Origin: a phage
Direction: 5' to 3' (one strand)
NCBI GenBank assembly: GCA_023732985.1
Contig: GCA_023732985.1_3946.1
Length of the DNA stretch: 64,000 nucleotides
Shown: one piece after another, positions 1 through 64,000 of the stretch
Position numbering within the stretch: position 1 is the first letter of the stretch
How the letters are laid out: every line of letters starts with the position of its first letter
Made by a program: the position numbers and the translations under genes
Notes under the pieces: generated by a model
What the model was told of the DNA's origin: nothing
Database searches by the model: none
What the model saw: the letters and a program-made list of their open reading frames with translations, nothing else

Positions 1-2
1 AA

Positions 3-2454
<2,452 letters not shown>

Positions 2455-2455
<1 letters not shown>

Positions 2456-3924
2456 TGGCAGGACTAACTACAACAGGATTACAAACTCTAAGATATCAGG
2501 AGATTTTTGATAATATCAAATCAAGACTTCTTAGAGATATTTCACCAAACCTTGACGTCTCTGAAGACAGTCAATTAGGTCTCTTCCTAGCTTCAATTGC
2601 AAGGTCTTTAGCAGATACACATGAGATTCTATCAGAAATCTATGACGGCGGGACAATTGACAAGGCTGAAGGATTTAACCTTGATGATATTACAGCTTTG
2701 AATGCTGTATACAGATATGTTGCTCAGGCAACAAGAGGTCAAGTAGAGTTTACTGGAACTACTGGTGCTACCATTCCTTCAACAACAAGATTAAGAAGTA
2801 CTGCCGGAAACATCTTTTATCCAGTTAATAACATTACCCTTACTCCATCATATTGTGTTGAAGCTACACTTGAAGTTAACTCTTTACGAACTGATGCAGA
2901 TTATGTTATTATTATTGATAACGTCATTTTCTCATATAAACCAACCTCATTAGACACAATCACTACGCTGCTAACAAAATTAGCAGAAGCTATTAATGGT
3001 GGTATTGTAGCAAAAGCAGAAGTCATTAATGATGGAGCCGCATTAAGAGTCTATAAAGACGAAGGTGATATCATTGCAAGAACAAACCCTATGGTTGTCA
3101 CTGCAACAACGTTTCTGACCTTTACAAAGATTACAACTATTTCAGATGTAGTAGCTGAAGAGGTTGGTGCTACCCCTGCTTTGGCTGGTACGCTTATTGA
3201 GATTGAGACAACTGTTGATGGTCTTGACAGTATTTATAACAGGTATGACTTAACAACTGGTAGAAACGAAGAAACTGACACAGAACTTAGACAGAGATAT
3301 TTAGAATCCTTAGCAGTTACTGGTGTAGGGACTTTGGATGCAATTGTGGCTGCTGTTAAAAGAGTTCAAGGTGTCTCAGATGCTTCAGGTGTTGAAAATG
3401 ATACTGAAGAGACAAACTCAGAAGGTATTCCACCAAAGTCTTTTAAGATTGTTGTAGTTGGTGGTCAAAATGATAATGTTGCTCAAGCAATCTGGGATAC
3501 AAAACCTGCTGGTATCAGGGCTTATGGCTCAATTTTTGGTACAGCCTATGATTTAGGTGGTCTGGCACATAATATCTATTTTAGCAGACCAACACCAAAA
3601 TACGCATTTGTTAAGGTGTCTTACTCATTATATGACGAAGAAAGTTTGACAATCCCTGAAGAAGATATCAGAGATAGTATTGTGCAAGGTATTAACGCCT
3701 ACGGAAGAACTCTTAAGGTTGGTAATGATGTTATCCCTAACAGAATTTATGGGTACATCTATGACGTAATCAAAGGTATTGAGATTAATGAGGTGAAAGT
3801 AGCATTATCAAACAGCCAATCAGTTCCACCTAGTGACGGACAATATACTACAGCAAGAATTACTGTTGAAGGTGACCAATATACTGTTTGGGAAAGTAGC
3901 CAGTATACCATCACTAAGGAGTAA
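2455..3924 (+). CDS. putative baseplate J-like protein
   Basis: 489 aa ORF following the gp25-like gene, translationally coupled (ATGGCA overlaps upstream stop). Confidence 0.45.
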
Positions 3925-3926
3925 TA

Positions 3927-4781
3927 ATGTTTGAAAAGATTGATAGTGTTTATTATAAAACACTTGATGAAAGGACTGTAACACAGTTTAAAGATAAATT
4001 TATCTATACAAGTATCTTGAAAGCAATCACTGATGAGCTACAAACACTAGAGGATGTTTGCTGGCAGATGCACACAGAGAGAAATATCAGGACGTCAGTA
4101 GGTCAACAACTTGATAATATTGGCTCACTGATTAAAGTTCCTAGACCTTTAGGTGCTGATGATGAAACATACAGAGCTATGCTTTATATCCAAATCTTCC
4201 TAAGACGTTCTGATACTACTCCAACATTCTTGCAAAAAGCAATTATGACATTGTATGGTGCAACTTTCTCTCAGATTTTTGAGCATATTACTCCTAAGAC
4301 TGGTGGTATCGTTATCCGTATTAATACTAGAAAAAGCGTTCTTGATGCTGCATATACACTGTCAAAGATTTCTGCAACAACCACTGGTTCCGCTGTTATC
4401 TTAAGAGATGTTACTTTAAATGGGACCGCTTGGACACCTGTAGAGGTTGCTGATTCATCACTTGCTATTGTTGATGATAAAGAGAACTGGTTTGTAACTG
4501 ATGCTAACAGAGGTCTGGTAACAAATAACACTGGTGGCTCTCTGGAGTCCAACCTAGTAGGGAGTCTTGCAGATGCTGGTGTTATTGATGGTTACTTTAA
4601 GGTTGACAGAACAGCAAACTCACAGAGCGATGATTATATGACTGTAGATAGGTCTAATAAGAGTGGTTATTTCATCGTTGGTAAAGAAGCTATTGCAGGT
4701 GGTGCATACGGAATCATGGCTGAGGTTGCACAAATTGTCAAAGGCAGAAAAGATAAATCACAACAAGAAGGAAATTCTTAA
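3927..4781 (+). CDS. putative baseplate wedge / tail fibre connector
   Basis: 284 aa ORF between J-like gene and tail fibres. Confidence 0.3.
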
Positions 4782-5083
4782 TGGCAGTTCTAAATTGGTC
4801 TACAAACGAAGTAGATACTGATGGTAATCAGTTAAAAGTTTTACCACCACCGGAAGTTCAAGAGACAGGTCTTTTAAAGGGTGAGCCTATGGGTAGGCAG
4901 TGGTTCAACTATATTATCAACTACCTGCTGAATAAAGTAAATGGCACTGTTGGTGAAGTTCGTTCATATGCAACTGAGCAACCAGATTTAGTGGCTAATG
5001 GCTGGAACCTCATTAAGTCTGAGACAGGGACTGCATCAACAAGTACAAGAAACCTTTACACATATGAATATGTAGGAGCTTAA
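4781..5083 (+). CDS. hypothetical tail protein
   Basis: 100 aa ORF, start overlaps upstream stop. Confidence 0.3.
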
Positions 5084-5085
5084 TA

Positions 5086-6261
5086 ATGGCAGTAGGTGAA
5101 ATTCAAATTAGTGCCTTGCCACAAGCGGCCTTACCAATTGATTTGAGTGATATCTTCCACCTTAAGCAAGGTGTTGAGGATAAAAGATGTACGCTTGAGC
5201 AGTTGTTAGCACCTCACGCATCTCTGAGGAATAACCCTCATGGTGTAACTAAATCACAAGTAGGTCTTGATAATGTTATTAACTCTCTTCAATTAGTTGC
5301 AGCTAATAACTTGTCAGATGTTGTAAGTGTTGCTGAGGCAAGAGCAAATCTACAAATTATGTCGTCAGAGGAAGTGAATAACTTAATTCAGCAACATATT
5401 GACGACAAAAGTAACCCACACAATACAACGAAAGCACAGGTCGGTTTAAGTAATGTTCAGAACTGGACAACATCCAATCTGTACAATGAAGATGCTGATA
5501 AATATGCTACCGCGAAAGCAGTTAATAATTTATACAAAGCTATCCAAGCGTCATATCCAGTAGGGACTATTCACCTGTCTGTTAACTCTGCTAACCCATC
5601 CACTTACTTACTTTGTGGAGGTACTTGGGAGTTAGTTTCTAAAGGTAGAGCACTAGTTGGTTATGATACAGATTCTAGACCTGTTGGTTCAACGTTTGGT
5701 TCTCAGACTGTAGCATTAACAAATAATAATTTACCAGCACATACACACTCTATCTATTTAACAGGTGGTGGTCACACACACTCTGCAAGCGTATCTATCT
5801 CTAGTTTTGATTATGGTTCAAAAAGTACATCAACTTTTGATTACGGTACAAAAACGACTAATAGTGCTGGTGCTCATACTCACACGTTTAGTGGCACAAC
5901 AAGTAATGCTGGTAACCACAACCATAGAGTACCTATGAGGGGTAATGATAGAGGTGGTACAAATGCTATTACTGCATCTGCTGATGCTGGTGTTGGTAAT
6001 GCTATGTATACTGATTTAGCTGGTGCTCACACCCATAGCTTCTCAGGCACAACTGCATCATCTGGTGCTCATAGTCATACTGTTGCAATTGGTGCTCATA
6101 GTCACACTGTTAATATTGGTTCACACAGCCATACAGGTACTGTTACTGTTTCTAGCTCCGAGCATACACACTCAGGAACATCTGGTTCTGTTGGTGGTGG
6201 TCAAGCTTTCAGTGTTGAGCAGCCATCTTTTGTAGTGTATGTGTGGCAGAGAACAGCTTAA
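5086..6261 (+). CDS. tail fibre protein with His-x-His repeat tip
   Basis: C-terminal half carries many HTHS/HSHT/HNH motifs (e.g. GAHTHTFSGTT, GAHSHTVAIGAHSHTV) of the kind seen in phage receptor-binding fibre tips; C-terminus paralogous to the next gene. Confidence 0.6.
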   Translation: MAVGEIQISALPQAALPIDLSDIFHLKQGVEDKRCTLEQLLAPHASLRNNPHGVTKSQVGLDNVINSLQLVAANNLSDVVSVAEARANLQIMSSEEVNNLIQQHIDDKSNPHNTTKAQVGLSNVQNWTTSNLYNEDADKYATAKAVNNLYKAIQASYPVGTIHLSVNSANPSTYLLCGGTWELVSKGRALVGYDTDSRPVGSTFGSQTVALTNNNLPAHTHSIYLTGGGHTHSASVSISSFDYGSKSTSTFDYGTKTTNSAGAHTHTFSGTTSNAGNHNHRVPMRGNDRGGTNAITASADAGVGNAMYTDLAGAHTHSFSGTTASSGAHSHTVAIGAHSHTVNIGSHSHTGTVTVSSSEHTHSGTSGSVGGGQAFSVEQPSFVVYVWQRTA

Positions 6262-6271
6262 GTTCTTTACA

Positions 6272-6292
6272 GGGGCTTTATAGCCCCTTTTA
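6272..6292 (+). terminator. intrinsic terminator candidate
   Basis: GGGGCTTTATAGCCCC hairpin followed by TTTT, directly after tail fibre stop. Confidence 0.5.
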
Positions 6293-6307
6293 AGAGGAAA
6301 ATTCATA

Positions 6308-8857
6308 ATGGCAGATTACAAATTGAGTCAATTAAACTCAATCGACACAATTCGTTCAGAAGACCTATTGCACATCAGAGTTAAGAAAAGACCTGAAATG
6401 TTGGGTGATGAAGACCGTAGAATGACCTATCAAGACTTCTTAGCTTCCTTCAAACTAGAAAGGTTTGTTCAGATTGCTGGAAGCACTATGACTGGGGATT
6501 TAGGTATTGTCAAGTTACTTTACGGTGGAAAGTCTGTATTTGACCCTACAGGCTCTTCTGAGATTACTATTGGGGATATTTTAAAGACTTTTAAAATTAA
6601 CGCAAATGGTCTTAAACTAACTATTGCAGATGCTTCAAGGTCAGCAACTGTTTATCATACTCTGAATAAGCCAAGTCCTAATGAGCTTGGTATGAGAACT
6701 AATGAAGAGAATGATACAAGATACGCAAGACTTGCTATCACAAACACATTCTCTGGAACTCAAAATATTCAAGGTGATGCTAACTTACTTCGCCTTAGAA
6801 ACCAAAATGCAAATAATGCACAATATATCGAAGGTGTAAACCTAGATGGTTCGGCTAGATGGTGGGTTGGTATTGGTAGTAATGGCTCTGACGAAGTAAA
6901 GCTGTACAATAACAAATACAACTCAGCCTTGACTGTTGCAAGTAATGTCTCTGTTAATAAGTCTTTAGCAATCACTGGTCAAGTTCAACCTTCAGATTTC
7001 TCTAACTTAGATGCTAGATACTTCACTCAGACAGTTGCTAATCAGAGATTTGCACAGTTAGCTGGTAATAACACCTTTACAGGTGCTAACACATTTAGGA
7101 CTATGAGTGTTATCTCAAATGCTGCTGCTATCACACTGCAATGTGCATCAGCAAACGAATCCCTGTATCTACTTGCAAAAGATTATGAAGGTGGAAACTT
7201 ATGGTATCTTGGTAAAGGTAGTTCAGGTGCTGGTGTAACTATCTACAACTATACCACTAACACCTCTTTAGTCTTAGATGCTGCTGGAGTATCAGCAAAT
7301 AAAAATGTCAGAATCACTGGTCAAGTTCAACCTTCAGATTGGGCTAACATTGACTCTAGATATATTCCGGCAGCAACATTAAGTACAATTGCAAGAACTA
7401 ATGCACAAAATACTTTTAATGGTGTACAGAAAGTTGTTACGGATAATGAAGCCCTAATTGTGAAAAACTCTACTCAGAACAGACCATTGTATATCCGTGG
7501 TGTGGACACTGCTAATGTGTCAAGGTGGTGGGTAGGTGTTGGTGGGGCAGATACTAATGATGTAACCCTAAATAACAGTTTTTCTGGCACTCAGTTAGTT
7601 CTCGGGAATACAACATCATACATTAACAAAACATTGACTATTGCTGGACAAGTTCAACCTTCAGATTTCTCTAACTTAGATGCTAGATACTTTACGCAAA
7701 GTGCTAGTGATAGTAGATACCTAAGAATCAGAAGCACTAGCTTCAATGTGGGAAACACTGATAAGTGGGCTAAAATTGCCACTGTTGTGATGCCACAATC
7801 AGCATCCACTGCTGTTATTGAGGTATTTGGTGGGTCAGGTTTTAATATTAATACACCAAACCAAGCAGGTAAATGTGAAATTGTTCTGCGAACTTCAAAT
7901 AACAATCCAAAGGGCTTAAATGTTGTTGCTTGGAGAACATCAGAGAACACCATTGTCAGGGATATTGGTTATGTGAATACTTCTGGAGACACCTATGATA
8001 TTTACTATCTTGCTGGTACGTATCAAAACAGCACAACGACAAGGGTTCAGTCTTCTAGTAATGCAAGTGTACAGTTGTTTGAAGTCCCACAGACATTTGA
8101 TGATGCTCCACAAGGTATTGTGAAGGGTACAATTGCAAAATACTACACAAGTTTGCAAAAACCAACCCCTTCAGATATTGGTGCATACACTAAAGCAGAA
8201 ACTGACCAGAAGATTGCAGAAGCAATTAGTGACTCTACAGACCTGAATAAAATCTATCCAGTAGGTATTGTGACGTGGTTTAACAGTAATGTTAACCCTA
8301 ATACAGCACTTCCTGGTCTAACTTGGACGTACCTGAATAATGGTGTTGGTAGAACTATTAGAATTGCAGCAGCAAACGGTTCAGATGTTGCTACAACTGG
8401 TGGTTCAGACTCTGTAACGTTGTCTGTTGGTAACTTGCCTTCACACACGCACAGCTTCTCTGCTACTACTTCATCATTTGACTATGGTACTAAGACTTCT
8501 AGCACAACTGGTAACCACAACCACAACAGAGGTACTATGGAGATTACTGGTTCATTTGGTTACTTCAGAAGTGACGCTAGTAGCTTCTACACAGCAAGTG
8601 GTGCATTCCACCTCGGTAGTCAGGCAGGTTCTAAAGGGTATACTGGTAATAACTTTACTAATGGTATCCCTGTCAACTTCAACGCATCAAGAAACTGGTC
8701 TGGTGTAACGAATACAACAGGTAACCACAGCCACACTGTTGGTATTGGTGCTCACAGCCACACAGTTAGTGGTAACACTGGTGGTACTGGTTCTGGTTCA
8801 GCATTCAGTGTTACTAACCAGTTCTATAAGTTAATGGCTTGGGTAAGAACTGCTTAA
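6308..8857 (+). CDS. long tail fibre protein
   Basis: 849 aa; three internal copies of ITGQVQPSD(F/W)(S/A)N(L/I)D(A/S)RY; C-terminal HTHSFS...GNHNHN...GNHSHTVGIGAHSHTV tip similar to 5086..6261. Confidence 0.65.
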   Translation: MADYKLSQLNSIDTIRSEDLLHIRVKKRPEMLGDEDRRMTYQDFLASFKLERFVQIAGSTMTGDLGIVKLLYGGKSVFDPTGSSEITIGDILKTFKINANGLKLTIADASRSATVYHTLNKPSPNELGMRTNEENDTRYARLAITNTFSGTQNIQGDANLLRLRNQNANNAQYIEGVNLDGSARWWVGIGSNGSDEVKLYNNKYNSALTVASNVSVNKSLAITGQVQPSDFSNLDARYFTQTVANQRFAQLAGNNTFTGANTFRTMSVISNAAAITLQCASANESLYLLAKDYEGGNLWYLGKGSSGAGVTIYNYTTNTSLVLDAAGVSANKNVRITGQVQPSDWANIDSRYIPAATLSTIARTNAQNTFNGVQKVVTDNEALIVKNSTQNRPLYIRGVDTANVSRWWVGVGGADTNDVTLNNSFSGTQLVLGNTTSYINKTLTIAGQVQPSDFSNLDARYFTQSASDSRYLRIRSTSFNVGNTDKWAKIATVVMPQSASTAVIEVFGGSGFNINTPNQAGKCEIVLRTSNNNPKGLNVVAWRTSENTIVRDIGYVNTSGDTYDIYYLAGTYQNSTTTRVQSSSNASVQLFEVPQTFDDAPQGIVKGTIAKYYTSLQKPTPSDIGAYTKAETDQKIAEAISDSTDLNKIYPVGIVTWFNSNVNPNTALPGLTWTYLNNGVGRTIRIAAANGSDVATTGGSDSVTLSVGNLPSHTHSFSATTSSFDYGTKTSSTTGNHNHNRGTMEITGSFGYFRSDASSFYTASGAFHLGSQAGSKGYTGNNFTNGIPVNFNASRNWSGVTNTTGNHSHTVGIGAHSHTVSGNTGGTGSGSAFSVTNQFYKLMAWVRTA

Positions 8858-8864
8858 TCCCTTG

Positions 8865-8893
8865 TTGACTGATTGTTAAGATGGTGTTAATAT
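8865..8893 (+). promoter_or_regulatory. sigma70-like promoter candidate (TTGACT-17-TAATAT)
   Basis: -35 TTGACT at 8865-8870, 17 bp spacer, -10 TAATAT at 8888-8893, upstream of ORF 8937. Confidence 0.4.
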
Positions 8894-8936
8894 TCTTTAT
8901 AGGTATTCTCACCATCTTGGCTGATGAGGTGATTAA

Positions 8937-9131
8937 ATGCCTACAATCCTAGCAATTCTTCTAAAAAATCTAGGTAGCTTCTTCTGGAAACTCATTTTAT
9001 CCCTTCTAAGTGAATACATGATTGAGAAAGTGTTCTTTAAGCTTGCAAGATACCTTGCGAGTAAAACAGATACACCTATTGATGATGAGTTCGTAGATAA
9101 CTTAGAAAAAGCTTTTAAGGGGGAGAAATAA
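8937..9131 (+). CDS. hypothetical small hydrophobic protein
   Basis: 64 aa ORF with hydrophobic N-terminus downstream of promoter candidate. Confidence 0.3.
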   Translation: MPTILAILLKNLGSFFWKLILSLLSEYMIEKVFFKLARYLASKTDTPIDDEFVDNLEKAFKGEK

Positions 9132-9503
9132 ATGAAGTGGCTAGAGGAAGCTTTTAAAAATAATATTGGTGCAATTGTAGTTGGTATTTTTAGTGTTATT
9201 GGGATGTATACCACTATGCAAGTCTCAAGTGGTAAGCAGGAAGTGTCTGTCACAACAAAGTTACAGCAGCTAGATAATTATTCCAAAAGTAACTATTCAG
9301 CTATTCGTGATTTACAGTCTGACATGAGATTGATTCAGCTAGGGATGGAGAACCAGAAAGTTCAGTTAGAGAATGTTAAGGGTGAAAACGCAAAACTTAC
9401 CAAAACCCTTGATAAATTCTCTGACAGTGTGAACAATCTGGCTCAATCAGTATCAGCCTTGCAAGCTATTACTGAAAAGAACACAAAGAATACTGAAAAA
9501 TAA
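9132..9503 (+). CDS. hypothetical membrane-anchored coiled-coil protein
   Basis: N-terminal hydrophobic segment IGAIVVGIFSVIGMY followed by heptad-like polar sequence. Confidence 0.3.
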   Translation: MKWLEEAFKNNIGAIVVGIFSVIGMYTTMQVSSGKQEVSVTTKLQQLDNYSKSNYSAIRDLQSDMRLIQLGMENQKVQLENVKGENAKLTKTLDKFSDSVNNLAQSVSALQAITEKNTKNTEK

Positions 9504-9510
9504 AATTTAA

Positions 9511-9536
9511 GGCTCCCGTAAAAAGGAGCCTTTTTT
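9511..9536 (+). terminator. intrinsic terminator between convergent genes
   Basis: GGCTCC-CGTAAAAA-GGAGCC hairpin followed by TTTTTT; lies between plus-strand structural genes and minus-strand thyA. Confidence 0.55.
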
Positions 9537-9540
9537 GTTT

Positions 9541-10440
9541 TTACTTACCTACTGACAGAGGTGCTTCAATCTTTCCTGCATGTTGGTAGTTGTAAATGCC
9601 ACCAATAAAATCACTTGCAGTAAGGTGTTTTAGGTCACTTAGTGTGTTAAGTGGTACACCAATCTCAAAAGTAGGTGCATGGAACTCTTCATTGTTCATC
9701 AGTTCATAAACCTGCTTCATATGGTTCTGATAAATCTGGGTATCCCCAAAGACACCTATCAAGTACCGTGGAGTGTATCCAGTCATCTTACAAAGAACTT
9801 CTAAGATGAAACCATAAGACGCAATATTAAACGGAAGTCCTAAAAAGGTGTCTACTGAACGTTGATACCACTGTAAGTCAACTTCACCCTCATTAGTGAT
9901 ATAAATCTGAAACAGAACATGACAAGGTGCTAAAGCCATTGAGTTTGCTGCAATATCTGCTGCATTCCAAGCATTAACAAGCATGTAACGGTCTGTAATA
10001 TCACCCTTCATCTTCGTTACTAAGGTCTCTAACTGGTCTACAACACAACCATTATGACCTTCAAAGTTTCTCCACTGAACCCCATAGATTCTCCCACCTG
10101 CATCTTCTAACCAATCTTGTTCAGAAGAATAATTAGAACTTAACCAGCGTTTAAAATCATCTGACCAGATAGTCCAGCGTTCTCCGTCATTTTCATCCCA
10201 AGTACGGTAACGAAGTTCACCCAGCTTATTCTCACCATTCAGGAACCATAAAGCCTCCCCAATAACTTGCCGTGTAAACACCTGTTTAGATGTTAAGAGC
10301 GGGAAACCAGTCCTCATATCAAAACGAAACTGAGGTGGAGCAAAAGCAGAGATAACATCTCCAGTTCGTGTAGTACGCAGTTCACCAACGGATAAAACAT
10401 GGTTCAGGATATTTTTGTAACTTGTATCTGCTTGTGACAT
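9541..10440 (-). CDS. thyA: thymidylate synthase
   Basis: Conserved TS motifs in translation: DRTGTG-like RTTRTGD, active-site LAPCHVLFQ, RSVDTFLGLPFNIASY. Confidence 0.9.
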   Translation of the reverse strand: MSQADTSYKNILNHVLSVGELRTTRTGDVISAFAPPQFRFDMRTGFPLLTSKQVFTRQVIGEALWFLNGENKLGELRYRTWDENDGERWTIWSDDFKRWLSSNYSSEQDWLEDAGGRIYGVQWRNFEGHNGCVVDQLETLVTKMKGDITDRYMLVNAWNAADIAANSMALAPCHVLFQIYITNEGEVDLQWYQRSVDTFLGLPFNIASYGFILEVLCKMTGYTPRYLIGVFGDTQIYQNHMKQVYELMNNEEFHAPTFEIGVPLNTLSDLKHLTASDFIGGIYNYQHAGKIEAPLSVGK

Positions 10441-10441
10441 A

Positions 10442-10987
10442 TCAAAAGTGTCCTTTTACTTGTGGAACATAAATTTCAAAAGTTGCTTTACCATCCTCTG
10501 ATGGTTTTGACTGTACCTTTGTAAACACACGGTTATCATACAGCTTCTCAAAGAAGTTTTCAAAAGGTAAATGCACAGTTGCCTCTTCAGTAACTTTATG
10601 GAAAACAGTATGGAACACCACACTAGCATACGGTAAAGCATTGACAAGGATACCTGCACCACCAATTACAAAGACATCTTCATCAATAGAGTTATCAAGA
10701 TACTTCAAAAATGCTCCAAATGACTCTTTACTGGCTTTAGCATACATTACATCATCTTTGCCAAAGTCTATACCTAAGTATGGTACAGAATTTGTTAAGA
10801 TGAGGTTTGCACGTTCTGGTAAAGGTTTACTACCCAGAGTCTTAAAAGTCTCATTCCCCATCACTACTAAGTTGTTTTTAGTGAGTCTCTTAAACTCTTG
10901 CATATCTTGCTTATGTCGAGGCCACGGCATACCAGTCGGTGTACCAAATTCACCGTTTTCACCACTTGCAAAGATTAATTTAATCAT
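10442..10987 (-). CDS. folA: dihydrofolate reductase
   Basis: N-terminal IKLIFA...GMPW and VVMGNETFKTL motifs typical of DHFR; adjacent to thyA. Confidence 0.8.
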   Translation of the reverse strand: MIKLIFASGENGEFGTPTGMPWPRHKQDMQEFKRLTKNNLVVMGNETFKTLGSKPLPERANLILTNSVPYLGIDFGKDDVMYAKASKESFGAFLKYLDNSIDEDVFVIGGAGILVNALPYASVVFHTVFHKVTEEATVHLPFENFFEKLYDNRVFTKVQSKPSEDGKATFEIYVPQVKGHF

Positions 10988-11244
10988 TTTGTAAATCCTT
11001 TCTTAATGAACCAGTTGATGACATTCTTCACAACTTTATTACTGTGATAGATTAAGTGTGGTGTAGGTTGGTATGAACCATAGGCCCAGAATGATAGATG
11101 CTCACCACAACCAACACATGTCGTACTCTCTTCAGCTATATGACCATTAACAATCACATGAACTTCACCTTGCAAGTCTGTACATCCACAATGTGGGCAT
11201 CGGATAGGTGTTCCATCAGACTCATAGCAGTGTTCAATTTTCAT
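10984..11244 (-). CDS. hypothetical zinc-ribbon protein
   Basis: CPHCGC ... CVGCGEH cysteine pairs. Confidence 0.4.
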   Translation of the reverse strand: MKIEHCYESDGTPIRCPHCGCTDLQGEVHVIVNGHIAEESTTCVGCGEHLSFWAYGSYQPTPHLIYHSNKVVKNVINWFIKKGFTK

Positions 11245-11760
11245 TTATTTAACCTCAAAAACTGGTTCAAGAACCAATATAAAATCTACACAGTCGTCTT
11301 CTTCATCCAGAATACCATCAAAGTTCTTAGGAACGAAGTCGAAGAGGCTCATTACAAAACAGTCAGAAGTAACCCTGATAGTTCCTCCAATGTTCTCTAC
11401 AGTTAACACTGTACGACTTTCTTTTACCTCCCTCAGAAGATTACTCACAAAGTCATCTAAGAAGTACTTCATTAGTGACTTAAAACCTTTAGGATAGTCT
11501 GTACCAGAGTATGTTTCAATCTGAGGTACAAGCTTAACATTTATACTAGTCTTTGTTAAGAATGCGCTAGAGAACATGCTATCAGGTAACTTACAAACAA
11601 TCTTTCCAGTGCCTTCATGCTCAATCTCAACAAAACCAGCTTCATCGCCACATGTAACTATTTTAAAAGATGCTTCATTCTCATACTGTGAAGCCATAAA
11701 CTTTTTAAGCATCTCTTTAAGGAAATCTGCATGAGCATCTTGTAAGAAGATATCAATCAT
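11245..11760 (-). CDS. hypothetical protein
   Basis: 171 aa ORF in co-directional operon. Confidence 0.4.
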   Translation of the reverse strand: MIDIFLQDAHADFLKEMLKKFMASQYENEASFKIVTCGDEAGFVEIEHEGTGKIVCKLPDSMFSSAFLTKTSINVKLVPQIETYSGTDYPKGFKSLMKYFLDDFVSNLLREVKESRTVLTVENIGGTIRVTSDCFVMSLFDFVPKNFDGILDEEDDCVDFILVLEPVFEVK

Positions 11761-11773
11761 AGTTAATCACCTA

Positions 11774-12133
11774 TTATGGGAACAAGCACTTAATGTCATC
11801 GTTTTTGAAAACAAAACTTGTGTAGTTATGACCATCAACATCCAGCCAAACAGCCTGAACATCTACACCATCAAGATTTTGGTAAAGCTCTTTGATGAAG
11901 TGGTCTTTTACAATCTGACTGCTAGTTGTTTCCAACTTAATGTTCGAGATTGCTGAACCTACAGCCATATAGCCCATGACACGTTTCTTCTCAGTATGCT
12001 TAATCTTACCATCTTTGTAAGCCATAATGAGATTGGAAAGAATCTTTACACCATAATACTTTTCAAGGTGAGTAGGTACACCATAAAAGCCTAATGCGAA
12101 GTTTTCAGAGTGGATAATGTTTTCACGTTTCAT
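11774..12133 (-). CDS. hypothetical protein
   Basis: 119 aa ORF. Confidence 0.4.
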   Translation of the reverse strand: MKRENIIHSENFALGFYGVPTHLEKYYGVKILSNLIMAYKDGKIKHTEKKRVMGYMAVGSAISNIKLETTSSQIVKDHFIKELYQNLDGVDVQAVWLDVDGHNYTSFVFKNDDIKCLFP

Positions 12134-12134
12134 A

Positions 12135-12464
12135 TTAGTCTGCCAACCTTAAATTGAAATTAACACCAAATTTTTCACATACTTCCAACATATACTCAAG
12201 GGAAACATTACCAGTGAGGTGGATTATGTTGGATACACGAGCCTGAGAGATACCACAAATTTTAGCAACTTGCTCTTGAGAAAGACCTCTGGATTTAATC
12301 TCTCTCTTAAAACGATGTGCAACGAAGTCTCTCATTTCGTCTACATCCATTGGACAAATATAACTCTCCATTTCAGCCTCTCTATCAGCCTCCCAATCAT
12401 CTTGTGGGGCATAAGGGTCAAAAACCTCATTCATCTTTCTTCTTCCGTTTGCGTGAAGTGTCAA
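12135..12464 (-). CDS. putative helix-turn-helix DNA-binding protein
   Basis: C-terminal LSQEQVAKICGISQARVSNI resembles XRE-type HTH. Confidence 0.5.
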   Translation of the reverse strand: MTLHANGRRKMNEVFDPYAPQDDWEADREAEMESYICPMDVDEMRDFVAHRFKREIKSRGLSQEQVAKICGISQARVSNIIHLTGNVSLEYMLEVCEKFGVNFNLRLAD

Positions 12465-12639
12465 TCAATGAATCTATGTTTGTAGCCCTAACCTTTTCAC
12501 GTTCATCGTTAAGATAATCATCAAGAGCCTTTTCAATCTGTGAATCATCTTGACAGATAACTGTAAAGACTGTAAAGCCGTCTGTATCATCAATTATCTT
12601 ACCATAACCGCTTCTGGGATGTAACTTTTTAAGAGCCAT
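12427..12639 (-). CDS. hypothetical protein
   Basis: 70 aa ORF, overlaps next gene by 38 nt. Confidence 0.3.
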   Translation of the reverse strand: MALKKLHPRSGYGKIIDDTDGFTVFTVICQDDSQIEKALDDYLNDEREKVRATNIDSLIDTSRKRKKKDE

Positions 12640-12640
12640 A

Positions 12641-13024
12641 TCAAATACCTGTGCAGCTTCTGTTTTCTAAGAAATACTCAACACCATACATAGCTTTTTG
12701 CATCAAATCTTCTTTAAACTGAATACGATGATTGAGCATAGCCTGTACATCAATATCATCATGGTGTTTCTCTTTAATATTTGCAGATTGCAGGAAATAC
12801 TCTGCAAGAACGCGATACTGATAGTCAGTTACCTTATCAGTCATCTCTGTTAAAGATTCTTCAGAGATTGGTTTAAGTAGCTCACCTTTGGATAAAGCAA
12901 TACCTTTTACAATCTGGCAAGTGTCTTCTGGAACACCTGACAAGTCCACATTTGGGAGTTCTGTTGCATTGACTGGTAAATTCATTGCCATAACCATTGC
13001 AGCAGCTAATAAAATCTTTTTCAT
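12641..13024 (-). CDS. hypothetical secreted protein
   Basis: N-terminal signal-peptide-like MKKILLAAAMVMAMNLPVNA. Confidence 0.45.
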   Translation of the reverse strand: MKKILLAAAMVMAMNLPVNATELPNVDLSGVPEDTCQIVKGIALSKGELLKPISEESLTEMTDKVTDYQYRVLAEYFLQSANIKEKHHDDIDVQAMLNHRIQFKEDLMQKAMYGVEYFLENRSCTGI

Positions 13025-13244
13025 AATGACCTCAAAGTTATATTAAATTTTGTATTACATTGAGTATAAAAATAAGCTATAACACCTGACTTGTCAACAG
13101 ACTTTATAGCTTATTTGGCAGATTTTTTATAAGGCTACTGCCATCCTTCCATACCCTACCTTACCACACCTAACCATACCTAACCAAACTACACCATACA
13201 ATACCTTGTTAAAAGACCCTATTTAAAGACCTTTTAAAAAGGTA

Positions 13245-13270
13245 AGTCTCATTTTAATGTAGCTGAGACT
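13245..13270. other. hairpin with conserved loop TTTTAATGTAGC, stem AGTCTCA/TGAGACT
   Basis: Identical copy at 14785-14810; variant at 13373-13396 has a different stem (ATCGGA/TCCGAT) and a near-identical loop (1 nt change), i.e. compensatory stem changes. Confidence 0.6.
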
Positions 13271-13372
13271 AACTACCCATACCGAACAACACCGCGCTAT
13301 ACCTTAGCCCACCTCACCGAGCCTCGCCCCACATCACTTAAAAACCCTCTTAGAAGACTCTTAAGTGATGTA

Positions 13373-13396
13373 ATCGGATTTTTATGTAGCTCCGAT
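13373..13396. other. hairpin with conserved loop TTTTTATGTAGC, stem ATCGGA/TCCGAT
   Basis: Covaries with hairpins at 13245 and 14785; all followed by TAACTACCC. Confidence 0.6.
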
Positions 13397-13496
13397 TAAC
13401 TACCCATACCAAGCCTAACCTGACCGCACCAAACCTTACAACACCACACCATACCTGACCATACCAAACCTCATTAAAAGACCCTGTTTAAAGACC

Positions 13497-13523
13497 TTTT
13501 AAAAAGGAGCCTCCGAAGAGGCT
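13497..13523 (-). terminator. intrinsic terminator candidate (minus strand)
   Basis: AGCCTC-CGAA-GAGGCT hairpin followed on minus strand by CCTTTTT, just downstream of stop of 13535..13975. Confidence 0.5.
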
Positions 13524-13534
13524 ACCTAGTCAAC

Positions 13535-13975
13535 TTAGAAAGGTTTTCTACGTTGCTTGTTAATGTTAGCTTTCATAGCAGCTAAATGGTTTTGCTGTTC
13601 AATCAGTCGTGAACGTTCTTGATGGCTAAGTGCCATAGTGTTCACATTCTCAATCGCTTGAGTGGCTTGCTTTAAAGCCCGACCAATCTTACCAGACATT
13701 TTACGTTTTGCAATAGTTGCTTGATGTTTAGGTTCAACCACACGATAACCAACACCCATTGAAGCAACCAGATAAATCTTCTCTTCTTTAAGAAGCTTTT
13801 CAATAAACTTCTCAAGTCGGTTTAGACGTGTAAGTGCATAAGCCTTCATTTCATCTTCGTACTTAACAATGTCGCCTTGATAAGTTGGCTTCACAATACC
13901 TAAGAAGGTATCCATCTCAGAATGTGATACAGTGTCACCGTAACTAAACTTTGCTGCTAATGCTTTTGTATTCAT
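13535..13975 (-). CDS. hypothetical protein
   Basis: 146 aa ORF flanked by structured noncoding regions. Confidence 0.4.
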   Translation of the reverse strand: MNTKALAAKFSYGDTVSHSEMDTFLGIVKPTYQGDIVKYEDEMKAYALTRLNRLEKFIEKLLKEEKIYLVASMGVGYRVVEPKHQATIAKRKMSGKIGRALKQATQAIENVNTMALSHQERSRLIEQQNHLAAMKANINKQRRKPF

Positions 13976-13977
13976 AA

Positions 13978-14968
<991 letters not shown>

Positions 14969-15156
14969 TCAACAACTTTCTAATAAAGTTTTATGAAGAT
15001 TTTGCTTAACAACCCGCCTCACATGCCTATGTTCTTTCTTAATAAAGAGTGACCTCTTCTTGATAGAGCGCCTATTCTTGTAAGTATTACTAGGATACTT
15101 ATCATGAACCGGACAACAACTCCCCGGATTTGTAAACTTGATAATCTCTCTTTTCA

Positions 15157-16257
15157 CTATTCATAATCCCTAATAACTAGCCCGACAGGGAACTGTAAAG
15201 AACCCTTACGAGTCATCTTCTGGAACTGTACCGTTAAAGGTTTCCCGATAAACTCTTCAGGATGCTCAGCAAGATACTGTTTCTTCTCATGAGTAGTCTT
15301 CCATGAGACATCTACAAAGACGTTAGGAAGAGTCTCTACAACGAACTTACCGTGGCCACGTTTATCAGTCTTGACACCAGTCACTTTAAACTCTTCAGTG
15401 TGCATCTTCTTGTGCTTAATCAAGAAGTATGAACGGTGACCACACTCATAGAAAGATTCTTCAGAGATTGAACGGTACATTGCACCTTCAAACTTAGCTT
15501 CAACCCACTTATCATGAGCTTCATCGAACTCTTCCCAAGAATTTACACGACGAGACTTAACAGGGACAACTTTACAGCCGTCTCTAAAGTCATTCAATGG
15601 TGAAGCCTCAATAATATCTCTACGCTCAGGCCACGTCTTAGCACTGTCACAGATATCATACCAGTAGAACTGGAGTAGATGTCGGTCTGGATTGTCAGCA
15701 TTCTTAATCATAGAGACAATATCTTCTAAGTCCCAACCATGAGCATAAATCTCACCATCAAAGTCTTCAACTTGTGGATGTAATTTAAGCAACAAAAGCA
15801 AATCTGGAATTAGTTCTGCTGGAACGTTGTAAACAGTATTCTCACGAGAATAAGCCGTGAAGTTAACTAAATCAGCATCTCTTGAAATTCTACAACGGAC
15901 ACCATCAAGTTTTGGTTGAGCATCAGCAGGGAACTTCAGATACTTTGCATGACTAACCTTTGCAGCATCATGAGCAAGCTGTACACCTACCTTTTCAGTA
16001 TTCTGTGCAGACTCTTTTGTGTAAGCATAGCCTTTGCGGTCAACCTGCTTTTTATACTTAGCAGCAACTTCAAAGAGAGCTTGCTGTTCAGCGTTACGCT
16101 CATTCTTTTTACCGATGTTTTTAGGTTCTGCTGTATACTCTTCAAACATCATCTTGCCATTTTCTTTACCGTAGGTTGTAACAACCTTGTCACCTACAGC
16201 AACGCATGACCAGACGTTGAAAGAGCCATCCTTATTTTGTTTGTATAGAATTGTCAT
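15157..16257 (-). CDS. ATP-dependent DNA ligase
   Basis: Nucleotidyltransferase motifs KLDGVRC (motif I), FDGEIY, EGAMYR, LIKHKK; start moved to Met13 (16257) which has GAGG 6 nt upstream and abuts the upstream gene. Confidence 0.8.
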   Translation of the reverse strand: MTILYKQNKDGSFNVWSCVAVGDKVVTTYGKENGKMMFEEYTAEPKNIGKKNERNAEQQALFEVAAKYKKQVDRKGYAYTKESAQNTEKVGVQLAHDAAKVSHAKYLKFPADAQPKLDGVRCRISRDADLVNFTAYSRENTVYNVPAELIPDLLLLLKLHPQVEDFDGEIYAHGWDLEDIVSMIKNADNPDRHLLQFYWYDICDSAKTWPERRDIIEASPLNDFRDGCKVVPVKSRRVNSWEEFDEAHDKWVEAKFEGAMYRSISEESFYECGHRSYFLIKHKKMHTEEFKVTGVKTDKRGHGKFVVETLPNVFVDVSWKTTHEKKQYLAEHPEEFIGKPLTVQFQKMTRKGSLQFPVGLVIRDYE

Positions 16258-16258
16258 T

Positions 16259-16450
16259 TTATTCCTCTGAGTGATACCAAGTATTGCAAGCATTACATGC
16301 GTAAAGCTCTAAGTCATTTTTATCTGGTTTATGAAAACAGTTTGCTCCGCAGTGGCAACGAAACGGCTTTCCACCAACTGTCAGGATGAAAGATTGAACC
16401 TTTCCATCAGGAGTTCGTACAGCATTTTTATGCTTATCTTCTTTGTTCAT
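16259..16450 (-). CDS. hypothetical zinc-finger protein
   Basis: CHCGANC ... CNACN cysteine pairs. Confidence 0.35.
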   Translation of the reverse strand: MNKEDKHKNAVRTPDGKVQSFILTVGGKPFRCHCGANCFHKPDKNDLELYACNACNTWYHSEE

Positions 16451-16653
16451 TTTCTCTTACCACCAATCTCTACGTCGATAACCTGAACATCACCAGCAAC
16501 ATCAAACTTATGAATGATACTTTCCACAGTGTAAGTCCAACCCTCGATTCGAACCAACTCACCTTCTCGTGGGACGATTGGGTTACGTTGAGCTACGGTT
16601 GTAGTGGAGTGAACAACATCATAACAGTAGATATAGTTTACTAGGACTTCCAT
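16447..16653 (-). CDS. hypothetical protein
   Basis: Track ORF 16447..16752 trimmed to internal Met (MEVLVNYIY) with GAGG RBS, which removes the overlap with the lipoprotein ORF. Confidence 0.3.
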   Translation of the reverse strand: MEVLVNYIYCYDVVHSTTTVAQRNPIVPREGELVRIEGWTYTVESIIHKFDVAGDVQVIDVEIGGKRK

Positions 16654-16663
16654 CTTGAAAACC

Positions 16664-16921
16664 TCACTCAATAACCGTGGTATGTGATTGACCATTTTTG
16701 CCATAGCTATAAGATGTTGTTGTTTGAGAGTTTGGACATCTGACAACAACAATATCCCTGCTTATAGCATCACCATTGAGTTTGTAGATTTTGCAGTCTT
16801 GCATCTCTGGAGGTAGGCTGTAAGAAGCATCTTTGTTTTCATAAGAAGGGTTGCAGCCAGCCAGAAAAATTACTCCAAGTGCAACCATTACTTTCACACA
16901 ACTCTTAATCTTATTGTTCAC
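16664..16921 (-). CDS. putative lipoprotein
   Basis: Signal peptide ending in lipobox-like LAGC (VIFLAGCNPS). Confidence 0.4.
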   Translation of the reverse strand: MNNKIKSCVKVMVALGVIFLAGCNPSYENKDASYSLPPEMQDCKIYKLNGDAISRDIVVVRCPNSQTTTSYSYGKNGQSHTTVIE

Positions 16922-17053
16922 GATAGTCTACCTCTCTGTATGTTTTTAAATAGTGGGTGATGAGTTCTGGTAATTCACTACGTTTAACGTTTGAACGAAG
17001 AAGTGTCCAGTCAAAACCTTTACCAACCCTTCCCCAGAGACTGTACAGTTTCT

Positions 17054-17287
17054 TCATATCAACTCCAGAATATTAATACGTTCACCCTTAAGAACTCCAG
17101 TACGGTCTCTTGCAATCTTGCCGTCAACAATAAGGATATGTGCAGCCCTTAAAGAGTCACCATTAAAACCTTTTACGAACTTGCTAGGCATCACTACAAT
17201 GGACATCTCCTGAATCAACTCTGGAGTATAGCAATTGTCGTGAAGTTGCTGAATAACGTCTGCAAGTGTCATTTTTGATGTCTCCAA
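17054..17287 (-). CDS. hypothetical protein
   Basis: 77 aa ORF. Confidence 0.3.
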   Translation of the reverse strand: METSKMTLADVIQQLHDNCYTPELIQEMSIVVMPSKFVKGFNGDSLRAAHILIVDGKIARDRTGVLKGERINILELI

Positions 17288-17478
17288 TACTCAATATCAA
17301 TAAGTTCTTGTGCAATGCTTTTCAGATTACCTTTCAAGAAAACCTTCTCAGAACCTGAAAGAGATGAATTGTCAATCAACCTGTTCATTCTCTCAAACAA
17401 CTTCTGCTTACGATTATTGATGGTTTCCTTTGAAGCACCTTTCATCATTGCTGCATGGGTTCTTCCGCGGTGGCTCAT
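17269..17478 (-). CDS. hypothetical protein
   Basis: 69 aa ORF. Confidence 0.3.
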   Translation of the reverse strand: MSHRGRTHAAMMKGASKETINNRKQKLFERMNRLIDNSSLSGSEKVFLKGNLKSIAQELIDIEYWRHQK

Positions 17479-17529
17479 AAGTCCTCCTATACAAGATATA
17501 GTATAAGGTACTCTTCCCTGAGCACCTTG

Positions 17530-18033
17530 TCAACTTAGTTTTGCAAACTCTCCGTGGAGTTTAATAGCAGCTTCACAGTAAGCTTTATGGGCTTCTTCAG
17601 GGGTGTCAAATAAACCAAGTGATGTCCTTTTACCTCTGCATGTTATAGTCGCCCTCCACTTATTGCAGTCTTTAAAGTAATGAACACCCTTGTAACCTGA
17701 TTTGTTAGTTGTCTGCTTTACTCTGTTTTGAGCATTTCCGTATTTATCAGTCTCCCTAAGATTAGAGATGTGATTATTACTTCTGTTACCGTCAACGTGG
17801 TCTATCATCTTAGTGGGTTTGTAACCATGCTCAAACCACCAAACAAGGTGATGCACTTTTATTACAACACCTTTGAATTTGAGTACCCTGTAACCATAAG
17901 CATCACTTCCTCCGGCAACCTGACCAGCTTTAGCTTGCCTATTCCTATCATACTTGTTGTAGAAGACCCCTTTATCGGGGTCGTAAATAAAATTATCCTT
18001 GTAGTCTTGAAGTGTTAGTGTACGGCGTACCAT
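17530..18033 (-). CDS. HNH homing endonuclease with AP2-like DNA-binding domain
   Basis: HNH motif KMIDHVDGNRSNNHISNLR; AP2-like YKGVHYF...WRATI...LGLFDTPEEAHKAY; sits immediately downstream of the DNA polymerase gene. Confidence 0.75.
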   Translation of the reverse strand: MVRRTLTLQDYKDNFIYDPDKGVFYNKYDRNRQAKAGQVAGGSDAYGYRVLKFKGVVIKVHHLVWWFEHGYKPTKMIDHVDGNRSNNHISNLRETDKYGNAQNRVKQTTNKSGYKGVHYFKDCNKWRATITCRGKRTSLGLFDTPEEAHKAYCEAAIKLHGEFAKLS

Positions 18034-20714
18034 GTCTTACCTACCTTACCAGTGCCTGTAACAAGCGTCTTACTCTTTAATCCAAGATTTTTTGATGCTT
18101 GACCATACATTCTATCAATAATCTCCTTAACATCAGGTACATCTTTTGTTGGAACCTCTAAAGAGACCTCATCGTGGTAACTACAGACCCACCTAGCACC
18201 AATAGCGGGCTTCCTACCATTTAGAACTGTAAGCTTGCGCTCTGTTAACTCTCTGTTAGCCAAGTTAATACCCTCATTCTGCACCTGCGCCTCACTGCCC
18301 ATAAGTGTGTAATTCAATAACTTATGTGGAGATTTACACCATAACCACGCTCCAGCAACTTTGATATAACCACCTTTGGCAATTGCAGAAGTTTTTCCGA
18401 AAACCTCTTCAAGTGCTTTCTTAGTTGCTTTGAAGTCTTCTTCTAACCTGTCCAGCAGCTTTTTAATCTTAGGTAGACGCACAAAGTAAGTTTGTTTAGT
18501 CAATGCACCTTCTTCCGTAGATGATGCCTTGATAGTTTTTGCAAACTTCTCGTCTCCGGCTCCAAATAACAGGGCGTAGATGCCATTCTTAGCCTTCTTA
18601 CGACCTTTTGTAATCTCGTGAAGAAGTTCCTCATCCTGTGTCTCCCTACAAAGAATAATATCCTCTTCTTTGTTAAGACCAAAGTAAATACTATTCAGTG
18701 TATGTGCATCAGTCCCTGTATAGACTTCATAGAGGTCATTCTCAGCATCATAACGAAGATACTTGTCAGTTTCTGGGTTAAGATACTTATCAAGATGCTT
18801 ACAATAGTATTGACCATCCTCTTGCTTAGTGAACTCTACTGACTCTTTACCCTCAGTTACCGCTTTAGTGAAGTCTTCATCACCCATAAAGTTACAAAGA
18901 AGAACTAGCTGGGCTGAGTTTTGGTCTACGGAGATGATATCTGTACCATCTTCACAAGTCCAAACCTCCCTCATAGGTGCTCCATAGACAGCAGCACCAG
19001 ACGGTACGTTTACAATACCATACTGAGTCATACGTCCAGTTGAAGTACCAAATACCATTGCACCAGCACTAAGGCGACCATCAGGACGAATCTGGTTCAA
19101 CCAACCTTTTTCATCATCCTTTGAGTTCTCAATAGTTCTGCGTCTGTGCATCAAAGTGTAGTATTTAGCAATCTTCTGTCCAAGCTCACCTTCAATCGTA
19201 TCATAAGATGATTCAGTAAGTTTTGGTGAAGTACGGATTAAGCAAGGCTCAAGCAAATCTGTGTATTTCTTCACAGACCAGTTATGCTCGATGTACTGTA
19301 CACCTTCATGTTCAACATAACTCAAGCCACACCGCTCAACCATTTCCTGCCACTTAGGATGCTTTGTAATCATCTTTTTATTGTCTTTGAAACGACAAAC
19401 TTTGACAGGGCGACCATCTGAGTCTTTCTTGTAATTCCAGTCATCTGGAATCCAACCAACTGATTTCAAGTAGTCTTTAACAACTGCTACCTGAGTCATA
19501 CGAGAAACTTCAAACTCAATTGGTGTATATGGTGCATCAATCAAACCTGTGTAGCGACTTGACTCAAGTTCAAAGTGGTTAACAACGTGGCTGTTATAGT
19601 ACTTCACAGTTTTGACTGTTTTTACTGGCTTCCAGTCTTTGCACTTCTTACCAATCTTTGCATTCAACTCATTGCAAATTGCACGAGCATCCTTCATTGC
19701 TACAAAACCTTCCTTGTACTCTTCACCAGTTACAGAGTTGGTTGGTGTATAGCAATTTCTCTTTTCAATGTTAAAAATCTTTGTAGTTGGCTTACCAAAT
19801 GGCTTGATTTCATATGTCTGCATCTCACCGTTACGTACCTGCTGACGATACTTTGTTTTAGGGTACTTGGTAATTCTCTTCAGTCCATCTGCACGACCAA
19901 ATGTTTCAACATACTCATTCCAAGCTTTTGCAAACTCTTCTCCAGTCACTTTACCTTTGGTCTTAATAGTTGGAGGTAGATGTGGTTCAACCTCTGAAGC
20001 AAGCTCATTAGTCAACTTGTCAAGTTCCTTTACATGGAACTCCATAAGCTCTTTATCAGCTTTCCAGCCATTGATAGCTTGTTGACTCATCCAGAAAGAC
20101 GTCTCTTTAGCTCGCATGTAGGTTTCATAAGTGTCTATGCCACACTTCTTAAGCTTGAGATACTCATTATCAAGTGCCCGTTTAGTTTTGGCGTTAATAC
20201 GGATATCTTCTACAACACGAGTGAAGATTTCTGCATTCCACACACCCCAATGTTCAATCTCTGGTTTACGAACACCAACACGAGCACCCCATGCAGCCAA
20301 ACCATGAGCACCTTTATAACCCTTTGGAGTTGGTCTATCCATCCACTGAACACGAGACTGGATAAGAGAATCCTGAAAGAAATTACTCCACGGTTTACAC
20401 TTTGGATTATCAAAGTTCCATAAATCAGGTGCAATGTGATTGAAAACCCACCAGTCATAGCCGAGACCATTATGGATGCAAAGACGTTTTGCCTTTAACG
20501 CAAATTCAACGCCTTCACGTAAGCCGCCCTTGATGTACTTGGTATACTTGTGACCGAGGATAGGCTCATCTGTAAAGACCCATACAGGTGGCTCTTCATC
20601 GTCAGATTTATAGTCTGCGAAAGCCATTACGTGCACTTTAGTGAACTCAAGGAGTAAACCATCAGTTTCTGTATCACCAACTAAATGTAAGTTTTTAAAA
20701 TCTACGTTTTCCAT
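18015..20714 (-). CDS. DNA polymerase, family A, with 3'-5' exonuclease domain
   Basis: Exo I motif GDTETDGL near N-terminus, polymerase motif C-like YHDEV; start placed at Met11 (20714) which has GAGGGAG RBS. Confidence 0.85.
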   Translation of the reverse strand: MENVDFKNLHLVGDTETDGLLLEFTKVHVMAFADYKSDDEEPPVWVFTDEPILGHKYTKYIKGGLREGVEFALKAKRLCIHNGLGYDWWVFNHIAPDLWNFDNPKCKPWSNFFQDSLIQSRVQWMDRPTPKGYKGAHGLAAWGARVGVRKPEIEHWGVWNAEIFTRVVEDIRINAKTKRALDNEYLKLKKCGIDTYETYMRAKETSFWMSQQAINGWKADKELMEFHVKELDKLTNELASEVEPHLPPTIKTKGKVTGEEFAKAWNEYVETFGRADGLKRITKYPKTKYRQQVRNGEMQTYEIKPFGKPTTKIFNIEKRNCYTPTNSVTGEEYKEGFVAMKDARAICNELNAKIGKKCKDWKPVKTVKTVKYYNSHVVNHFELESSRYTGLIDAPYTPIEFEVSRMTQVAVVKDYLKSVGWIPDDWNYKKDSDGRPVKVCRFKDNKKMITKHPKWQEMVERCGLSYVEHEGVQYIEHNWSVKKYTDLLEPCLIRTSPKLTESSYDTIEGELGQKIAKYYTLMHRRRTIENSKDDEKGWLNQIRPDGRLSAGAMVFGTSTGRMTQYGIVNVPSGAAVYGAPMREVWTCEDGTDIISVDQNSAQLVLLCNFMGDEDFTKAVTEGKESVEFTKQEDGQYYCKHLDKYLNPETDKYLRYDAENDLYEVYTGTDAHTLNSIYFGLNKEEDIILCRETQDEELLHEITKGRKKAKNGIYALLFGAGDEKFAKTIKASSTEEGALTKQTYFVRLPKIKKLLDRLEEDFKATKKALEEVFGKTSAIAKGGYIKVAGAWLWCKSPHKLLNYTLMGSEAQVQNEGINLANRELTERKLTVLNGRKPAIGARWVCSYHDEVSLEVPTKDVPDVKEIIDRMYGQASKNLGLKSKTLVTGTGKVGKTWYAVH

Positions 20715-20744
20715 TTTTACTCCCTCTAAAATCATTAACCTCAT

Positions 20745-20971
20745 ACATTACTGCAAAAAATTATAAAAAGCAAGTTGACAATGCACTTGACAAGGTGTTA
20801 ATCTTTGCGAAGTGGGTTTTTACTTAAAAGGTTACTTAACAGTTTAACTATACAGATACTTTAAAACTCTTAAAAGATTATTTAATAGCTTTTAAAAAGC
20901 TTTAAAGTATAACGTATAGAATACGTTAAGATAAAAGATTAAAACTTAATAGTTACTTAAAAGAGGCTTAC
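20745..20971. promoter_or_regulatory. divergent control region between DNA polymerase and plus-strand operon
   Basis: AT-rich; two TTGACA hexamers (20774-20779, 20787-20792), palindromes AGCTTTTAAAAAGCT and AACGTATAGAATACGTT, TTACTTAA repeats. Confidence 0.45.
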
Positions 20972-21394
20972 ATGCAGAAAATGTTTGTTCACCCAGACAT
21001 AGCTGACTTTGTTAGAGCTTTGCAGAAGTTGGAAGAACTTGACATTGCTGCTCAACGGGAATATGCTCACCATCACAGGAGAATGGTTGATATACAACAT
21101 GAAATAGAGTTGTCTGAAGACTATGAAGATGACTTAAAATGCTCTGTATTTGAGCATATGAAAGATGTTGCTACAGCGAGACGTAAAGCTAAAGACACAG
21201 TTGCTTTACTAGATTCTCTTAAAAAGAGGTTGCAAAGTGGTACAGACCTGTGTAATCTAGCGTCACTGATTAACGATGTTGAAACTTCTTGGGATAGGCA
21301 CTATTATCCACGTTCTGAAAAGACACTTGACTTTTCTTCATCCGAAAACTTAAAATGTTCTAGAAAGAAACTTAACCAACTGAGAGAGAAATAA
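20972..21394 (+). CDS. hypothetical protein
   Basis: 140 aa ORF. Confidence 0.4.
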   Translation: MQKMFVHPDIADFVRALQKLEELDIAAQREYAHHHRRMVDIQHEIELSEDYEDDLKCSVFEHMKDVATARRKAKDTVALLDSLKKRLQSGTDLCNLASLINDVETSWDRHYYPRSEKTLDFSSSENLKCSRKKLNQLREK

Positions 21395-21395
21395 T

Positions 21396-22208
21396 ATGAA
21401 TACTACTGTAGACCAGATGCTTGAAGAAAAAGGTATTGACGAAGCTTTCTTAATCAATGCCGTAGAAAGCATGGCTATGATTCTTCGTGGAAACAACTAC
21501 ACAGAACAGTTTATGCCTGCAAGCTATAACCTGCCTAAAGACAAGTCTGATAACGGTGCTTTTGCAGAACAGGTTAATATGATGCTGTGTGACAAAACAC
21601 TTGCTTTAGCATCTATTGTTGTAGGTGTTGATGCTCTTGCAGAGTTCATTTTTTATGAGATGCAGAAAAATGACTATATTGCCATGACCTCTGAAGAAAA
21701 AGACTCGCTACTGCTCTTAGATAATAATGAGCTAGTTGACCTGTTAATTTCGTCAACGAGTGCTGTTATGGCTGCTCTTGAGAAGCGCATGGAAGAGAAG
21801 CTATCACGATATGAAAAACTTGATTGGGGTGTAGAAGAGTTAAACCCACGAATCAAAGAGATTATCCAGCAAACTAAAGATTCTTTAGAAGAAGCTGTGA
21901 AAGATGATTCTGTAGCTGATGTAGAACCACTACAGGTGAAGGTTGCTCTGATGATTCCAGCTATTTCTACAATGATGAATATCGTTGCACTAATCCAACT
22001 TTCTCAGATGTTGGGAGTAACCATTGAGTTCGTTGAGGAAATGACTGGTGGTGTGAGTATGCAAGCAATCAATGATGTTTTGGTGAACATTGGTGCTTCA
22101 ATCATTGAAGAGAAGATTCGCATTAACTTTGGTGATGATTTTGTGAAGCAAATCTCAGATATGGCTGAAAAAGAACACTCACAGATTAATACTGAGCAAC
22201 TACACTAA
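21396..22208 (+). CDS. hypothetical protein
   Basis: 270 aa ORF. Confidence 0.4.
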   Translation: MNTTVDQMLEEKGIDEAFLINAVESMAMILRGNNYTEQFMPASYNLPKDKSDNGAFAEQVNMMLCDKTLALASIVVGVDALAEFIFYEMQKNDYIAMTSEEKDSLLLLDNNELVDLLISSTSAVMAALEKRMEEKLSRYEKLDWGVEELNPRIKEIIQQTKDSLEEAVKDDSVADVEPLQVKVALMIPAISTMMNIVALIQLSQMLGVTIEFVEEMTGGVSMQAINDVLVNIGASIIEEKIRINFGDDFVKQISDMAEKEHSQINTEQLH

Positions 22209-22226
22209 GTCTTTATAAAACTTACA

Positions 22227-22251
22227 AGCCTCCTTAGCTGGGGGCTTTTTT
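22227..22251 (+). terminator. intrinsic terminator candidate
   Basis: AGCCTCC-TTAGCT-GGGGGCT hairpin followed by TTTTT. Confidence 0.5.
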
Positions 22252-22270
22252 AGTAATTAAGGGAGATAGA

Positions 22271-23014
22271 ATGAGTAATATTATCGCATTTACTGGAAAG
22301 GCACGTTCTGGAAAAGATACCTCATGTTCTATTGTGAAGAACATCTTAGAGGATGAGTACGGATACAATGTTGCAGTAATGGCCTATGCAGACAACCTTA
22401 AACTCTCTGCTTCAAAGATATTTGACCTGACTTGGAATGACCTGTACGGTGAAACTAAAGAAACTCCACAGGTTTTTGATTTATCATACCATGAACTGAT
22501 GTTCAAAGTCACAGAAGCTATGGAGTTTACCTTCAGAGGTGAACGTTACCATGATGACTTCAAACTCATGTCAGAGTTGACCGGACGATTAATCATGGAG
22601 CTTAAGAAGGTTGCTAAACCTACCCTATTAACACGTCTGGGATTTAGTAAAAAGTATAAATTCTCATCAAGACAAATTCAACAGATTTGGGGTACTGAAG
22701 TTGTCCGTAAAGTAATGGGCGACAAGTTCTGGTCTAAAGACCTTGAAAAAAGAATGGTTAGATTCCATGAAATGTGCTCACTTAGAAACCAATATGGTTT
22801 TGTCTTAATCAGTGATTTAAGATTTGACTCTGAAGCTGAATGGCTGAGTAGATTTGCACACCAAACTATTGAAGTAAAAAGAGACAATGTGGACAAAGTT
22901 TCATCACATGTTTCAGAAAATGGGATTTCTACAAAATATGAGCGTGACATTATTCATAATAATGGTACTCTTGCAGACCTTGAGAACAAGCTAAGAGCCA
23001 TCATTAAAGTTTAA
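22271..23014 (+). CDS. putative deoxynucleoside monophosphate kinase
   Basis: N-terminal IIAFTGKARSGKDT P-loop closely resembles T4 gp1 dNMP kinase N-terminus. Confidence 0.55.
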   Translation: MSNIIAFTGKARSGKDTSCSIVKNILEDEYGYNVAVMAYADNLKLSASKIFDLTWNDLYGETKETPQVFDLSYHELMFKVTEAMEFTFRGERYHDDFKLMSELTGRLIMELKKVAKPTLLTRLGFSKKYKFSSRQIQQIWGTEVVRKVMGDKFWSKDLEKRMVRFHEMCSLRNQYGFVLISDLRFDSEAEWLSRFAHQTIEVKRDNVDKVSSHVSENGISTKYERDIIHNNGTLADLENKLRAIIKV

Positions 23015-23022
23015 AAGAGAGA

Positions 23023-23223
23023 ATGAAGATGAGAGTAAAAGACAATTTTAAAGTTATTGACCACCGTTTAGTGGAACTCTCATCTCTTTCCAATGAGGTA
23101 ATGATTGAACGTCTTAAGAGAGTTGAATCACGAAGGAAAGAGATTGCAGATGAAATTCATGAACTGGACAAGATTGAAAATGGATTGAAGGAAGAACTAC
23201 AACGAAGAGGTGCTAATGTCTAA
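23023..23223 (+). CDS. hypothetical protein
   Basis: 66 aa coiled-coil-like ORF. Confidence 0.3.
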   Translation: MKMRVKDNFKVIDHRLVELSSLSNEVMIERLKRVESRRKEIADEIHELDKIENGLKEELQRRGANV

Positions 23224-25201
23224 AGGTCGTAAATTGAAAGAGGCTGGTCAGTTTGTTGGTCATTGCGCATGTCCACGTTGTGGTTCATCAGATGCTGGTT
23301 CAATCTATCATCATGACGATGGTTCTTATTCAATGACTTGCTTTAGTTGTAACAAAGGTTTCCCAGAGTGGGATTTTGATAAAGGACAAATCGTGAGCAC
23401 TTATTCTACTGGTTCAGACAATAAAAACCGTACTTTCCGTGGAATGGATTTAGACGATGTGAAAGAAAACCTTGAAGCGATGGACTTGAAAGACAGGAAG
23501 ATTCCTGCAAAAGTTCTTGAGCGTTTGGGTATCAAGGTTGACATTGACAGTGATGGTGAAATTGACGCACATTTCTACCCAACTTACAAACGCAATGAAG
23601 ATGGCAAGCTAGAGCATGTTGGATACCGTGTTCGTCACCGTTACCCAGAAGACCATCCAAAAGAGCACCTACGAGGTAAGCTAAAAGACTTTTCAGGTGG
23701 TGTTGGAGACATTAAAGGTGAACTGGCAATGTTCGGTTCATGGATTGCTCCAGAAGGTGGTAACCGTCTATTCATCTGGGAAGGTGAGATGGAATGTGCG
23801 ACAGCAATCTATATGACCTCTCTTGCGATTAAAGACAAGTCTCGTCGTAAGAATTACTGTCATGTATCTGTTCCGTCAGGTGCAAACATCAAGTCTATCA
23901 AAGATAACTATCAGTACATCACATCATTTGATGAGATTTACTTGTGCTTTGATAATGATGAAGCAGGTGCTAAAGCTACCAAAGAGGCTGCTGGTATCTT
24001 ACCTATTGAGAAGGTTCGTTTATTCCAGTATCCAGAGGGTGTAAAAGACCTTAACGAATGGTGGACAAAGTTCTATAAAGAGAAAGACACAGTTCTGGAA
24101 GGATTTAAGCAGCGTATCTACAACGCACCTCGTTACTGTCCTGCTGGTATCAAGAACTTTGCAGATGGTTTTGAGGCAATGAAGAATCGTGGTCAGATTC
24201 CATTGATTCCTTTCCCAGAATCTTTCGGGGATTTGAACAGACTGACTTACGGTGGTTATGGTTTGGGTGAGATTACAACTATTGCAGCACCATCTTCAGT
24301 AGGTAAGTCAGCTTACACTCGTGAGATGATTTATTCAGCTTGGAAAGAAACTGATTACAATATCGGTGTAATTCCTGTAGAAGATACTTACGAAGAACTT
24401 ATGGAAATGCTCTGTGCAATCCACCTGAGCAAGCAGATTTCTGAGATTCCTTATGACGAACGTGATTGGGATGAATTGAAGGAGGCACACACAGAACTAT
24501 CTAAAGGTCGTCGTATCCACATCGTAGACCATCAAGGGGCAATTGACCAAGATAACTTGCTGGAGTTTGTTGACTATCTTGTTAACAGTTTAGACTGTAA
24601 GATTATTATTCTTGACCCTATTACGTTGGCTCTGTCACGTTCAGATACGGATGAAGAGGAAGTTTTATCTGAGCTATTGCGTCGTTGCAAACGCTACCAG
24701 TATGCACAAGTGAACGTCTGTCACGTTCGTAAGAGTGCAGGTGGTCAGAAGGCTAACTCTGAAGGTGGGGATATCTCTGAAGAGGATATTAAAGGCTCTG
24801 GTGCGTATTTCCAGATTTCTATGAACAACATTCTGTTAATGCGTAACAAGGTTGACCCAGACCCTGTTAAGAAAAACTTGACAAAAATCAAGCTAACTAA
24901 ATGTCGTCGTCATGGTAAGTCAACGGGTATTGCTGGTCATACTTGGTACAATCCAGATACAGGACGCCTCATCAAAGCATCTGGTTGCGGAGTTGACATT
25001 GATGGTGCAGCAGAAAATATTCGCCAACAGTTTGGTATTGGCGAAGCTGAAGACCATTACGATGACTCTTTGCCACATTATGAGGATGAAGTGTTTGACC
25101 GTGAGACTGGTGAAGTCTATACTGAAGAGCAGCGTCAAAGCTCAACGATTCCACCTGTATTAAGTGAGGATGCAGATGACTGTCCATTCGAAACTGAGTG
25201 A
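23216..25201 (+). CDS. bifunctional DNA primase / DnaB-like helicase
   Basis: N-terminal Zn ribbon CACPRCGS...CFSCN, central TOPRIM-like region, C-terminal Walker A GEITTIAAPSSVGKSAY; track start 23210 is GTG, ATG at 23216 preferred. Confidence 0.85.
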   Translation: MSKGRKLKEAGQFVGHCACPRCGSSDAGSIYHHDDGSYSMTCFSCNKGFPEWDFDKGQIVSTYSTGSDNKNRTFRGMDLDDVKENLEAMDLKDRKIPAKVLERLGIKVDIDSDGEIDAHFYPTYKRNEDGKLEHVGYRVRHRYPEDHPKEHLRGKLKDFSGGVGDIKGELAMFGSWIAPEGGNRLFIWEGEMECATAIYMTSLAIKDKSRRKNYCHVSVPSGANIKSIKDNYQYITSFDEIYLCFDNDEAGAKATKEAAGILPIEKVRLFQYPEGVKDLNEWWTKFYKEKDTVLEGFKQRIYNAPRYCPAGIKNFADGFEAMKNRGQIPLIPFPESFGDLNRLTYGGYGLGEITTIAAPSSVGKSAYTREMIYSAWKETDYNIGVIPVEDTYEELMEMLCAIHLSKQISEIPYDERDWDELKEAHTELSKGRRIHIVDHQGAIDQDNLLEFVDYLVNSLDCKIIILDPITLALSRSDTDEEEVLSELLRRCKRYQYAQVNVCHVRKSAGGQKANSEGGDISEEDIKGSGAYFQISMNNILLMRNKVDPDPVKKNLTKIKLTKCRRHGKSTGIAGHTWYNPDTGRLIKASGCGVDIDGAAENIRQQFGIGEAEDHYDDSLPHYEDEVFDRETGEVYTEEQRQSSTIPPVLSEDADDCPFETE

Positions 25202-25457
25202 TAGTTACAAAAGAGAGGGGTTCACACCCTTCTTTGAAGAAAAAAGTTTAAATGAATTTCAGGAAGAGTGTTTGACAAAGGTTGATAGGTTCTATAGAAT
25301 GCTCTACATGAAATGTGATGGAGGTGTTGAGGTAGAAGAAAAGTTCCATCACAGCATAATCACAGTCACTATTACTATACCTAAACATAATATTGGTTGG
25401 CTGTTTATAATGAAAGAAAATGTGTTTGAATATCAAGTATATCGGAGAATATCATGA
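25164..25457 (+). CDS. hypothetical protein
   Basis: 97 aa ORF overlapping 3' end of primase-helicase; weak. Confidence 0.2.
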   Translation: MRMQMTVHSKLSDSYKREGFTPFFEEKSLNEFQEECLTKVDRFYRMLYMKCDGGVEVEEKFHHSIITVTITIPKHNIGWLFIMKENVFEYQVYRRIS

Positions 25458-25603
25458 AACACTCTAAAGCATTTGAAAAAGTTTTTGGGGATTCCTTAAA
25501 AGCCACTGCTGGAAAACCAGCAAAATACTATGAAGAAAAACGTGTAAGAACTGGAAAAACTGCACGTAAAGCAGCTTCTAAAGATAAGCACAACTTCCAG
25601 TAA
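25454..25603 (+). CDS. hypothetical small basic protein (49 aa, not in ORF track)
   Basis: ATG at 25454 preceded by GGAG; lysine-rich MKHSKAFEKVFGDSLKATAGKPAKYYEEKRVRTGKTARKAASKDKHNFQ. Confidence 0.25.
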   Translation: MKHSKAFEKVFGDSLKATAGKPAKYYEEKRVRTGKTARKAASKDKHNFQ

Positions 25604-25610
25604 TTAGTGT

Positions 25611-25639
25611 TTGACAATAGAGTATCAACAAGCTAGAAT
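25611..25639 (+). promoter_or_regulatory. sigma70-like promoter (TTGACA-17-TAGAAT)
   Basis: -35 TTGACA 25611-25616, 17 bp spacer, -10 TAGAAT 25634-25639, upstream of SSB gene. Confidence 0.55.
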
Positions 25640-25675
25640 TGGTACTCTTCATAAATTGAGATAGAGGTTTAAATA

Positions 25676-26533
25676 ATGTCTAAAGTTGTTAAAATGAAAG
25701 CTCCGGTAGAGAAGTACAACGGTACTGAACGTCAAACTCTGCGTTACCTGCTGAAAGATGTCTGGTTTTATTACCTGAATACTTCACCACGTCCGGGAAA
25801 AGGTAAGTCTATTGATAAGAAATTCCCAGGCAAAGACTGTAACTACAGCGTTTCAATTCTGGCAGAAGATGGTAACAAGCTGTTTAAAGAGTTTACTAAG
25901 TCTAAGAAAAACCCAGAAGGTTGGGATAAAGTTACTACTGAAGCGGTTGATGCAGATGACTTTGAAGAGAAGTTTGGTTGCAAACCACCATTTGAAGCAG
26001 ACACTTACTACATCTTGAAAGTAAGTCGTGCAGCAGCTTATAAAGATGGTGCTGTGTGGACAGCTAAACAGTCATTCCCTGTAATGCTGATTGAAGAAGT
26101 AAATGGTAAGCGTGTAGCTGTTAAACAGCCGATGAAGAAAATCAAAGCTCAAGCATCTGACAAACATGAAGATGACAAGAACTATGATGTAATTCATCCA
26201 GATATTGCAGTCGGTAATGGTTCTTTTGGTAGTGTGATTCTTTCTACTCACTTCTACACTTTTGAGAACAATGTCCTGACAAAACCTATTCAGGAACAGT
26301 TTATCATTGACACCCTTGTACCTTACACTGGTGGTAACGGTGCTAACGGTGAACCTGAACTGGATGAAGACGAACTGGCTATGCTTGGTCTTGACGGCGT
26401 TGAAGATAACGGCGAAATCACTGAAGAAGATGCAAAAGACCACAAACCTTCGAATGATTCTGATGATGGTGACGATGAAGACTTGCCAGACCCAGACGAC
26501 GAAGGAGATGAAGACTTCGATACAGAAGACTAA
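25676..26533 (+). CDS. single-stranded DNA-binding protein (acidic C-terminal tail)
   Basis: Highly acidic C-terminus ending DEGDEDFDTED, as in T7 gp2.5-type SSBs; located between primase-helicase and exonuclease. Confidence 0.5.
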   Translation: MSKVVKMKAPVEKYNGTERQTLRYLLKDVWFYYLNTSPRPGKGKSIDKKFPGKDCNYSVSILAEDGNKLFKEFTKSKKNPEGWDKVTTEAVDADDFEEKFGCKPPFEADTYYILKVSRAAAYKDGAVWTAKQSFPVMLIEEVNGKRVAVKQPMKKIKAQASDKHEDDKNYDVIHPDIAVGNGSFGSVILSTHFYTFENNVLTKPIQEQFIIDTLVPYTGGNGANGEPELDEDELAMLGLDGVEDNGEITEEDAKDHKPSNDSDDGDDEDLPDPDDEGDEDFDTED

Positions 26534-26550
26534 TCTTTAAAAGTTACTTT

Positions 26551-26580
26551 AAAGCCCTGTACTTAGTATGGGGCTTTTTC
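26551..26580 (+). terminator. intrinsic terminator candidate
   Basis: AAAGCCC ... GGGCTTT hairpin followed by T run. Confidence 0.45.
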
Positions 26581-26595
26581 ATATGGAGAGTCACA

Positions 26596-27636
26596 ATGGA
26601 GAAGTACACGCTAACAAAACTTCCCGATTCAGTTACACATGTCTTTATTGACTCTGATAGTATTGCCTATAAAGGTGCTTGTGTAGTTGAGAAAGCAAAA
26701 TATAAGTATGTCAATAAACTCACAGCAGAAGAATCTGAACCATTTGATAATGCAAAAGATGCGGCAAGATGGTTAGCAGACCAGAGAATCCTTGTGGAAG
26801 AACTTGGCCTGACATTTGATGAAGATGAATGGGAAAGACAGACTTGGAAAGAAGCTAAGAGTGAAAAAGAAGCTATCATGGCTACTCAGCAGGTTCTTCA
26901 GGAATGGCTTAAGATTGTTGGTAAAGAGAGAACTTGGGTAGGTTATTTAACAGAGAAAGGTGTGCATAAACATAAAGACATTAAAGGTCTTGAGCACCAA
27001 TATCAAGGTAACCGTAAAGATGCTGTCACACCAACACACTTAGTTGCTTGTCGTGAGTATCTTCTGTCAAGACCAGAGTTCAAACTCTTAAAGGGTGGCT
27101 TCGAAGCCGATTCAATCGTAATTGCTAAAGCTGAAAAGATGGGTAAGAAAGCTGCTCTTATGAGCATTGACAAAGACCTTCGACAAGCTGAAGGGACTTA
27201 CTGCATTGATATGACCTATGAAAAATCACCACTAATCTTTATTGCTGACAATAATGTTGGTGATATCTGGGATTGCCCTATCAAATCAAAACCAAAAGCT
27301 GCAAAAACAGTTGGCGTAGGTTTTAAATTCTTGTGTTATCAGGCTGTTGCTGGAGATAATGCAGACAACTACTTCGGCCTAAAAGGTGCTGGTAAAGTAG
27401 CTGTGATGAATGCTTTAGAGGGTAAAGAGACCTACAAAGAGTGTCTTGACGCTATCTATGAACTTTATGCTAAAAAAGATTCTTATACCTATGTGTCATG
27501 GGATGGACAGACTGTTACCAAAACACCATTAGAGTTAATGGAACAGCATTTCTGGATAGCATATCAAGAGAGAAATCCAAAAGACAATTTCTCTTTCAAG
27601 AAATATAATTGGGAGCCGTGTATGAATGAAGATTAA
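26596..27636 (+). CDS. 5'-3' exonuclease / flap endonuclease (RNase H-like)
   Basis: N-terminal VFIDSDSIAYKGA resembles FEN N-domain; ADNYFGLKGAGKVAVMNAL resembles helix-3-turn-helix motif. Confidence 0.6.
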   Translation: MEKYTLTKLPDSVTHVFIDSDSIAYKGACVVEKAKYKYVNKLTAEESEPFDNAKDAARWLADQRILVEELGLTFDEDEWERQTWKEAKSEKEAIMATQQVLQEWLKIVGKERTWVGYLTEKGVHKHKDIKGLEHQYQGNRKDAVTPTHLVACREYLLSRPEFKLLKGGFEADSIVIAKAEKMGKKAALMSIDKDLRQAEGTYCIDMTYEKSPLIFIADNNVGDIWDCPIKSKPKAAKTVGVGFKFLCYQAVAGDNADNYFGLKGAGKVAVMNALEGKETYKECLDAIYELYAKKDSYTYVSWDGQTVTKTPLELMEQHFWIAYQERNPKDNFSFKKYNWEPCMNED

Positions 27637-28123
27637 AGGATTTGGCAATTGCCCTACCTACGGTCATTGGGTATCTTTATGTGGGGAAGTTGACCCCACT
27701 AAACATTTTGGCTTTGTCTATTTAGTGCACTGTAAGAAGACTGGACAATATTATATCGGAAAGAAACAGCTTAACAGTGTGACAAAAAGAAAAGTTGCTG
27801 GGAAGACTCGGAAGAAGGTAGTCACTAAGGAGAGTGATTGGATGACTTACGAGACTTCTTCTGAGTATATTAAAAAAGATATTGAGAGCTTTGGAAAAGA
27901 ATTTTTTGACTTTTACATCATTCAGACCTACTACACAAAAGGTGGCCTAGTCTATGGTGAAGCAAACCTTCAACATAAATTCGATGTAATGACAAAAAGG
28001 ATTGACTCGAAGCTCAGACTCTTCTACAATGCCAATATTGCAGCAATTAAGTTTATTACTAAAGAAACTTATGAAGATGCTGAAAAAAGAATCCATAAGG
28101 TAATGAAAGCAAATTGTGCTTGA
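27626..28123 (+). CDS. putative GIY-YIG homing endonuclease
   Basis: FVYLVHCKKTGQYYIGKK matches GIY-(10-11)-YIG spacing. Confidence 0.5.
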   Translation: MKIKGFGNCPTYGHWVSLCGEVDPTKHFGFVYLVHCKKTGQYYIGKKQLNSVTKRKVAGKTRKKVVTKESDWMTYETSSEYIKKDIESFGKEFFDFYIIQTYYTKGGLVYGEANLQHKFDVMTKRIDSKLRLFYNANIAAIKFITKETYEDAEKRIHKVMKANCA

Positions 28124-28129
28124 TAACTA

Positions 28130-28393
28130 TTGAGAGAGAATAAAATGTTTAACAAAAGCAAAGCTGTGAATCATGTAGCAAAAGTTGACAGTAAGATTGA
28201 AGAACTTGAGCGCATTCTTGCAAATGCTAGAGAATCAATAATTAAAGAAGTTGAAGCTGTTGAATCACAAATGCAGCACCTAATGCTTAAACGCCAAGAG
28301 CTACGTGAGCATCTAGAATATATTGAAACACGAGAGCTAAAAGTTAACAGATATTTTAAGGAGTCCGAATGTTTAACTCAAGAGAATCAGTAA
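28130..28393 (+). CDS. hypothetical coiled-coil protein
   Basis: 87 aa ORF. Confidence 0.35.
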   Translation: MRENKMFNKSKAVNHVAKVDSKIEELERILANARESIIKEVEAVESQMQHLMLKRQELREHLEYIETRELKVNRYFKESECLTQENQ

Positions 28394-29124
28394 AAAACTG
28401 GAACCTTCGTTGTGGAAACACTCAAAAGCAACCTTACAGTAATGAGTATTGGGAATCTTTGAAATCTCAATCTCTGTGTATGCTTGAGGAAGCAAAAGAG
28501 CTTGTAAAAGCAATTGAAGAGAAAGACCCCATTGAGACACTGGATGCTCAGGCAGATTTGCAATATGTTCTTGATGGTTTGATTTACCTGTCACAACATG
28601 ACCATAATGGTGCTATGGAAGCTGTTTGCCATAATAATGACCTGAAGTACACAGACGACTATGAAGAAGCTTTAAAACGTCTTGCAGATATTGAGAAGCG
28701 TACTGGTCAAGAGTGTATCATCAGAATGTCAGTAGTTGATGGTAAAGAATGGTATGCAATTGTTCGTGCAGCCGATGGGAAGATTATGAAGCAATCTAAT
28801 CTCCCTAAAGTTCAGCTTGGTGAATACATTGTAGAACTTGAAAGCCAAGAACTTTTTGTGGTAGTATCTGACACATGCGTTATCTGCAAAGGTATTGTAT
28901 GTAGCTTAAAGGATTTGGGTGTAGATGGTTTTGTAGAAGTTAATCCAATTACCTCTAAAGCAGATAAAGATTTCTGTAAAGAGAATGGACTATGGATTGC
29001 AGATATTGTCTACTATGATGGTGAGCAGTTCCATGTAACCTCATACCCGAAACTGAATTATGATGCTAATAACCTGAAGTGCTGGTTAAAAGGGGTTGGT
29101 TATAATGGATTCACAGAACATTAA
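28369..29124 (+). CDS. putative MazG-like nucleotide pyrophosphohydrolase
   Basis: EEAKELVKAIEEKDPIETLDAQADLQYVLDGLIYL resembles the MazG EExxE...D motif pair; weak. Confidence 0.35.
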   Translation: MFNSRESVKNWNLRCGNTQKQPYSNEYWESLKSQSLCMLEEAKELVKAIEEKDPIETLDAQADLQYVLDGLIYLSQHDHNGAMEAVCHNNDLKYTDDYEEALKRLADIEKRTGQECIIRMSVVDGKEWYAIVRAADGKIMKQSNLPKVQLGEYIVELESQELFVVVSDTCVICKGIVCSLKDLGVDGFVEVNPITSKADKDFCKENGLWIADIVYYDGEQFHVTSYPKLNYDANNLKCWLKGVGYNGFTEH

Positions 29125-29428
29125 TAAAGAGGGTGTGGCTCAGAAGAGCCACTTCTCAAACTACAATATTTCTATGACGGTGTTTATGAATGACCCGTTA
29201 CTAGAAAAATATGGTGAGACTCCAGATACACTTCTGGACAATGAACAAGTTTTAAAAGCAATCCTGTACAAATATGGGATTGATATTGAGAAAGAGTATT
29301 CTTTTGAAATCTGTCAACACAGGAATACTTTCGGTAAAGTTGTAATGGCTCCACTTTTTATGGGTGTAGAAAGGACTGACTACGGTTGGTTATATCTAAA
29401 AAGAAACTTGGAGAAATACCGTGTTTAA
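29096..29428 (+). CDS. hypothetical protein
   Basis: 110 aa ORF. Confidence 0.3.
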   Translation: MVIMDSQNINKEGVAQKSHFSNYNISMTVFMNDPLLEKYGETPDTLLDNEQVLKAILYKYGIDIEKEYSFEICQHRNTFGKVVMAPLFMGVERTDYGWLYLKRNLEKYRV

Positions 29429-29756
29429 AGCAAAGAAGTTAGATTACGATGCCATTATCTCTGGTGCTAAATTAGGTGTTGACAGTCTCGGACGGGACGT
29501 TAAACACGGAGACACAGTTATGTACTGTGATGACCGAAGAGGAAGAAGTGCAATCTTGTTTGGAAAAGTTGTATGTAAAATACGCGGTAATTATGTTGTT
29601 TCAGATATGGATGGCAACGTCGCACAAAAGCTCAAAATAATCATGGATAGCAAGACTCCATCATGGCTCTTAAATTGTATGCACGCTTCGTCTATCACAA
29701 AAGTAAGTGATAAGTTTTACGATATGTGGCAGAATGAGCAAATTTTCAAGATTTAA
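29421..29756 (+). CDS. hypothetical protein
   Basis: 111 aa ORF, GTG start in track. Confidence 0.3.
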   Translation: MFKAKKLDYDAIISGAKLGVDSLGRDVKHGDTVMYCDDRRGRSAILFGKVVCKIRGNYVVSDMDGNVAQKLKIIMDSKTPSWLLNCMHASSITKVSDKFYDMWQNEQIFKI

Positions 29757-29761
29757 ACTAG

Positions 29762-29786
29762 GGAGCCTCTTCGGAGGCTCTTTTCA
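29762..29786 (+). terminator. intrinsic terminator
   Basis: GGAGCCTC-TTCG-GAGGCTC hairpin with UUCG tetraloop followed by TTTTC. Confidence 0.6.
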
Positions 29787-29802
29787 TCTGTAGGATTCGA
29801 AA

Positions 29803-32037
29803 ATGATTAAGACAATTAAAAAATCAAATGGTACAGTAGTAAGCTTTGACCCAGAAAGACTGAATAAGTGGGCATCATGGGCAGATAAACGTGGAATTAT
29901 CTGGTCAGAAGTCACTATGGAAGCTATGAAACGTGTCTATGAAGGTTGCACTACAAAAGAGATGCACCAAGCCATGATTGATGTTTGTGTTGATAAACAA
30001 ACGCAAGAGTACTCAGATATGGCTGGACGGCTACTTCTGGGGATTATCTACAAAGAAGCCTTTGGAGGCTTTACTAAGGTTCCTACACTGATTACCTTCG
30101 TTAAAAATATGGAGAGGGCAGGACTTTGGGAGAAGATGGATTATTCACAGGAAGAACTTGAATACCTGCAAGGTTACATCGTACACTCAAAAGATATCTC
30201 TTACGGCTATGCGGTCTTGAAACAGTTCAGAGACAAGTATGGTATCCGTGATATTAAAACGGGAAGACTTTTTGAGTCACCACAATTTATGTTTATGGGT
30301 ATGGCTATGAAAGCCTTTGAGAAGCAACCAAAGCACCGTAGACTGCAAGATGTTATCAAGCTGTACACTTACCTATCTGACCTGAAGATTAACGCTCCTA
30401 CACCTTATTTAAACGGTTTAAGAGCAACTAAATCAGGCTATGCGTCATGCTGTTTGATTAAGGCAAATGACACTGCCGAATCTCTCGGTATTGCTGCAAA
30501 GGTTGCTTATGACATGACTACAAAGCAAGCTGGTATCGGGATGCTGATGGAGACTCGCACTATTGGTGATGGTATCCGTCAAAATACTATTGAGCACATG
30601 GGTAAGCTACCTTATTACAAGCTTGTACGTTCATCTGTAGAGGCAAACAAACAGAAGAGTCGTGGCGGTTCAGCTAATAACTTCTACACTGCTCTAGACC
30701 CGCAGATTGAAGATTTACTGCGTTTGAAGCACCCTACAACGGTTCCTTCTAAACGTATTAATGAGATGGACTACTCATTCGGCACAAACGATTATTTCTG
30801 GCAGTGTGTTCAGTATGATACAGATTGGTTGCTATTCTCTTACAAAGATGCACCAAAACTCTATGACATGTTCTACACAGCATCTGCTGATGAGTTTGCT
30901 ATGGCAGTTGGTCATGCAGTACATTCAGGTGTTAAACACAGACGAGTCAAGGCTCGTGAAATTGCTAAGCTGTTTATTCAACAGCGTTATGCTACAGGTC
31001 GTGTGTATCCATTCTTCACTAACAATGCAAACACACATACACCATTTAAAGAACCATTGAAGATGTCAAATCTTTGTATGGAAATTGTATTGCCAGTGTA
31101 TGGTTTTGAGAAAGAGACAGACCTTTACAGAGACGATGCTGTGAAAGAGGATGGTGAGGTGGCTCTTTGCTTCCTAGCTAGTTTGGTTGCAGGGAGAATT
31201 TCAGAAGATGAATACGCTGACGTTGCTTATTATGCTCTTGCAATGGTTGACTCCGTTATTGACCTTATGGATTATCCGTATCCGTCGATGCGTAACCATG
31301 TTCAGAAGCGTCGTTCTGTTGGGATTGGCCTTACAAATGTGGCTCATTACCTTGCGAAGAACTACGTGAACTACTCTTCACGAGCAGGTAAGACAAAGCT
31401 TCATGAACTTGCAGAGATGCACTCTTACTACTTACACGAAGCCTCTCTGAGACTTGCTAAAGAACGTGGTGTACCTGAGTATATGCAGTTCACTAAGTAT
31501 CCTGAAGGCTGGGTTCCTCCAAAGACAGCCAATAAGAAGATTGATGAAAAGCATGATGCAAAACTACGATATGATTGGGATGACTTAGCACAACGTATCA
31601 AAGAAAATGGTGGAATCCGAAACTCTGTATTAGAAGCTTACATGCCTAATGAGAGTTCTTCACTAGCAACTAATACGACAAATGGCTTGTACCCAATTCG
31701 TGACTTTATTTTAACTAAAAAGTCTGCAACTGGTAACGTGTTGTTTATTGTTCCAGATTATGAAGAGTTGAAGTATGTATATGAAATTGCTTGGGGTATT
31801 GACACCTTTGACCTAATTGATTGTTATGCAATTGTTCAAAAGTTCACTGGTCAAGCTATCTCTTCAGATTTCTATGTTGACTACGCAAAAGCGAAGAAGG
31901 TATCATTGGCTCAAGCTTTGAAGTATATGATTTATGCCAACTCAGTAGGTATGAAAACCATGTACTACCTTAACAGCCGCATTGGTGTAGGTAAATCTGC
32001 ACTGCAAGATGCTTATTGCGAGGGTTGTGGTGTTTAG
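29803..32037 (+). CDS. nrdA: ribonucleotide reductase class I alpha subunit
   Basis: 744 aa; N-terminal ATP-cone-like region, catalytic-site-like NLCMEIVLP, followed by nrdB and redoxin. Confidence 0.9.
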   Translation: MIKTIKKSNGTVVSFDPERLNKWASWADKRGIIWSEVTMEAMKRVYEGCTTKEMHQAMIDVCVDKQTQEYSDMAGRLLLGIIYKEAFGGFTKVPTLITFVKNMERAGLWEKMDYSQEELEYLQGYIVHSKDISYGYAVLKQFRDKYGIRDIKTGRLFESPQFMFMGMAMKAFEKQPKHRRLQDVIKLYTYLSDLKINAPTPYLNGLRATKSGYASCCLIKANDTAESLGIAAKVAYDMTTKQAGIGMLMETRTIGDGIRQNTIEHMGKLPYYKLVRSSVEANKQKSRGGSANNFYTALDPQIEDLLRLKHPTTVPSKRINEMDYSFGTNDYFWQCVQYDTDWLLFSYKDAPKLYDMFYTASADEFAMAVGHAVHSGVKHRRVKAREIAKLFIQQRYATGRVYPFFTNNANTHTPFKEPLKMSNLCMEIVLPVYGFEKETDLYRDDAVKEDGEVALCFLASLVAGRISEDEYADVAYYALAMVDSVIDLMDYPYPSMRNHVQKRRSVGIGLTNVAHYLAKNYVNYSSRAGKTKLHELAEMHSYYLHEASLRLAKERGVPEYMQFTKYPEGWVPPKTANKKIDEKHDAKLRYDWDDLAQRIKENGGIRNSVLEAYMPNESSSLATNTTNGLYPIRDFILTKKSATGNVLFIVPDYEELKYVYEIAWGIDTFDLIDCYAIVQKFTGQAISSDFYVDYAKAKKVSLAQALKYMIYANSVGMKTMYYLNSRIGVGKSALQDAYCEGCGV

Positions 32038-32092
32038 TTTTAATAACTATGAGGGTCGTAAAAGACCCTCTAAAAATAACTTTGGAGAGACC

Positions 32093-32350
32093 ATGAAAGA
32101 TTTAATAGAAAAACATGAGCGACCAATATACTTGCTCTACAAACCCCGCAAAACATTGTACTATGTGAGTAGCACAGGTATCATGATAAAGCAGAATGAT
32201 GACTTATGGGTCACTGGAGCCTCTTACATCTCTACAGCAGATGGTAAAATCTACGCAAGACCTTATGAGATGTTTAACAAAGAAAATTGGGAAGTTTTAG
32301 ACAGAAAACAAGCCTTAGAAATGATAAAGAAAGGAGAAATCACACTATGA
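32093..32350 (+). CDS. hypothetical protein
   Basis: Track ORF 32009..32350 trimmed to Met29 (GGAGAG RBS) to remove overlap with nrdA. Confidence 0.3.
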   Translation: MKDLIEKHERPIYLLYKPRKTLYYVSSTGIMIKQNDDLWVTGASYISTADGKIYARPYEMFNKENWEVLDRKQALEMIKKGEITL

Positions 32351-33420
32351 TTAACCAGCACCCAATCTTTTTAGGTGGTGAGAGAAAAACTTTTGACTCA
32401 CTTAATAAGCACTACCCAAAAATCTTTGAACTTTATAAACAACAAAAAGCACAAGACTGGTCAGAAGATGAGTTCCCTTTTGAACAATCACGTCTTGATT
32501 TTGAGAGTGTCCCAGCATCAATGTCAGGTGTAATGCTTGAGATTCTTAAGTGGCAATGGGAAGCAGATACTCAAGTTGCTAAGAGCTTGGCATTTGCCTT
32601 TGCACCCTTTATCTCTGATGACATCTATGCAACTGCAATTATGAAGCAGTCTGAGATTGAAAACCTACATGCTCTTACTTACTCAGAGATTGTAAGGCAA
32701 TGTATTAAAAACCCTGAAACAATCTTAGATGAGATTAACCAGAATGTTGCTGTACAAGACCGATTAAAAACTGTGAATCGTGTTCTTGAAGAATTACTGG
32801 ATGAAGGTATAAACTATCGTCTGAGTTATGTGCGTGATTCACTTCTGGACAAAGACCCTTTGCACTTCCATAAAGTGATTCTGAAAGGACTGTTTGCAGT
32901 GACTGCACTTGAAGGTATATCTTTTATGGCATCCTTTGCATGTACTTTTGCACTTGATGCTCAAGATAAATTTCAGGGTATTGCTCAAGCTGTCCAGAAA
33001 ATTATGCTTGACGAAATCCTTCACACTAAAATTGATATTGAAGTTTTAAAAGAAACTTTAAGAGATGACGAGTGGCAGAAAGCTTTTCAACAAATTCTTC
33101 CAGAGATTAAAGTAATCTTAGATGAAGTAGTTGAAAGTGAAGAGAAATGGTCGTATTATATCTTCTCTGAAGGACGTGCTGTAGTTGGGTTAAATACAAA
33201 ACTTCTTCATGAGTGGGTTTACTATAATGCTGCCCCACTGTATGATATGTTTGGCATTCCCAGAGATTTTGTAGCTCCTAAAGAACCACCTTTGAAGTAC
33301 ATGATTAAGAAGATGGAAATTGATAAAGAGCAGAATGCTAATCAGGAGCAACAGAACGGTGCGTACCTATTGAATACTGTTGTAGATGATTTGAATAGTG
33401 GATTTTTAGAGGTTCCTTAA
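32347..33420 (+). CDS. nrdB: ribonucleotide reductase class I beta subunit
   Basis: Adjacent to nrdA, typical size; start moved to MINQHPIF Met with AGGAG RBS. Confidence 0.8.
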   Translation: MINQHPIFLGGERKTFDSLNKHYPKIFELYKQQKAQDWSEDEFPFEQSRLDFESVPASMSGVMLEILKWQWEADTQVAKSLAFAFAPFISDDIYATAIMKQSEIENLHALTYSEIVRQCIKNPETILDEINQNVAVQDRLKTVNRVLEELLDEGINYRLSYVRDSLLDKDPLHFHKVILKGLFAVTALEGISFMASFACTFALDAQDKFQGIAQAVQKIMLDEILHTKIDIEVLKETLRDDEWQKAFQQILPEIKVILDEVVESEEKWSYYIFSEGRAVVGLNTKLLHEWVYYNAAPLYDMFGIPRDFVAPKEPPLKYMIKKMEIDKEQNANQEQQNGAYLLNTVVDDLNSGFLEVP

Positions 33421-33662
33421 TGACTTATGTAATTTACTCCAAAACTGGATGCCCTCAGTGTGAGACCGCAAAGAATTTTGCAAAAGCTCGTGGTATTGAC
33501 CATGTTGTGAGAATGTTAGGGCATGACTATGAGCTATCAGACCTGATGGATATTGCACAGATGCCAGTTCGTCAGATGCCATTCATCATGAAAACTGATG
33601 GACAAAACCTAAAACCTGTTGGAACGCTACAGAATTTTATGGCAGAGGTGAATAATGCTTAA
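33420..33662 (+). CDS. nrdH: glutaredoxin-like redoxin (NrdH/NrdC-like)
   Basis: 80 aa, CPQC active-site motif near N-terminus, immediately after nrdB. Confidence 0.65.
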   Translation: MTYVIYSKTGCPQCETAKNFAKARGIDHVVRMLGHDYELSDLMDIAQMPVRQMPFIMKTDGQNLKPVGTLQNFMAEVNNA

Positions 33663-33861
33663 ACGCCTTTGGGAAGGTTTGGTTGTTGATGCACCAGCCA
33701 TTGTGATTGGTATGCTTGTTGTTAACCTATTTACTGATTTTGAACAAGGTTCATTGTTTGGGGCCATGCTATTATGGGTTATCTTTGAAATATTAGAGAT
33801 ACAGCTAGGCATCACTGAAAAACTAAGAAAACTCGTTTCAAAGTTTTCTAAAAAGATTTAA
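33655..33861 (+). CDS. hypothetical small membrane protein
   Basis: 68 aa hydrophobic ORF. Confidence 0.3.
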   Translation: MLKRLWEGLVVDAPAIVIGMLVVNLFTDFEQGSLFGAMLLWVIFEILEIQLGITEKLRKLVSKFSKKI

Positions 33862-33865
33862 AATG

Positions 33866-33890
33866 AAAGGGTCTCTTCGGAGACCTTTTT
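33866..33890 (+). terminator. intrinsic terminator
   Basis: GGGTCTC-TTCG-GAGACC followed by TTTTT. Confidence 0.6.
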
Positions 33891-33909
33891 AGCATGTAAA
33901 GGGGCAATA

Positions 33910-36054
33910 ATGAACAAAGTACAGATTATTAAAAAGAATGGCTCACTTGAAGAACCGGATATCAAAAAAGTTTTAGCAGCAGTAACTAAGTCAGCTAACA
34001 GGGTTGGGTATAAAGAACTCCCACCAGATGTTACCCAAGCTCTTGAGTCAGCATTTATGAGACTTCTGGTGAAGTCCACTAAGCAGAATAATTTACTAAT
34101 CTCGGTAAATGATATTCACAGTATTGTTGAGGGTGCTTTGGCAGAAGTTAATCACGAGATTTACGAGTCTTACTCAACATACAGAAATTACCGTAAAGAG
34201 GTTGCTCAAAATTGGGATGAACTTTACCAAAAGACTAGAGACACACTCTTCTTAGGTGACCGTGAAAATGCTAACTTTGACAGCAGTTTAATTTCTACGA
34301 AAGGTTCAATTATCCGTGGTTACCTGACTAAAGAAATCTTTAAACAGTATCATCTAACACCAGAGGAACTTGAAGCCATTGAGAAAGGCTTTATCTATAT
34401 CCACGATTTGAGAGACCTGATTTTTGGTGGTATTAACTGTTGCCTGTTTGACATTGGTAAAGTACTAAAAGGTGGCTTTGAAATGTCCGGCATTGAGTAC
34501 TGTGAACCTAAATCTGTACTGTCAGCGTTGCAGGTTATTGGTGACGTAGTACTTTCAGCAACTGCACAGCAATTTGGTGGTTTTACTTTAGCAGAGATTG
34601 ATAAGGTACTTGTACCGTATGCTAAGAAGTCTCTACGCTATCATGCTGAGAAAGCATCATCTTATGGTATTCCTAAAGAGCATTACCACAATTATGTAAT
34701 GGAGCAGTTACAAATTGAACTGACTCAAGGTTTTCAGTCACTTGAGATGAAACTAAATACCGTACCTTGTAGCCGTGGTGATTTTGCATTCACAACTTTA
34801 ACATTTGGTTTACTTGACTCAGATATGTCTAATGAGGATAATCGACTCCAATACATGATTGCAAGTACTCTCCTAGATGTTCGTATGAATGGACAAGGCA
34901 AGAGCAAAAAACCTGTTGTATTCCCTAAACTGGTTTATATTTATGACCAGAAGAGACATGATGAAAATATCTGTCAAGGTCACCTGTACAGTAAAGCTAT
35001 TGAGTGTTGCTCTAAAGCAATGTACCCAGATTTCTTAAGTGTGTCTGGTCATGGTGCTGTAGCAGAGGCTTTTGAGCGTTCTGGTAAGGTAATTTCACCG
35101 ATGGGTTGCAGAGCCTTTTTATCTCCATATTTTAATGAGGATGGGGAAGAGTTTTACGTTGGTCGTGCTAACATTGGTGCTGTATCTTTGAACTTGCCAA
35201 TGATTTACCAGTACTCTAAAGAGAATGGTTTAGATTTCTGGAAAGAGCTTGATAAGTACCTAGAGATGATTCGCAACTTCCACAAGAAACGCTACGAAAT
35301 GATTGCTAATATGCCAGCAAGTTCTAACCCTCTTGCGTTCACACAAGGTGGTCTGTACAAAGGAACTAAGAAACCTACTGACAAGGTTGGTTGGGATATT
35401 GTGAAGTCCTTCACAGCTTCTTTTGGTGTTACTGCGCTTGATGAGTTGTCTGTTCTTGCTGAAGGTAAACGACTTCATGAAGTTGGTAGCTATAGTTTTG
35501 CATATGATGTTCTGGCATACATCAACATGAAAACCGAAGAGTTTAAAAATGAAGATGGCTTCTTATATGCCGTCTATGGTACTCCAGCAGAATCACTATG
35601 TGGGACTCAGCTAAAACAGTTCAGAGATATGTTTGGGGTTATCAAAGGTGTTTCCGATAAGGAATACTTTACAAACAGTTTCCATATGAATGTTGCAGCA
35701 GACATCTCACCATTTGAGAAGCAGGACTTAGAAGAGCCATTCTTCCATATCTGTAGAGGCGGTAGAATCCAGTATGTAAGAGTAGCTAACCCAGAAAACT
35801 TATCAGCACTTAAGAGTTGTATTACAAGAGGGATGTTGAAAGGTTTCTATCAGGGACTTAACTTTGACTTAGCAATCTGTGAACATTGTGGTAACAGACC
35901 AAAATCAGATGTTGAAGAGTGTGAAGTTTGTCACTCACATGATATCTCTGTGATTAACAGGGTGTGTGGTTATCTTGGATGGACTAAGATTAAAGGTGAA
36001 TCACGAATGAATGATGCAAAAATCGCTGAGATTCGTGACAGAGTTTCTATGTAA
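33910..36054 (+). CDS. nrdD: anaerobic ribonucleoside-triphosphate reductase (class III)
   Basis: C-terminal Zn ribbon CEHCGN...CEVCHSHD and glycyl-radical motif RVCGYLG. Confidence 0.85.
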   Translation: MNKVQIIKKNGSLEEPDIKKVLAAVTKSANRVGYKELPPDVTQALESAFMRLLVKSTKQNNLLISVNDIHSIVEGALAEVNHEIYESYSTYRNYRKEVAQNWDELYQKTRDTLFLGDRENANFDSSLISTKGSIIRGYLTKEIFKQYHLTPEELEAIEKGFIYIHDLRDLIFGGINCCLFDIGKVLKGGFEMSGIEYCEPKSVLSALQVIGDVVLSATAQQFGGFTLAEIDKVLVPYAKKSLRYHAEKASSYGIPKEHYHNYVMEQLQIELTQGFQSLEMKLNTVPCSRGDFAFTTLTFGLLDSDMSNEDNRLQYMIASTLLDVRMNGQGKSKKPVVFPKLVYIYDQKRHDENICQGHLYSKAIECCSKAMYPDFLSVSGHGAVAEAFERSGKVISPMGCRAFLSPYFNEDGEEFYVGRANIGAVSLNLPMIYQYSKENGLDFWKELDKYLEMIRNFHKKRYEMIANMPASSNPLAFTQGGLYKGTKKPTDKVGWDIVKSFTASFGVTALDELSVLAEGKRLHEVGSYSFAYDVLAYINMKTEEFKNEDGFLYAVYGTPAESLCGTQLKQFRDMFGVIKGVSDKEYFTNSFHMNVAADISPFEKQDLEEPFFHICRGGRIQYVRVANPENLSALKSCITRGMLKGFYQGLNFDLAICEHCGNRPKSDVEECEVCHSHDISVINRVCGYLGWTKIKGESRMNDAKIAEIRDRVSM

Positions 36055-36208
36055 AACTTGACATGGTGGTGTGAGTCTTGATAGGCTTACATCACCTTTT
36101 TTATTGGATGTTAGATATGGCAGAGAGTATTATTGGGTTGTTCATAGGTTCTGTCTTACTAGGGTTCTTTTTAGGACTCTCTTATTGTGAATTAAGAGGC
36201 AAGTTAAA

Positions 36209-36409
36209 ATGTTTAAAATATCAAAAGCGTTGATATACATTCTCCACATTCTAACCTTCTTCTTTGGGGTTAGTGTTATGGTATGGGGTTTTTCAGACCC
36301 ACAATGGAGTTTCGCATATCAGGGTCAGATGGATTTATGGTCATGCTTCAAACCATTTTTAGGGTTAGTCATAGCATTCAGTGCATTGCCAACTAAGGTG
36401 AAATTATGA
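36209..36409 (+). CDS. hypothetical small membrane protein
   Basis: 66 aa hydrophobic ORF. Confidence 0.3.
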   Translation: MFKISKALIYILHILTFFFGVSVMVWGFSDPQWSFAYQGQMDLWSCFKPFLGLVIAFSALPTKVKL

Positions 36410-36801
36410 TTAAGTTGAACAAAAAACAGTTAGAGTGGATTAAAGATTATGCCTCAGAGTGTGGCTCTTGCGAAAAGAATCACGTAAGATATTCAACATT
36501 CCATACGACCTTCACATTGTACATCAGTGACAACGTTCTAAGTGATTCTGTAGAAGATGGTGTACCGTTACCTAATGAATTACTTGACAAATTAGCTGTA
36601 GTTACTGGAACGTGGAGTGAAGAAGATGGTCACGAACTATCTGACGATGTTGTCTTCTACAGTCTTGAAAATATTATGAATCCAGAGTACATTATGCTAA
36701 TGACTTGTGCACAAGACTGTGTACCATTACAAAACTTCATTAAAGAGCACTGCGAAGAGTTTATTACTAAACAGGTTCCTTGTCAGGTGGTGTTTGAATG
36801 A
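36406..36801 (+). CDS. hypothetical protein
   Basis: 131 aa ORF. Confidence 0.3.
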   Translation: MIKLNKKQLEWIKDYASECGSCEKNHVRYSTFHTTFTLYISDNVLSDSVEDGVPLPNELLDKLAVVTGTWSEEDGHELSDDVVFYSLENIMNPEYIMLMTCAQDCVPLQNFIKEHCEEFITKQVPCQVVFE

Positions 36802-37097
36802 GTAAAACAATTCGAAGAAAAGGTTTAAAGAACGTTCACGGACTCTATGAGTGGAGGAATGAGGTACGTAACAGAGAGAACGCTTCAGATATCTACTTCC
36901 ATTCTGATATGATGTCCAGAAAAGGTGGCTCTTATGACTTTACAAGTCAACCTTGTAGAGAGATTAAGAAGGCTACTAAACGTATTACAAGAACACAAAT
37001 AAGACAGCTTTCTAAGACATCCTTCTTAGATGAAGACTTTGACATTGATAGCAAGTCTCCAAAGAAAGCTGCAAAGAACGTCTATATGTATTGGTGA
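36798..37097 (+). CDS. hypothetical protein
   Basis: 99 aa ORF. Confidence 0.3.
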   Translation: MSKTIRRKGLKNVHGLYEWRNEVRNRENASDIYFHSDMMSRKGGSYDFTSQPCREIKKATKRITRTQIRQLSKTSFLDEDFDIDSKSPKKAAKNVYMYW

Positions 37098-37219
37098 GGT
37101 AATTTGTGAATGTATAGGGTTATAGGTGCGTTTGTCATTTTCTTAATGGTGGCATTTGTATATACATTAGCAGCGTCAGTAATTGGATTACCAAACCCTT
37201 TGATTTGGAGGTTAAACTA

Positions 37220-37705
37220 ATGAATTACATGGAGATTAGACCATTTGACACAGCTAATGGTGAAGGGGTCCGTGTAAGTCTCTTCGTAGCTGGTTGTAAG
37301 CATCACTGTGAAGGTTGCTTTAATAAGGAATCTTGGAAGTTTAATGCTGGTAAAGAGTTCACTTATGCAAACCTTTATGGCATCATTAAGTTAATGGATG
37401 ATAATGCCATCAGTGGGCTGTCAATACTTGGTGGAGAACCTCTAGATGATAGAAATATTCAAGAGGTTACCAACATATGCAAACGTATTAAAACCGTTTA
37501 CCCAGAAAAATCTATCTGGCTCTGGACAGGTTTTCAGTTACATGAAAAAATTCACCTTGATGTGATGAAATATGTTGACGTGGTGATTGATGGTAAGTAT
37601 GATTCATCTAAACCAACAGTTAAACCGTATCGTGGTTCAGATAACCAAAACCTCTGGAGAAAAGAGTACGGATGGCAAGGTGATTGTCAGTGGAGAGCAG
37701 AGTAA
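37220..37705 (+). CDS. nrdG: anaerobic ribonucleotide reductase activating protein (radical SAM)
   Basis: CKHHCEGC (CxxxCxxC) radical-SAM cluster motif; track start 37205 is TTG, ATG at 37220 with GGAG RBS preferred. Confidence 0.85.
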   Translation: MNYMEIRPFDTANGEGVRVSLFVAGCKHHCEGCFNKESWKFNAGKEFTYANLYGIIKLMDDNAISGLSILGGEPLDDRNIQEVTNICKRIKTVYPEKSIWLWTGFQLHEKIHLDVMKYVDVVIDGKYDSSKPTVKPYRGSDNQNLWRKEYGWQGDCQWRAE

Positions 37706-37829
37706 ATCTCGTTATAAAGTAGGTTATCGGTAAAAGCCACTTTACAATGTTCTACAGAACAAACTTAACCGTTGGTATCACTGAAGAAGAACTTAAAACA
37801 TTTTGTGAAAAGATTGAGAGAGATATGAA

Positions 37830-38087
37830 ATGGGACTCTGGAATAGTTTTAAATCAAAAGTGAAAGCAGCACTAGCTTCATTAGGTATGCTCACTGGTGT
37901 TGATGTGACTCATCTTATGCAGAACTTCAAGATGGATGAGAAACTGGCTAATGAGATTATGAAAAGCATCTATGTAGGCCGTGGCAAAGGTGGTAAGAAG
38001 CAAGCCCATCGTCCGACTGGTGCAGCAGCAATTAAACGCGCAGCTAAGAAAGCTCGTAACCGTAAACGTAATAAGAAGGCTAAATAA
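37830..38087 (+). CDS. hypothetical protein with basic C-terminus
   Basis: 85 aa, C-terminal KKARNRKRNKKAK. Confidence 0.3.
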   Translation: MGLWNSFKSKVKAALASLGMLTGVDVTHLMQNFKMDEKLANEIMKSIYVGRGKGGKKQAHRPTGAAAIKRAAKKARNRKRNKKAK

Positions 38088-38089
38088 TC

Positions 38090-38410
38090 ATGAGCAAAGT
38101 TTATAACACTCGTAAATTACAGATTTTCTTACTGTGCCAGTTTATGGCTAGAGAACATAACTCCTACTATTGTGGTACAGGATTCATTAGTGATAATGAT
38201 GGCTCATATCTCCCATTCAAAGAGGCTGTAAAACTCTTCAATGAAGAGAAAAGCTCTGAGAAAGGTATTGAAAAGGTTAAATTAACCTATAGTAAGAAAG
38301 ATAAGAAGATTATCTGCCTAGATAACTTTGTGAAAGTTACCAAAGAAACTAAAGAGTTAATGGAAGAAAGTGAAATTCCATTCACAAGAATCTTGAAAGT
38401 AGCTCAGTAA
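38090..38410 (+). CDS. hypothetical protein
   Basis: 106 aa ORF. Confidence 0.3.
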   Translation: MSKVYNTRKLQIFLLCQFMAREHNSYYCGTGFISDNDGSYLPFKEAVKLFNEEKSSEKGIEKVKLTYSKKDKKIICLDNFVKVTKETKELMEESEIPFTRILKVAQ

Positions 38411-38423
38411 GCAGATACTATAA

Positions 38424-38450
38424 GGGAACTGTAAAGGTTCCCTTTTTATT
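38424..38450 (+). terminator. intrinsic terminator
   Basis: GGGAAC-TGTAAAG-GTTCCC followed by TTTTTATTTT. Confidence 0.55.
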
Positions 38451-38461
38451 TTGGAGATAGT

Positions 38462-38977
38462 ATGTACCTGTCAAATCTGAAACGTTCTGCTGCAATGTCA
38501 GTGTTAAGACTCAGTTTTGAGGAACGTCAAGAGTTCATTGACTCCCACCAATACGACCCTTCCAACTCCAATCACATGATTCTCTGGAATCGTGAGAGTA
38601 CTCGTGAAAGAGCATTATTTCGATATTACCCACACTACACCATAGATAATCTGTATGAATGTTTTGTTGTGAAGAACACCATTACAGTACTCAATAAACT
38701 TTGCAGATACACAGGCAGTCAATCCTTCACATTAGGTCATCACAAACCTATTACAAAAGGTGGTGAACATCACTGTGCAAACTGGTTTATCCAAACTAAA
38801 GCTGATAACCAGAAGCAAGGAGATAGCCTCCTAAGTATCCCTAAGATGACCTATGAAGAGCAAGAGAAATATATCAAAAATAATATGCCAGATGTGCTTG
38901 ACAACAACTATACAGATTTGGCAATATCTCTCCTGTTGAAGTTCGAGACAGTTTATAGGGCAACTTATAATGGCTAA
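38462..38977 (+). CDS. putative HNH endonuclease
   Basis: LGHHKPITKGGEHHCANWFIQTKADNQKQGD resembles an HNH core; weak. Confidence 0.35.
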   Translation: MYLSNLKRSAAMSVLRLSFEERQEFIDSHQYDPSNSNHMILWNRESTRERALFRYYPHYTIDNLYECFVVKNTITVLNKLCRYTGSQSFTLGHHKPITKGGEHHCANWFIQTKADNQKQGDSLLSIPKMTYEEQEKYIKNNMPDVLDNNYTDLAISLLLKFETVYRATYNG

Positions 38978-39248
38978 AGAAAAGTGGGAGATTTTACCAT
39001 TAGTCAGTGAAGGAGGTAATGGTTGTGAAATGTACATGATACGTGGTCATGTTCCAGAGCCAATTGCACTTGAGATGGTAAACAACTTTACAGATGGTTC
39101 TTACAAAGACTTAGGCGAACCAACTGTCAAGCAACAATGGGTTAAACCTGTACCAGACAGCACAGGTAACTGTAGTGTACTTTATCACGTTGTAGACCCT
39201 GCAAAATGCAAATCTGCAATGGCAGTAACAAACGTAACTTTTGATTGA
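38970..39248 (+). CDS. hypothetical protein
   Basis: 92 aa ORF. Confidence 0.3.
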   Translation: MAKEKWEILPLVSEGGNGCEMYMIRGHVPEPIALEMVNNFTDGSYKDLGEPTVKQQWVKPVPDSTGNCSVLYHVVDPAKCKSAMAVTNVTFD

Positions 39249-40141
39249 GAGAGAAAACTATGAAAACATCTATCCGTGTTACAGTTCATTCACCAACTAA
39301 AGGAACTCATGAAGAAGAGTTTAACATCATCCAATTTCCTTCTGGTGAGATTGGTGGACACTTTTCGCCAGAGTTTGTTGATTTCACTGCTTATGCAGCA
39401 TCATCCATCAACAATGTGATTATGGTTGTAAAAGGCTATGATAAGGATACATTGTTTGCTGTGGCACTTGCTAAAGAAGCAATTGATGATTTAATTCCTC
39501 ATGATTATGCTTTAAAAACTGTCATCTTTTACTACTTACCAAATGCACGTTATGACCGTCACATGTTTAAAGGCGACGCAGCAGCTTTAAAGGTTTTTGC
39601 TAAACAGGTAAATGCAATGGGATTTGGTGCAGTCTGTGCAGTTGACCCTCACAGCTATGTACCAGATAACCTGTTTAACTGCTTCCAGAGTATTCCTCAA
39701 AAGGAAATTGCAGTCCACTATGCAAATGACCCACTGATTGATTACTTAGTAGCCCCAGATGCAGGTGCTGCTAAGAAGATTGCAGAGACTGCTAAAGATG
39801 TGGATAAACCATATATCACAATGTCTAAAGTACGCAACCTTAAGACTGGTGAAATTACTGGTATGCGAATCCTTGATGATGTTGATTTGACAGATAAAAC
39901 CGTCATGATTCTGGATGATATCTGTGATGGTGGTCGAACCTTCATAGAAGCAGCTAAACATCTTCGTGAAGCAGGTGCAAAACGTGTGGAACTCTATGTA
40001 ACACACGGTATCTTCTCTAAAGATGTTGAAAACCTTCTTGACAATGGCATTGACCACATCTACACTACAAACTCTTTAGGGGAAGCTAAAGACCGTGGCT
40101 TAACACATTATGGTCAAGTTACTGTAGCAAACCTTGATTGA
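39245..40141 (+). CDS. ribose-phosphate pyrophosphokinase family protein (PRPP synthetase or ADPR-PP synthetase-like)
   Basis: PRTase-type motif VMILDDICDGGRTF and Prs-like C-terminal half; immediately upstream of NAMPT-like gene. Confidence 0.7.
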   Translation: MREKTMKTSIRVTVHSPTKGTHEEEFNIIQFPSGEIGGHFSPEFVDFTAYAASSINNVIMVVKGYDKDTLFAVALAKEAIDDLIPHDYALKTVIFYYLPNARYDRHMFKGDAAALKVFAKQVNAMGFGAVCAVDPHSYVPDNLFNCFQSIPQKEIAVHYANDPLIDYLVAPDAGAAKKIAETAKDVDKPYITMSKVRNLKTGEITGMRILDDVDLTDKTVMILDDICDGGRTFIEAAKHLREAGAKRVELYVTHGIFSKDVENLLDNGIDHIYTTNSLGEAKDRGLTHYGQVTVANLD

Positions 40142-40150
40142 AACTTTATA

Positions 40151-40171
40151 GGGGCTTAAAAGCCCCATTTT
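40151..40171 (+). terminator. intrinsic terminator candidate
   Basis: GGGGCTTAAAAGCCCC followed by ATTTTG. Confidence 0.45.
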
Positions 40172-40186
40172 GAGAGAGATTAAAAG

Positions 40187-41968
40187 ATGACTAAATCACT
40201 TTATGCAGTACCAGCAGGTTTAAACGCAGATGCTTACAAATCTGGTCATGTTTACCAGTACCCTAGTGCAACAGAGTACTTGATGTTCAACCTGACACCA
40301 CGTAGTGACAAATGGTTTAACAGCCCCTTAGCAATTGATGGTGTAGTAGCTTTTGGTATTCAACGTTTCGTTAAAGATTACTTGATAGACCACTGGAACG
40401 CCACTTTCTTTGAACGTGATAAAAAAGAAGCCATTGATGAAATCTTAGAAGTCATGAATGGTGTTCTGGGTAAAGATGCTATCGGTCGAGAGCATTGGGA
40501 AGCACTTCACGACTTAGGTTATCTACCAGTTGAAGTATACGCTGTAGAAGAAGGTACAGTTGTTCCTATGCGTGTACCAATGATTGTCTTCCAGAACACT
40601 GTTTCAGGTTTCCATTGGGTAGCGGGATATCTGGAAGATGCTTTCTCTGCTGAGATTTGGAAGGCTTGTACCATTGCAACTATTGCATTGCATTATAAAC
40701 GCATCTGTAAGAAGTGGGCTGACCTTACTTGCGACAATGACTTACATTTACCTTATCAGTGCCATGACTTTGCTATGCGTGGTATGTCCGGCTTTACTGA
40801 TGACGCATTTAACGCTGTAGGCCACTTAACCAGCTTTAAAGGGACTGATAGCTTCCCTGCTGTATATACAGCTAAACGCATCTACGGACAGTCTTACCCA
40901 GTCTCTGATATTGGTGGTTCTGTACCAGCCACTGAACACTCTGTAATGTGTGCAAACATTGCTTGGGAAGGTGGTAATGAGTTGGTTGAAGAAGAAAGAC
41001 GCTTTAAAGGTGAGTTGCAAACCTTCCGTCGCTTCTTAACAGAAACTTATCCAACTGGTATTGCAAGTGTTGTTTCAGACACTTATAACTTCTGGAGAAC
41101 TGTGTCAGAAATCTTACCAGCACTCCGTAAAGAAATTATGGAACGTGATGGCAAACTGGTAATTCGTCCTGACTCTGGAGACCCTGTACACATTGTCACA
41201 GGTTATAAAGCAATCCACTTAGAGTGTGCTAAAAAGGCTTATTATGAGCACCTAAGCAAGCTGGAAGCCAGTGACACAATGTTGAATGCTGTTCTGAACA
41301 TGAAGCTTGAAAACATCAACTATGGTATTGCTGGATGGCTACTGTCAGAAGGCTACGAAATGGTTGTTGACAGAGAAGACTTTGAAGCTGCTGATACGGT
41401 GATGTTGAAGAATGCTTATATGGTTGGCTCTGCAAATGTTGTAACACGTCCTGTAGCTGAGATTGATGGAGCTATTAAGACACTGTACAACATCTTTGGG
41501 GGAACTATCAACTCTAAAGGCTTTAAGGTACTGGATGAGCACATTGGACTTATCTATGGTGACTCTATCACGTTGGAACGTGCAAACGAAATCCTGAAGC
41601 GCCTGTACGAAATGGGTTTTGCAAGCTCTAACGTAGTGTTTGGTGTAGGTTCTTACACTTACCAGTACATGACTCGTGACACATTTGCATTTGCTGTCAA
41701 AGCAACTCTTGCAAGCATTGGTGGTAAAGAGATTATGCTTGCAAAAGACCCTAAAACAGATAGTGGTATTAAGAAGTCTGCTTTTGGTGGTGTAGCCCCT
41801 ATGTGGGATGGTGAGAATTTGAAAGCTGTAGATGGCTATGGATTCCAGAGCTTTGCAGATGCACTTGAACATCCAGCTTGTGCTTTACGTTTAGTCTTTA
41901 GCGACTCTGAGCAGTACGGTTACACAACTCTTGGTGATATTCGAAATAATATTGACAAGCAGCTTTAA
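40187..41968 (+). CDS. nicotinamide phosphoribosyltransferase family protein (NAMPT/NadV or Namat-like)
   Basis: Motifs SFKGTDS, VVSDTYNFW, IRPDSGDP that I recall as NAMPT signatures. Confidence 0.75.
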   Translation: MTKSLYAVPAGLNADAYKSGHVYQYPSATEYLMFNLTPRSDKWFNSPLAIDGVVAFGIQRFVKDYLIDHWNATFFERDKKEAIDEILEVMNGVLGKDAIGREHWEALHDLGYLPVEVYAVEEGTVVPMRVPMIVFQNTVSGFHWVAGYLEDAFSAEIWKACTIATIALHYKRICKKWADLTCDNDLHLPYQCHDFAMRGMSGFTDDAFNAVGHLTSFKGTDSFPAVYTAKRIYGQSYPVSDIGGSVPATEHSVMCANIAWEGGNELVEEERRFKGELQTFRRFLTETYPTGIASVVSDTYNFWRTVSEILPALRKEIMERDGKLVIRPDSGDPVHIVTGYKAIHLECAKKAYYEHLSKLEASDTMLNAVLNMKLENINYGIAGWLLSEGYEMVVDREDFEAADTVMLKNAYMVGSANVVTRPVAEIDGAIKTLYNIFGGTINSKGFKVLDEHIGLIYGDSITLERANEILKRLYEMGFASSNVVFGVGSYTYQYMTRDTFAFAVKATLASIGGKEIMLAKDPKTDSGIKKSAFGGVAPMWDGENLKAVDGYGFQSFADALEHPACALRLVFSDSEQYGYTTLGDIRNNIDKQL

Positions 41969-41982
41969 AAGTATATGATAAG

Positions 41983-42005
41983 AGGCTCCTACGGGAGCCT
42001 TTTTA
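41983..42005 (+). terminator. intrinsic terminator
   Basis: AGGCTCC-TACG-GGAGCCT followed by TTTTAATTT. Confidence 0.55.
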
Positions 42006-42021
42006 ATTTCTGGAGAATGCT

Positions 42022-42366
42022 ATGGACAACCTTTCCATATGGTTTAACAATAAACCTGTACAACCGAAATACTTACAAGTTGCCTATACAGACATCCTTA
42101 AAGTTCTCGGTAAAGAAAAGTTTGAAAAGTTTTGTGAAGGTATCTACAATCACCACTGCCAATTTGCTACAAAAGAAGGTATGTTTGTCATAGAACAGTT
42201 CTTTGGCAGAGACCCAGATGACTACGAAGAGATTAGCTTTGTAATGAAATACATGATAGAGTATATTGAAAATCGTGGATTCGAAGTTAATCCTGAATTT
42301 TATGAACATGAGGGTGTACCTTTAGCAAAAGGTTTCGATGGCATACTCATTAACTGGACTTGGTGA
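42022..42366 (+). CDS. hypothetical protein
   Basis: 114 aa ORF. Confidence 0.35.
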   Translation: MDNLSIWFNNKPVQPKYLQVAYTDILKVLGKEKFEKFCEGIYNHHCQFATKEGMFVIEQFFGRDPDDYEEISFVMKYMIEYIENRGFEVNPEFYEHEGVPLAKGFDGILINWTW

Positions 42367-42707
42367 AAACTATGAAAATCAAAGAGATGAACATCAACAT
42401 TATCTTAGAAGAACGTTGGGAGAACATTAAGAAACCTGAAGATGGTAAAAAGTTCCTTAACAAAATTTTAGTAGCAGCTAAAGAAGAACTGACTGGCAAG
42501 ATTGCAGCAGCAATCACAATAAAAGTTTGTGTAAAAGGTCTTCCAGACCATCACCAATTTGCACTTGACGAGTTTAAAAAAAGCTTCTACAATCCAAACA
42601 AACAGATGCTTGAAAGTAACTTTGCAGTATCTACAAGTATCGTCCATGACAGAAGCTTTATCCTTTACAAAAACATGAGGGGTGAGTCATGCAAGCATAT
42701 TGGGTAG
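42360..42707 (+). CDS. hypothetical protein
   Basis: 115 aa ORF. Confidence 0.35.
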   Translation: MVKTMKIKEMNINIILEERWENIKKPEDGKKFLNKILVAAKEELTGKIAAAITIKVCVKGLPDHHQFALDEFKKSFYNPNKQMLESNFAVSTSIVHDRSFILYKNMRGESCKHIG

Positions 42708-42865
42708 AAACTTTACTGTCACTTGGTAGTGTAGCAGTCCTTGTTTATCTTCTTTGTAAGTACTTTGCAGAACACAAGAAGTGTGACTACTGTAACGGAG
42801 AAGGGTATACAAGAGCAGGTTGTTGCCCTATGTGTGGTGGTTCTGGTAAAATGTTTAATAAGTAA
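42689..42865 (+). CDS. hypothetical small membrane protein with zinc ribbon (58 aa, not in ORF track)
   Basis: ATG 42689 with GAGG RBS; hydrophobic N-terminus then CDYCNGEG...CCPMCGGSG. Confidence 0.3.
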   Translation: MQAYWVETLLSLGSVAVLVYLLCKYFAEHKKCDYCNGEGYTRAGCCPMCGGSGKMFNK

Positions 42866-42893
42866 TTTAACAGTAAACTAAGAGGAAAGTATT

Positions 42894-45260
42894 ATGCGCA
42901 TGGTAAATGACCACGCAGAAGTGATTAAGAGTTCAACTTCTTTAGAGACGTCTCAAGCACAGATTACAATGACACCTGAGATGTTCAGCCTTTTGAGTTC
43001 TGGTGTATATACCTTTAAAGAAAGGGCAGTGATTCGTGAACTGTCATGTAACGCAGTAGATGCTCAGAAAGAAGCTGGAAAAGAGAACATCCCGTTCCAT
43101 GTGCATTTACCTACTCGTTTTGAGCCTTACTTTGAAGTTCGTGATTTTGGAACTGGATTGACTCATGATAAAGTTATGAGTTTGTACCTAAACTACGGGG
43201 CTTCTACGAAGAATGACTCTAATGACTACATTGGTGCAATGGGTATCGGCTCAAAATCACCATTTGCAATTGCTCAGTCATTCACAGTGTCTAGCTATGT
43301 TGATGGTGTTGTTAATAAGTACTCTGTTTATCTTGAGAATGGTATCCCTCAAGTAACTAAGCTGACCACTAACCCAACAAAAGAACCTAATGGTTTAGCT
43401 GTACGTGTGGCAGTTGCTGACCACCGTATCTCAAAGTTCTTTGAAGAAGCTGGAAATGTGTACTCATACTTCACTGTAAAACCAGAAAGTAATATTGAGT
43501 ACGACGATGTATTAGCAGACATGAACGTCATTGCCCGTGAAGAAGGTGTTTACGATGCCATGATTCATAAGCAAAGCTGGCGTTCTAGTGGTAACAGGAC
43601 AGAGTTTAATGTGGTGATGGGTAATATTGCCTATCCAGTGAACATGGAAGCATTACTTGGTGATGATTTCTTCAAAGTCTTGCCAGAGTTTTTCCGTAGG
43701 AGCGTAGACCTTGTAAACATCTACATGCCTATTGGTTCAGTTGCTATAGCAGCTTCTCGTGAAGCATTGCAGATGAATGATACGACAAAAAATGTTATCA
43801 TTGAGGCTACCAAAAAGATAACTGAAGCAATTACAAAGGATGTTATCAAGAAAGTTAATAGCCAACCTACACTCATGGATGCTGCACAGGCTTATGCAGA
43901 GCTACGTTTGAACTCACGAGAGATGTTTAATGCTGTGTGTCCAAAGCTAGAGTGGGGAGGCATTAAGCTTGATTCTCTGGAAGAAGAATTGTTAAACATT
44001 CGTCGTGGAATTATCTACGCAGAAGACGGCTCAGTCATTTATGAACGTGACGGTAAAGGCAATATTAAGGTTGATAGGAACGGGAACAATATCCCTAAAG
44101 TAGATTATCTTTATGACCCAGTTGCTTATGTCAAGTTCAACTCTTTAGAGAGTAAGATTCGTGCAACAGCACTTTCCTACACTCAAGAGGCAAGCATGTT
44201 CAATATCTTTGGTGCAATGCGTAAAAGCCAAATTGAACAGTTTTTGTTCGTGATTAATGACCGTCGCAATAAAAATGGTACTGAGAAGACTGTAGGACGC
44301 AATCAAATTTTGCGTGGTGCATGTCGAGACTACGCCAGTGAGTCAAATCTGTTTCACAGATACAATGGTATTGTCTTTGTATTCTCGACTGAAAAAGAGT
44401 TAGATGATTTAATCAATCTACACAAACTTGATAAAAGCTTGTTAAAGATTGTGAAGATGTCTGATAAGGAACATCACTATCAGCGTAAAGAAGCTGTAAG
44501 AGGTGTTGTAAAACTCTGGAAAGCTGTTCCAGCAGAAGGTGTAGCTTCCTATAAAGAGGTTTCAGAGGACTTAGATACGATTGAAGAGCCTCAGCTTTAT
44601 ATTAAGGCAGTAGGCGACACAGTTGATGGCGAATGTTTTTGCTCATCTCCAGAAGATGTAGCTAAGTCAGTTGCCAATGTCATTGGAAAGAAAGTATATG
44701 TTTTCCGAAAAGCAAATTGGAAAAAGATACCAGAAGACTGGATTGAAGTAGATGAGAAGCTCTTGAACGACAGCTTAACTGATGTTCATTGGATTAACCA
44801 TAACAGGTATATGACACGCATCTACATGGATGGTGTCCTCGACCTTACAAGCAGTTGGATTATTGCCAGAAACTTTACGTTCAATAACAGGAAGATTTCT
44901 CGCGGGTATTGTTATTCAAGGGATACTATTAAGACAATCTTCTTAGAAGGGAATGAAGATGCTGTTGAGGCAATGTTCGGTAAGATTCAGTATGTGGCTG
45001 CACCGTTTGCATACACTTACACTATCAGTGTTCTTCAGGATTTGAAGTCATGCCTTGATAATGACACAAAACTGTACAAAAAGATTAAAAAAGCAGGTGA
45101 CCGCATGGTCATTAAGCTGACAAACTATCTTTCAAAAAGAAAACAAGAAAACTTCTTGCTTTCACACTTAGATTGGAATAAAGTGTCACCCATCGAAGTG
45201 AGTAAGTTCTTAGGCTTTGATGTGAAGTGTGTTCCAGAAGGGACTACAATTTACGATTAA
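42894..45260 (+). CDS. rIIA: rIIA-like protein (GHKL-ATPase-like N-terminus)
   Basis: N-terminal ELSCNAVDA and DFGTGL resemble GHKL ATPase N and G1 boxes as in T4 rIIA; large size; followed by rIIB-sized gene. Confidence 0.65.
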   Translation: MRMVNDHAEVIKSSTSLETSQAQITMTPEMFSLLSSGVYTFKERAVIRELSCNAVDAQKEAGKENIPFHVHLPTRFEPYFEVRDFGTGLTHDKVMSLYLNYGASTKNDSNDYIGAMGIGSKSPFAIAQSFTVSSYVDGVVNKYSVYLENGIPQVTKLTTNPTKEPNGLAVRVAVADHRISKFFEEAGNVYSYFTVKPESNIEYDDVLADMNVIAREEGVYDAMIHKQSWRSSGNRTEFNVVMGNIAYPVNMEALLGDDFFKVLPEFFRRSVDLVNIYMPIGSVAIAASREALQMNDTTKNVIIEATKKITEAITKDVIKKVNSQPTLMDAAQAYAELRLNSREMFNAVCPKLEWGGIKLDSLEEELLNIRRGIIYAEDGSVIYERDGKGNIKVDRNGNNIPKVDYLYDPVAYVKFNSLESKIRATALSYTQEASMFNIFGAMRKSQIEQFLFVINDRRNKNGTEKTVGRNQILRGACRDYASESNLFHRYNGIVFVFSTEKELDDLINLHKLDKSLLKIVKMSDKEHHYQRKEAVRGVVKLWKAVPAEGVASYKEVSEDLDTIEEPQLYIKAVGDTVDGECFCSSPEDVAKSVANVIGKKVYVFRKANWKKIPEDWIEVDEKLLNDSLTDVHWINHNRYMTRIYMDGVLDLTSSWIIARNFTFNNRKISRGYCYSRDTIKTIFLEGNEDAVEAMFGKIQYVAAPFAYTYTISVLQDLKSCLDNDTKLYKKIKKAGDRMVIKLTNYLSKRKQENFLLSHLDWNKVSPIEVSKFLGFDVKCVPEGTTIYD

Positions 45261-45266
45261 AGTGTT

Positions 45267-45296
45267 TGACAAGGGGCTTCAAAGCCCCTTAGAATA
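45267..45296 (+). promoter_or_regulatory. sigma70-like promoter with hairpin in spacer (TTGACA-18-TAGAAT)
   Basis: -35 TTGACA 45267-45272, spacer contains GGGGCTTCAAAGCCCC, -10 TAGAAT 45291-45296. Confidence 0.5.
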
Positions 45297-45339
45297 GCCT
45301 TACAAAATGATTTATTAACTAACAAGAGAGAGTAATAAG

Positions 45340-46449
45340 ATGACTACTAAAACTAAAGCACAGATTGACGCAGAAATTTACAAACTGGTTAAAGAAGGTA
45401 AGCTGACTAAAACAGCTATTGCACAGAAATTTAATACTTCAACCCGTTCAGTTGGTCGTGCTGTAGAGCGTCATGAAGCAACCTTAAAAGGGAATAAGAA
45501 GGCGACTTCTACACCAGCTACGAAAACTTTGAAGCAAGTTGCTAAGACCTTTAAGAAGAAAGCTGGCAAACCAGTTGAAAAGGCTGTTAAAGAGTCTGTA
45601 CAGAAAGTTCCGGTAAATAAACTGCACGAAGCTATGCAGAAAGATGACAAGATTGAGTACATGATTACTGGTGATTCTGTAATTATGACTTATGGTTCAG
45701 AATCTGAAATTGTTGAGTCTACTCATCCGAACTATCAAGAGATTGTAGTTCATGTTGTGAAAGGTGAGTTCAAGAAAGCATTTGAACTGATGAACATTCG
45801 TAAGTCTATCGAAAACTTCACTCAGGGTGCTATCACAATCAAAGGCGACAAGCTATTCTACGGTGCTGTTGAGATGCGTTCTACTCTGGTTGACCGTATT
45901 CTTCACATGATGAAAACTGGCGATAAAGGTTTTGAACGACTTGTAATGTTCTTCGAAAAACTGATGGAAAACCCATCTAAAGATTCTGTAGAACAACTTT
46001 GGGGATTTGTATCTCACCTTGATGTTGAAATTGATGAAGAAGGCTACATCATTGGTTGGAAGAAAGTCTCTACTCGTGAAGGCAAGCTGGTTGACTCTCA
46101 CACCTACAAAGTGCCTAATGATTTGGGTAACATTGTAGAAATGCCACGTTGGATGGTTGATAATAACCGTAACGTAACTTGCTCTCAAGGTCTTCATGTT
46201 GGTGCTTGGGATTATGTTCGTTGCTTCTCAGGTGATACAATCCTGAAGGTTCGCGTACATCCACGAGATGTTGTATCTGTTCCAACTGATTACAATGATA
46301 TGAAGATGCGTTCCTCTCGTTATGAAGTTGCAGCAATCGTTGATAATCAACGTAAAGTGCTGGAAGCATGGGACGGTAAGACTGAAGCTTTGCATGTCAT
46401 CGTTGGCACTGCTGGTGAACTCATCTCTCAACGTAAACGTGAAATCTAA
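45340..46449 (+). CDS. putative rIIB-like protein
   Basis: Position after rIIA-like gene; no diagnostic motif. Confidence 0.35.
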   Translation: MTTKTKAQIDAEIYKLVKEGKLTKTAIAQKFNTSTRSVGRAVERHEATLKGNKKATSTPATKTLKQVAKTFKKKAGKPVEKAVKESVQKVPVNKLHEAMQKDDKIEYMITGDSVIMTYGSESEIVESTHPNYQEIVVHVVKGEFKKAFELMNIRKSIENFTQGAITIKGDKLFYGAVEMRSTLVDRILHMMKTGDKGFERLVMFFEKLMENPSKDSVEQLWGFVSHLDVEIDEEGYIIGWKKVSTREGKLVDSHTYKVPNDLGNIVEMPRWMVDNNRNVTCSQGLHVGAWDYVRCFSGDTILKVRVHPRDVVSVPTDYNDMKMRSSRYEVAAIVDNQRKVLEAWDGKTEALHVIVGTAGELISQRKREI

Positions 46450-46464
46450 TAAGTAATTTCTTAA

Positions 46465-46489
46465 AAGGCTGCTTCGGCGGCCTTTTTTA
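46465..46489 (+). terminator. intrinsic terminator
   Basis: GGCTGC-TTCG-GCGGCC followed by TTTTTT. Confidence 0.55.
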
Positions 46490-46490
46490 T

Positions 46491-46520
46491 TTGTATTTTG
46501 TGCAGAGTGCTGTATAATTG
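46491..46520 (+). promoter_or_regulatory. promoter-like motif TTTGTGCAG-N3-GCTGTATAAT
   Basis: TATAAT hexamer at 46515-46520 preceded by conserved TTTGTGCAG; near-identical copy at 50990-51010. Confidence 0.45.
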
Positions 46521-46549
46521 ATGTCACGATAAACTAAACAGGAGAACCA

Positions 46550-47098
46550 ATGAAGAAATTGATTCTAGGTTTGTGCTTAATGTTTACAGCACACTTATCT
46601 TATGCAGTTGACTGCCCAGAGCTATCAATTAGCCAAAAAGTAAACATGTTAAAAGCTTACCAGTATGGTGAGAATAACATGGGTAAAGGTTGGGGTATCA
46701 CTCTAGCAGCTATAGCCTTACAAGAGTCAGAGTTAGGTCTGAAGGTAGAAAATAAAAAGACCCATGACTACGGTATCTTCCAGAATCACTTGAAGACTGT
46801 TGTAAAGCGTAACAAAATTAGTCCTAATGTTGCTAAAAAGAAACTCTTAAAAGATTTTGACTATGCCGCAAAAGAAACACATAAAGAGCTTGAGTTTTGG
46901 ACGAAGGTGCATGGTCACCCAAAGTCGAAGAAGACTTTACAAAAAGTTTTAGCATCATATAATGCTGGGTATTCGTACAGAATCCCTAAAGCTAAGAAAT
47001 ATTCTCAAGATGTCTATAACAACATGAAAGTTATTGCTCAATGTGAATTTGCAACAAACATTTCTAAGGTAAACCATGAAAAAATTAAAAAAGTCTGA
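46550..47098 (+). CDS. putative secreted lytic transglycosylase-like protein
   Basis: Signal peptide MKKLILGLCLMFTAHLSYA; AIALQESELG ... YGIFQ resembles SLT-domain ES...GLMQ motifs. Confidence 0.4.
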   Translation: MKKLILGLCLMFTAHLSYAVDCPELSISQKVNMLKAYQYGENNMGKGWGITLAAIALQESELGLKVENKKTHDYGIFQNHLKTVVKRNKISPNVAKKKLLKDFDYAAKETHKELEFWTKVHGHPKSKKTLQKVLASYNAGYSYRIPKAKKYSQDVYNNMKVIAQCEFATNISKVNHEKIKKV

Positions 47099-47771
47099 TG
47101 AAGTCCTGTGCCACGCTTATGACTTACATCCTCATGAGTTAGGTCTTGATTCCTGTGTATGGACTCCAGAACAGTGTAGGGATTTTGAAGACACTGCAAG
47201 AGAAGTTGTATGTTCACTGGAAGAGTTCCACACATCAGAACCAATTGTGAACGTTGTGGACAAAGAGACTGGACAAACTATAGGTGTAAGGCGCGATAGT
47301 TTAGTCATAGTCAATAAAGACCTTGTAGAAAAAGGTAACCTCATCTTAGCAGATATTGATGGTGTTCTTACAAATTTTAATCACGAAGATTGCTCAACGG
47401 AATTGACTGATGGGTCATTCTCACAGTACACTAATCTTCTTGATTCTGTAAGAGCAAAGCCAACATATGTTTTCAACATTATTGATGCAATTGCAAATCA
47501 TGCAGCAGTTGGACTCTTGACAGCAAGAGGTGAATCTCAGAGAATACCTACTGAGATGTTTTTAAGGCACAATATAGAGCATGATTACTTGCTTTTTATG
47601 CGTGGTTTTGGAACTAACTCTATAAGTGCAGAAAGTTTGAAAGTAAGGATGATTCAGTCTTGCATTCTTCCTTATTTTAATATAGTATGCTTTATAGAAG
47701 ATACAGAGAAGAATGTTCAGAAGGTAAACAGAATCCTTCCACACATTAAAACCATGTTAGTTAAACATTGA
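47076..47771 (+). CDS. putative HAD-family hydrolase
   Basis: LILADIDGVLTNF resembles HAD motif I (DxDG[TV]); weak. Confidence 0.3.
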   Translation: MKKLKKSDEVLCHAYDLHPHELGLDSCVWTPEQCRDFEDTAREVVCSLEEFHTSEPIVNVVDKETGQTIGVRRDSLVIVNKDLVEKGNLILADIDGVLTNFNHEDCSTELTDGSFSQYTNLLDSVRAKPTYVFNIIDAIANHAAVGLLTARGESQRIPTEMFLRHNIEHDYLLFMRGFGTNSISAESLKVRMIQSCILPYFNIVCFIEDTEKNVQKVNRILPHIKTMLVKH

Positions 47772-48247
47772 GAGAAAAACTTATGAACAATATCATTACG
47801 GTAGCACTGGACGATACGGCAAACAAATCTGAAGTAGTTCGTAAAATGATTCAAGGTAACTTTGAAGGTAAAATTTTCCGTGCTGTTAATGTAAAAGCTG
47901 ATGGCAGTATTCGTGAATATCGTGCATTGTTGAATGTTAAGAAGCACGTAAAAGGTGCTGGTTCAACGACTGCACACAAAGAAAACCTGATGACTATCTA
48001 TGATATGGGTAAGGCTTCAGAGTTAGGTGCTGAAGGTATCGTTAAAGAAGGTGCTCCATATCGCTCTTTCAATCTGGAAACTACCCTTATGCTTTCCTTT
48101 ACGAGTGGTTCTAAAACAATCACTTATCTCTTTACTGATGCTGCAACGGTATCTGCTATTAAGGATAGCACTGTCAAAGCTGGCGTAGTTGCTGCTGCAA
48201 AAGCTTCTTCGATGGCTGCAAATATCCTTGCTAAAGTCCTCGGTTAA
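47768..48247 (+). CDS. hypothetical protein
   Basis: 159 aa ORF. Confidence 0.35.
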   Translation: MREKLMNNIITVALDDTANKSEVVRKMIQGNFEGKIFRAVNVKADGSIREYRALLNVKKHVKGAGSTTAHKENLMTIYDMGKASELGAEGIVKEGAPYRSFNLETTLMLSFTSGSKTITYLFTDAATVSAIKDSTVKAGVVAAAKASSMAANILAKVLG

Positions 48248-48258
48248 GGTTAAGATAC

Positions 48259-48281
48259 AGGCTCCTTCGGGAGCCTTTTTC
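48259..48281 (+). terminator. intrinsic terminator
   Basis: AGGCTCC-TTCG-GGAGCCT followed by TTTTT. Confidence 0.6.
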
Positions 48282-48299
48282 ATTTCAGGAGATTGTTAA

Positions 48300-48647
48300 A
48301 TGACATTTAAAGAGTTCTGTCAAGCTACTTTCATAATTGTTTTCTTAGTTGGGGCAGGTGTCTGGGGAGGATACTCTTACAGAGACTACCAAGTTGCTGA
48401 AACTGAGCTAAACAACCAGAAGCTAATAAGTGTTGCTAAAGATGCTTATCAGGAAGGATTAGCTACACTGAGCACCAATTACAAAAATGATTTGAAAGAC
48501 GTGCTTGCTAAGAATAAGCACACAAAAGAGGTACTGACATATGAAAAGACTAAGCCAGAGTTTTATAATGTTTGTGTTACTGATAACTATGTCAGGGTGT
48601 TCAACGAACAAAGTGAGCAATACATTCAAAAACTCCCAAGTAAGTGA
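48300..48647 (+). CDS. candidate i-spanin (Rz-like)
   Basis: N-terminal transmembrane segment ATFIIVFLVGAGVWGG followed by charged coiled-coil-like region; overlapped in another frame by a lipoprotein ORF. Confidence 0.4.
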   Translation: MTFKEFCQATFIIVFLVGAGVWGGYSYRDYQVAETELNNQKLISVAKDAYQEGLATLSTNYKNDLKDVLAKNKHTKEVLTYEKTKPEFYNVCVTDNYVRVFNEQSEQYIQKLPSK

Positions 48648-48807
48648 AAGTGATAAGTACACTCAGGAAGATGTAAGATATGCTGTCAAAGGTAACACTG
48701 GTGCAGACTTATCAGAAGCCCTTGAGTTTTATCGTGACGGGTACTATCAGTGTACTATGAAAGCTAACAACTTGATTGATATGATTTTATTAGGGAATAA
48801 GCAGTAA
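48541..48807 (+). CDS. candidate o-spanin (Rz1-like lipoprotein)
   Basis: Signal peptide with lipobox ITMSGC; ORF starts inside the 3' part of 48300..48647 in a different frame. Confidence 0.4.
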   Translation: MKRLSQSFIMFVLLITMSGCSTNKVSNTFKNSQVSESDKYTQEDVRYAVKGNTGADLSEALEFYRDGYYQCTMKANNLIDMILLGNKQ

Positions 48808-49079
48808 TGACACAAAGTAATGATGAAACTTTCTACACAGAAGGTTACTTACTTCTACCGAGACCGAAAGATACTTACATGAGGATTGATTTCTTACCTA
48901 CGATTATGGATAATGTAATGTGTCACATCTTTATGCAAGGTATCACAGCACAGCTTAAGCATGTTGGTAAAGAGTGCAAAATAAAGGTTGACACTCATCC
49001 AGAAATCAAAGAGAATCACTACACATGGTTCCTACCAGACTCTAAAGAAATCTTAGCAGTTCTTAAAACGAGGAAATGA
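48807..49079 (+). CDS. hypothetical protein
   Basis: 90 aa ORF. Confidence 0.3.
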   Translation: MTQSNDETFYTEGYLLLPRPKDTYMRIDFLPTIMDNVMCHIFMQGITAQLKHVGKECKIKVDTHPEIKENHYTWFLPDSKEILAVLKTRK

Positions 49080-49390
49080 TTATGCAATTCCAGCCAACAA
49101 ATCGTGGATTTTCTTATGCAGAATTTAAAGATGCTAAAGGGGAAATTTGTACTTTACAAGAGAGTTCATCATACGAACCATGTATCTGGTTAGGTGCTAA
49201 AGAGGTCTCTGTTCAGTACCTAGATAATGGCTGGAAAACACTTGATATCCCAGCATTAGTTGGTAAAGATTTTGTAGGTAATCAAAGGATGAAGCTCAAT
49301 CAAGAACAGGTAAAAGAGTTGTTGCCGTACCTTCAATACTTTGCTGAAAATGGTGAATTACCAACAGAGGAACTTACAAATGCAGATTAA
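49076..49390 (+). CDS. hypothetical protein
   Basis: 104 aa ORF. Confidence 0.3.
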   Translation: MIMQFQPTNRGFSYAEFKDAKGEICTLQESSSYEPCIWLGAKEVSVQYLDNGWKTLDIPALVGKDFVGNQRMKLNQEQVKELLPYLQYFAENGELPTEELTNAD

Positions 49391-49703
49391 TGGAAGAGAC
49401 TTTGTAGCCGTTTACTACGAGAAAGGTAAAGAAGTTGGCGTAGCGCAAGTATCTTATGGCAATGGTGGGTGGCTATATGGAACAATCGCAGTAGTTGGAA
49501 CGAGAAGTGATACAAAAACTTTTAAAGATTGTGTTGACCTTCTTGAAGAATCCATTCAGAATCATTGGTGTCTGATATGGATGACTGACAACGAAGTGAT
49601 AGAACGCTTCAAAAAGATTGATATCAACATTGATAGTATTGAGCATGTTGATTTATATGAGCTAACTGAGAAGGTAAATTATGAAGGCTCTAGAGGTAAT
49701 TGA
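49341..49703 (+). CDS. hypothetical protein
   Basis: 120 aa ORF. Confidence 0.3.
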   Translation: MLKMVNYQQRNLQMQINGRDFVAVYYEKGKEVGVAQVSYGNGGWLYGTIAVVGTRSDTKTFKDCVDLLEESIQNHWCLIWMTDNEVIERFKKIDINIDSIEHVDLYELTEKVNYEGSRGN

Positions 49704-49908
49704 TAAAGACACTGGAGAAGTTACATCAGCATGTGTTTTCGTTAGTAACGACACAGTGATACCGTTTTACAATCTCGATAGTTTTAGTTTTACAGGGATA
49801 ACTCCAGAAGAATACTTTGAAGACCTTACCTTTGCCAGAATTTCTATAGATACATTCTATAAATGCTTCTGTGATGAAGGTAAAGAATTACGAGAAACTG
49901 AACTATAA
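49681..49908 (+). CDS. hypothetical protein
   Basis: 75 aa ORF. Confidence 0.3.
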   Translation: MKALEVIDKDTGEVTSACVFVSNDTVIPFYNLDSFSFTGITPEEYFEDLTFARISIDTFYKCFCDEGKELRETEL

Positions 49909-49920
49909 GGTGTATATTGT

Positions 49921-50121
49921 ATGGCTGACTTCTGCAAAGACTGTTCTATAGAAATGTTTGGACGTGATACAGGTGACTTAAAAGGTCTTATCACTGAAGA
50001 TGACTTTAAAGCTGGCTATGCAATGCCAGTAATCTGTGAAGGTTGTGGATGTATCTGGGTAGACCACGAAGGACAACGTGTAAAACCTTCAGAAGACAAA
50101 GAATCTTGGGAGAGATGTTAA
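49921..50121 (+). CDS. hypothetical zinc-finger protein
   Basis: CKDCS ... CEGCGC cysteine pairs. Confidence 0.35.
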   Translation: MADFCKDCSIEMFGRDTGDLKGLITEDDFKAGYAMPVICEGCGCIWVDHEGQRVKPSEDKESWERC

Positions 50122-50901
50122 ATGGGTATTGTAAAAGTTGTGAAAGGTAACTTACTAGCTGCCTTCAAAAACACAGACATTGAGTTAATTGCTCATGGTT
50201 GCAACTGCCGTAACCTCATGGGTGCTGGAATCGCTCAAAAAATTGCTAAGATTTTCCCAAAAGCTGAAGAAGCTGACCGGAAATTCCATAAAAAGTTTGG
50301 CTACAGCGCTCATGATATCGGATACCAGATGGTTGGTGAGGTGTCACATGCTCGAACGGAGTATGGTTACATTTTTAACCTATATACACAGTTGGATGTT
50401 GGGAAGTGTGCATCATACCGATACTTAGTGGAGTCACTAGAAAAACTCCGTAAATTTTGCTGGATGCACAACATTCGTAAGATTGGTTTACCCATGATTG
50501 GTGCAGGTATCGGTGGCTTAGACGCACAAGCTGTGAAAAGCCTCATTAATAGCGTTATGTACAACGTTGATGTGTACCTATACGTCTATGATGAAGCAAT
50601 GGCAACTGTAGTTACCCCTAAGTATGCCACCTCAGCACCACAATTCTATGATGGTGTCGTGCTAAGTGACGGTAAATCTAACCATGTTACCCTCTATCAG
50701 CTTGTTGATGGTAAGGTCGAGGCTAGTTACCCTCTGGTTAGTGAGATGGGTATGTGTAATAGTGAAATGTTCTCAATTGACCCATTTGGTAGATACGAAG
50801 GGGTGTTCTTTGATAACTACCCAGCAGCATACATCTACACAACAAATCAGGATGAAGTTCACTACTTGCTGTATTCTAAAAAGTTCAAATTCATAAACTG
50901 A
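50122..50901 (+). CDS. macro-domain (ADP-ribose binding / hydrolase-like) protein
   Basis: IAHGCNCRNLMGAGIAQKIAKIFP and IGLPMIGAGIGGLD resemble the two glycine-rich macro-domain signature segments; ~100 aa C-terminal extension. Confidence 0.55.
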   Translation: MGIVKVVKGNLLAAFKNTDIELIAHGCNCRNLMGAGIAQKIAKIFPKAEEADRKFHKKFGYSAHDIGYQMVGEVSHARTEYGYIFNLYTQLDVGKCASYRYLVESLEKLRKFCWMHNIRKIGLPMIGAGIGGLDAQAVKSLINSVMYNVDVYLYVYDEAMATVVTPKYATSAPQFYDGVVLSDGKSNHVTLYQLVDGKVEASYPLVSEMGMCNSEMFSIDPFGRYEGVFFDNYPAAYIYTTNQDEVHYLLYSKKFKFIN

Positions 50902-50980
50902 TTAGTGCTTCACAGCACCTATAATTAATCTAAAAAGGCCGCCTAACCCATTGAAAAATTTAAGGTAAGGTGGTCTTTTT

Positions 50981-51123
50981 CATTTTCAATTTGTGCAGGT
51001 AGCTGTATAGGTCTGCACAGGTGTCTCAAAAAATCTCATCGCCGGATAGAAAAATCATTTTCAAAACGTGCAGACCCCGCTCAGGTCGGGCAAGAAAAAT
51101 CATTTTAGAATCGTGCAGGTAGG
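50981..51123 (+). repeat. three tandem copies of (AAAAAT)CATTTT-N2-AA-N2-GTGCAG motif
   Basis: Copies at 50981-51000 (with GCTGTATAGG, matching 46497-46520), 51051-51077 and 51095-51123. Confidence 0.5.
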
Positions 51124-51145
51124 TTTTTATAGAGAGTCAGACCAA

Positions 51146-51176
51146 CCCCTCTCCCCCTCTTACTCCCCCTCTCCCC
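51146..51176. other. polypyrimidine tract CCCCTCTCCCCCTCTTACTCCCCCTCTCCCC (G-quadruplex motif on minus strand)
   Basis: Four C-runs of 4-5 separated by 3-7 nt in a ~39% GC genome. Confidence 0.5.
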
Positions 51177-51297
51177 AAAAGTCAAGAGAAAAATTTGTAG
51201 TGGATTGAAAAATAATTCTTGATTTGTGTTTTGTTTTGTGGTAGTCGTGCGCGCCCGTTCATTTCCCAACCTTACAAAAAATATTTAATAAAAACCG

Positions 51298-51326
51298 TTG
51301 ACACGCCAAACAAGTTTACGTACTAT
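51298..51326 (+). promoter_or_regulatory. sigma70-like promoter (TTGACA-17-TACTAT) at head of cassette array
   Basis: -35 TTGACA 51298-51303, 17 bp spacer, -10 TACTAT 51321-51326, AT-rich upstream tract. Confidence 0.5.
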
Positions 51327-51375
51327 TTGCATCAGACGGGCAAGCTAGCCACTTCCTAAACTGGAGAATCTAAAA

Positions 51376-51567
51376 ATGGCATCAAGAAAAATCAAAGTCG
51401 GTGATGAGGTTAACGTTAAGTATGAGCACTCTCATAAAATGTTAACTATTCGCTCTTACAAGGTTTATCAGGTGGAAGCTATCCACGAAGACGGTACATT
51501 TTCCCTAAAAGGACATAGCGAACGTTTCCCTGCTGAATTGTTCGAAAAATGGAGTACTAAAAAATGA
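51376..51567 (+). CDS. hypothetical small protein, cassette array ORF 1
   Basis: ORF preceded by conserved CCTAAACTGGAGAATCTAAAAATG initiation region. Confidence 0.45.
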   Translation: MASRKIKVGDEVNVKYEHSHKMLTIRSYKVYQVEAIHEDGTFSLKGHSERFPAELFEKWSTKK

Positions 51568-51770
51568 TTTACAGCCGTGAATTGATGGTTACAACTAACG
51601 TTAACACAAAGGTAAAACGTTTTTACATGCAAATCTGTGGCGTATGGTCCAGAATATCAGAAGCCGACTATTGCAACTATGTAGAAACGGCAATCAACTC
51701 GAATTGCTACCTTACAAGAAACACTAAGAATTTTACAAGGCAGACAGCGATTTACTACTACGATAAATAA
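51564..51770 (+). CDS. hypothetical small protein, cassette array ORF 2
   Basis: 68 aa ORF translationally coupled to ORF 1. Confidence 0.35.
   Translation: MIYSRELMVTTNVNTKVKRFYMQICGVWSRISEADYCNYVETAINSNCYLTRNTKNFTRQTAIYYYDK

Positions 51771-64000: not shown

Follow-up and report, generated by a model that had tools for sequence, protein, structure and literature searches.

The tail fibre locus

The window is a stretch of 64,000 nucleotides (GCA_023732985.1) from a wV8-like Felixounavirus, a Felix O1-like E. coli phage. KEP3, wV8 and the O157 typing phages show 95–97% DNA identity to it and share its gene order. The locus considered here comprises two adjacent genes and the region between them:

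5086..6261, plus strand: short tail fibre gene, ORF of 391 aa, counterpart of wV8 gp82 and of the Bas63 short tail fibre gp26
6272..6291, plus strand: intergenic GC hairpin with T run (GGGGCT-TTAT-AGCCCC-TTTT), terminator-like, read from the sequence
6308..8857, plus strand: long tail fibre gene, ORF of 849 aa, counterpart of wV8 gp83 and of the Bas63 long tail fibre gp27

The short fibre gene is 97% identical in DNA to the wV8 gene for a 'tail fiber protein' and matches the tail fiber family phrog_2097 (E=1e-138). The long fibre aligns over its full length with the tail fiber family phrog_4277 (1344 bits) and has at least 120 homologues of 740–856 aa. The two genes are the short and long tail fibres of this phage. 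The site in wV8 that is equivalent to the intergenic hairpin is annotated as a Rho-independent terminator; a simple consensus terminator scan did not call the hairpin in the window. A gp38-like or gp57A-like chaperone gene was not recognised beside the fibre genes.

A receptor-binding tip shared by both fibres

The following parts of the short fibre can be delimited:

5233..5463, plus strand: N-terminal motif NPHxxTKxQVGLxNVxN, two copies (aa 50–66 and 110–126), read from the sequence, kept in all relatives
5545..5913, plus strand: collar and start of the needle (Pfam Gp10_C, aa 154–276; PF21939, E=3.7e-18, 67.3 bits, cutoff 27)
5737..6180, plus strand: needle, from motif positions and a residue-by-residue alignment to PDB 2XGF
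5926–6024, plus strand: head insert, aa 281–313, most variable part among relatives
6052..6120, plus strand: tandem period of 27 nt (9 aa), G-A-H-S-H-T-V-x-I (Tandem Repeats Finder, 2.1 copies, 80–87% matches)

The corresponding part of the long fibre contains:

8159..8575, plus strand: linker KPTPSDIGAYTKAETDQKIAEA, then collar domain (Gp10_C, aa 647–756), which aligns to the short-fibre collar
8441..8770, plus strand: needle, from HxH positions and the 2XGF alignment
8528–8722, plus strand: head insert of 65 aa (aa 741–805), with the peak amino-acid diversity of the gene (up to 0.8)

HxH motifs occur nine times in the short fibre (aa 219–362) and four times in the long fibre (aa 713–818), and in both proteins they run on both sides of the head insert (4 + 5 and 2 + 2, as judged by their order in the sequence alone). 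The outward strand of the short needle carries four of them (AHTHS, GHTHS, AHTHT, NHNHR) together with two FDYGxK units, the return strand five (AHTHS, AHSHT, AHSHT, SHSHT, EHTHS). In the long needle, two lead outward (SHTHS, NHNHN) and two back (NHSHT, AHSHT). The 27-nt period (direct-repeat family D2, 73–75% identity) represents the HxH layer that recurs along the return strand, and a similar unit is present in the long fibre at 8715–8774.

The first-pass annotation had described two fibres with similar HxH-rich C-termini and quoted the last residues of both ORFs. Both statements are correct, and the alignment that it had recommended reveals an ordered similarity instead of a low-complexity composition: the C-termini share 32% identity over 221 aa (BLASTP with composition adjustment, E=1e-16). 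Smith-Waterman z-scores, each against 500 shuffles, amounted to 16.8 (whole tip), 12.2 (needle only) and 10.8 (last 45 aa), and in none of the three cases did a single shuffle reach the observed score. The structure of the T4 gp37 receptor-binding tip (PDB 2XGF) was reportedly determined by Bartual et al. in 2010. Short-fibre residues 145–362 match it (T4 gp37 residues 785–1026) with E=1.8e-26, long-fibre residues 707–828 with E=5.9e-7, and in these alignments HxH, FDYGTK and GIGAHxHTV follow in matching order. A collar lies directly upstream of the needle in both fibres, and the two collars align to each other; that of the short fibre also aligns with T4 gp10 and with the gp37 collar, while the Gp10_C score of the long-fibre collar (26.6 bits) is slightly below the cutoff of 27. 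The long-fibre collar has an amino-acid diversity of about 0.1.

The tip region is compositionally biased (the short fibre has 24 histidines, and G, S and T are frequent), and a His/Ser/Thr/Gly-rich composition could in principle produce a likeness between proteins that share neither descent nor fold. The shuffle tests, which included the needle alone and the last 45 aa, and the ordered alignment of both fibres to one solved structure refute this reading, and both the composition-adjusted BLASTP score and the upstream collars speak against it as well; it is left with practically no probability. The sequence comparisons instead support homologous tips of the metal-binding, receptor-binding T4 gp37 type.

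T4 gp37 resembles the fibres in the window in that HxH motifs flank a head insert and collar, FDYGTK and GIGAHxHTV come in the same order. In contrast to the nine and four HxH motifs found here, its needle has seven, which coordinate Fe ions according to PMC12609058. The head insert of the long fibre has about twice the length of that in T4 gp37, and here the tip is borne by single-gene fibres, whereas the T4 fibre is made of four proteins, with the tip on the distal one. By analogy with T4, the chain would pass from the collar outward along a trimeric needle, build a small, variable head in contact with the receptor and then return. On both the outgoing and the returning strand, the HxH motifs would face the needle core, and one metal ion would be bound per layer of six histidines, with about nine layers predicted for the short and four for the long fibre. 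Both metal binding by these histidines and the trimeric needle topology are inferred from this analogy; in the AlphaFold monomer, the whole tip has a pLDDT below 50.

Repeat units and junctions of the long fibre

Upstream of the tip, the long fibre is composed as follows:

6308..6712, plus strand: conserved N-terminal region, aa 1–135, amino-acid diversity about 0.1 among relatives
6713..7021, plus strand: repeat unit 1 (slot 1), variable beta-rich body (pLDDT about 80–86) and junction 1; PF20744, T7 gp17 profile match
6977..7021, plus strand: junction core 1, GQVQPSDFSNLDARY, holds the 44-nt exact repeat 6980–7023
7022..7363, plus strand: repeat unit 2 (slot 2); PF20744, T7 gp17 profile match as for unit 1
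7319..7363, plus strand: junction core 2, GQVQPSDWANIDSRY, with a 29-nt exact match to copy 1 at 7312–7340
7364..7690, plus strand: repeat unit 3 (slot 3); PF20744, T7 gp17 profile match as for unit 1
7646..7690, plus strand: junction core 3, GQVQPSDFSNLDARY, holds the 44-nt exact repeat 7649–7692
7694..8137, plus strand: central beta-rich domain, aa 463–610, a swappable cassette, pLDDT 70–87

PF20744 (gp37_trimer) covers three stretches of the long fibre (E=4.5e-78, 257.8 bits versus a cutoff of 21.7). The three units of ~110 aa are 32–46% identical to one another in protein, and each of them ends in the junction GQVQPSD(F/W)xN(L/I)DxRY, in which G, Q, V, P, N, D and R do not vary among 41 diverse units. 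The junctions are the DNA repeats. They start at 6977, 7319 and 7646, all in frame, with spacings of 342 and 327 nt. Copies 1 and 3 match exactly over 44 nt (6980–7023 = 7649–7692), copies 1 and 2 over 29 nt (6970–6998 = 7312–7340) and copies 2 and 3 over 19 nt. In the 76-nt family, copy 3 is 84% and copy 2 70% identical to copy 1. The ~330-nt units outside the core share 46–50% DNA identity, so that the earlier description of two copies as almost identical in DNA applies to the ~45-nt core and fails for the rest of the unit. Within the core, 14 of 15 codons for the same residue are identical versus 14 of 32 outside, and the identity exceeds what amino-acid conservation and codon usage predict (P=7e-6).

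A profile built from the 41 units matches T7 gp17 residues 367–436 (E=1.3e-7) and, weakly, Mu gpS residues 348–440 including the junction-like QVIPGNYANFDSRY (E=0.01). Foldseek matches include T7 gp17, Mu S and T4 gp34; for 4A0U an E-value of 1.6e-5 with a low TM-score was obtained, a weak support because the monomer model is of low confidence. To judge from the profiles, the units resemble the pyramid domain of T7 gp17 (PDB 4A0T/4A0U). T7 gp17 and phage Mu gpS (PDB 5YVQ) contain one copy of the unit, the long fibre in the window three in tandem.

Age and number of the units

Three units are present in 153 of 154 distinct full-length relatives. The only variant with two units (P0058/L029, 740 aa) has its joint within the junction motif; it comes from a single metagenomic contig with 6.7x coverage and may be an assembly chimera. 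Repeat-mediated length variation, which the first-pass annotation had anticipated, is thus essentially absent, and the comparison of copy number that it had proposed yields near-invariance with this one exception. Its second proposal, a recent duplication, does not hold either. A tandem duplication in this phage lineage would be in line with the 44-nt exact match and the in-frame spacings. However, the unit bodies are divergent at both the protein and the DNA level, and apart from the two-unit contig all three slots are found throughout the relatives examined, even at 48–60% overall identity, which together refute a recent event. In addition, members of this unit family are found in T7 gp17 and Mu gpS. 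The duplication is therefore old, and a recent origin is regarded as very improbable.

Exchange of cassettes

Beyond homology and architecture, the sequences show mosaicism and slot shifts among the long fibres of the relatives. Clusters defined per segment (unit bodies, central domain, tip head) reassort between phages. Identities of backbone segments correlate with r=0.90–0.94, and the N-terminal region, which presumably binds the baseplate, a role taken from PMC12609058, co-varies with collar and C-terminus (r=0.91–0.94). In contrast, cassettes correlate with the backbone and with one another only with r=0.15–0.57. The pool of bodies is large: 463 of them fall into 96 clusters at 90% identity. 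The central domain exists in unrelated types, 152 aa here and ~92 aa in relatives of 788–790 aa. In slot 2, the body of the window phage is 58% identical in DNA to wV8 and 98% to the IMG/VR locus L025, whereas the flanks behave in the opposite way.

In mismatch maps (wV8, L025, HY02 and others), the changes in identity coincide with the borders of the junction islands, with a resolution equal to the island width. Endpoints of megablast alignments cluster at the conserved motifs, at gene coordinates 647–665, 1333–1399 and 2187–2217; the second of these intervals lies at junction 3, where many alignments to relatives begin or end. Cassettes have also moved between slots. Nucleotides 757–1115 of DaR-2019a correspond to gene nucleotides 433–791 of the window (88%, offset 324 nt), and its nucleotides 971–1379 to 647–1055 of HY02 (90%). 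Slot 1 of P0062 equals slot 3 of P0048 (100% in aa), and slot 1 of L024 equals slot 3 of L003 (95%). Reassorting clusters, identity switches and slot shifts support a swapping of modules mediated by the repeats. The crossovers themselves probably occur inside the junctions; they cannot be placed there, because the junctions lack informative differences and a nearby crossover gives an identical switch.

The junction copies of one genome are more alike than those of different genomes (7.5 versus 8.75 differences, permutation p=7e-4; a modest effect in a test that ignores shared ancestry). In two lineages copies 1 and 3 are near-identical, but each lineage has its own sequence variant: F/S in the window and W/A in L023, where the two copies are identical. 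Together with the codon-level identity, this within-genome likeness supports a junction core that is homogenised or subject to gene conversion, the latter as the first-pass annotation had proposed. Alternatively, the DNA identity might be a passive outcome of protein constraint and codon preference without gene conversion or any special role in recombination, and the mosaic pattern might stem from selection among crossovers located anywhere along the gene. The near-invariance of the motif in the 41 units and the predominance of this phage's preferred codons in the core are compatible with such a view, and the synonymous diversity of the junctions (0.22–0.32) is the same as in the remaining conserved segments, so that they are not uniquely protected at the DNA level. 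Nevertheless, 14 identical codons are not expected under the codon usage of this phage (see P value above) while flanking codons for the same residues differ, copies 1 and 3 co-vary within lineages at non-synonymous sites, too, and slot-shifted cassettes bring their own junctions, which requires pairing between junctions of different slots. A purely passive origin is thus rather unlikely. The excess over the codon-usage prediction could also mean that the 44-nt tract is kept as an RNA structure, regulatory site or nuclease target, but no Rfam family was matched in 4500–9600, promoters or terminators are not enriched, the tract contains no inverted repeat and differs at synonymous sites among relatives, and the protein motif is retained in distant fibres such as Mu gpS despite unrelated DNA. 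A nucleic-acid function is therefore given next to no weight.

The preferred reading, homologous exchange at the joints, is regarded as likely when taken together with the identity of the fibres and the nature of tip and units. Under this reading, the junctions would be conserved for structural reasons and, because their DNA is nearly identical among the copies of one gene as well as among co-infecting relatives, could also be the places where homologous recombination crosses over. The variable cassettes, five in number (three unit bodies, central domain and tip head), would be swapped independently over a conserved backbone consisting of N-terminus, collar and C-terminus. An occasional out-of-register crossover would place a cassette in another slot and very rarely alter the number of units, and repeated exchange would keep the junction DNA homogenised.

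Relation to known systems

The closest known system is the Felixounavirus Bas63, whose short gp26 and long gp27 fibres were solved by cryo-EM (Sci Adv 2025, PMC12609058). According to this paper, the same two genes are adjacent in Bas63, both fibres end in a gp37-like tip with collar, HxH needle and head, and the long fibre consists of repeated beta-rich domains with short conserved linkers between them. The two NPHxxTKxQVGLxNVxN copies of the short fibre probably correspond to the linkers of the Bas63 short fibre that are termed 'triple alpha helix and turn' there. Differences concern the HxH motifs (9 and 4 here, 7 and 6 plus HHxH in Bas63) and the repeats: five beta-helix domains were counted in Bas63, whereas no more than three PF20744 units bearing the junction motif can be made out here. 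The same paper reports that tips and repeat domains are highly variable and that the repeat number is constant among 18 species. It ascribes the variability of the repeat domains to sequence variation; the sections consulted describe neither the reassortment of cassettes nor their slot shifts nor the DNA identity of the junctions.

In T-even phages, the distal fibre locus recombines in or close to conserved motifs (Tetart et al., 1996, 1998, summarised in PMC3157838). As here, hypervariable segments lie between conserved motifs, and chimeras arise by exchange at or near them (PMC3157838). This logic also fits the junction islands and His boxes of the window phage. Unlike in T-even phages, the conserved motif is repeated three times within one gene, and therefore out-of-register exchange and movement of cassettes between slots are possible. 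T-even exchange was demonstrated experimentally, whereas the present case is built on sequence comparison. The fibre architecture of the genus is already published, and T-even phages are known to exchange fibre segments at conserved motifs. The short DNA repeats of the long fibre are conserved joints at which related phages probably swap segments of the fibre. The system as a whole is ordinary and well explained and adds a modest new detail.

Host range and implications

An effect of the cassettes on host range may be inferred. The window phage shares its head type with wV8 and HY02, both recorded with O157:H7 hosts. Between HY02 and the window, the head is 99% identical in DNA, but the three unit bodies only 42–53%. 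A shared head and an O157:H7 host combined with different bodies speak against the units as the main determinant of host range. In its strongest form, as a three-slot system in which bodies are swapped independently and irrespective of slot by way of a single repeated junction, with the number kept at three by selection, the cassette interpretation has a low probability. If the bodies bind ligands, for instance by lateral contacts along the shaft to LPS or O-antigen, or if host defence or neutralisation acts on them, up to five independently swappable specificity elements would be present in each fibre. If this is true, the junction sequence would provide a ready-made site for fibre engineering.

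Identity of the phage and gene neighbourhood

Matches to region 5086-8857 occur in 240 phage records, headed by Escherichia phages KEP3 (96.8%), vB_EcoM_H12 and wV8 as well as the E. coli O157 typing phages. In the wV8 annotation, both counterparts are tail fibre proteins (82 and 83), and the gene order is that of the window: baseplate wedge genes are followed by two fibre genes, two small ORFs and the genes for thymidylate synthase and dihydrofolate reductase. Based on these matches and this order, the window comes from a wV8-like Felixounavirus. The relevant features are:

5086-6261, rightward: short fibre gene (391 aa)
6272-6291, between the two fibre genes: GC-rich hairpin plus TTTT (GGGGCT-TTAT-AGCCCC-TTTT)
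6308-8857, rightward: long fibre gene (849 aa)
6977, 7319 and 7646, in the long fibre gene: starts of the junction DNA repeats (copies 1-3)
7694-8137, in the long fibre gene: central domain (aa 463-610)
8937-9131, directly 3' of the long fibre gene: small conserved ORF (64 aa), phrog_402, no assigned function
9132-9503, next to it: small conserved ORF (123 aa), phrog_4038, no assigned function
9509-9532: strong terminator-like hairpin (AAGGCTCC...GGAGCCTT), bidirectional, T runs present on both strands

The wV8 equivalent of the hairpin at 6272-6291 is annotated as a Rho-independent terminator. A scan for promoter and terminator consensus sequences yielded no enrichment and did not call this hairpin. 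It could reduce transcription of the long fibre gene relative to the short one. The hairpin at 9509-9532 lies between the fibre block, which is read rightward, and the td/frd genes, which are read leftward. In the two small ORFs, a hydrophobic N-terminal stretch was seen by eye. For ORF 9132-9503, Pfam returned only sub-threshold matches to largely unrelated families, and no fibre chaperone of the gp38, Tfa or gp57A type was recognised at 8937-9503. An Rfam scan of 4500-9600 gave no match. A similar ribosome-binding site and start context, ...A(A/T)TAATGGCAG..., is found at 4762-4788, 5067-5093 and 6289-6315. It heads three consecutive genes (starts 4781, 5086 and 6308) encoding M-A-V, M-A-V and M-A-D, and is probably just a common translation-initiation context.

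A scan of a genome-contig collection with the N-terminal 135 aa of the long fibre yielded no relatives. Felixounavirus fibre genes (79-90% DNA identity) are present in MG065664.1 (Campylobacter phage A132) and GU169904.1 (Staphylococcus phage SA1), which suggests that these records are contaminated or mislabelled.

Both fibres share an old receptor-binding tip

The first-pass annotation described two His-rich fibre tips of a candidate metal-binding type and three DNA repeats in the long fibre gene. This description is correct: the two ORFs were verified, as were the C-terminal residues given for them. The short fibre contains nine HxH motifs, the long fibre four. Their C-termini are 32% identical over 221 aa (composition-adjusted BLASTP, E=1e-16). 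In local alignments compared with 500 shuffles, the likeness amounts to 16.8 SD for the tip, 12.2 for the needle only and 10.8 for the last 45 aa, and 0/500 shuffles reach the observed value. The shared order of residues is therefore real, and a mere effect of His/Ser/Thr composition is ruled out by both the adjusted E-value and the shuffles.

Homology supports a tip of the metal-binding type. Residues 145-362 of the short fibre match the receptor-binding tip of T4 gp37, solved by crystallography (2XGF, E=1.8e-26), with FDYGTK, the HxH motifs and GIGAHxHTV aligned in order. Residues 707-828 of the long fibre match the same chain (E=5.9e-7). Upstream of the tip, both fibres have a gp10-type collar domain. 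HxH runs flank an insert in each protein, four and five around aa 281-313 in the short fibre, two and two around aa 741-805 in the long fibre. This order would be expected of a chain that goes out along a needle, forms a head and returns. Among relatives, the head inserts are the most variable stretch of each fibre protein. In the cryo-EM structure of the Felixounavirus Bas63 (PMC12609058), both the short fibre gp26 and the long fibre gp27 have a collar like that of gp37, followed by a needle with HxH motifs and a head, a layout matching that of the window. The same source recalls that in T4, seven HxH motifs hold Fe ions. By homology, the tips of the window phage would likewise bind metal, with about 9 predicted sites in the short fibre and 4 in the long fibre.

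Exact DNA matches between the short and long fibre genes extend to no more than 16 nt. Consequently, the shared tip is old, and recent gene conversion between the two genes can be rejected.

The needle itself also varies among relatives. In its outgoing strand in the short fibre (window 5806-5853), FDYGxK units range from two to about five (L012, L026, L041 and L014). In some relatives, such units occupy the places of HxH units of the window, resulting in 7 HxH motifs vs 9.

Ancient units are joined by probably homogenised junctions

The long fibre contains three PF20744 (gp37_trimer) units (Pfam, E=4.5e-78). A profile built from 41 diverse units, taken from the window and its relatives, matches T7 gp17 at residues 367-436 (E=1.3e-7), which lie within the gp17 pyramid domain. 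A weaker match to phage Mu gpS includes the motif QVIPGNYANFDSRY. An AlphaFold2 monomer of the full long fibre, based on an alignment of 42 sequences, has a mean pLDDT of 52.8, with the entire tip below 50. With this model, Foldseek found T7 gp17, Mu S, T4 gp34 and tailspike N-termini at low TM-scores, which provides weak support for a possible fibre-like fold.

Each unit ends in a conserved junction, G-Q-V-x-P-x-D-(F/W)-x-N-x-D-x-R-Y. The junctions probably correspond to the short linkers between the beta-rich domains of Bas63. The near-identity of the repeats is confined to a core of about 45 nt: exact matches are 44 nt between copies 1 and 3, 29 nt between 1 and 2, and 19 nt between 2 and 3. 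Protein identity between the units is only 32-46%, and beyond the core their DNA is 46-50% identical. Thus, the duplication is ancient and not recent as had been proposed.

The alternative that had been proposed with it, gene conversion, is supported for the junctions. Where copies 1 and 3 encode the same residue, 14 of 15 codons are identical inside the core, compared with 14 of 32 in the rest of the units. Under the codon usage of the window phage, 14 identical codons have a probability of 7e-6. The same-residue codons directly flanking the 44-nt tract differ. In 23 distinct relatives, copies from one genome are more alike than copies paired across genomes; copies 1 and 3 show 7.5 vs 8.75 differences (permutation p=7e-4, uncorrected for shared ancestry). 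Near-identical copies 1 and 3 occur in two lineages with differing variants: the window has DFSNLDARY, locus L023 has DWANLDARY. Synonymous diversity of the junctions is similar to that of other conserved segments. Together, codon identity, within-genome likeness and lineage-specific variants support homogenisation among the junction copies.

Cassettes are exchanged at nearly constant unit number

The repeats had also been regarded as a substrate for length variation or host-range switching. With respect to length, this is not borne out: three units are present in 153 of 154 distinct full-length relatives with recognisable junctions, and no four-unit variant is among the 154. The Bas63 paper agrees that the repeat number does not vary (PMC12609058). 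The single exception, fibre P0058, has two units and 740 aa and is shorter by exactly one unit. Up to nt 788, its gene resembles that of wV8, and it continues with a slot-2 body found in other phages. The joint lies inside the GQVQPSD motif and leads to the stretch usually located after junction 3. As P0058 originates from a single 6.7x metagenome contig, it may be a chimeric assembly. Two ORFs take the place of one long fibre gene in L011, the IMG/VR copy of an 84,419-bp genome (453 + 311 aa), and in L018 (541 + 259 aa), which indicates a frameshift or sequencing error. The Si3 long fibre is flagged as incomplete in PMC12609058.

What does vary is the content of the modules. Along the gene, a conserved backbone (N-terminus, three junction islands, collar, C-terminus) alternates with variable cassettes (three unit bodies, the central domain and the head). 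Base composition across the cassettes is flat. Compared to the window, wV8 is 96-100% identical per segment except for the slot-2 body (58%), junctions 1 and 2 (91-93%) and the slot-3 body (89%). Locus L025 has only the slot-2 body in common (98%). HY02 shares N-terminus, collar, head and C-terminus (95-99%), while its three unit bodies reach 42-53%. Pairwise identities correlate among backbone segments (r=0.90-0.94), those of cassettes with the backbone or one another only at r=0.15-0.57. Identity switches sit at the edges of the junction islands, and megablast endpoints cluster at the junctions and His boxes. The central domain has two unrelated forms, a 152-aa type present in the window and a type of about 92 aa found in 788-790-aa fibres (P0054, P0064, P0074, P0099), whose precomputed domain list has Pfam gp37_C (PF12604). 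Felix O1 megablast alignments to the window fibre gene stop there. From these observations, the domain is another swappable cassette.

Cassettes also change slots. In the fibre gene of Salmonella phage DaR-2019a, nt 757-1115 correspond to window nt 433-791 (88%, offset 324 nt, i.e. one unit) and nt 971-1379 to HY02 nt 647-1055 (90%). Hence, its slots 2 and 3 hold cassettes that elsewhere occupy slots 1 and 2, and the total is still three. Likewise, slot 1 of P0062 equals slot 3 of P0048 (100% aa), and slot 1 of L024 equals slot 3 of L003 (95%). When cassettes are clustered at 90% identity, 4 of the 96 clusters are found in more than one slot. Such out-of-register exchange is possible because the junction is repeated. 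Repeat-mediated exchange of modules is thus supported by mosaicism and slot shifts.

Significance

Publications already describe the fibre architecture of the genus, and the way in which the fibres evolve is of a known kind: in T-even fibre genes, according to the summary in PMC3157838, exchange takes place inside conserved motifs or close to them (Tetart et al., 1996, 1998), the same mosaic pattern as in the window. With tip homology and domain layout known, nothing fundamental is added. In the literature searched, whose coverage is incomplete and does not prove novelty, no description of cassette shuffling in Felixounavirus fibres was found, nor one of cassettes shifting slots at constant three units, which is a modest addition. 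The practical gain is a map of probable natural crossover points: the three junction cores, the collar edges and the His boxes. Cassettes tolerate transfer between slots with the fibre length constant. Felix O1-like phages are used to type Salmonella and E. coli O157 and for their biocontrol, and separating the conserved scaffold from exchangeable cassettes may aid host-range prediction and engineering.

What the first reader, a model, noticed from the sequence alone, without database searches (positions are those of the whole stretch)
50122..50901. Macro-domain protein with C-terminal extension
The N-terminal ~160 aa carry both glycine-rich signature segments of macro domains (IAHGCNCRNLMGAGIAQKIAKIFP and IGLPMIGAGIGGLD), which bind or hydrolyse ADP-ribose derivatives. 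A phage macro domain could reverse ADP-ribosylation-based host defences or process ADP-ribose products, which fits with the NAD+-related pair at 39-42 kb. The ~100 aa C-terminal extension has no recognisable motif.
Basis: partly seen in the sequence, partly recalled or inferred. Interest (0 to 1): 0.6.

Follow-up and report, generated by a model that had tools for sequence, protein, structure and literature searches.

The report
Phage macrodomain enzyme with orphan tail domain
This early gene of a Felix O1-like phage encodes an ADP-ribose-removing macrodomain related to phage T4's anti-DarT factor, most likely used to strip a host defence mark off phage DNA; only its extra 100-residue tail domain, which resembles nothing known, is new.

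Summary
ORF 50122..50901 (+) encodes a 259-aa protein. Residues 1-156 are a real macrodomain: Pfam Macro scores above its cut-off, the AlphaFold model has pLDDT 92, and the best structural matches are the DarG and TARG1 macrodomains. The window is a Felixounavirus, and the gene closes an early operon downstream of rIIA/rIIB.

The protein belongs to PHROG 335, annotated 'phosphatase'. Phage T4 Tk.4 is in the same PHROG (33% identity). A 2025 preprint showed that Tk.4 is needed for T4 to resist the DarTG2 defence system and named it AdfM.

The catalytic lysine of DarG and TARG1 is replaced here by an invariant glutamine, Q90, in an NLYTQ motif. T4 Tk.4 has the same glutamine, and so does Streptomyces SCO6735, a proven hydrolase of thymidine-linked ADP-ribose on DNA.

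My best reading is a counter-defence enzyme that removes ADP-ribose from nucleic acid. This rests on homology and is untested for this protein.

The C-terminal domain (residues 157-259) folds confidently and is under purifying selection. It has no detectable sequence or structural relatives outside these phage proteins, and its role is unknown.

The gene is also a divergence island: the syntenic gene in phage Bas63 is 40% identical while its flanks are 88-98% identical.

Overall this is a new member of a known kind, of modest interest.

The parts
50108..50114 (+). Shine-Dalgarno-like GGGAGAG, 7 nt before the ATG. The start codon abuts the TAA of upstream ORF 49921-50121, which suggests translational coupling.
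   Evidence: Sequence read directly; ORF map.
50122..50901 (+). Complete coding sequence of the two-domain protein, 259 aa plus stop.
   Evidence: PHROG 335 matches over the full length at E 1.9e-84. The same gene is annotated 'phosphatase', 'macro domain' or 'O-acetyl-ADP-ribose deacetylase' in related Felixounavirus records.
50122..50589 (+). Macrodomain, residues 1-156, of the ALC1-like class (TARG1, DarG, SCO6735, Poa1p).
   Evidence: Pfam Macro E 6e-7. NCBIfam DarG E 1.3e-15 and PADLOC DarG E 1.5e-16, both covering the macro part only. PDB sequence hits to TARG1, DarG, Poa1p and SCO6735. Foldseek top hits 5m31, 4j5s and 5m3i.
50188..50259 (+). Loop-1 signature, residues 23-46 (IAHGCNCRNLMGAGIAQKIAKIFP). 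H25 and N28 are invariant. N28 aligns with DarG N22 and PhiKZ AdfM N23. H25 aligns with Poa1p H23.
   Evidence: Alignments A1, A2, A4 and A5; Poa1p alignment; active-site residues as given in PMC13309987.
50377..50391 (+). NLYTQ motif, residues 86-90. Q90 occupies the position of TARG1 K84, DarG K80 and SCO6735 Q85. It is invariant across the family, including T4 Tk.4.
   Evidence: Alignments A2, A4 and A5. The SCO6735 Q85A mutant is inactive (PMC9411070).
50482..50523 (+). Loop-2 diphosphate-binding signature, residues 121-134 (IGLPMIGAGIGGLD). G131 sits where TARG1 has D125; DarG also has glycine there.
   Evidence: P124, G127, G129, I130 and G132 are invariant.
50590..50898 (+). C-terminal domain, residues 157-259: a linker helix (158-167), six beta strands and a C-terminal helix. 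The P173-x3-D-G178 motif is the only conserved sequence feature. The fold is an orphan.
50932..50980 (+). Terminator-like hairpin with a U-run immediately downstream of the stop codon, which would close the transcription unit.
   Evidence: RNA fold gives -26.9 kcal/mol, z = -5.9 against shuffles; sequence.

Best explanation
This is an early-expressed counter-defence enzyme of a Felix O1-like phage. The N-terminal macrodomain binds the ADP-ribose moiety through its two glycine-rich loops. It then hydrolyses the bond between the distal ribose and a modified base. The most likely substrate is thymidine in single-stranded phage DNA that has been ADP-ribosylated by host DarT2-type toxins, so the enzyme would restore replication. 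Catalysis would follow the glutamine-type mechanism described for SCO6735, in which Q90 positions the distal ribose and an activated water, rather than the lysine mechanism of DarG and TARG1. The C-terminal domain is a lineage-specific accessory module fused to this enzyme. I infer that it helps to find the substrate or a partner, such as ssDNA, the replisome or the toxin itself. What is shown: the fold, family membership, conservation of active-site residues, early-operon position and purifying selection. What is inferred: the substrate, the counter-defence role and any role of the C-terminal domain.
For: Macro fold and ALC1-like class. DarG is the best match in NCBIfam and PADLOC. The protein shares PHROG 335 with T4 Tk.4; identity is 33% at pairwise E 6e-23, with shared HGCNC, NLYTQ and IGAGIG motifs. 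In the T4 transposon library, tk.4 was the only significant hit for growth on DarTG2, and a clean deletion sensitised T4; the authors named it AdfM. A separate phage macrodomain, PhiKZ gp104, removes DarT2-made ADP-ribose from DNA in vitro. Q90 aligns with SCO6735 Q85. SCO6735 cleaves thymidine-linked ADP-ribose on DNA and needs Q85 for activity, so the missing lysine does not argue against activity. N28, which aligns with DarG N22, is invariant. The gene lies in the early region after rIIA/rIIB, is translationally coupled to the upstream ORF and is followed by a terminator-like hairpin. It is present at the same position in about 257 phage records; those listed are genomes of about 85-89 kb. 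The locus is a sharp divergence island, as is common for counter-defence genes.
Against: No experiment exists for any Felixounavirus copy; literature searches found none. For T4 Tk.4 the evidence is genetic only, and enzymatic removal was described as 'likely'. Identity to Tk.4 is only 33%, and this protein carries an extra domain that Tk.4 lacks. The N-terminal third is most similar to yeast Poa1p, an ADP-ribose-1''-phosphate phosphatase, and macrodomains of this class also act on proteins and small molecules. The C-terminal domain is not consistently basic across alleles (net charge -6 to +4), which does not favour a simple DNA-binding role.
Confidence: 0.5

Rival explanations
1. It is a small-molecule ADP-ribose metabolite enzyme, matching the database label 'phosphatase'. 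It would act as a Poa1p-like ADP-ribose-1''-phosphate phosphatase or an O-acetyl-ADP-ribose deacetylase. Its job would be to clear by-products of RNA repair or NAD+ consumption and feed ADP-ribose back towards the phage's NAD+ salvage genes.
For: The best single-sequence match for residues 4-60 is Poa1p (E 1.6e-5), with a shared H-x-C-N-C motif that includes the residue equivalent to Poa1p H23. The T4 Tk.4 record notes an 'A1pp phosphatase motif'. A polynucleotide kinase homologue lies about 3 kb upstream, and PRPP-synthetase-like and NAMPT genes lie 8-10 kb upstream.
Against: The 'phosphatase' label is motif-derived and untested. The only phenotype known for a family member (T4 Tk.4) is DarTG2 resistance. 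The Q-type active site matches SCO6735, a DNA de-ADP-ribosylase. The NAD+ genes are not adjacent, and they are absent from the T4 tk.4 neighbourhood.
Confidence: 0.15
2. It is an eraser of protein or RNA ADP-ribosylation rather than DNA ADP-ribosylation. It could counter host toxins such as the mRNA ADP-ribosyltransferase CmdT or protein-targeting ARTs, or it could tune a phage-encoded ART.
For: Enzymes of this class, such as TARG1 and SCO6735, also cleave protein-linked ADP-ribose. RNA-targeting ART defences exist (the CmdTAC paper is listed). The protein's early expression fits any counter-defence role.
Against: No ART is annotated in the 69 kb of Bas63 that I inspected, although most of its genes are hypothetical. 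The closest characterised relative has a DarTG2 phenotype. There is no direct evidence for either substrate.
Confidence: 0.2
3. It is a non-catalytic ADP-ribose reader or sponge. The macrodomain would only bind ADP-ribose, ADP-ribosylated targets or ADP-ribose-derived signals, and the C-terminal domain would provide the effector or tethering function.
For: The lysine and aspartate used by TARG1 are both absent, replaced by Q90 and G131. Some database records call the protein a 'high-affinity ADP-ribose binding module'.
Against: The same Q is essential for catalysis in SCO6735. H25, N28 and Q90 are strictly conserved across the family, which suggests catalysis. DarG also lacks the aspartate.
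Confidence: 0.07

Closest known systems
Phage T4 Tk.4 (NP_049723.1), named AdfM, an anti-DarT factor macrodomain (bioRxiv 10.1101/2025.11.20.689424)
   Same: Same PHROG 335. Identity is 33% over 159 residues at E 6e-23. The signature motifs HGCNC, NLYTQ (glutamine rather than lysine) and IGAGIG are identical. Both are early phage genes.
   Different: Tk.4 is 155 aa and has only the macrodomain. The window protein adds a 103-aa C-terminal domain, which is unrelated to the downstream T4 gene tk.3. The genomic neighbourhoods differ.
Streptomyces coelicolor SCO6735 (PDB 5E3B) and Bacteroides BT1257 (2FG1), glutamine-type ALC1-like macrodomains
   Same: Same fold class, with an N-x3-Q motif in which Q85 aligns with Q90. 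SCO6735 hydrolyses thymidine-linked ADP-ribose on DNA and neutralises DarT.
   Different: Identity is only about 22-23%. SCO6735 has a longer lysine-bearing mobile loop after the Q (A5; mobile loop as described). Both are cellular single-domain proteins.
DarG antitoxin of DarTG2 (Thermus aquaticus 5M31/5M3E, M. tuberculosis 5M3I) and PhiKZ gp104 AdfM (PMC13309987)
   Same: These are the best structural matches and the best NCBIfam and PADLOC family. The asparagine equivalent to N22/N23 is conserved. DarG, like this protein, is a macrodomain followed by a second domain.
Human TARG1/OARD1 (4J5R) and yeast Poa1p (6LFQ)
   Same: Both give significant sequence and fold matches. The H-x-C-N-C motif is shared with Poa1p.
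   Different: The TARG1 K84/D125 dyad is absent. Poa1p is a phosphatase acting on a small molecule. Both are single-domain eukaryotic proteins.

Membership tests
Macro domain superfamily (Pfam PF01661) | HMM score above the curated gathering threshold | tested here: met
   29.8 bits against a cut-off of 22, residues 25-140; 31.5 bits for the isolated N-terminal part.
Macro domain superfamily (Pfam PF01661) | Three-layer alpha/beta macro fold with two glycine-rich ADP-ribose-binding loops | tested here: met
   AF2 model pLDDT 92.4. Foldseek gives E 2.7e-10 to 5m31 with target TM-scores of 0.82-0.86. The loops lie at residues 33-38 and 126-133.
Tk.4/AdfM-type phage macrodomains (PHROG 335) | Profile membership together with T4 Tk.4, and shared HGCNC / NLYTQ / IGAGIG motifs | tested here: met
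   phrog_335 E 1.9e-84 for this protein and 1.2e-65 for RB32 Tk.4, a T4-type copy that differs from T4 Tk.4 at two of 155 residues (sequences). Motifs are seen.
Tk.4/AdfM-type phage macrodomains (PHROG 335) | Protects the phage from DarTG2 (loss of the gene sensitises the phage) | not testable with these tools
   Shown only for T4 tk.4. No data exist for any Felixounavirus.
Tk.4/AdfM-type phage macrodomains (PHROG 335) | Hydrolysis of thymidine-linked ADP-ribose on ssDNA | not testable with these tools
   Demonstrated for PhiKZ gp104, DarG, TARG1 and SCO6735, but not for T4 Tk.4 or this protein.
DarG antitoxin (NCBIfam NF048014, PADLOC DarG) | Full-length equivalog score | tested here: not met
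   57.6 bits against a cut-off of 250. Only profile positions 2-153 of 338 are matched.
DarG antitoxin (NCBIfam NF048014, PADLOC DarG) | Catalytic lysine (Thermus aquaticus K80) in the macrodomain | tested here: not met
   The aligned residue is Q90, invariant in the family.
DarG antitoxin (NCBIfam NF048014, PADLOC DarG) | C-terminal DarT-binding domain and an adjacent darT gene | tested here: not met
   The C-terminal domain has no match to the DarG profile or to any PDB fold. The neighbouring ORFs are 63-126 aa and belong to unknown-function PHROGs.
TARG1-type hydrolases | Catalytic K84/D125 dyad | tested here: not met
   K84 aligns with Q90 and D125 with G131.
Glutamine-type ALC1-like macrodomains (SCO6735/BT1257) | Gln at the K84/K80 position within an N-x3-Q motif | tested here: met
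   NLYTQ aligns with NMIGQ, in which the Q is SCO6735 Q85 (residue numbering checked).
Glutamine-type ALC1-like macrodomains (SCO6735/BT1257) | Extended lysine-bearing mobile loop after the Gln (K89/K93) | tested here: not met
   The loop is 5-6 residues shorter in this protein and in T4 Tk.4.
Poa1p-like ADP-ribose-1''-phosphate phosphatases | H-x-C-N-C motif with the histidine equivalent to Poa1p H23 | tested here: met
   HGCNC aligns with HSCNC over residues 4-60 at E 1.6e-5.
Poa1p-like ADP-ribose-1''-phosphate phosphatases | Appr-1''-p phosphatase activity | not testable with these tools
The 'phosphatase' annotation in phage records is motif-derived.

The most novel reading that the evidence does not exclude
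The orphan C-terminal domain is a specificity or inhibitor module. Examples would be a domain that binds the DarT toxin itself, or one that binds ADP-ribosylated ssDNA at the replication fork. That would make this a phage-built functional analogue of two-domain DarG, assembled from an unrelated second domain. The sharply divergent alleles at this locus among Felixounaviruses would then track different host toxin variants.
Probability: 0.15. Interest if true: 0.6.

Novelty: new member of a known kind. Interest (0 to 1): 0.3.

Why it matters
Phage-encoded erasers of nucleic-acid ADP-ribosylation have only recently been recognised as counter-defences: AdfN in 2025 and AdfM in 2025-2026. If this assignment is confirmed, that strategy would extend to Felix O1-like phages, which are used for Salmonella and E. 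coli typing and biocontrol, and would help predict their host range on DarTG-carrying strains. The protein would also be a second phage example of the glutamine-type mechanism. The conserved but orphan C-terminal domain and the allelic replacement at this locus offer a tractable way to ask how such erasers gain specificity. For genome annotation, the practical point is that the widespread label 'phosphatase' for this gene family is probably misleading.

Tried and rejected
- The afdb50 fold search for the C-terminal domain could not be run, because the library was not available.
- The BFVD viral structure library returned only the same family, at E 0.011.
- The C-terminal profile also hit large proteins in several stretches. 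Those I inspected are PQQ-type beta-propeller repeat proteins. I judge this a resemblance of a beta-hairpin motif (P-x-V-x-DGVV...G-x-V-x-AL), summed over repeats, and not homology.
- I tested whether the C-terminal domain corresponds to a split-off neighbour in T4 (tk.3). hhalign gave a probability of 0.2%, so I rejected the idea.
- No tRNA genes were found in the window, and no Rfam family was found in 48-53 kb.
- The consensus promoter and terminator scan was uninformative for the gene itself.
- Literature searches for Felix O1 or Felixounavirus together with macro domain or DarTG found nothing usable.
- Positive selection within the window's allele group was not seen; dN/dS stays well below 1 in both domains.
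- A simple DNA-binding role for the C-terminal domain is not favoured, because its net charge varies from -6 to +4 between alleles.

Full report
**Observation**

The ORF at 50122..50901 on the + strand is real and encodes 259 aa. Its ATG directly follows the TAA of the upstream ORF (49921-50121) and is preceded by GGGAGAG at 50108-50114.

Several independent searches identify a macrodomain:
- Pfam Macro (PF01661) matches residues 25-140 at 29.8 bits, against a gathering score of 22.
- A single-sequence search of PDB chains finds TARG1/OARD1 (E 3.7e-8), the DarG macrodomains 5M31 and 5M3I, yeast Poa1p and SCO6735.
- A profile of 35 homologues raises these matches to E 3e-17 for TARG1 and about 1e-15 for DarG.
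- An AlphaFold2 model built on that alignment is very confident, with mean pLDDT 92.4 and pTM 0.88.
- The best Foldseek matches in the PDB are the Thermus aquaticus DarG macrodomain, TARG1, M. tuberculosis DarG and Poa1p, with target TM-scores of 0.78-0.86.

The macro assignment is therefore secure.

**Genomic setting**

The window is a Felixounavirus, a Felix O1-like myophage. Megablast finds about 250-275 related phage records, mostly at 88-95% identity.

The gene lies in the early region. Upstream are a PRPP-synthetase-like gene (39245-40141), NAMPT (40187-41968), rIIA (42894-45260), rIIB (45340-46449), a polynucleotide-kinase homologue (47076-47771), the spanins and a run of small ORFs of unknown function.

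A stable hairpin with a U-run lies at 50932-50980, right after the stop codon (-26.9 kcal/mol, z -5.9). The gene therefore seems to close a transcription unit.

The same synteny (rIIB, PNKP, then macro) is kept in a more distant metagenomic relative.

**Family**

The protein matches PHROG 335 ('phosphatase') over its whole length, at E 1.9e-84. GenBank records call the gene phosphatase, macro domain protein, Poa1p-like ADP-ribose binding module or O-acetyl-ADP-ribose deacetylase.

A tblastn search finds the macrodomain in 2829 phage records. Only about 257 of them cover the full length, and those listed are genomes of about 85-89 kb. The other records, including T4-like phages, carry a macrodomain of about 155 aa with no extension.

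T4 Tk.4 (NP_049723.1) is 33% identical at pairwise E 6e-23. It shares the motifs HGCNC, NLYTQ and IGAGIG. The near-identical RB32 copy of Tk.4 matches the same PHROG at E 1.2e-65.

**What is known about relatives**

- A 2025 preprint screened a T4 transposon library on a DarTG2-expressing host. It found tk.4 as the single significant hit, confirmed that a clean deletion sensitises T4, and named the gene adfM. Enzymatic removal of ADP-ribose from DNA was described as likely but was not shown.
- Independently, the PhiKZ macrodomain gp104 (also named AdfM) removes DarT2-made ADP-ribose from an oligonucleotide in vitro and rescues DarT2 toxicity. [quoted passage not shown]
- Phage NADAR proteins (AdfN) do the same job against DarTG1.

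**Active site**

Alignments with sequences recovered from PDB matches show the following:
- N28 aligns with DarG N22.
- The lysine of DarG (K80), TARG1 (K84) and PhiKZ AdfM (K78) is replaced by Q90.
- TARG1 D125 is replaced by G131, as it is in DarG.

Q90 and the surrounding NLYTQ motif are conserved across all 35 homologues, and T4 Tk.4 has the same motif.

This does not make the domain inactive. SCO6735 has Gln85 at exactly this position; I verified the numbering from the 5E3B chain. SCO6735 cleaves thymidine-linked ADP-ribose from DNA efficiently, neutralises DarT, and loses all activity on Q85A. Its authors proposed a water-mediated mechanism.

The window protein therefore belongs to the glutamine-type branch of the ALC1-like macrodomains. 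It lacks the longer lysine-bearing loop of SCO6735.

**C-terminal domain**

Residues 157-259 have no Pfam or PADLOC match. Their only sequence match is the part of PHROG 335 contributed by the long forms.

All 21 long homologues carry the domain. Its sequence diverges much faster than the macrodomain: 9-27% identity to the window protein between allele groups, against 41-53% for the macro part. Only P173 and G178 are invariant.

The domain folds confidently both in the full-length model and alone. It consists of six strands and a terminal helix, with pLDDT above 90 for most residues.

Searches for relatives of the domain found nothing outside the family:
- BFVD returns only a member of the same family.
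- A profile search of 1.84 billion representative proteins finds only macro-fused relatives and two fragments. It also gives weak multi-repeat matches to PQQ-propeller proteins, which I regard as motif resemblance.
- The domain is unrelated to T4 Tk.3.

Among six phages that carry this allele, dN/dS is 0.00-0.07 for the macro part and mostly 0.07-0.17 for the C-terminal part. So the C-terminal part is a constrained, functional domain, but under looser constraint than the macrodomain. Its net charge varies from -6 to +4 between alleles, which does not suggest a simple DNA-binding role. Its function remains unknown.

**Divergence island**

In phage Bas63 the syntenic gene (bas63_0095) is only 40% identical. 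The immediately upstream gene is 98.5% identical, and the other flanking genes are 88-98% identical. The window's allele occurs in only 13 phage records. This pattern of allelic replacement fits a gene involved in host-phage conflict, but it does not prove such a role.

**Conclusion**

The most likely function is removal of ADP-ribose from nucleic acid as a counter-defence against DarT2-type toxins, by a glutamine-type mechanism. I put this at about 0.5, because it rests on homology to one genetically characterised phage protein and one biochemically characterised bacterial enzyme.

The rivals cannot be excluded computationally. They are small-molecule processing (the database label 'phosphatase'), protein or RNA de-ADP-ribosylation, and a non-catalytic reader.

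The link to the NAD+ salvage pair is loose. Both are early genes, but they are not adjacent, and the T4 tk.4 neighbourhood has no such genes.

The family is known and widely annotated, so this is a new member of a known kind. The orphan C-terminal domain and the allelic diversity are the only parts that go beyond the known.

Noticed in passing
window 50122-50901, compared with L003 13817-14602 (phage Bas63): The macro gene is a sharp divergence island. It is 40% identical at the protein level to the syntenic Bas63 gene, while the upstream neighbour is 98.5% identical and the other flanking genes 88-98%. The window's allele is found in only 13 phage records.
   Followed up: partly
window 49681-49908, 49076-49390 and 51376-51567: Other small early ORFs near the macro gene are also replaced or absent in Bas63. 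ORF 49681-49908 is only 31% identical, and the other two have no tblastn counterpart in that locus. This suggests a mosaic early region.
   Followed up: no
window 50932-50980: A stable hairpin, flanked by an A-run and a U-run, lies directly after the macro gene's stop codon (-26.9 kcal/mol, z -5.9 against shuffles). It looks like an intrinsic terminator, possibly bidirectional. The simple terminator scan missed it.
   Followed up: partly
window 50979-51119 and 51298-51326: Three direct repeats of ATCATTTTnnAAnnGTGCAGr lie at 50979, 51054 and 51099; four matches were found in the window against 0.09 expected. They sit in the 474-nt gap after the macro gene. A TTGACA-17-TACTAT promoter-like site follows, ahead of the next ORF. 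The repeats may be regulatory sites.
   Followed up: no
window about 51146-51178: An unusual C-rich tract (CCCCTCTCCCCCTCTTACTCCCCCTCTCCCC) lies in the same intergenic region. In Bas63 this gap carries two small reverse-strand ORFs.
   Followed up: no
window 39245-41968: The PRPP-synthetase-like and NAMPT genes are confirmed by Pfam. The synthetase-like protein is only 78% identical to its Bas63 counterpart, against 97% for NAMPT. rIIB (82%) is likewise much more divergent than rIIA (98%).
   Followed up: partly
protein P0017: A 279-aa macro plus C-terminal-domain homologue from an 87-kb contig is named 'Listeria phage LPML1' by its source. That host label is odd for a Felix O1-like gene set.
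   Followed up: no

Follow-up and report, generated by a model that had tools for sequence, protein, structure and literature searches.

What is the function of a short bipartite sequence that recurs behind two transcription terminators of a Felix O1-like phage, once alone and once as a tandem array? The DNA analyzed here (the window) is a stretch of 64,000 nucleotides belonging to a Felixounavirus (Felix O1-like myophage), and more than 200 Felix O1-like phages (Ounavirinae) match it at approximately 85-94% identity. An initial annotation had suggested that the recurring sequence may be a phage-specific promoter class or an activator binding site. The gene map was built by comparison with the annotated records of Felix O1, JN01, and ASO1A, and includes the following features:

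42894-45260: rIIA, named from annotated relatives
45340-46449: rIIB, named from annotated relatives
3' of rIIB: gene cluster from the Vs.1/SLT-like gene gp3 (46550) to the macro-domain phosphatase gene (50122-50901)
between the macro-domain phosphatase gene and the early genes: conserved non-coding region of 475 nt
51376 to approximately 57800 (51376-57787): early block of approximately 20 small genes without known function, each served by a sigma70 promoter of its own

The phage is virulent, uses the host RNA polymerase, and carries T4-like neighbours (rIIA/rIIB, Vs.1, and PseT), and a T7-like replisome (primase/helicase, family-A polymerase, and exonuclease) is annotated in its relatives. 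The Felix O1 genome paper lists two terminators (t2 and t13) and other repeats, the bipartite motif being absent from that list, and states that the temporal control of transcription is unknown. In the literature on the Felix O1-like group, we found no TSS, RNA-seq, replication-origin, footprint, or genetic data for this region, and the bipartite element appears to be undescribed. Within the early block (51766-57550), approximately ten cassettes place a stem-loop (GGGGCTTA...TAAGCCCC) between a -35 TTTACA and a -10 TAAAGT, recalling the promoter-stem-loop cassettes of T4-type phages; a conserved leader with a ribosome-binding site (TCCTAAACTGGAGATTC) is present in nine copies, and the record of Mooglevirus Mordin annotates this 14-nt leader as repeat_region. 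Among the database records, Staphylococcus phage SA1 (GU169904.1) contains Felix O1-like DNA (89% identity over 736 nt) although deposited as a Staphylococcus phage, and therefore looks chimeric.

The unit shared by the two sites is bipartite, asymmetric, and approximately 25 bp long, W5-TCATTTT-N6-GTGCA(GG)TAG, one unit being exemplified by the 30-mer GAAAAATCATTTTCAAAACGTGCAGGTAGG. The shared 20-nt core that first drew attention is exact: the 20-mer TTTGTGCAG-N3-GCTGTATA occurs at 46497-46516 and 50990-51009 and nowhere else in the 64 kb, even with three mismatches allowed, at which level 0.28 copies are expected and at least two copies occurred in 3 of 100 shuffles. Both 20-mers follow rho-independent terminators with CTTTTT(T/C)ATTT tails, published in Felix O1 as t2 and t13, and the likeness of their left flanks is partly due to these tails. 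The tandem CATTTT..GTGCAG copies noticed at the same time were also recovered, with TCATTTT-N6-GTGCAG exact at 50980, 51055, and 51100, all on the plus strand, and a degenerate copy at 46487; for its 13 specified bases, arithmetic gives approximately 0.002 chance exact matches in 128 kb. By itself, GTGCAG shows no enrichment in the window (30 copies, 27.9 expected), so that the composite motif and the way it clusters carry the signal. With the first unit, an inverted CTGCAC at 51013-51018 makes up TGTGCAG-N14-CTGCACA.

A relaxed pattern, ATTT-N7-GTGCA, gave four copies in the window, five each in JN01 and Felix O1, and four in the first 45 kb of Erwinia phage phiEa21-4, every one of them on the plus strand and confined to the loci behind rIIB and behind the phosphatase gene. 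In the complete genomes of Felix O1 and JN01, one copy stands behind the rIIB terminator, four stand in tandem (R1-R4) behind the phosphatase terminator, and none occurs elsewhere, and this genome-wide restriction to two loci argues against the promoter class that had been proposed. Matches to a two-unit pattern were Ounavirinae-sized contigs in 30 of 31 cases in IMG/VR and Ounavirinae-like contigs in 15 of 44 cases in metagenomes; in bacterial genomes, none of the 14 matches was phage-like, and host or prophage copies were not found.

The region behind the phosphatase gene is built, from left to right, of a terminator, the array units, a C-rich tract, an AT-rich block, a strong promoter, and a conserved leader with a ribosome-binding site, as follows in the window:

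50937-50986, plus strand: macro-domain phosphatase terminator, a long hairpin with G-U pairs whose T-tail runs into R1
50975-51002, plus strand: array unit R1, CTTTT-TCATTTT-CAATTT-GTGCAGGTAG, with its core at 50980-50998
51003-51019, plus strand: lineage-specific R1 tail CTGTATAGG, with a -10-like TATAGG at 51006-51011 and an inverted core CTGCACA at 51013-51019
51050-51073, plus strand: array unit R3, AAAAA-TCATTTT-CAAAAC-GTGCAG
51095-51122, plus strand: array unit R4, AAAAA-TCATTTT-AGAATC-GTGCAGGTAG, then GTTTT-TATAGAG
51146-51176, plus strand: C-rich tract CCCC-TCT-CCCCC-TCTTACT-CCCCC-TCT-CCCC, within the GC-richest 100 nt of the window (top 0.01%)
51177-51236, no strand assigned: conserved AT-rich block AAAAGTCAAGAGAAAAATTTGTAG..AAAAATAATTCTTGA with inverted arms of 6-7 bp
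51298-51326, plus strand: strong sigma70 early promoter TTGACA-N17-TACTAT (13.3 bits), serving the first small early gene (ATG at 51376)

ASO1A carries an annotation for the orthologue of the phosphatase terminator, which was published for Felix O1 as t13, and the G-U pairs of its hairpin make it specific to the plus strand. The C-rich tract is kept in Felix O1, Mooglevirus, and phiEa21-4, with a G-rich tract on the plus strand instead in phages of the JN01 type. Read on the minus strand, the tract of the window (GGGG-AGA-GGGGG-AGTAAGA-GGGGG-AGA-GGGG) fits a G-quadruplex motif. The AT-rich block is near-invariant in Felixounavirus and Mooglevirus and falls in the lowest 0.4-0.6% of the window for GC content (stretches of 40-60 nt), and the early promoter is annotated in ASO1A and kept in all genera. 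Block by block, the whole 475-nt region is kept across genera, while the genes on either side have been exchanged.

Relatives carry the core motif at the orthologous positions, and its absence there, which would have counted against the proposal of the initial annotation, was not observed. Four array units are found in 20 of 25 Ounavirinae loci and also in Mooglevirus Mordin, and three (R1, R3, and R4) in the lineage of the window, where the ancestral R2 and its CTCCAAAGAG element are replaced or missing; the breakpoint of this loss lies in the TCATTTT at 51055, so that many relatives align only from 51055 rightwards. Unit spacing is conserved across these loci (73-77, 39-41, and 45 nt), and TCATTT and GTGCAG are near-invariant in all 25, with N6 and the inter-unit DNA variable. 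At the same position, phiEa21-4 (Kolesnikvirus) has four compact units, TCATTTT-N6-GTGCATAG, spaced at 37, 37, and 39 nt, and a distant 88-kb contig (L136) has five units, with the order of macro-domain gene, array, and early gene preserved. At 620-1010 of the 88-kb contig (minus strand reading), approximately 150 nt of TTAACA repeats come directly after this five-unit array. Their resemblance to the terminal-repeat sequence of Felixounavirus may suggest that the array is connected with repeats of the terminal type.

At the other locus, the solitary copy is embedded in a predicted promoter, which we call P3:

46463-46496, plus strand: rho-independent terminator of rIIB with a T-rich tail (hairpin 46463-46486, 10-bp stem, T-run), orthologue of Felix O1 t2
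46487-46505, plus strand: solitary bipartite copy TTATTTG-N5-TGTGCAG, overlapping the -35 and spacer of P3
46491-46518, plus strand: predicted sigma70 promoter P3 of the gp3-to-macro-domain cluster, from a PWM scan and conservation

P3 consists of a -35 TTGTAT (46491-46496), a 16-nt spacer (46497-46512), and a -10 TATAAT (46513-46518), with an AGGAG ribosome-binding site and a start codon (ATG at 46550) approximately 30 nt 3' of it. It scores 8.5 bits with a simple PWM of our own, the 99.96th percentile of the window, and the block TTTGTGCAGAGTGCTG highlighted in the initial annotation is exactly its spacer. Across seven sequence variants from several genera, TTTTTTATTTG, TGTG(C/T)AG, and (G/A)TATAAT are kept, N5 and N6 being free at fixed length, and none of the seven departs from the TTG, the spacer length, or TATAAT. 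Of the motif copies in the window, only this one (46491-46518) combines a TTGACA-like -35 with a TATAAT-like -10 at a distance of 16-18 nt, the -10 having its A at -11 and its T at -7. Since TGTGCAG is constrained at -26 to -20, in a spacer that sigma70 mostly does not read, this DNA probably has a second reader, and the conserved blocks at about -38 to -20 point to the footprint of an extra factor. This agrees, for the copy at 46497, with the earlier proposal that the block sits where the activator boxes of phage middle promoters sit. Of the two -10-like hexamers singled out with it, TATAAT at 46513-46518 belongs to the highly plausible predicted promoter P3, whereas the TATAGG of the 50990 copy is specific to a lineage. 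In phiEa21-4, no copy of the motif was found behind rIIB.

The motif is asymmetric, strand-consistent, restricted to two loci, and fixed in at least four genera while its spacers drift, and the simplest account of such a pattern is the site of one DNA-binding protein. Our preferred reading, still tentative (probability approximately 0.45), is therefore that the element may be the recognition site of a single sequence-specific DNA-binding protein, serving as an operator at P3 and as an iteron-like array behind the phosphatase gene. From the sequence pattern, we infer that a protein binds these sites, that it is encoded by the phage, and what its binding would bring about. A phage-encoded factor is probable because the core differs (GTGCAGGTAG in one case, GTGCATAG in the other) between genera whose hosts share host factors, and because the 14 two-unit matches in bacterial genomes include no phage-like array copy.

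At P3, which would restart transcription behind the rIIB terminator, the predicted site covers the face from -38 to -20. A bound factor would gate RNA polymerase there, since the site overlaps the -35 and the spacer, either by repression or by activation with the factor replacing -35 recognition, and such gating would set the timing of the gp3-to-macro-domain gene cluster. Behind the terminator of that cluster, several molecules of the factor would be loaded side by side on the three to four tandem units, which do not themselves appear to be conserved sigma70 promoters. Approximately 180 nt separate the array from the nearest strong promoter, a distance too great for it to act as a simple operator. 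For the array, we favour a putative complex that would mark the boundary, or exert control, between the middle-type cluster and the block of early genes, and a role as a replication origin would be nearly as likely.

A binding protein was not recognised among approximately 40 proteins scanned against Pfam and PHROGs, which assigned no function to the neighbouring and early ones. The sole recognisable regulator among the 40, encoded far from both loci, is an HTH_3 protein of the Cro/C1 type (109 aa, 12135-12464, minus strand; Pfam E = 6e-10). Proteins of the HTH_3 type normally bind palindromes, and the asymmetry of the motif therefore counts against this protein as the binder. For the protein at 56614-57144, a second structure model had a lower confidence (pLDDT 74.6).

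Felix O1 and its relatives find wide use in the typing and biocontrol of Salmonella and E. coli. No other non-coding signal in the region is conserved as clearly as this motif, whose two sites bracket the gp3-to-macro-domain cluster and which provides a concrete bait sequence for pull-down of its putative binding protein. Additionally, if the array were an origin or a gate for early genes, phage engineers would be told which non-coding segment to leave intact.

The strongest competing explanation, which we regard as doubtful but worth serious attention, is that the array supplies the iterons of a replication origin, where initiators or a transcription complex would assemble on R1-R4, the AT-rich block would melt, and the T7-type primase-helicase and polymerase would load. 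The copy at P3 would then serve autoregulation or as a second site, in the manner of iteron plasmids, or act as a promoter-origin such as T4 oriF and oriG. Iterons are typically asymmetric direct repeats that all point the same way, and the array comprises at least three of these beside an AT-rich segment, with a GC-rich tract intervening. This succession of array, GC-richest 100 nt, and one of the most AT-rich stretches of 40-60 nt in the window, preserved as a unit amid exchanged neighbouring genes, is consistent with an origin, as are the T7-like replisome of the relatives and the strong promoter beside the region, given that T7-type origins consist of promoters and an AT-rich segment. However, the unit spacings (37-45 nt and 73-77 nt) do not keep the units in helical phase, cumulative GC skew tracks the orientation of the genes with no extremum at the array, the GC-rich tract flips strand between lineages, and the solitary copy lies in a promoter region of 100 nt with no AT-rich partner. 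In addition, no initiator-like protein was recognised among the approximately 40 proteins scanned, and no Rep, O, or DnaA-like domain among the neighbouring and early proteins, most of which are of unknown function. A paper locating the replication origin of a Felix O1-like phage was not found in the literature.

A combined view, about which we have considerable reservations, takes the array, the GC-rich tract, and the AT-rich block together as the cis-acting core of an unlocated function. The likeliest such function would be the origin of a T7-type replisome working with no phage RNA polymerase and, less likely, a T5-like pause or anchor for genome entry approximately 9% from the right end; a new phage DNA-binding protein would act on this core and also gate the promoter behind rIIB.

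A reading in line with the one first given to the locus, that each unit is a phage-specific middle-type promoter whose TTGTGCAG box is read by an activator or a modified RNA polymerase, with stacked promoters firing into the downstream genes, now seems unlikely. It draws support from P3, which has the required layout and looks functional, from TRTAGR or TANNNT-like hexamers after R1 and R4 in most genomes, from the R1 units of Felix O1 (TTTTCA-N17-TAGAGT, 8.0 bits) and Mordin (7.3 bits), and from the statement of the genome paper that the temporal control of transcription in Felix O1 is unknown. Against it stands, besides the presence of only two loci per genome, the behaviour of the tandem units, for which a promoter reading could not be sustained: a -10-like element is missing from R2 and R3, and across genera the units do not share a sigma70 register. 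In the window, a PWM scan found no plus-strand sigma70 site of at least 5 bits at R1 and no sigma70 site using the motif at R3 or R4, and the array units (50980-51123) contain no sigma70 hexamer pair 16-18 nt apart. The -10-like TRTAGR/TANNNT hexamers after R1 and R4 lack either A at -11 or T at -7, and their position relative to GTGCAG differs from unit to unit (+1, +7, or +9). At the GCTGTATAGG half of the 50990 copy, the window and one relative (L131) have TATAGG, four of the nearest relatives (L132, L173, L191, and L198) have TAGGGG, and another (L162) has TATAGA, and Felix O1 and JN01 have another sequence and spacing in its place. Moreover, phiEa21-4 has only approximately 10 nt between the halves, less than a sigma70 promoter requires, RNA polymerase cannot occupy all the units simultaneously at distances of 37-45 nt, and no phage sigma factor, RNA polymerase, or MotA/AsiA-like protein has been reported for Felix O1. 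R1 and R4, each followed by a weak -10-like TRTAGR, may nevertheless have some promoter activity.

Promoters on the opposite strand were also considered. In phiEa21-4 (contig L133, minus strand), TTGCCA-N17-TAAAAT (13 bits) lies within the array at 9330-9395, and TTGACG-N18-TATACT (13 bits) lies by the early promoter at approximately 9590-9630; either of these sigma70-like sites would direct transcription leftwards across the array, and neither is conserved in the enterobacterial genera. The spacing of TTGCCA-N17-TAAAAT is not kept in Felixounavirus or Mooglevirus, and a minus-strand promoter was therefore not taken as a conserved function.

The strong early promoter, several old contigs breaking at the array, and the overlapping ends (377 nt) of the KhF1 record had raised the suspicion of a genome end or packaging site. 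This was rejected, as the published 618-nt direct terminal repeat (DTR) of Felixounavirus UAB_69 aligns in full length to 58267-58861 of the window (86.8% identity), which puts it 7.15 kb rightwards of the array; the GE_vB_7A record stops at the position corresponding to 58857. The direct terminal repeats of Felixounaviruses are short, that of Pr103Blw measuring 581 bp. The DTR of the window, and with it the physical ends of the genome, lies at this place; it is full of TGTTAA/TTAACA-type repeats, and the genes on both sides are transcribed towards it. The KhF1 record (KT184313.1) is opened within the non-coding region of the array, and its first 130 nt are full of Ns.

With the DTR in this position, the array stands approximately 9% of the genome from the right end, and it could be imagined as a cis site like the iss of T5, pausing or anchoring the entering genome while the small early genes on the approximately 7.7 kb to the right end are expressed first. 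The first-step-transfer segment of T5 covers a similar 7.9% of the genome, and its boundary is marked by an untranslated region of conserved repeats (Davison, bioRxiv 10.1101/866236). The approximately 20 small genes in between, each with a sigma70 promoter, fit this picture, and the units of phiEa21-4 and the 88-kb contig resemble a DnaA box (TGTGCATAG of phiEa21-4 matches TGTGNAWAA at 8 of 9 positions). We nonetheless consider it very improbable, given that the array lies outside the terminal repeat and the T5 iss inside, that it has no paired DnaA boxes or large inverted repeats, that no A1/A2-like proteins were detected in the early block (51376-57787), and that no report of two-step injection was found for Felix O1-like phages. 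The unit of the window itself, TGTGCAGGT, matches the reverse complement of the DnaA consensus TT(A/T)TNCACA at only 6 of 9 positions, and a DnaA box was rejected for it.

Other identities were rejected as well. The consensus sequences of IHF, CRP, LexA, and sigma54 gave no match. A structured or known RNA had no Rfam match at E <= 1, and the folds were weaker than those of shuffled sequences (z-scores +1.48 and +0.99). On the minus strand of Felix O1, R4-R2 share a reading frame that would specify LHxLKM repeats, and the Mordin record has a CDS at this place. A coding repeat was nevertheless rejected because stop codons occur in all six frames of the array in four genomes and because the spacings found in other genera (41, 37, and 73 nt) are not divisible by 3. 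Finally, that the element has no function at all, being a chance likeness of terminator T-tails joined to neutral tandem duplications, is hardly credible: CTTTTT(C/T)ATTT tails do occur on several terminators, one of which (48259-48286) has no GTGCAG after it, but R2 and R4 keep TCATTTT with no hairpin before them, the motif blocks are invariant across four genera and hosts in which the spacers have diverged, and unit count and spacing are preserved.

The preferred reading, a predicted binding site used at a promoter and in an array, can be compared with several known systems. The CII-activated promoters of lambda carry TTGC-N6-TTGC straddling the -35; they are likewise bipartite, with a 6-nt gap, over the -35 region of a promoter, but the halves of the present element are unlike each other, no CII homologue was found, and CII uses no arrays. 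The middle promoters of T4 have a MotA box centred at -30 and a sigma70 -10, and at oriF and oriG a promoter of this kind has an unwinding element behind it. Like these MotA/AsiA promoters, P3 has a non-sigma70 block upstream of a good -10, at approximately -38 to -20. In contrast, the MotA box, with the consensus (a/t)(a/t)(a/t)TGCTT(t/c)A, is unrelated in sequence to the units and absent from them, P3 keeps a usable TTG at -35, the loci number two rather than dozens, and tandem arrays are not a feature of MotA promoters. Neither MotA nor AsiA was found in the 40 proteins scanned, and neither is reported for Felix O1.

The iss of T5 is likewise a conserved, repeat-rich, untranslated region approximately 8-9% from a genome end, bounding small early genes and having variable coding neighbours, although the present array, with its four direct repeats, is far simpler. 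The primary origin of T7 (phi1.1A/B with an AT-rich region) shares with the locus a T7-type primase-helicase, polymerase, and exonuclease and closely spaced, repeated promoter-like units upstream of an AT-rich block; it differs in that the units here cannot be shown to be promoters, that a phage RNA polymerase is lacking, and that a GC-rich tract lies between. In iteron origins (lambda ori, P1 oriR, and F/R6K/pPS10), units are approximately 22 nt apart as opposed to 37-45 nt here, and a Rep/O-like initiator is used, none having been found in the present phage, whose replisome is T7-like; T7 itself uses no initiator. Like the array, however, these origins have three to five asymmetric repeats in one orientation beside an AT-rich segment, and the copy at the promoter for Rep autoregulation in iteron plasmids may be likened to the extra copy at P3.

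Follow-up and report, generated by a model that had tools for sequence, protein, structure and literature searches.

Introduction

Among described elements, one that is close in sequence type to the locus reported here is c-MYC NHE III1 (the CT-element). Its C-rich strand carries at least four C-runs, its two strands show homopyrimidine/homopurine asymmetry, and it lies about 120-190 bp upstream of a strong promoter. On paper a G-quadruplex (G4), an i-motif and an intramolecular triplex (H-DNA) are all possible there, and the proposed driver is transcription-generated negative supercoiling. The C-run tract that we describe resembles it in strand composition, in its distance from a strong promoter and in the range of structures open to it. 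It differs in lying in an enterobacterial phage, beside a direct-repeat array, and in being swapped for unrelated filler in about half of the relatives; the likeness is one of sequence type and position.

A second parallel is the pilE-associated G4 of Neisseria, which, in the work of Cahoon and Seifert, reportedly triggers cassette recombination together with a cis small RNA. Like it, the phage tract is a single, genome-exceptional G4 at the upstream edge of a cassette-exchanging locus, and the small-gene array that it borders is mosaic between relatives. The pilE G4, however, requires transcription through the motif from a neighbouring promoter, the G-strand being the non-template strand, whereas we found no credible minus-strand promoter here, which sets the tract apart from the pilE type. 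Furthermore, we found no recombination end-points demonstrably focused on the tract, the joint seen in phage LF110P2 (see below) being ambiguous.

Two other systems resemble the surroundings of the tract. As in the iteron-plus-AT-rich origins of lambda (ori), SPP1 (oriL/oriR), T4 (oriE) and P1 (oriR), three to five unique direct repeats in the same orientation precede an AT-rich block, here of 74% A+T; the location is non-coding and conserved across the subfamily. The module thus shows the pattern that marks an iteron origin, multiple unique same-orientation repeats beside an AT-rich region; those origins, by contrast, are not known to carry a G/C-run tract where repeats and AT-rich block adjoin. 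The other system is the injection-stop signal (iss) of T5, likewise a repeat-rich non-coding region at the inner edge of a terminal early-gene block with strong host-type promoters. The first-step-transfer DNA of T5 makes up 7.9% of its genome (bioRxiv 10.1101/866236), and the module described here lies 7.5% from the genome end. Unlike the T5 arrangement, the early block here lies outside the terminal repeat. We know of no report of two-step injection for Felix O1-like phages.

The window, by which we mean the whole 64-kb stretch of DNA analyzed, belongs to a Felixounavirus, a Felix O1-like myovirus. Phages of this type are widely used in Salmonella typing and biocontrol, and strong quadruplex motifs are, to our knowledge, nearly absent from AT-rich virulent phages. 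Over the region of interest the closest relative is Salmonella phage Si3 (94% identity), and 256 Ounavirinae records match. Our literature searches found no transcriptome or promoter paper mentioning Felixounavirus and, including those on Felixounavirus terminal repeats, no origin mapping for the Ounavirinae; the accessible part of the PhageMaP paper on Felixounavirus Bas63 contains nothing on this intergenic region.

Results

A single C-run tract with quadruplex and i-motif character

The element is 31 nt long and is characterized by its run pattern, its G4Hunter score and comparison with shuffled sequence:

51146-51176, minus strand: canonical G-quadruplex / i-motif motif (G4Hunter −2.45)

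On the plus strand it reads CCCCTCTCCCCCTCTTACTCCCCCTCTCCCC, with C-runs of 4, 5, 5 and 4, and on the minus strand it has G-runs of 4, 5, 5 and 4 separated by loops of 3, 7 and 3 nt. A preliminary description of this DNA had given the same sequence, coordinates, G-runs of 4-5 and loops, and re-reading of the window reproduced them exactly. The tract falls within the canonical definition of a putative quadruplex sequence, or PQS (four G-runs of at least 3 with loops of 1-7 nt on one strand), as well as that of an i-motif (four C-tracts of at least 3, ideally at least 5, on one strand). The corresponding candidate quadruplex oligonucleotide is GGGGAGAGGGGGAGTAAGAGGGGGAGAGGGG.

The preliminary description had also called the motif very unusual for a phage of about 39% GC. 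The G+C content of the window is 38.5%, and neither strand of the 64 kb has another G3+ or G4+ motif with loops of 1-7 nt. The related phage Pr103Blw, whose complete genome (88,421 bp, both terminal repeats included) was searched as well, likewise has the homologous tract as its sole quadruplex motif. We estimated the chance level of such motifs from 1000 dinucleotide-preserving shuffles: any G3-run motif arose in 3.1% of them and a G4-run motif in none (0/1000). Scoring by G4 prediction, which had been proposed as a check, pointed the same way. G4Hunter gave −2.45 for the full 31 nt and −2.36 with a 25-nt scoring window, absolute scores of at least 1.5 counting as high and those above 2 as very likely to fold in vitro; no other region of the window, or of the Pr103Blw genome, reaches an absolute score of 1.7. 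ViennaRNA with its G-quadruplex option returned a 4-layer quadruplex of −23 kcal/mol, a value to which we give little weight as it uses RNA parameters and is erratic for 3-layer variants. For both strands of the two alleles described below, Watson-Crick hairpin or cruciform folding of the tract and its surroundings did not exceed that of shuffles (z = +0.1 to +0.9). Taken together, these results show a textbook G4 / i-motif motif that is exceptional for an AT-rich phage, and the 31-base C-run tract is the only strong four-stranded-DNA motif (G-quadruplex, i-motif or triplex) of the genome.

A perfect mirror repeat coincides with the tract

The tract is also symmetric, and its symmetry and pyrimidine purity define a second, overlapping feature:

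51144-51178, no strand assigned: H-DNA (intramolecular triplex) motif, a perfect mirror repeat

The repeat is AACCCCTCTCCCCCTC-TTA-CTCCCCCTCTCCCCAA, with 16-nt arms and a 3-nt spacer, and no other perfect mirror repeat with arms of at least 10 nt exists in the 64-kb window. Pyrimidines occupy 30 of the 31 tract bases on the plus strand, both 14-nt arms being purely pyrimidine. Two properties that define H-DNA are thus present, namely homopurine/homopyrimidine strand asymmetry, and mirror symmetry with arms of at least 10 nt around a short spacer. Because a perfect mirror repeat is combined with 30/31 pyrimidines, the tract is, by its sequence, a textbook H-DNA motif as well. In Mooglevirus the left arms carry two A interruptions. 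The mirror repeat with its H-DNA character, the adjoining direct-repeat array and the allele polymorphism described below were all absent from the preliminary description.

The tract lies in a conserved non-coding module

Around the tract is a non-coding spacer of 474 nt, bounded by a macro-domain 'phosphatase' gene, whose stop codon is at 50901, and by the first small early gene (the first array gene, 51376-51567). The spacer contains the following features:

50932-50980, plus strand: intrinsic terminator, hairpin and T-tract (−9.9 kcal/mol, z = −2.7)
50980-51122, plus strand: three direct repeats found by repeat search, consensus TCATTTTCAAAACGTGCAGGTAG, starting at 50980, 51055 and 51100
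51122-51176, no strand assigned: fixed-length 55-nt slot between the flanks GTGCAGGTA and AAAAGTCAA, recognized by comparison of relatives
51177-51200, no strand assigned: 24-mer AAAAGTCAAGAGAAAAATTTGTAG, invariant among phages that carry the tract (allele A)
51177-51245, no strand assigned: AT-rich block, 74% A+T by composition, including the 24-mer and the imperfect inverted repeat AGTCAAGA...TCTTGAyT
51298-51326, plus strand: sigma-70-type promoter TTGACA-17-TACTAT, the first of the small-gene array (10/12 matches)

The terminator closes the upstream operon, and the homologous position in AYO145A is annotated as a rho-independent terminator. The last two of the direct repeats are spaced with a 45-bp period, and a degenerate fourth copy lies at 51207-51228. 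No such repeats are expected by chance (0) and the window holds no further copies; relatives carry three to five, and the repeats recur in Mooglevirus, Suspvirus and the Erwinia Kolesnikvirus.

The tract forms the 3' part of the 55-nt slot, which holds either of two alleles between GTGCAGGTA and AAAAGTCAA. The window has allele A, made up of GGTTTTTATAGAGAGTCAGACCAA and the C-tract; allele B, GGTGGGTGCAGGTGGGGATGTCGCCATTTCTCACAAGGCTACCACATCTGGAAAT, is unrelated to it. Downstream of the slot, the 24-mer AAAAGTCAAGAGAAAAATTTGTAG is unchanged from Felixounavirus to Mooglevirus in allele-A phages and has a G to C change at position 10 in allele-B phages. Neither the direct repeats nor the 24-mer occur elsewhere in the whole Pr103Blw genome, where a single four-mismatch match looks like chance. 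The hairpin energy of the AT-rich block with its inverted repeat is not significant. We also considered AGTCAAGA/TCTTGAyT as a conserved hairpin and rejected it: Mooglevirus shows a one-sided G-T to G-C change, but allele B brings a C-C mismatch.

The same order of elements is found in Mooglevirus and Suspvirus. It is kept even in the Erwinia phage Harbringer (Kolesnikvirus), although the spacer sequence no longer aligns: a terminator is followed by four repeats TTTTCATTTTCAATTTGTGCATAG, then by CCCACCCTCCCCTCTACC and, further downstream, by a TTGACT-17-TATATT promoter. The Kolesnikvirus slot has a C-rich tract after the last repeat and nothing else that can be aligned. From this shared order in Kolesnikvirus and the single occurrence in Pr103Blw, we consider that the cis-module is old and unique in the genome. 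This conserved module, so far undescribed, is a more novel item than the tract itself.

RNA and protein-coding readings of the spacer

The tract had been placed immediately upstream of the first promoter of the array, about 120 bp from TTGACA-17-TACTAT at 51298. A promoter scan bore out this position, with 121 nt between the end of the tract and the −35 hexamer. In the same sigma-70 scan, which covered 50800-51500, no minus-strand site and no internal plus-strand site passed; the best minus-strand candidate by eye, TTGACT-17-TAAGAG, is without the final conserved T of the −10 hexamer. Since it lies between a terminator and a promoter, the tract is probably untranscribed and is best read at the DNA level.

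One alternative is that the tract works as a plus-strand RNA, either as a Rho-utilisation (rut) site backing the terminator or as an anti-Shine-Dalgarno small RNA directed against the array. Its plus strand is 71% C with many YC dinucleotides, its TCTCC could pair with the GGAGA conserved in the array's ribosome-binding sites, and it lies downstream of a terminator that may be leaky. That terminator is nevertheless a strong intrinsic one, and our scan gave no promoter upstream of the tract in the spacer. In addition, every match in an Rfam scan fell far below the gathering score, so that no known RNA family is represented, and the region has no stable RNA- or DNA-type hairpin. The C-rich stretch of about 31-35 nt is short for a rut site, and allele B is G-rich at this place and therefore unfit for the same role. 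We find an RNA element at this position decidedly improbable.

Another reading is that the tract belongs to a gene on the minus strand. An ORF of 54 aa does exist at 51105-51269, and several relatives have a hypothetical protein (Pr103Blw_00144 is one) annotated at the homologous position. It would, however, start with TTG and yield a low-complexity product (...FGERGSKRGRGVG...), and in Mordin a different minus-strand ORF, elsewhere in the spacer, is the one annotated. The 4- and 6-nt differences among slot lengths of 55, 51 and 49 nt disrupt the frame, and in allele B the sequence is exchanged outright. On account of these frame-breaking lengths and the allele replacement we rejected the ORF as a gene, a possibility to which we give very little credence.

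Two unrelated alleles occupy the slot

To see how widely the tract is distributed, we compared the slot across relatives. Allele A is present in about 113-116 records, including Felix O1, Si3, wV8, HY02, Pr103Blw, SUSP1/2 and all Mooglevirus. Allele B is found in about 143 of about 256 records (~55%), among them EC6, AYO145A, Meda, CL1 and wild-type VpaE1; it is not homopyrimidine and is weakly G-run-rich, one variant having just three G-runs. Within Felixounavirus both alleles are exactly 55 nt long, while across allele A as a whole the slot measures 55, 51 or 49 nt and one allele-B variant has 45 nt. Each allele is 95-100% conserved among its own carriers. Both occur in Escherichia and in Salmonella phages, with no host association.

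Outside these records the tract is restricted to the same group. A loose flank-gap pattern scan of IMG/VR gave mostly chance matches and was filtered by the downstream 24-mer. Copies of the tract itself in IMG/VR came from Felixouna- and Suspvirus contigs only. We found no copy in hosts or other phages outside the group except for a single bacterial match, an (CTCTTACTCCCC)n tandem repeat in a cyanobacterial (Oscillatoria) MAG, which is about the chance expectation for a 21-mer in 596 Gb.

The preliminary description had named conservation in related phages as a check, and absence or variability of the tract in close relatives as grounds for doubt. The outcome was divided. The four-run architecture is kept in 16 of 16 variants from three genera (see below), so this part held, whereas the tract itself is absent from about 143 of about 256 relatives, and an unrelated 55-nt filler takes its place in close relatives (EC6, AYO145A, Meda and wild-type VpaE1 among them); the ground for doubt was thus in part real. 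Because about 143 relatives fill the slot with unrelated sequence, the tract is, judging from these genomes, dispensable, an accessory rather than an essential element, and any function it has would be either non-essential or otherwise supplied by allele B.

The main rival to a functional reading follows from this distribution. Slot length (55 nt) alone may matter, setting a fixed distance from the repeat array to the AT-rich block, with the C-tract being one of two frozen fillers whose apparent conservation comes from recent ancestry and recombination in the flanks. The identical length of the two alleles in Felixounavirus, the 95-100% conservation of each among its carriers, and the viability of phages with either allele regardless of host are all as expected for neutral filler. 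Against it, slot length is not fixed beyond the genus (51 and 49 nt, and 45 nt in one allele-B variant), yet, as described in the next section, the four runs survive seven substitutions where only 7.6% of random mutants would keep them, and changes in one arm of the mirror repeat are matched in the other (p ~0.011). A C-rich tract is present even in the otherwise unalignable slot of the Erwinia Kolesnikvirus, and a motif that arises in 0 of 1000 shuffles would, if accidental, be a large coincidence. We judge neutral filler to be unlikely on balance, if still the strongest contender among the alternatives.

The run pattern and mirror symmetry appear to be conserved

All 16 distinct allele-A variants, from Felixouna-, Susp- and Mooglevirus, keep at least four C-runs of at least 3, and all fit the PQS rule. 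Of the 31 positions, 7 separate the Felix-type from the Moogle-type tract, both of which are still quadruplex motifs; among random 7-substitution mutants only 7.6% remained so. In wV8 a C5 run has moved by 2 nt, with both the run and the slot length kept. The mirror pattern behaves similarly: the right arms differ at positions 7, 10 and 11 from the centre, and all three positions are also changed in the left arm (p ~0.011), so that Moogle-type tracts keep the C/non-C mirror pattern at 15-16 of 16 positions. The symmetry is imperfect in wV8 (13/16) and SUSP1 (10/16), both of which still have four runs. Harbringer has only three C-runs of at least 3, plus a CC.

In every lineage the strongest absolute G4Hunter score of the spacer falls within the slot, with values of −2.36 and −2.16 for allele A, −1.60 for Harbringer and +1.5 for allele B. 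The allele-B signal, of about 1.5, lies on the opposite strand, is variable and is partly due to the conserved end of a repeat; it gives only a hint of opposite-strand G4 potential. Across the three genera, the run pattern and the mirror symmetry of the tract appear to be under selection, on statistics that draw on few independent lineages.

Conservation of pattern is also what a protein might impose. The C-runs, as duplex or single strand, could be bound within a nucleoprotein complex seated on the direct repeats, for example a replication-initiation or regulatory one. In keeping with this, the tract lies between a unique direct-repeat array and an invariant 24-mer, an arrangement like the iteron-plus-AT-rich origins of lambda, SPP1 and T4 (oriE), and it is the run pattern rather than the exact sequence that is kept. 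Dimeric DNA-binding proteins, however, select inverted repeats and not mirror symmetry; moreover, we found no candidate binding protein, and allele B has no comparable site. A protein-binding site therefore seems to us doubtful, more so than neutral filler.

Sequence records break within the tract

Several public records are interrupted at or near the tract. Two IMG/VR contigs (L007 and L009) begin with a full Nextera P7/i7 adapter that runs straight into the final one or two C-runs, at ...CCCC AAAAGTC and at CTCTTACTCCCCCTCTCCCC, respectively. VpaE1_ev035 contains a mosaic-end palindrome, CTGTCTCT/AGAGACAG, inside the tract, half of which is duplicated. The EC106 record ends at ...CTCTTACTCCCC, without the next ~190 nt, and the Andreotti record ends just before the tract in a fold-back chimera, with about 5 kb absent. 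In LF110P2 the tract is joined to the leader of a downstream cassette, and deletion and misassembly are indistinguishable at this joint. The preliminary description had proposed that the tract may affect transcription, replication fork passage or recombination at the array boundary; for recombination, this ambiguous joint is the one hint in the records. Among GenBank records, 4 of 116 with allele A are broken compared to 0 of 143 with allele B (Fisher p = 0.039).

Judged from the records, these breaks are library-preparation or assembly artefacts. Of the four runs, the surviving contig ends retain no more than two or three, which leads us to suggest, on this indirect evidence, that four-run fragments were under-amplified. 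The breaks may thus amount to a polymerase-stop assay run by accident, and as such agree with a stable structure of four runs in single-stranded template. They bear on polymerase or library trouble and not on function in vivo. In practice, assemblies fail repeatedly at this tract, where several public records are truncated or adapter-bearing.

Because the tract is where several contigs and records start or stop, we asked if it could be a genome terminus or packaging site, the contig ends being ends of virion DNA. The break points, however, are scattered over as much as 16 nt and have adapter sequence attached. The terminal repeats of two phages of this type have been described: UAB_Phi87 has a 608-bp direct terminal repeat, established by Bal31 digestion and run-off sequencing (PMC4837284), and Pr103Blw one of 581 bp by PhageTerm (PMC8303462). 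The Pr103Blw repeat, annotated at both ends of the record, maps to 58269-58859 of the window, about 7 kb downstream of the tract, and in Pr103Blw itself the tract is 6,636 bp (7.5%) from the right genome end. The tract therefore does not coincide with the defined terminal repeat, and we rejected a terminus or pac site at this position, the least credible of all the readings considered.

A possible response to transcription-driven supercoiling

The motif is real, statistically exceptional and well placed. Our preferred reading, which we hold tentatively and with somewhat less than even confidence, is that the tract is a DNA-level element, prone to adopt non-B-DNA and responsive to supercoiling, upstream of an early promoter; we infer the mechanism as follows. 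With an intrinsic terminator at one end of its spacer and the first early promoter towards the other, the tract would act as DNA, if at all. Rightward transcription from the strong early promoter or promoters would generate negative supercoils upstream, under which the tract could leave B-form: the bottom strand might fold as a G-quadruplex while the top strand forms an i-motif, or the tract might become an H-DNA triplex. As the one site in the genome able to absorb such stress, it would take up supercoils in this transition and thereby change its neighbours, the repeat array and the AT-rich block, in topology or accessibility; we suggest this tuning because the tract sits between the two. The outcome might be an adjustment of promoter output, or of an initiation or binding event seated on the repeats.

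The physical steps have precedents. The twin-domain supercoiling model is established, and work in E. coli has shown that Z-DNA, cruciforms and dG·dC triplexes can arise upstream of promoters when transcription drives the transition. Acidic pH or strong supercoiling is required for a C-rich triplex or an i-motif to form, and a G-quadruplex within a duplex can fold only where the strands have opened. As to which structure would form, the mirror covariation favours H-DNA, whereas a G4/i-motif is favoured by the conserved four runs, by the assembly breaks and by the weak G-runs that allele B has on the opposite strand, and the two readings are not separable from these data. Allele B serves as a natural knock-out, and swapping the alleles would provide an unusually easy and clean test of non-B-DNA function in a bacterial virus.

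Beyond the non-B-DNA reading of the tract itself, the resemblance of the module to iteron origins and to the T5 iss raises a wider possibility. The spacer may be an Ounavirinae-wide cis control region, acting as a replication origin or as a T5-like DNA-entry pause at the inner edge of the early-gene block, in which a quadruplex/triplex element, on either strand depending on the allele, would be a topological switch coupling early transcription to origin opening or to resumed DNA entry. We put this joint proposal forward as a speculation by analogy that we consider improbable as a whole; no initiator protein is annotated in Pr103Blw. The module is nonetheless a reasonable candidate for the replication origin or an early control region of Felix O1-like phages. 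Matches of its direct repeats to the DnaA box are poor in Felixounavirus (6/9), while those of Kolesnikvirus reach 8/9.

Genome ends and the small-gene array

Pr103Blw, a relative with a complete genome, has a direct terminal repeat of 581 bp, and we found its homologue, at 90% identity, at window 58269-58859. The window therefore includes the physical ends of the virion DNA, and the array of small genes (51.3-58 kb) forms the right-terminal block of the genome, with its transcription directed towards the genome end. Two copies of the motif CCTTTCCCTTTCC lie close to this terminal-repeat homologue. With up to 2 mismatches allowed, four matches to the motif were observed against 1.3 expected, a number attained in 4 of 100 shuffles; the significance of its recurrence in the window is marginal.

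Copies of CCTTTCCCTTTCC (up to 2 mismatches)
57867-57884
58542-58554, minus strand
62163-62175

A conserved unit is common to at least five cassette leaders within the array; it is the counterpart of 57-bp direct repeats that the paper on the Felix O1 genome (PMC3185647) had noted.

Cassette leaders
51752-51871
52222-52341
52568-52687
54237-54356
55033-55152

Four of the leaders have a promoter of the form TTTACA-17-TAAAGT, TAAGAT or TATCTT, and one arm, the left, of an 8-bp hairpin (GGGGCTTA...TAAGCCCC) falls in the spacer between its hexamers. For the first leader (51752-51871), a promoter scan placed a TTTACA-17-TAGAGT site immediately upstream of the hairpin. Further downstream, the leaders continue with AGATAAAGAGCTTTACCACT, then CCTAAAyTGGAGA and then the ATG.

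Sequences upstream of the tract

Features upstream of the tract
50122-50901, macro-domain 'phosphatase' gene, rare allele
50980-51122, direct-repeat array, 3-5 copies in one orientation, period ~40-45 bp
L036 (Erwinia phage Harbringer) 2310-2480, counterpart of the direct-repeat array

A protein at least 90% identical to the macro-domain 'phosphatase' of the window is encoded in just 13 phage records, and that of most Felixounaviruses is ~41% identical to it; the presence of this rare allele indicates that the surroundings of the tract are strongly mosaic. The direct-repeat array, which has no second occurrence in the genome, is kept in all four Ounavirinae genera, and its copies in Harbringer hold TGTGCATAG, an 8/9 match to the DnaA box TGTGNAWAA. 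We regard the array as a candidate for an origin or a regulatory site; no description of it was found in the literature searched.

The tract in public records

An Oscillatoria princeps MAG (L148 7890-7945) contains (CTCTTACTCCCC)n as a tandem repeat and, after it, a G-rich copy in inverted orientation; this stretch has a 21-mer in common with the phage tract. The match is near chance expectation and its context is unrelated.

Records affected at the tract
LR699048.1 (L032 positions 240-290)
ON210138.1 (ends)
MN850610.1 (ends)
OZ035782.1 (L033 positions 350-360)
L007 and L009 (IMG/VR contigs)

A Nextera mosaic-end sequence is inserted at the tract in VpaE1_ev035, the records of EC106 and Andreotti have truncated or fold-back ends there, and in LF110P2 the tract is joined to a leader. 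We read these features as artefacts; the records are probably misassembled at the tract.
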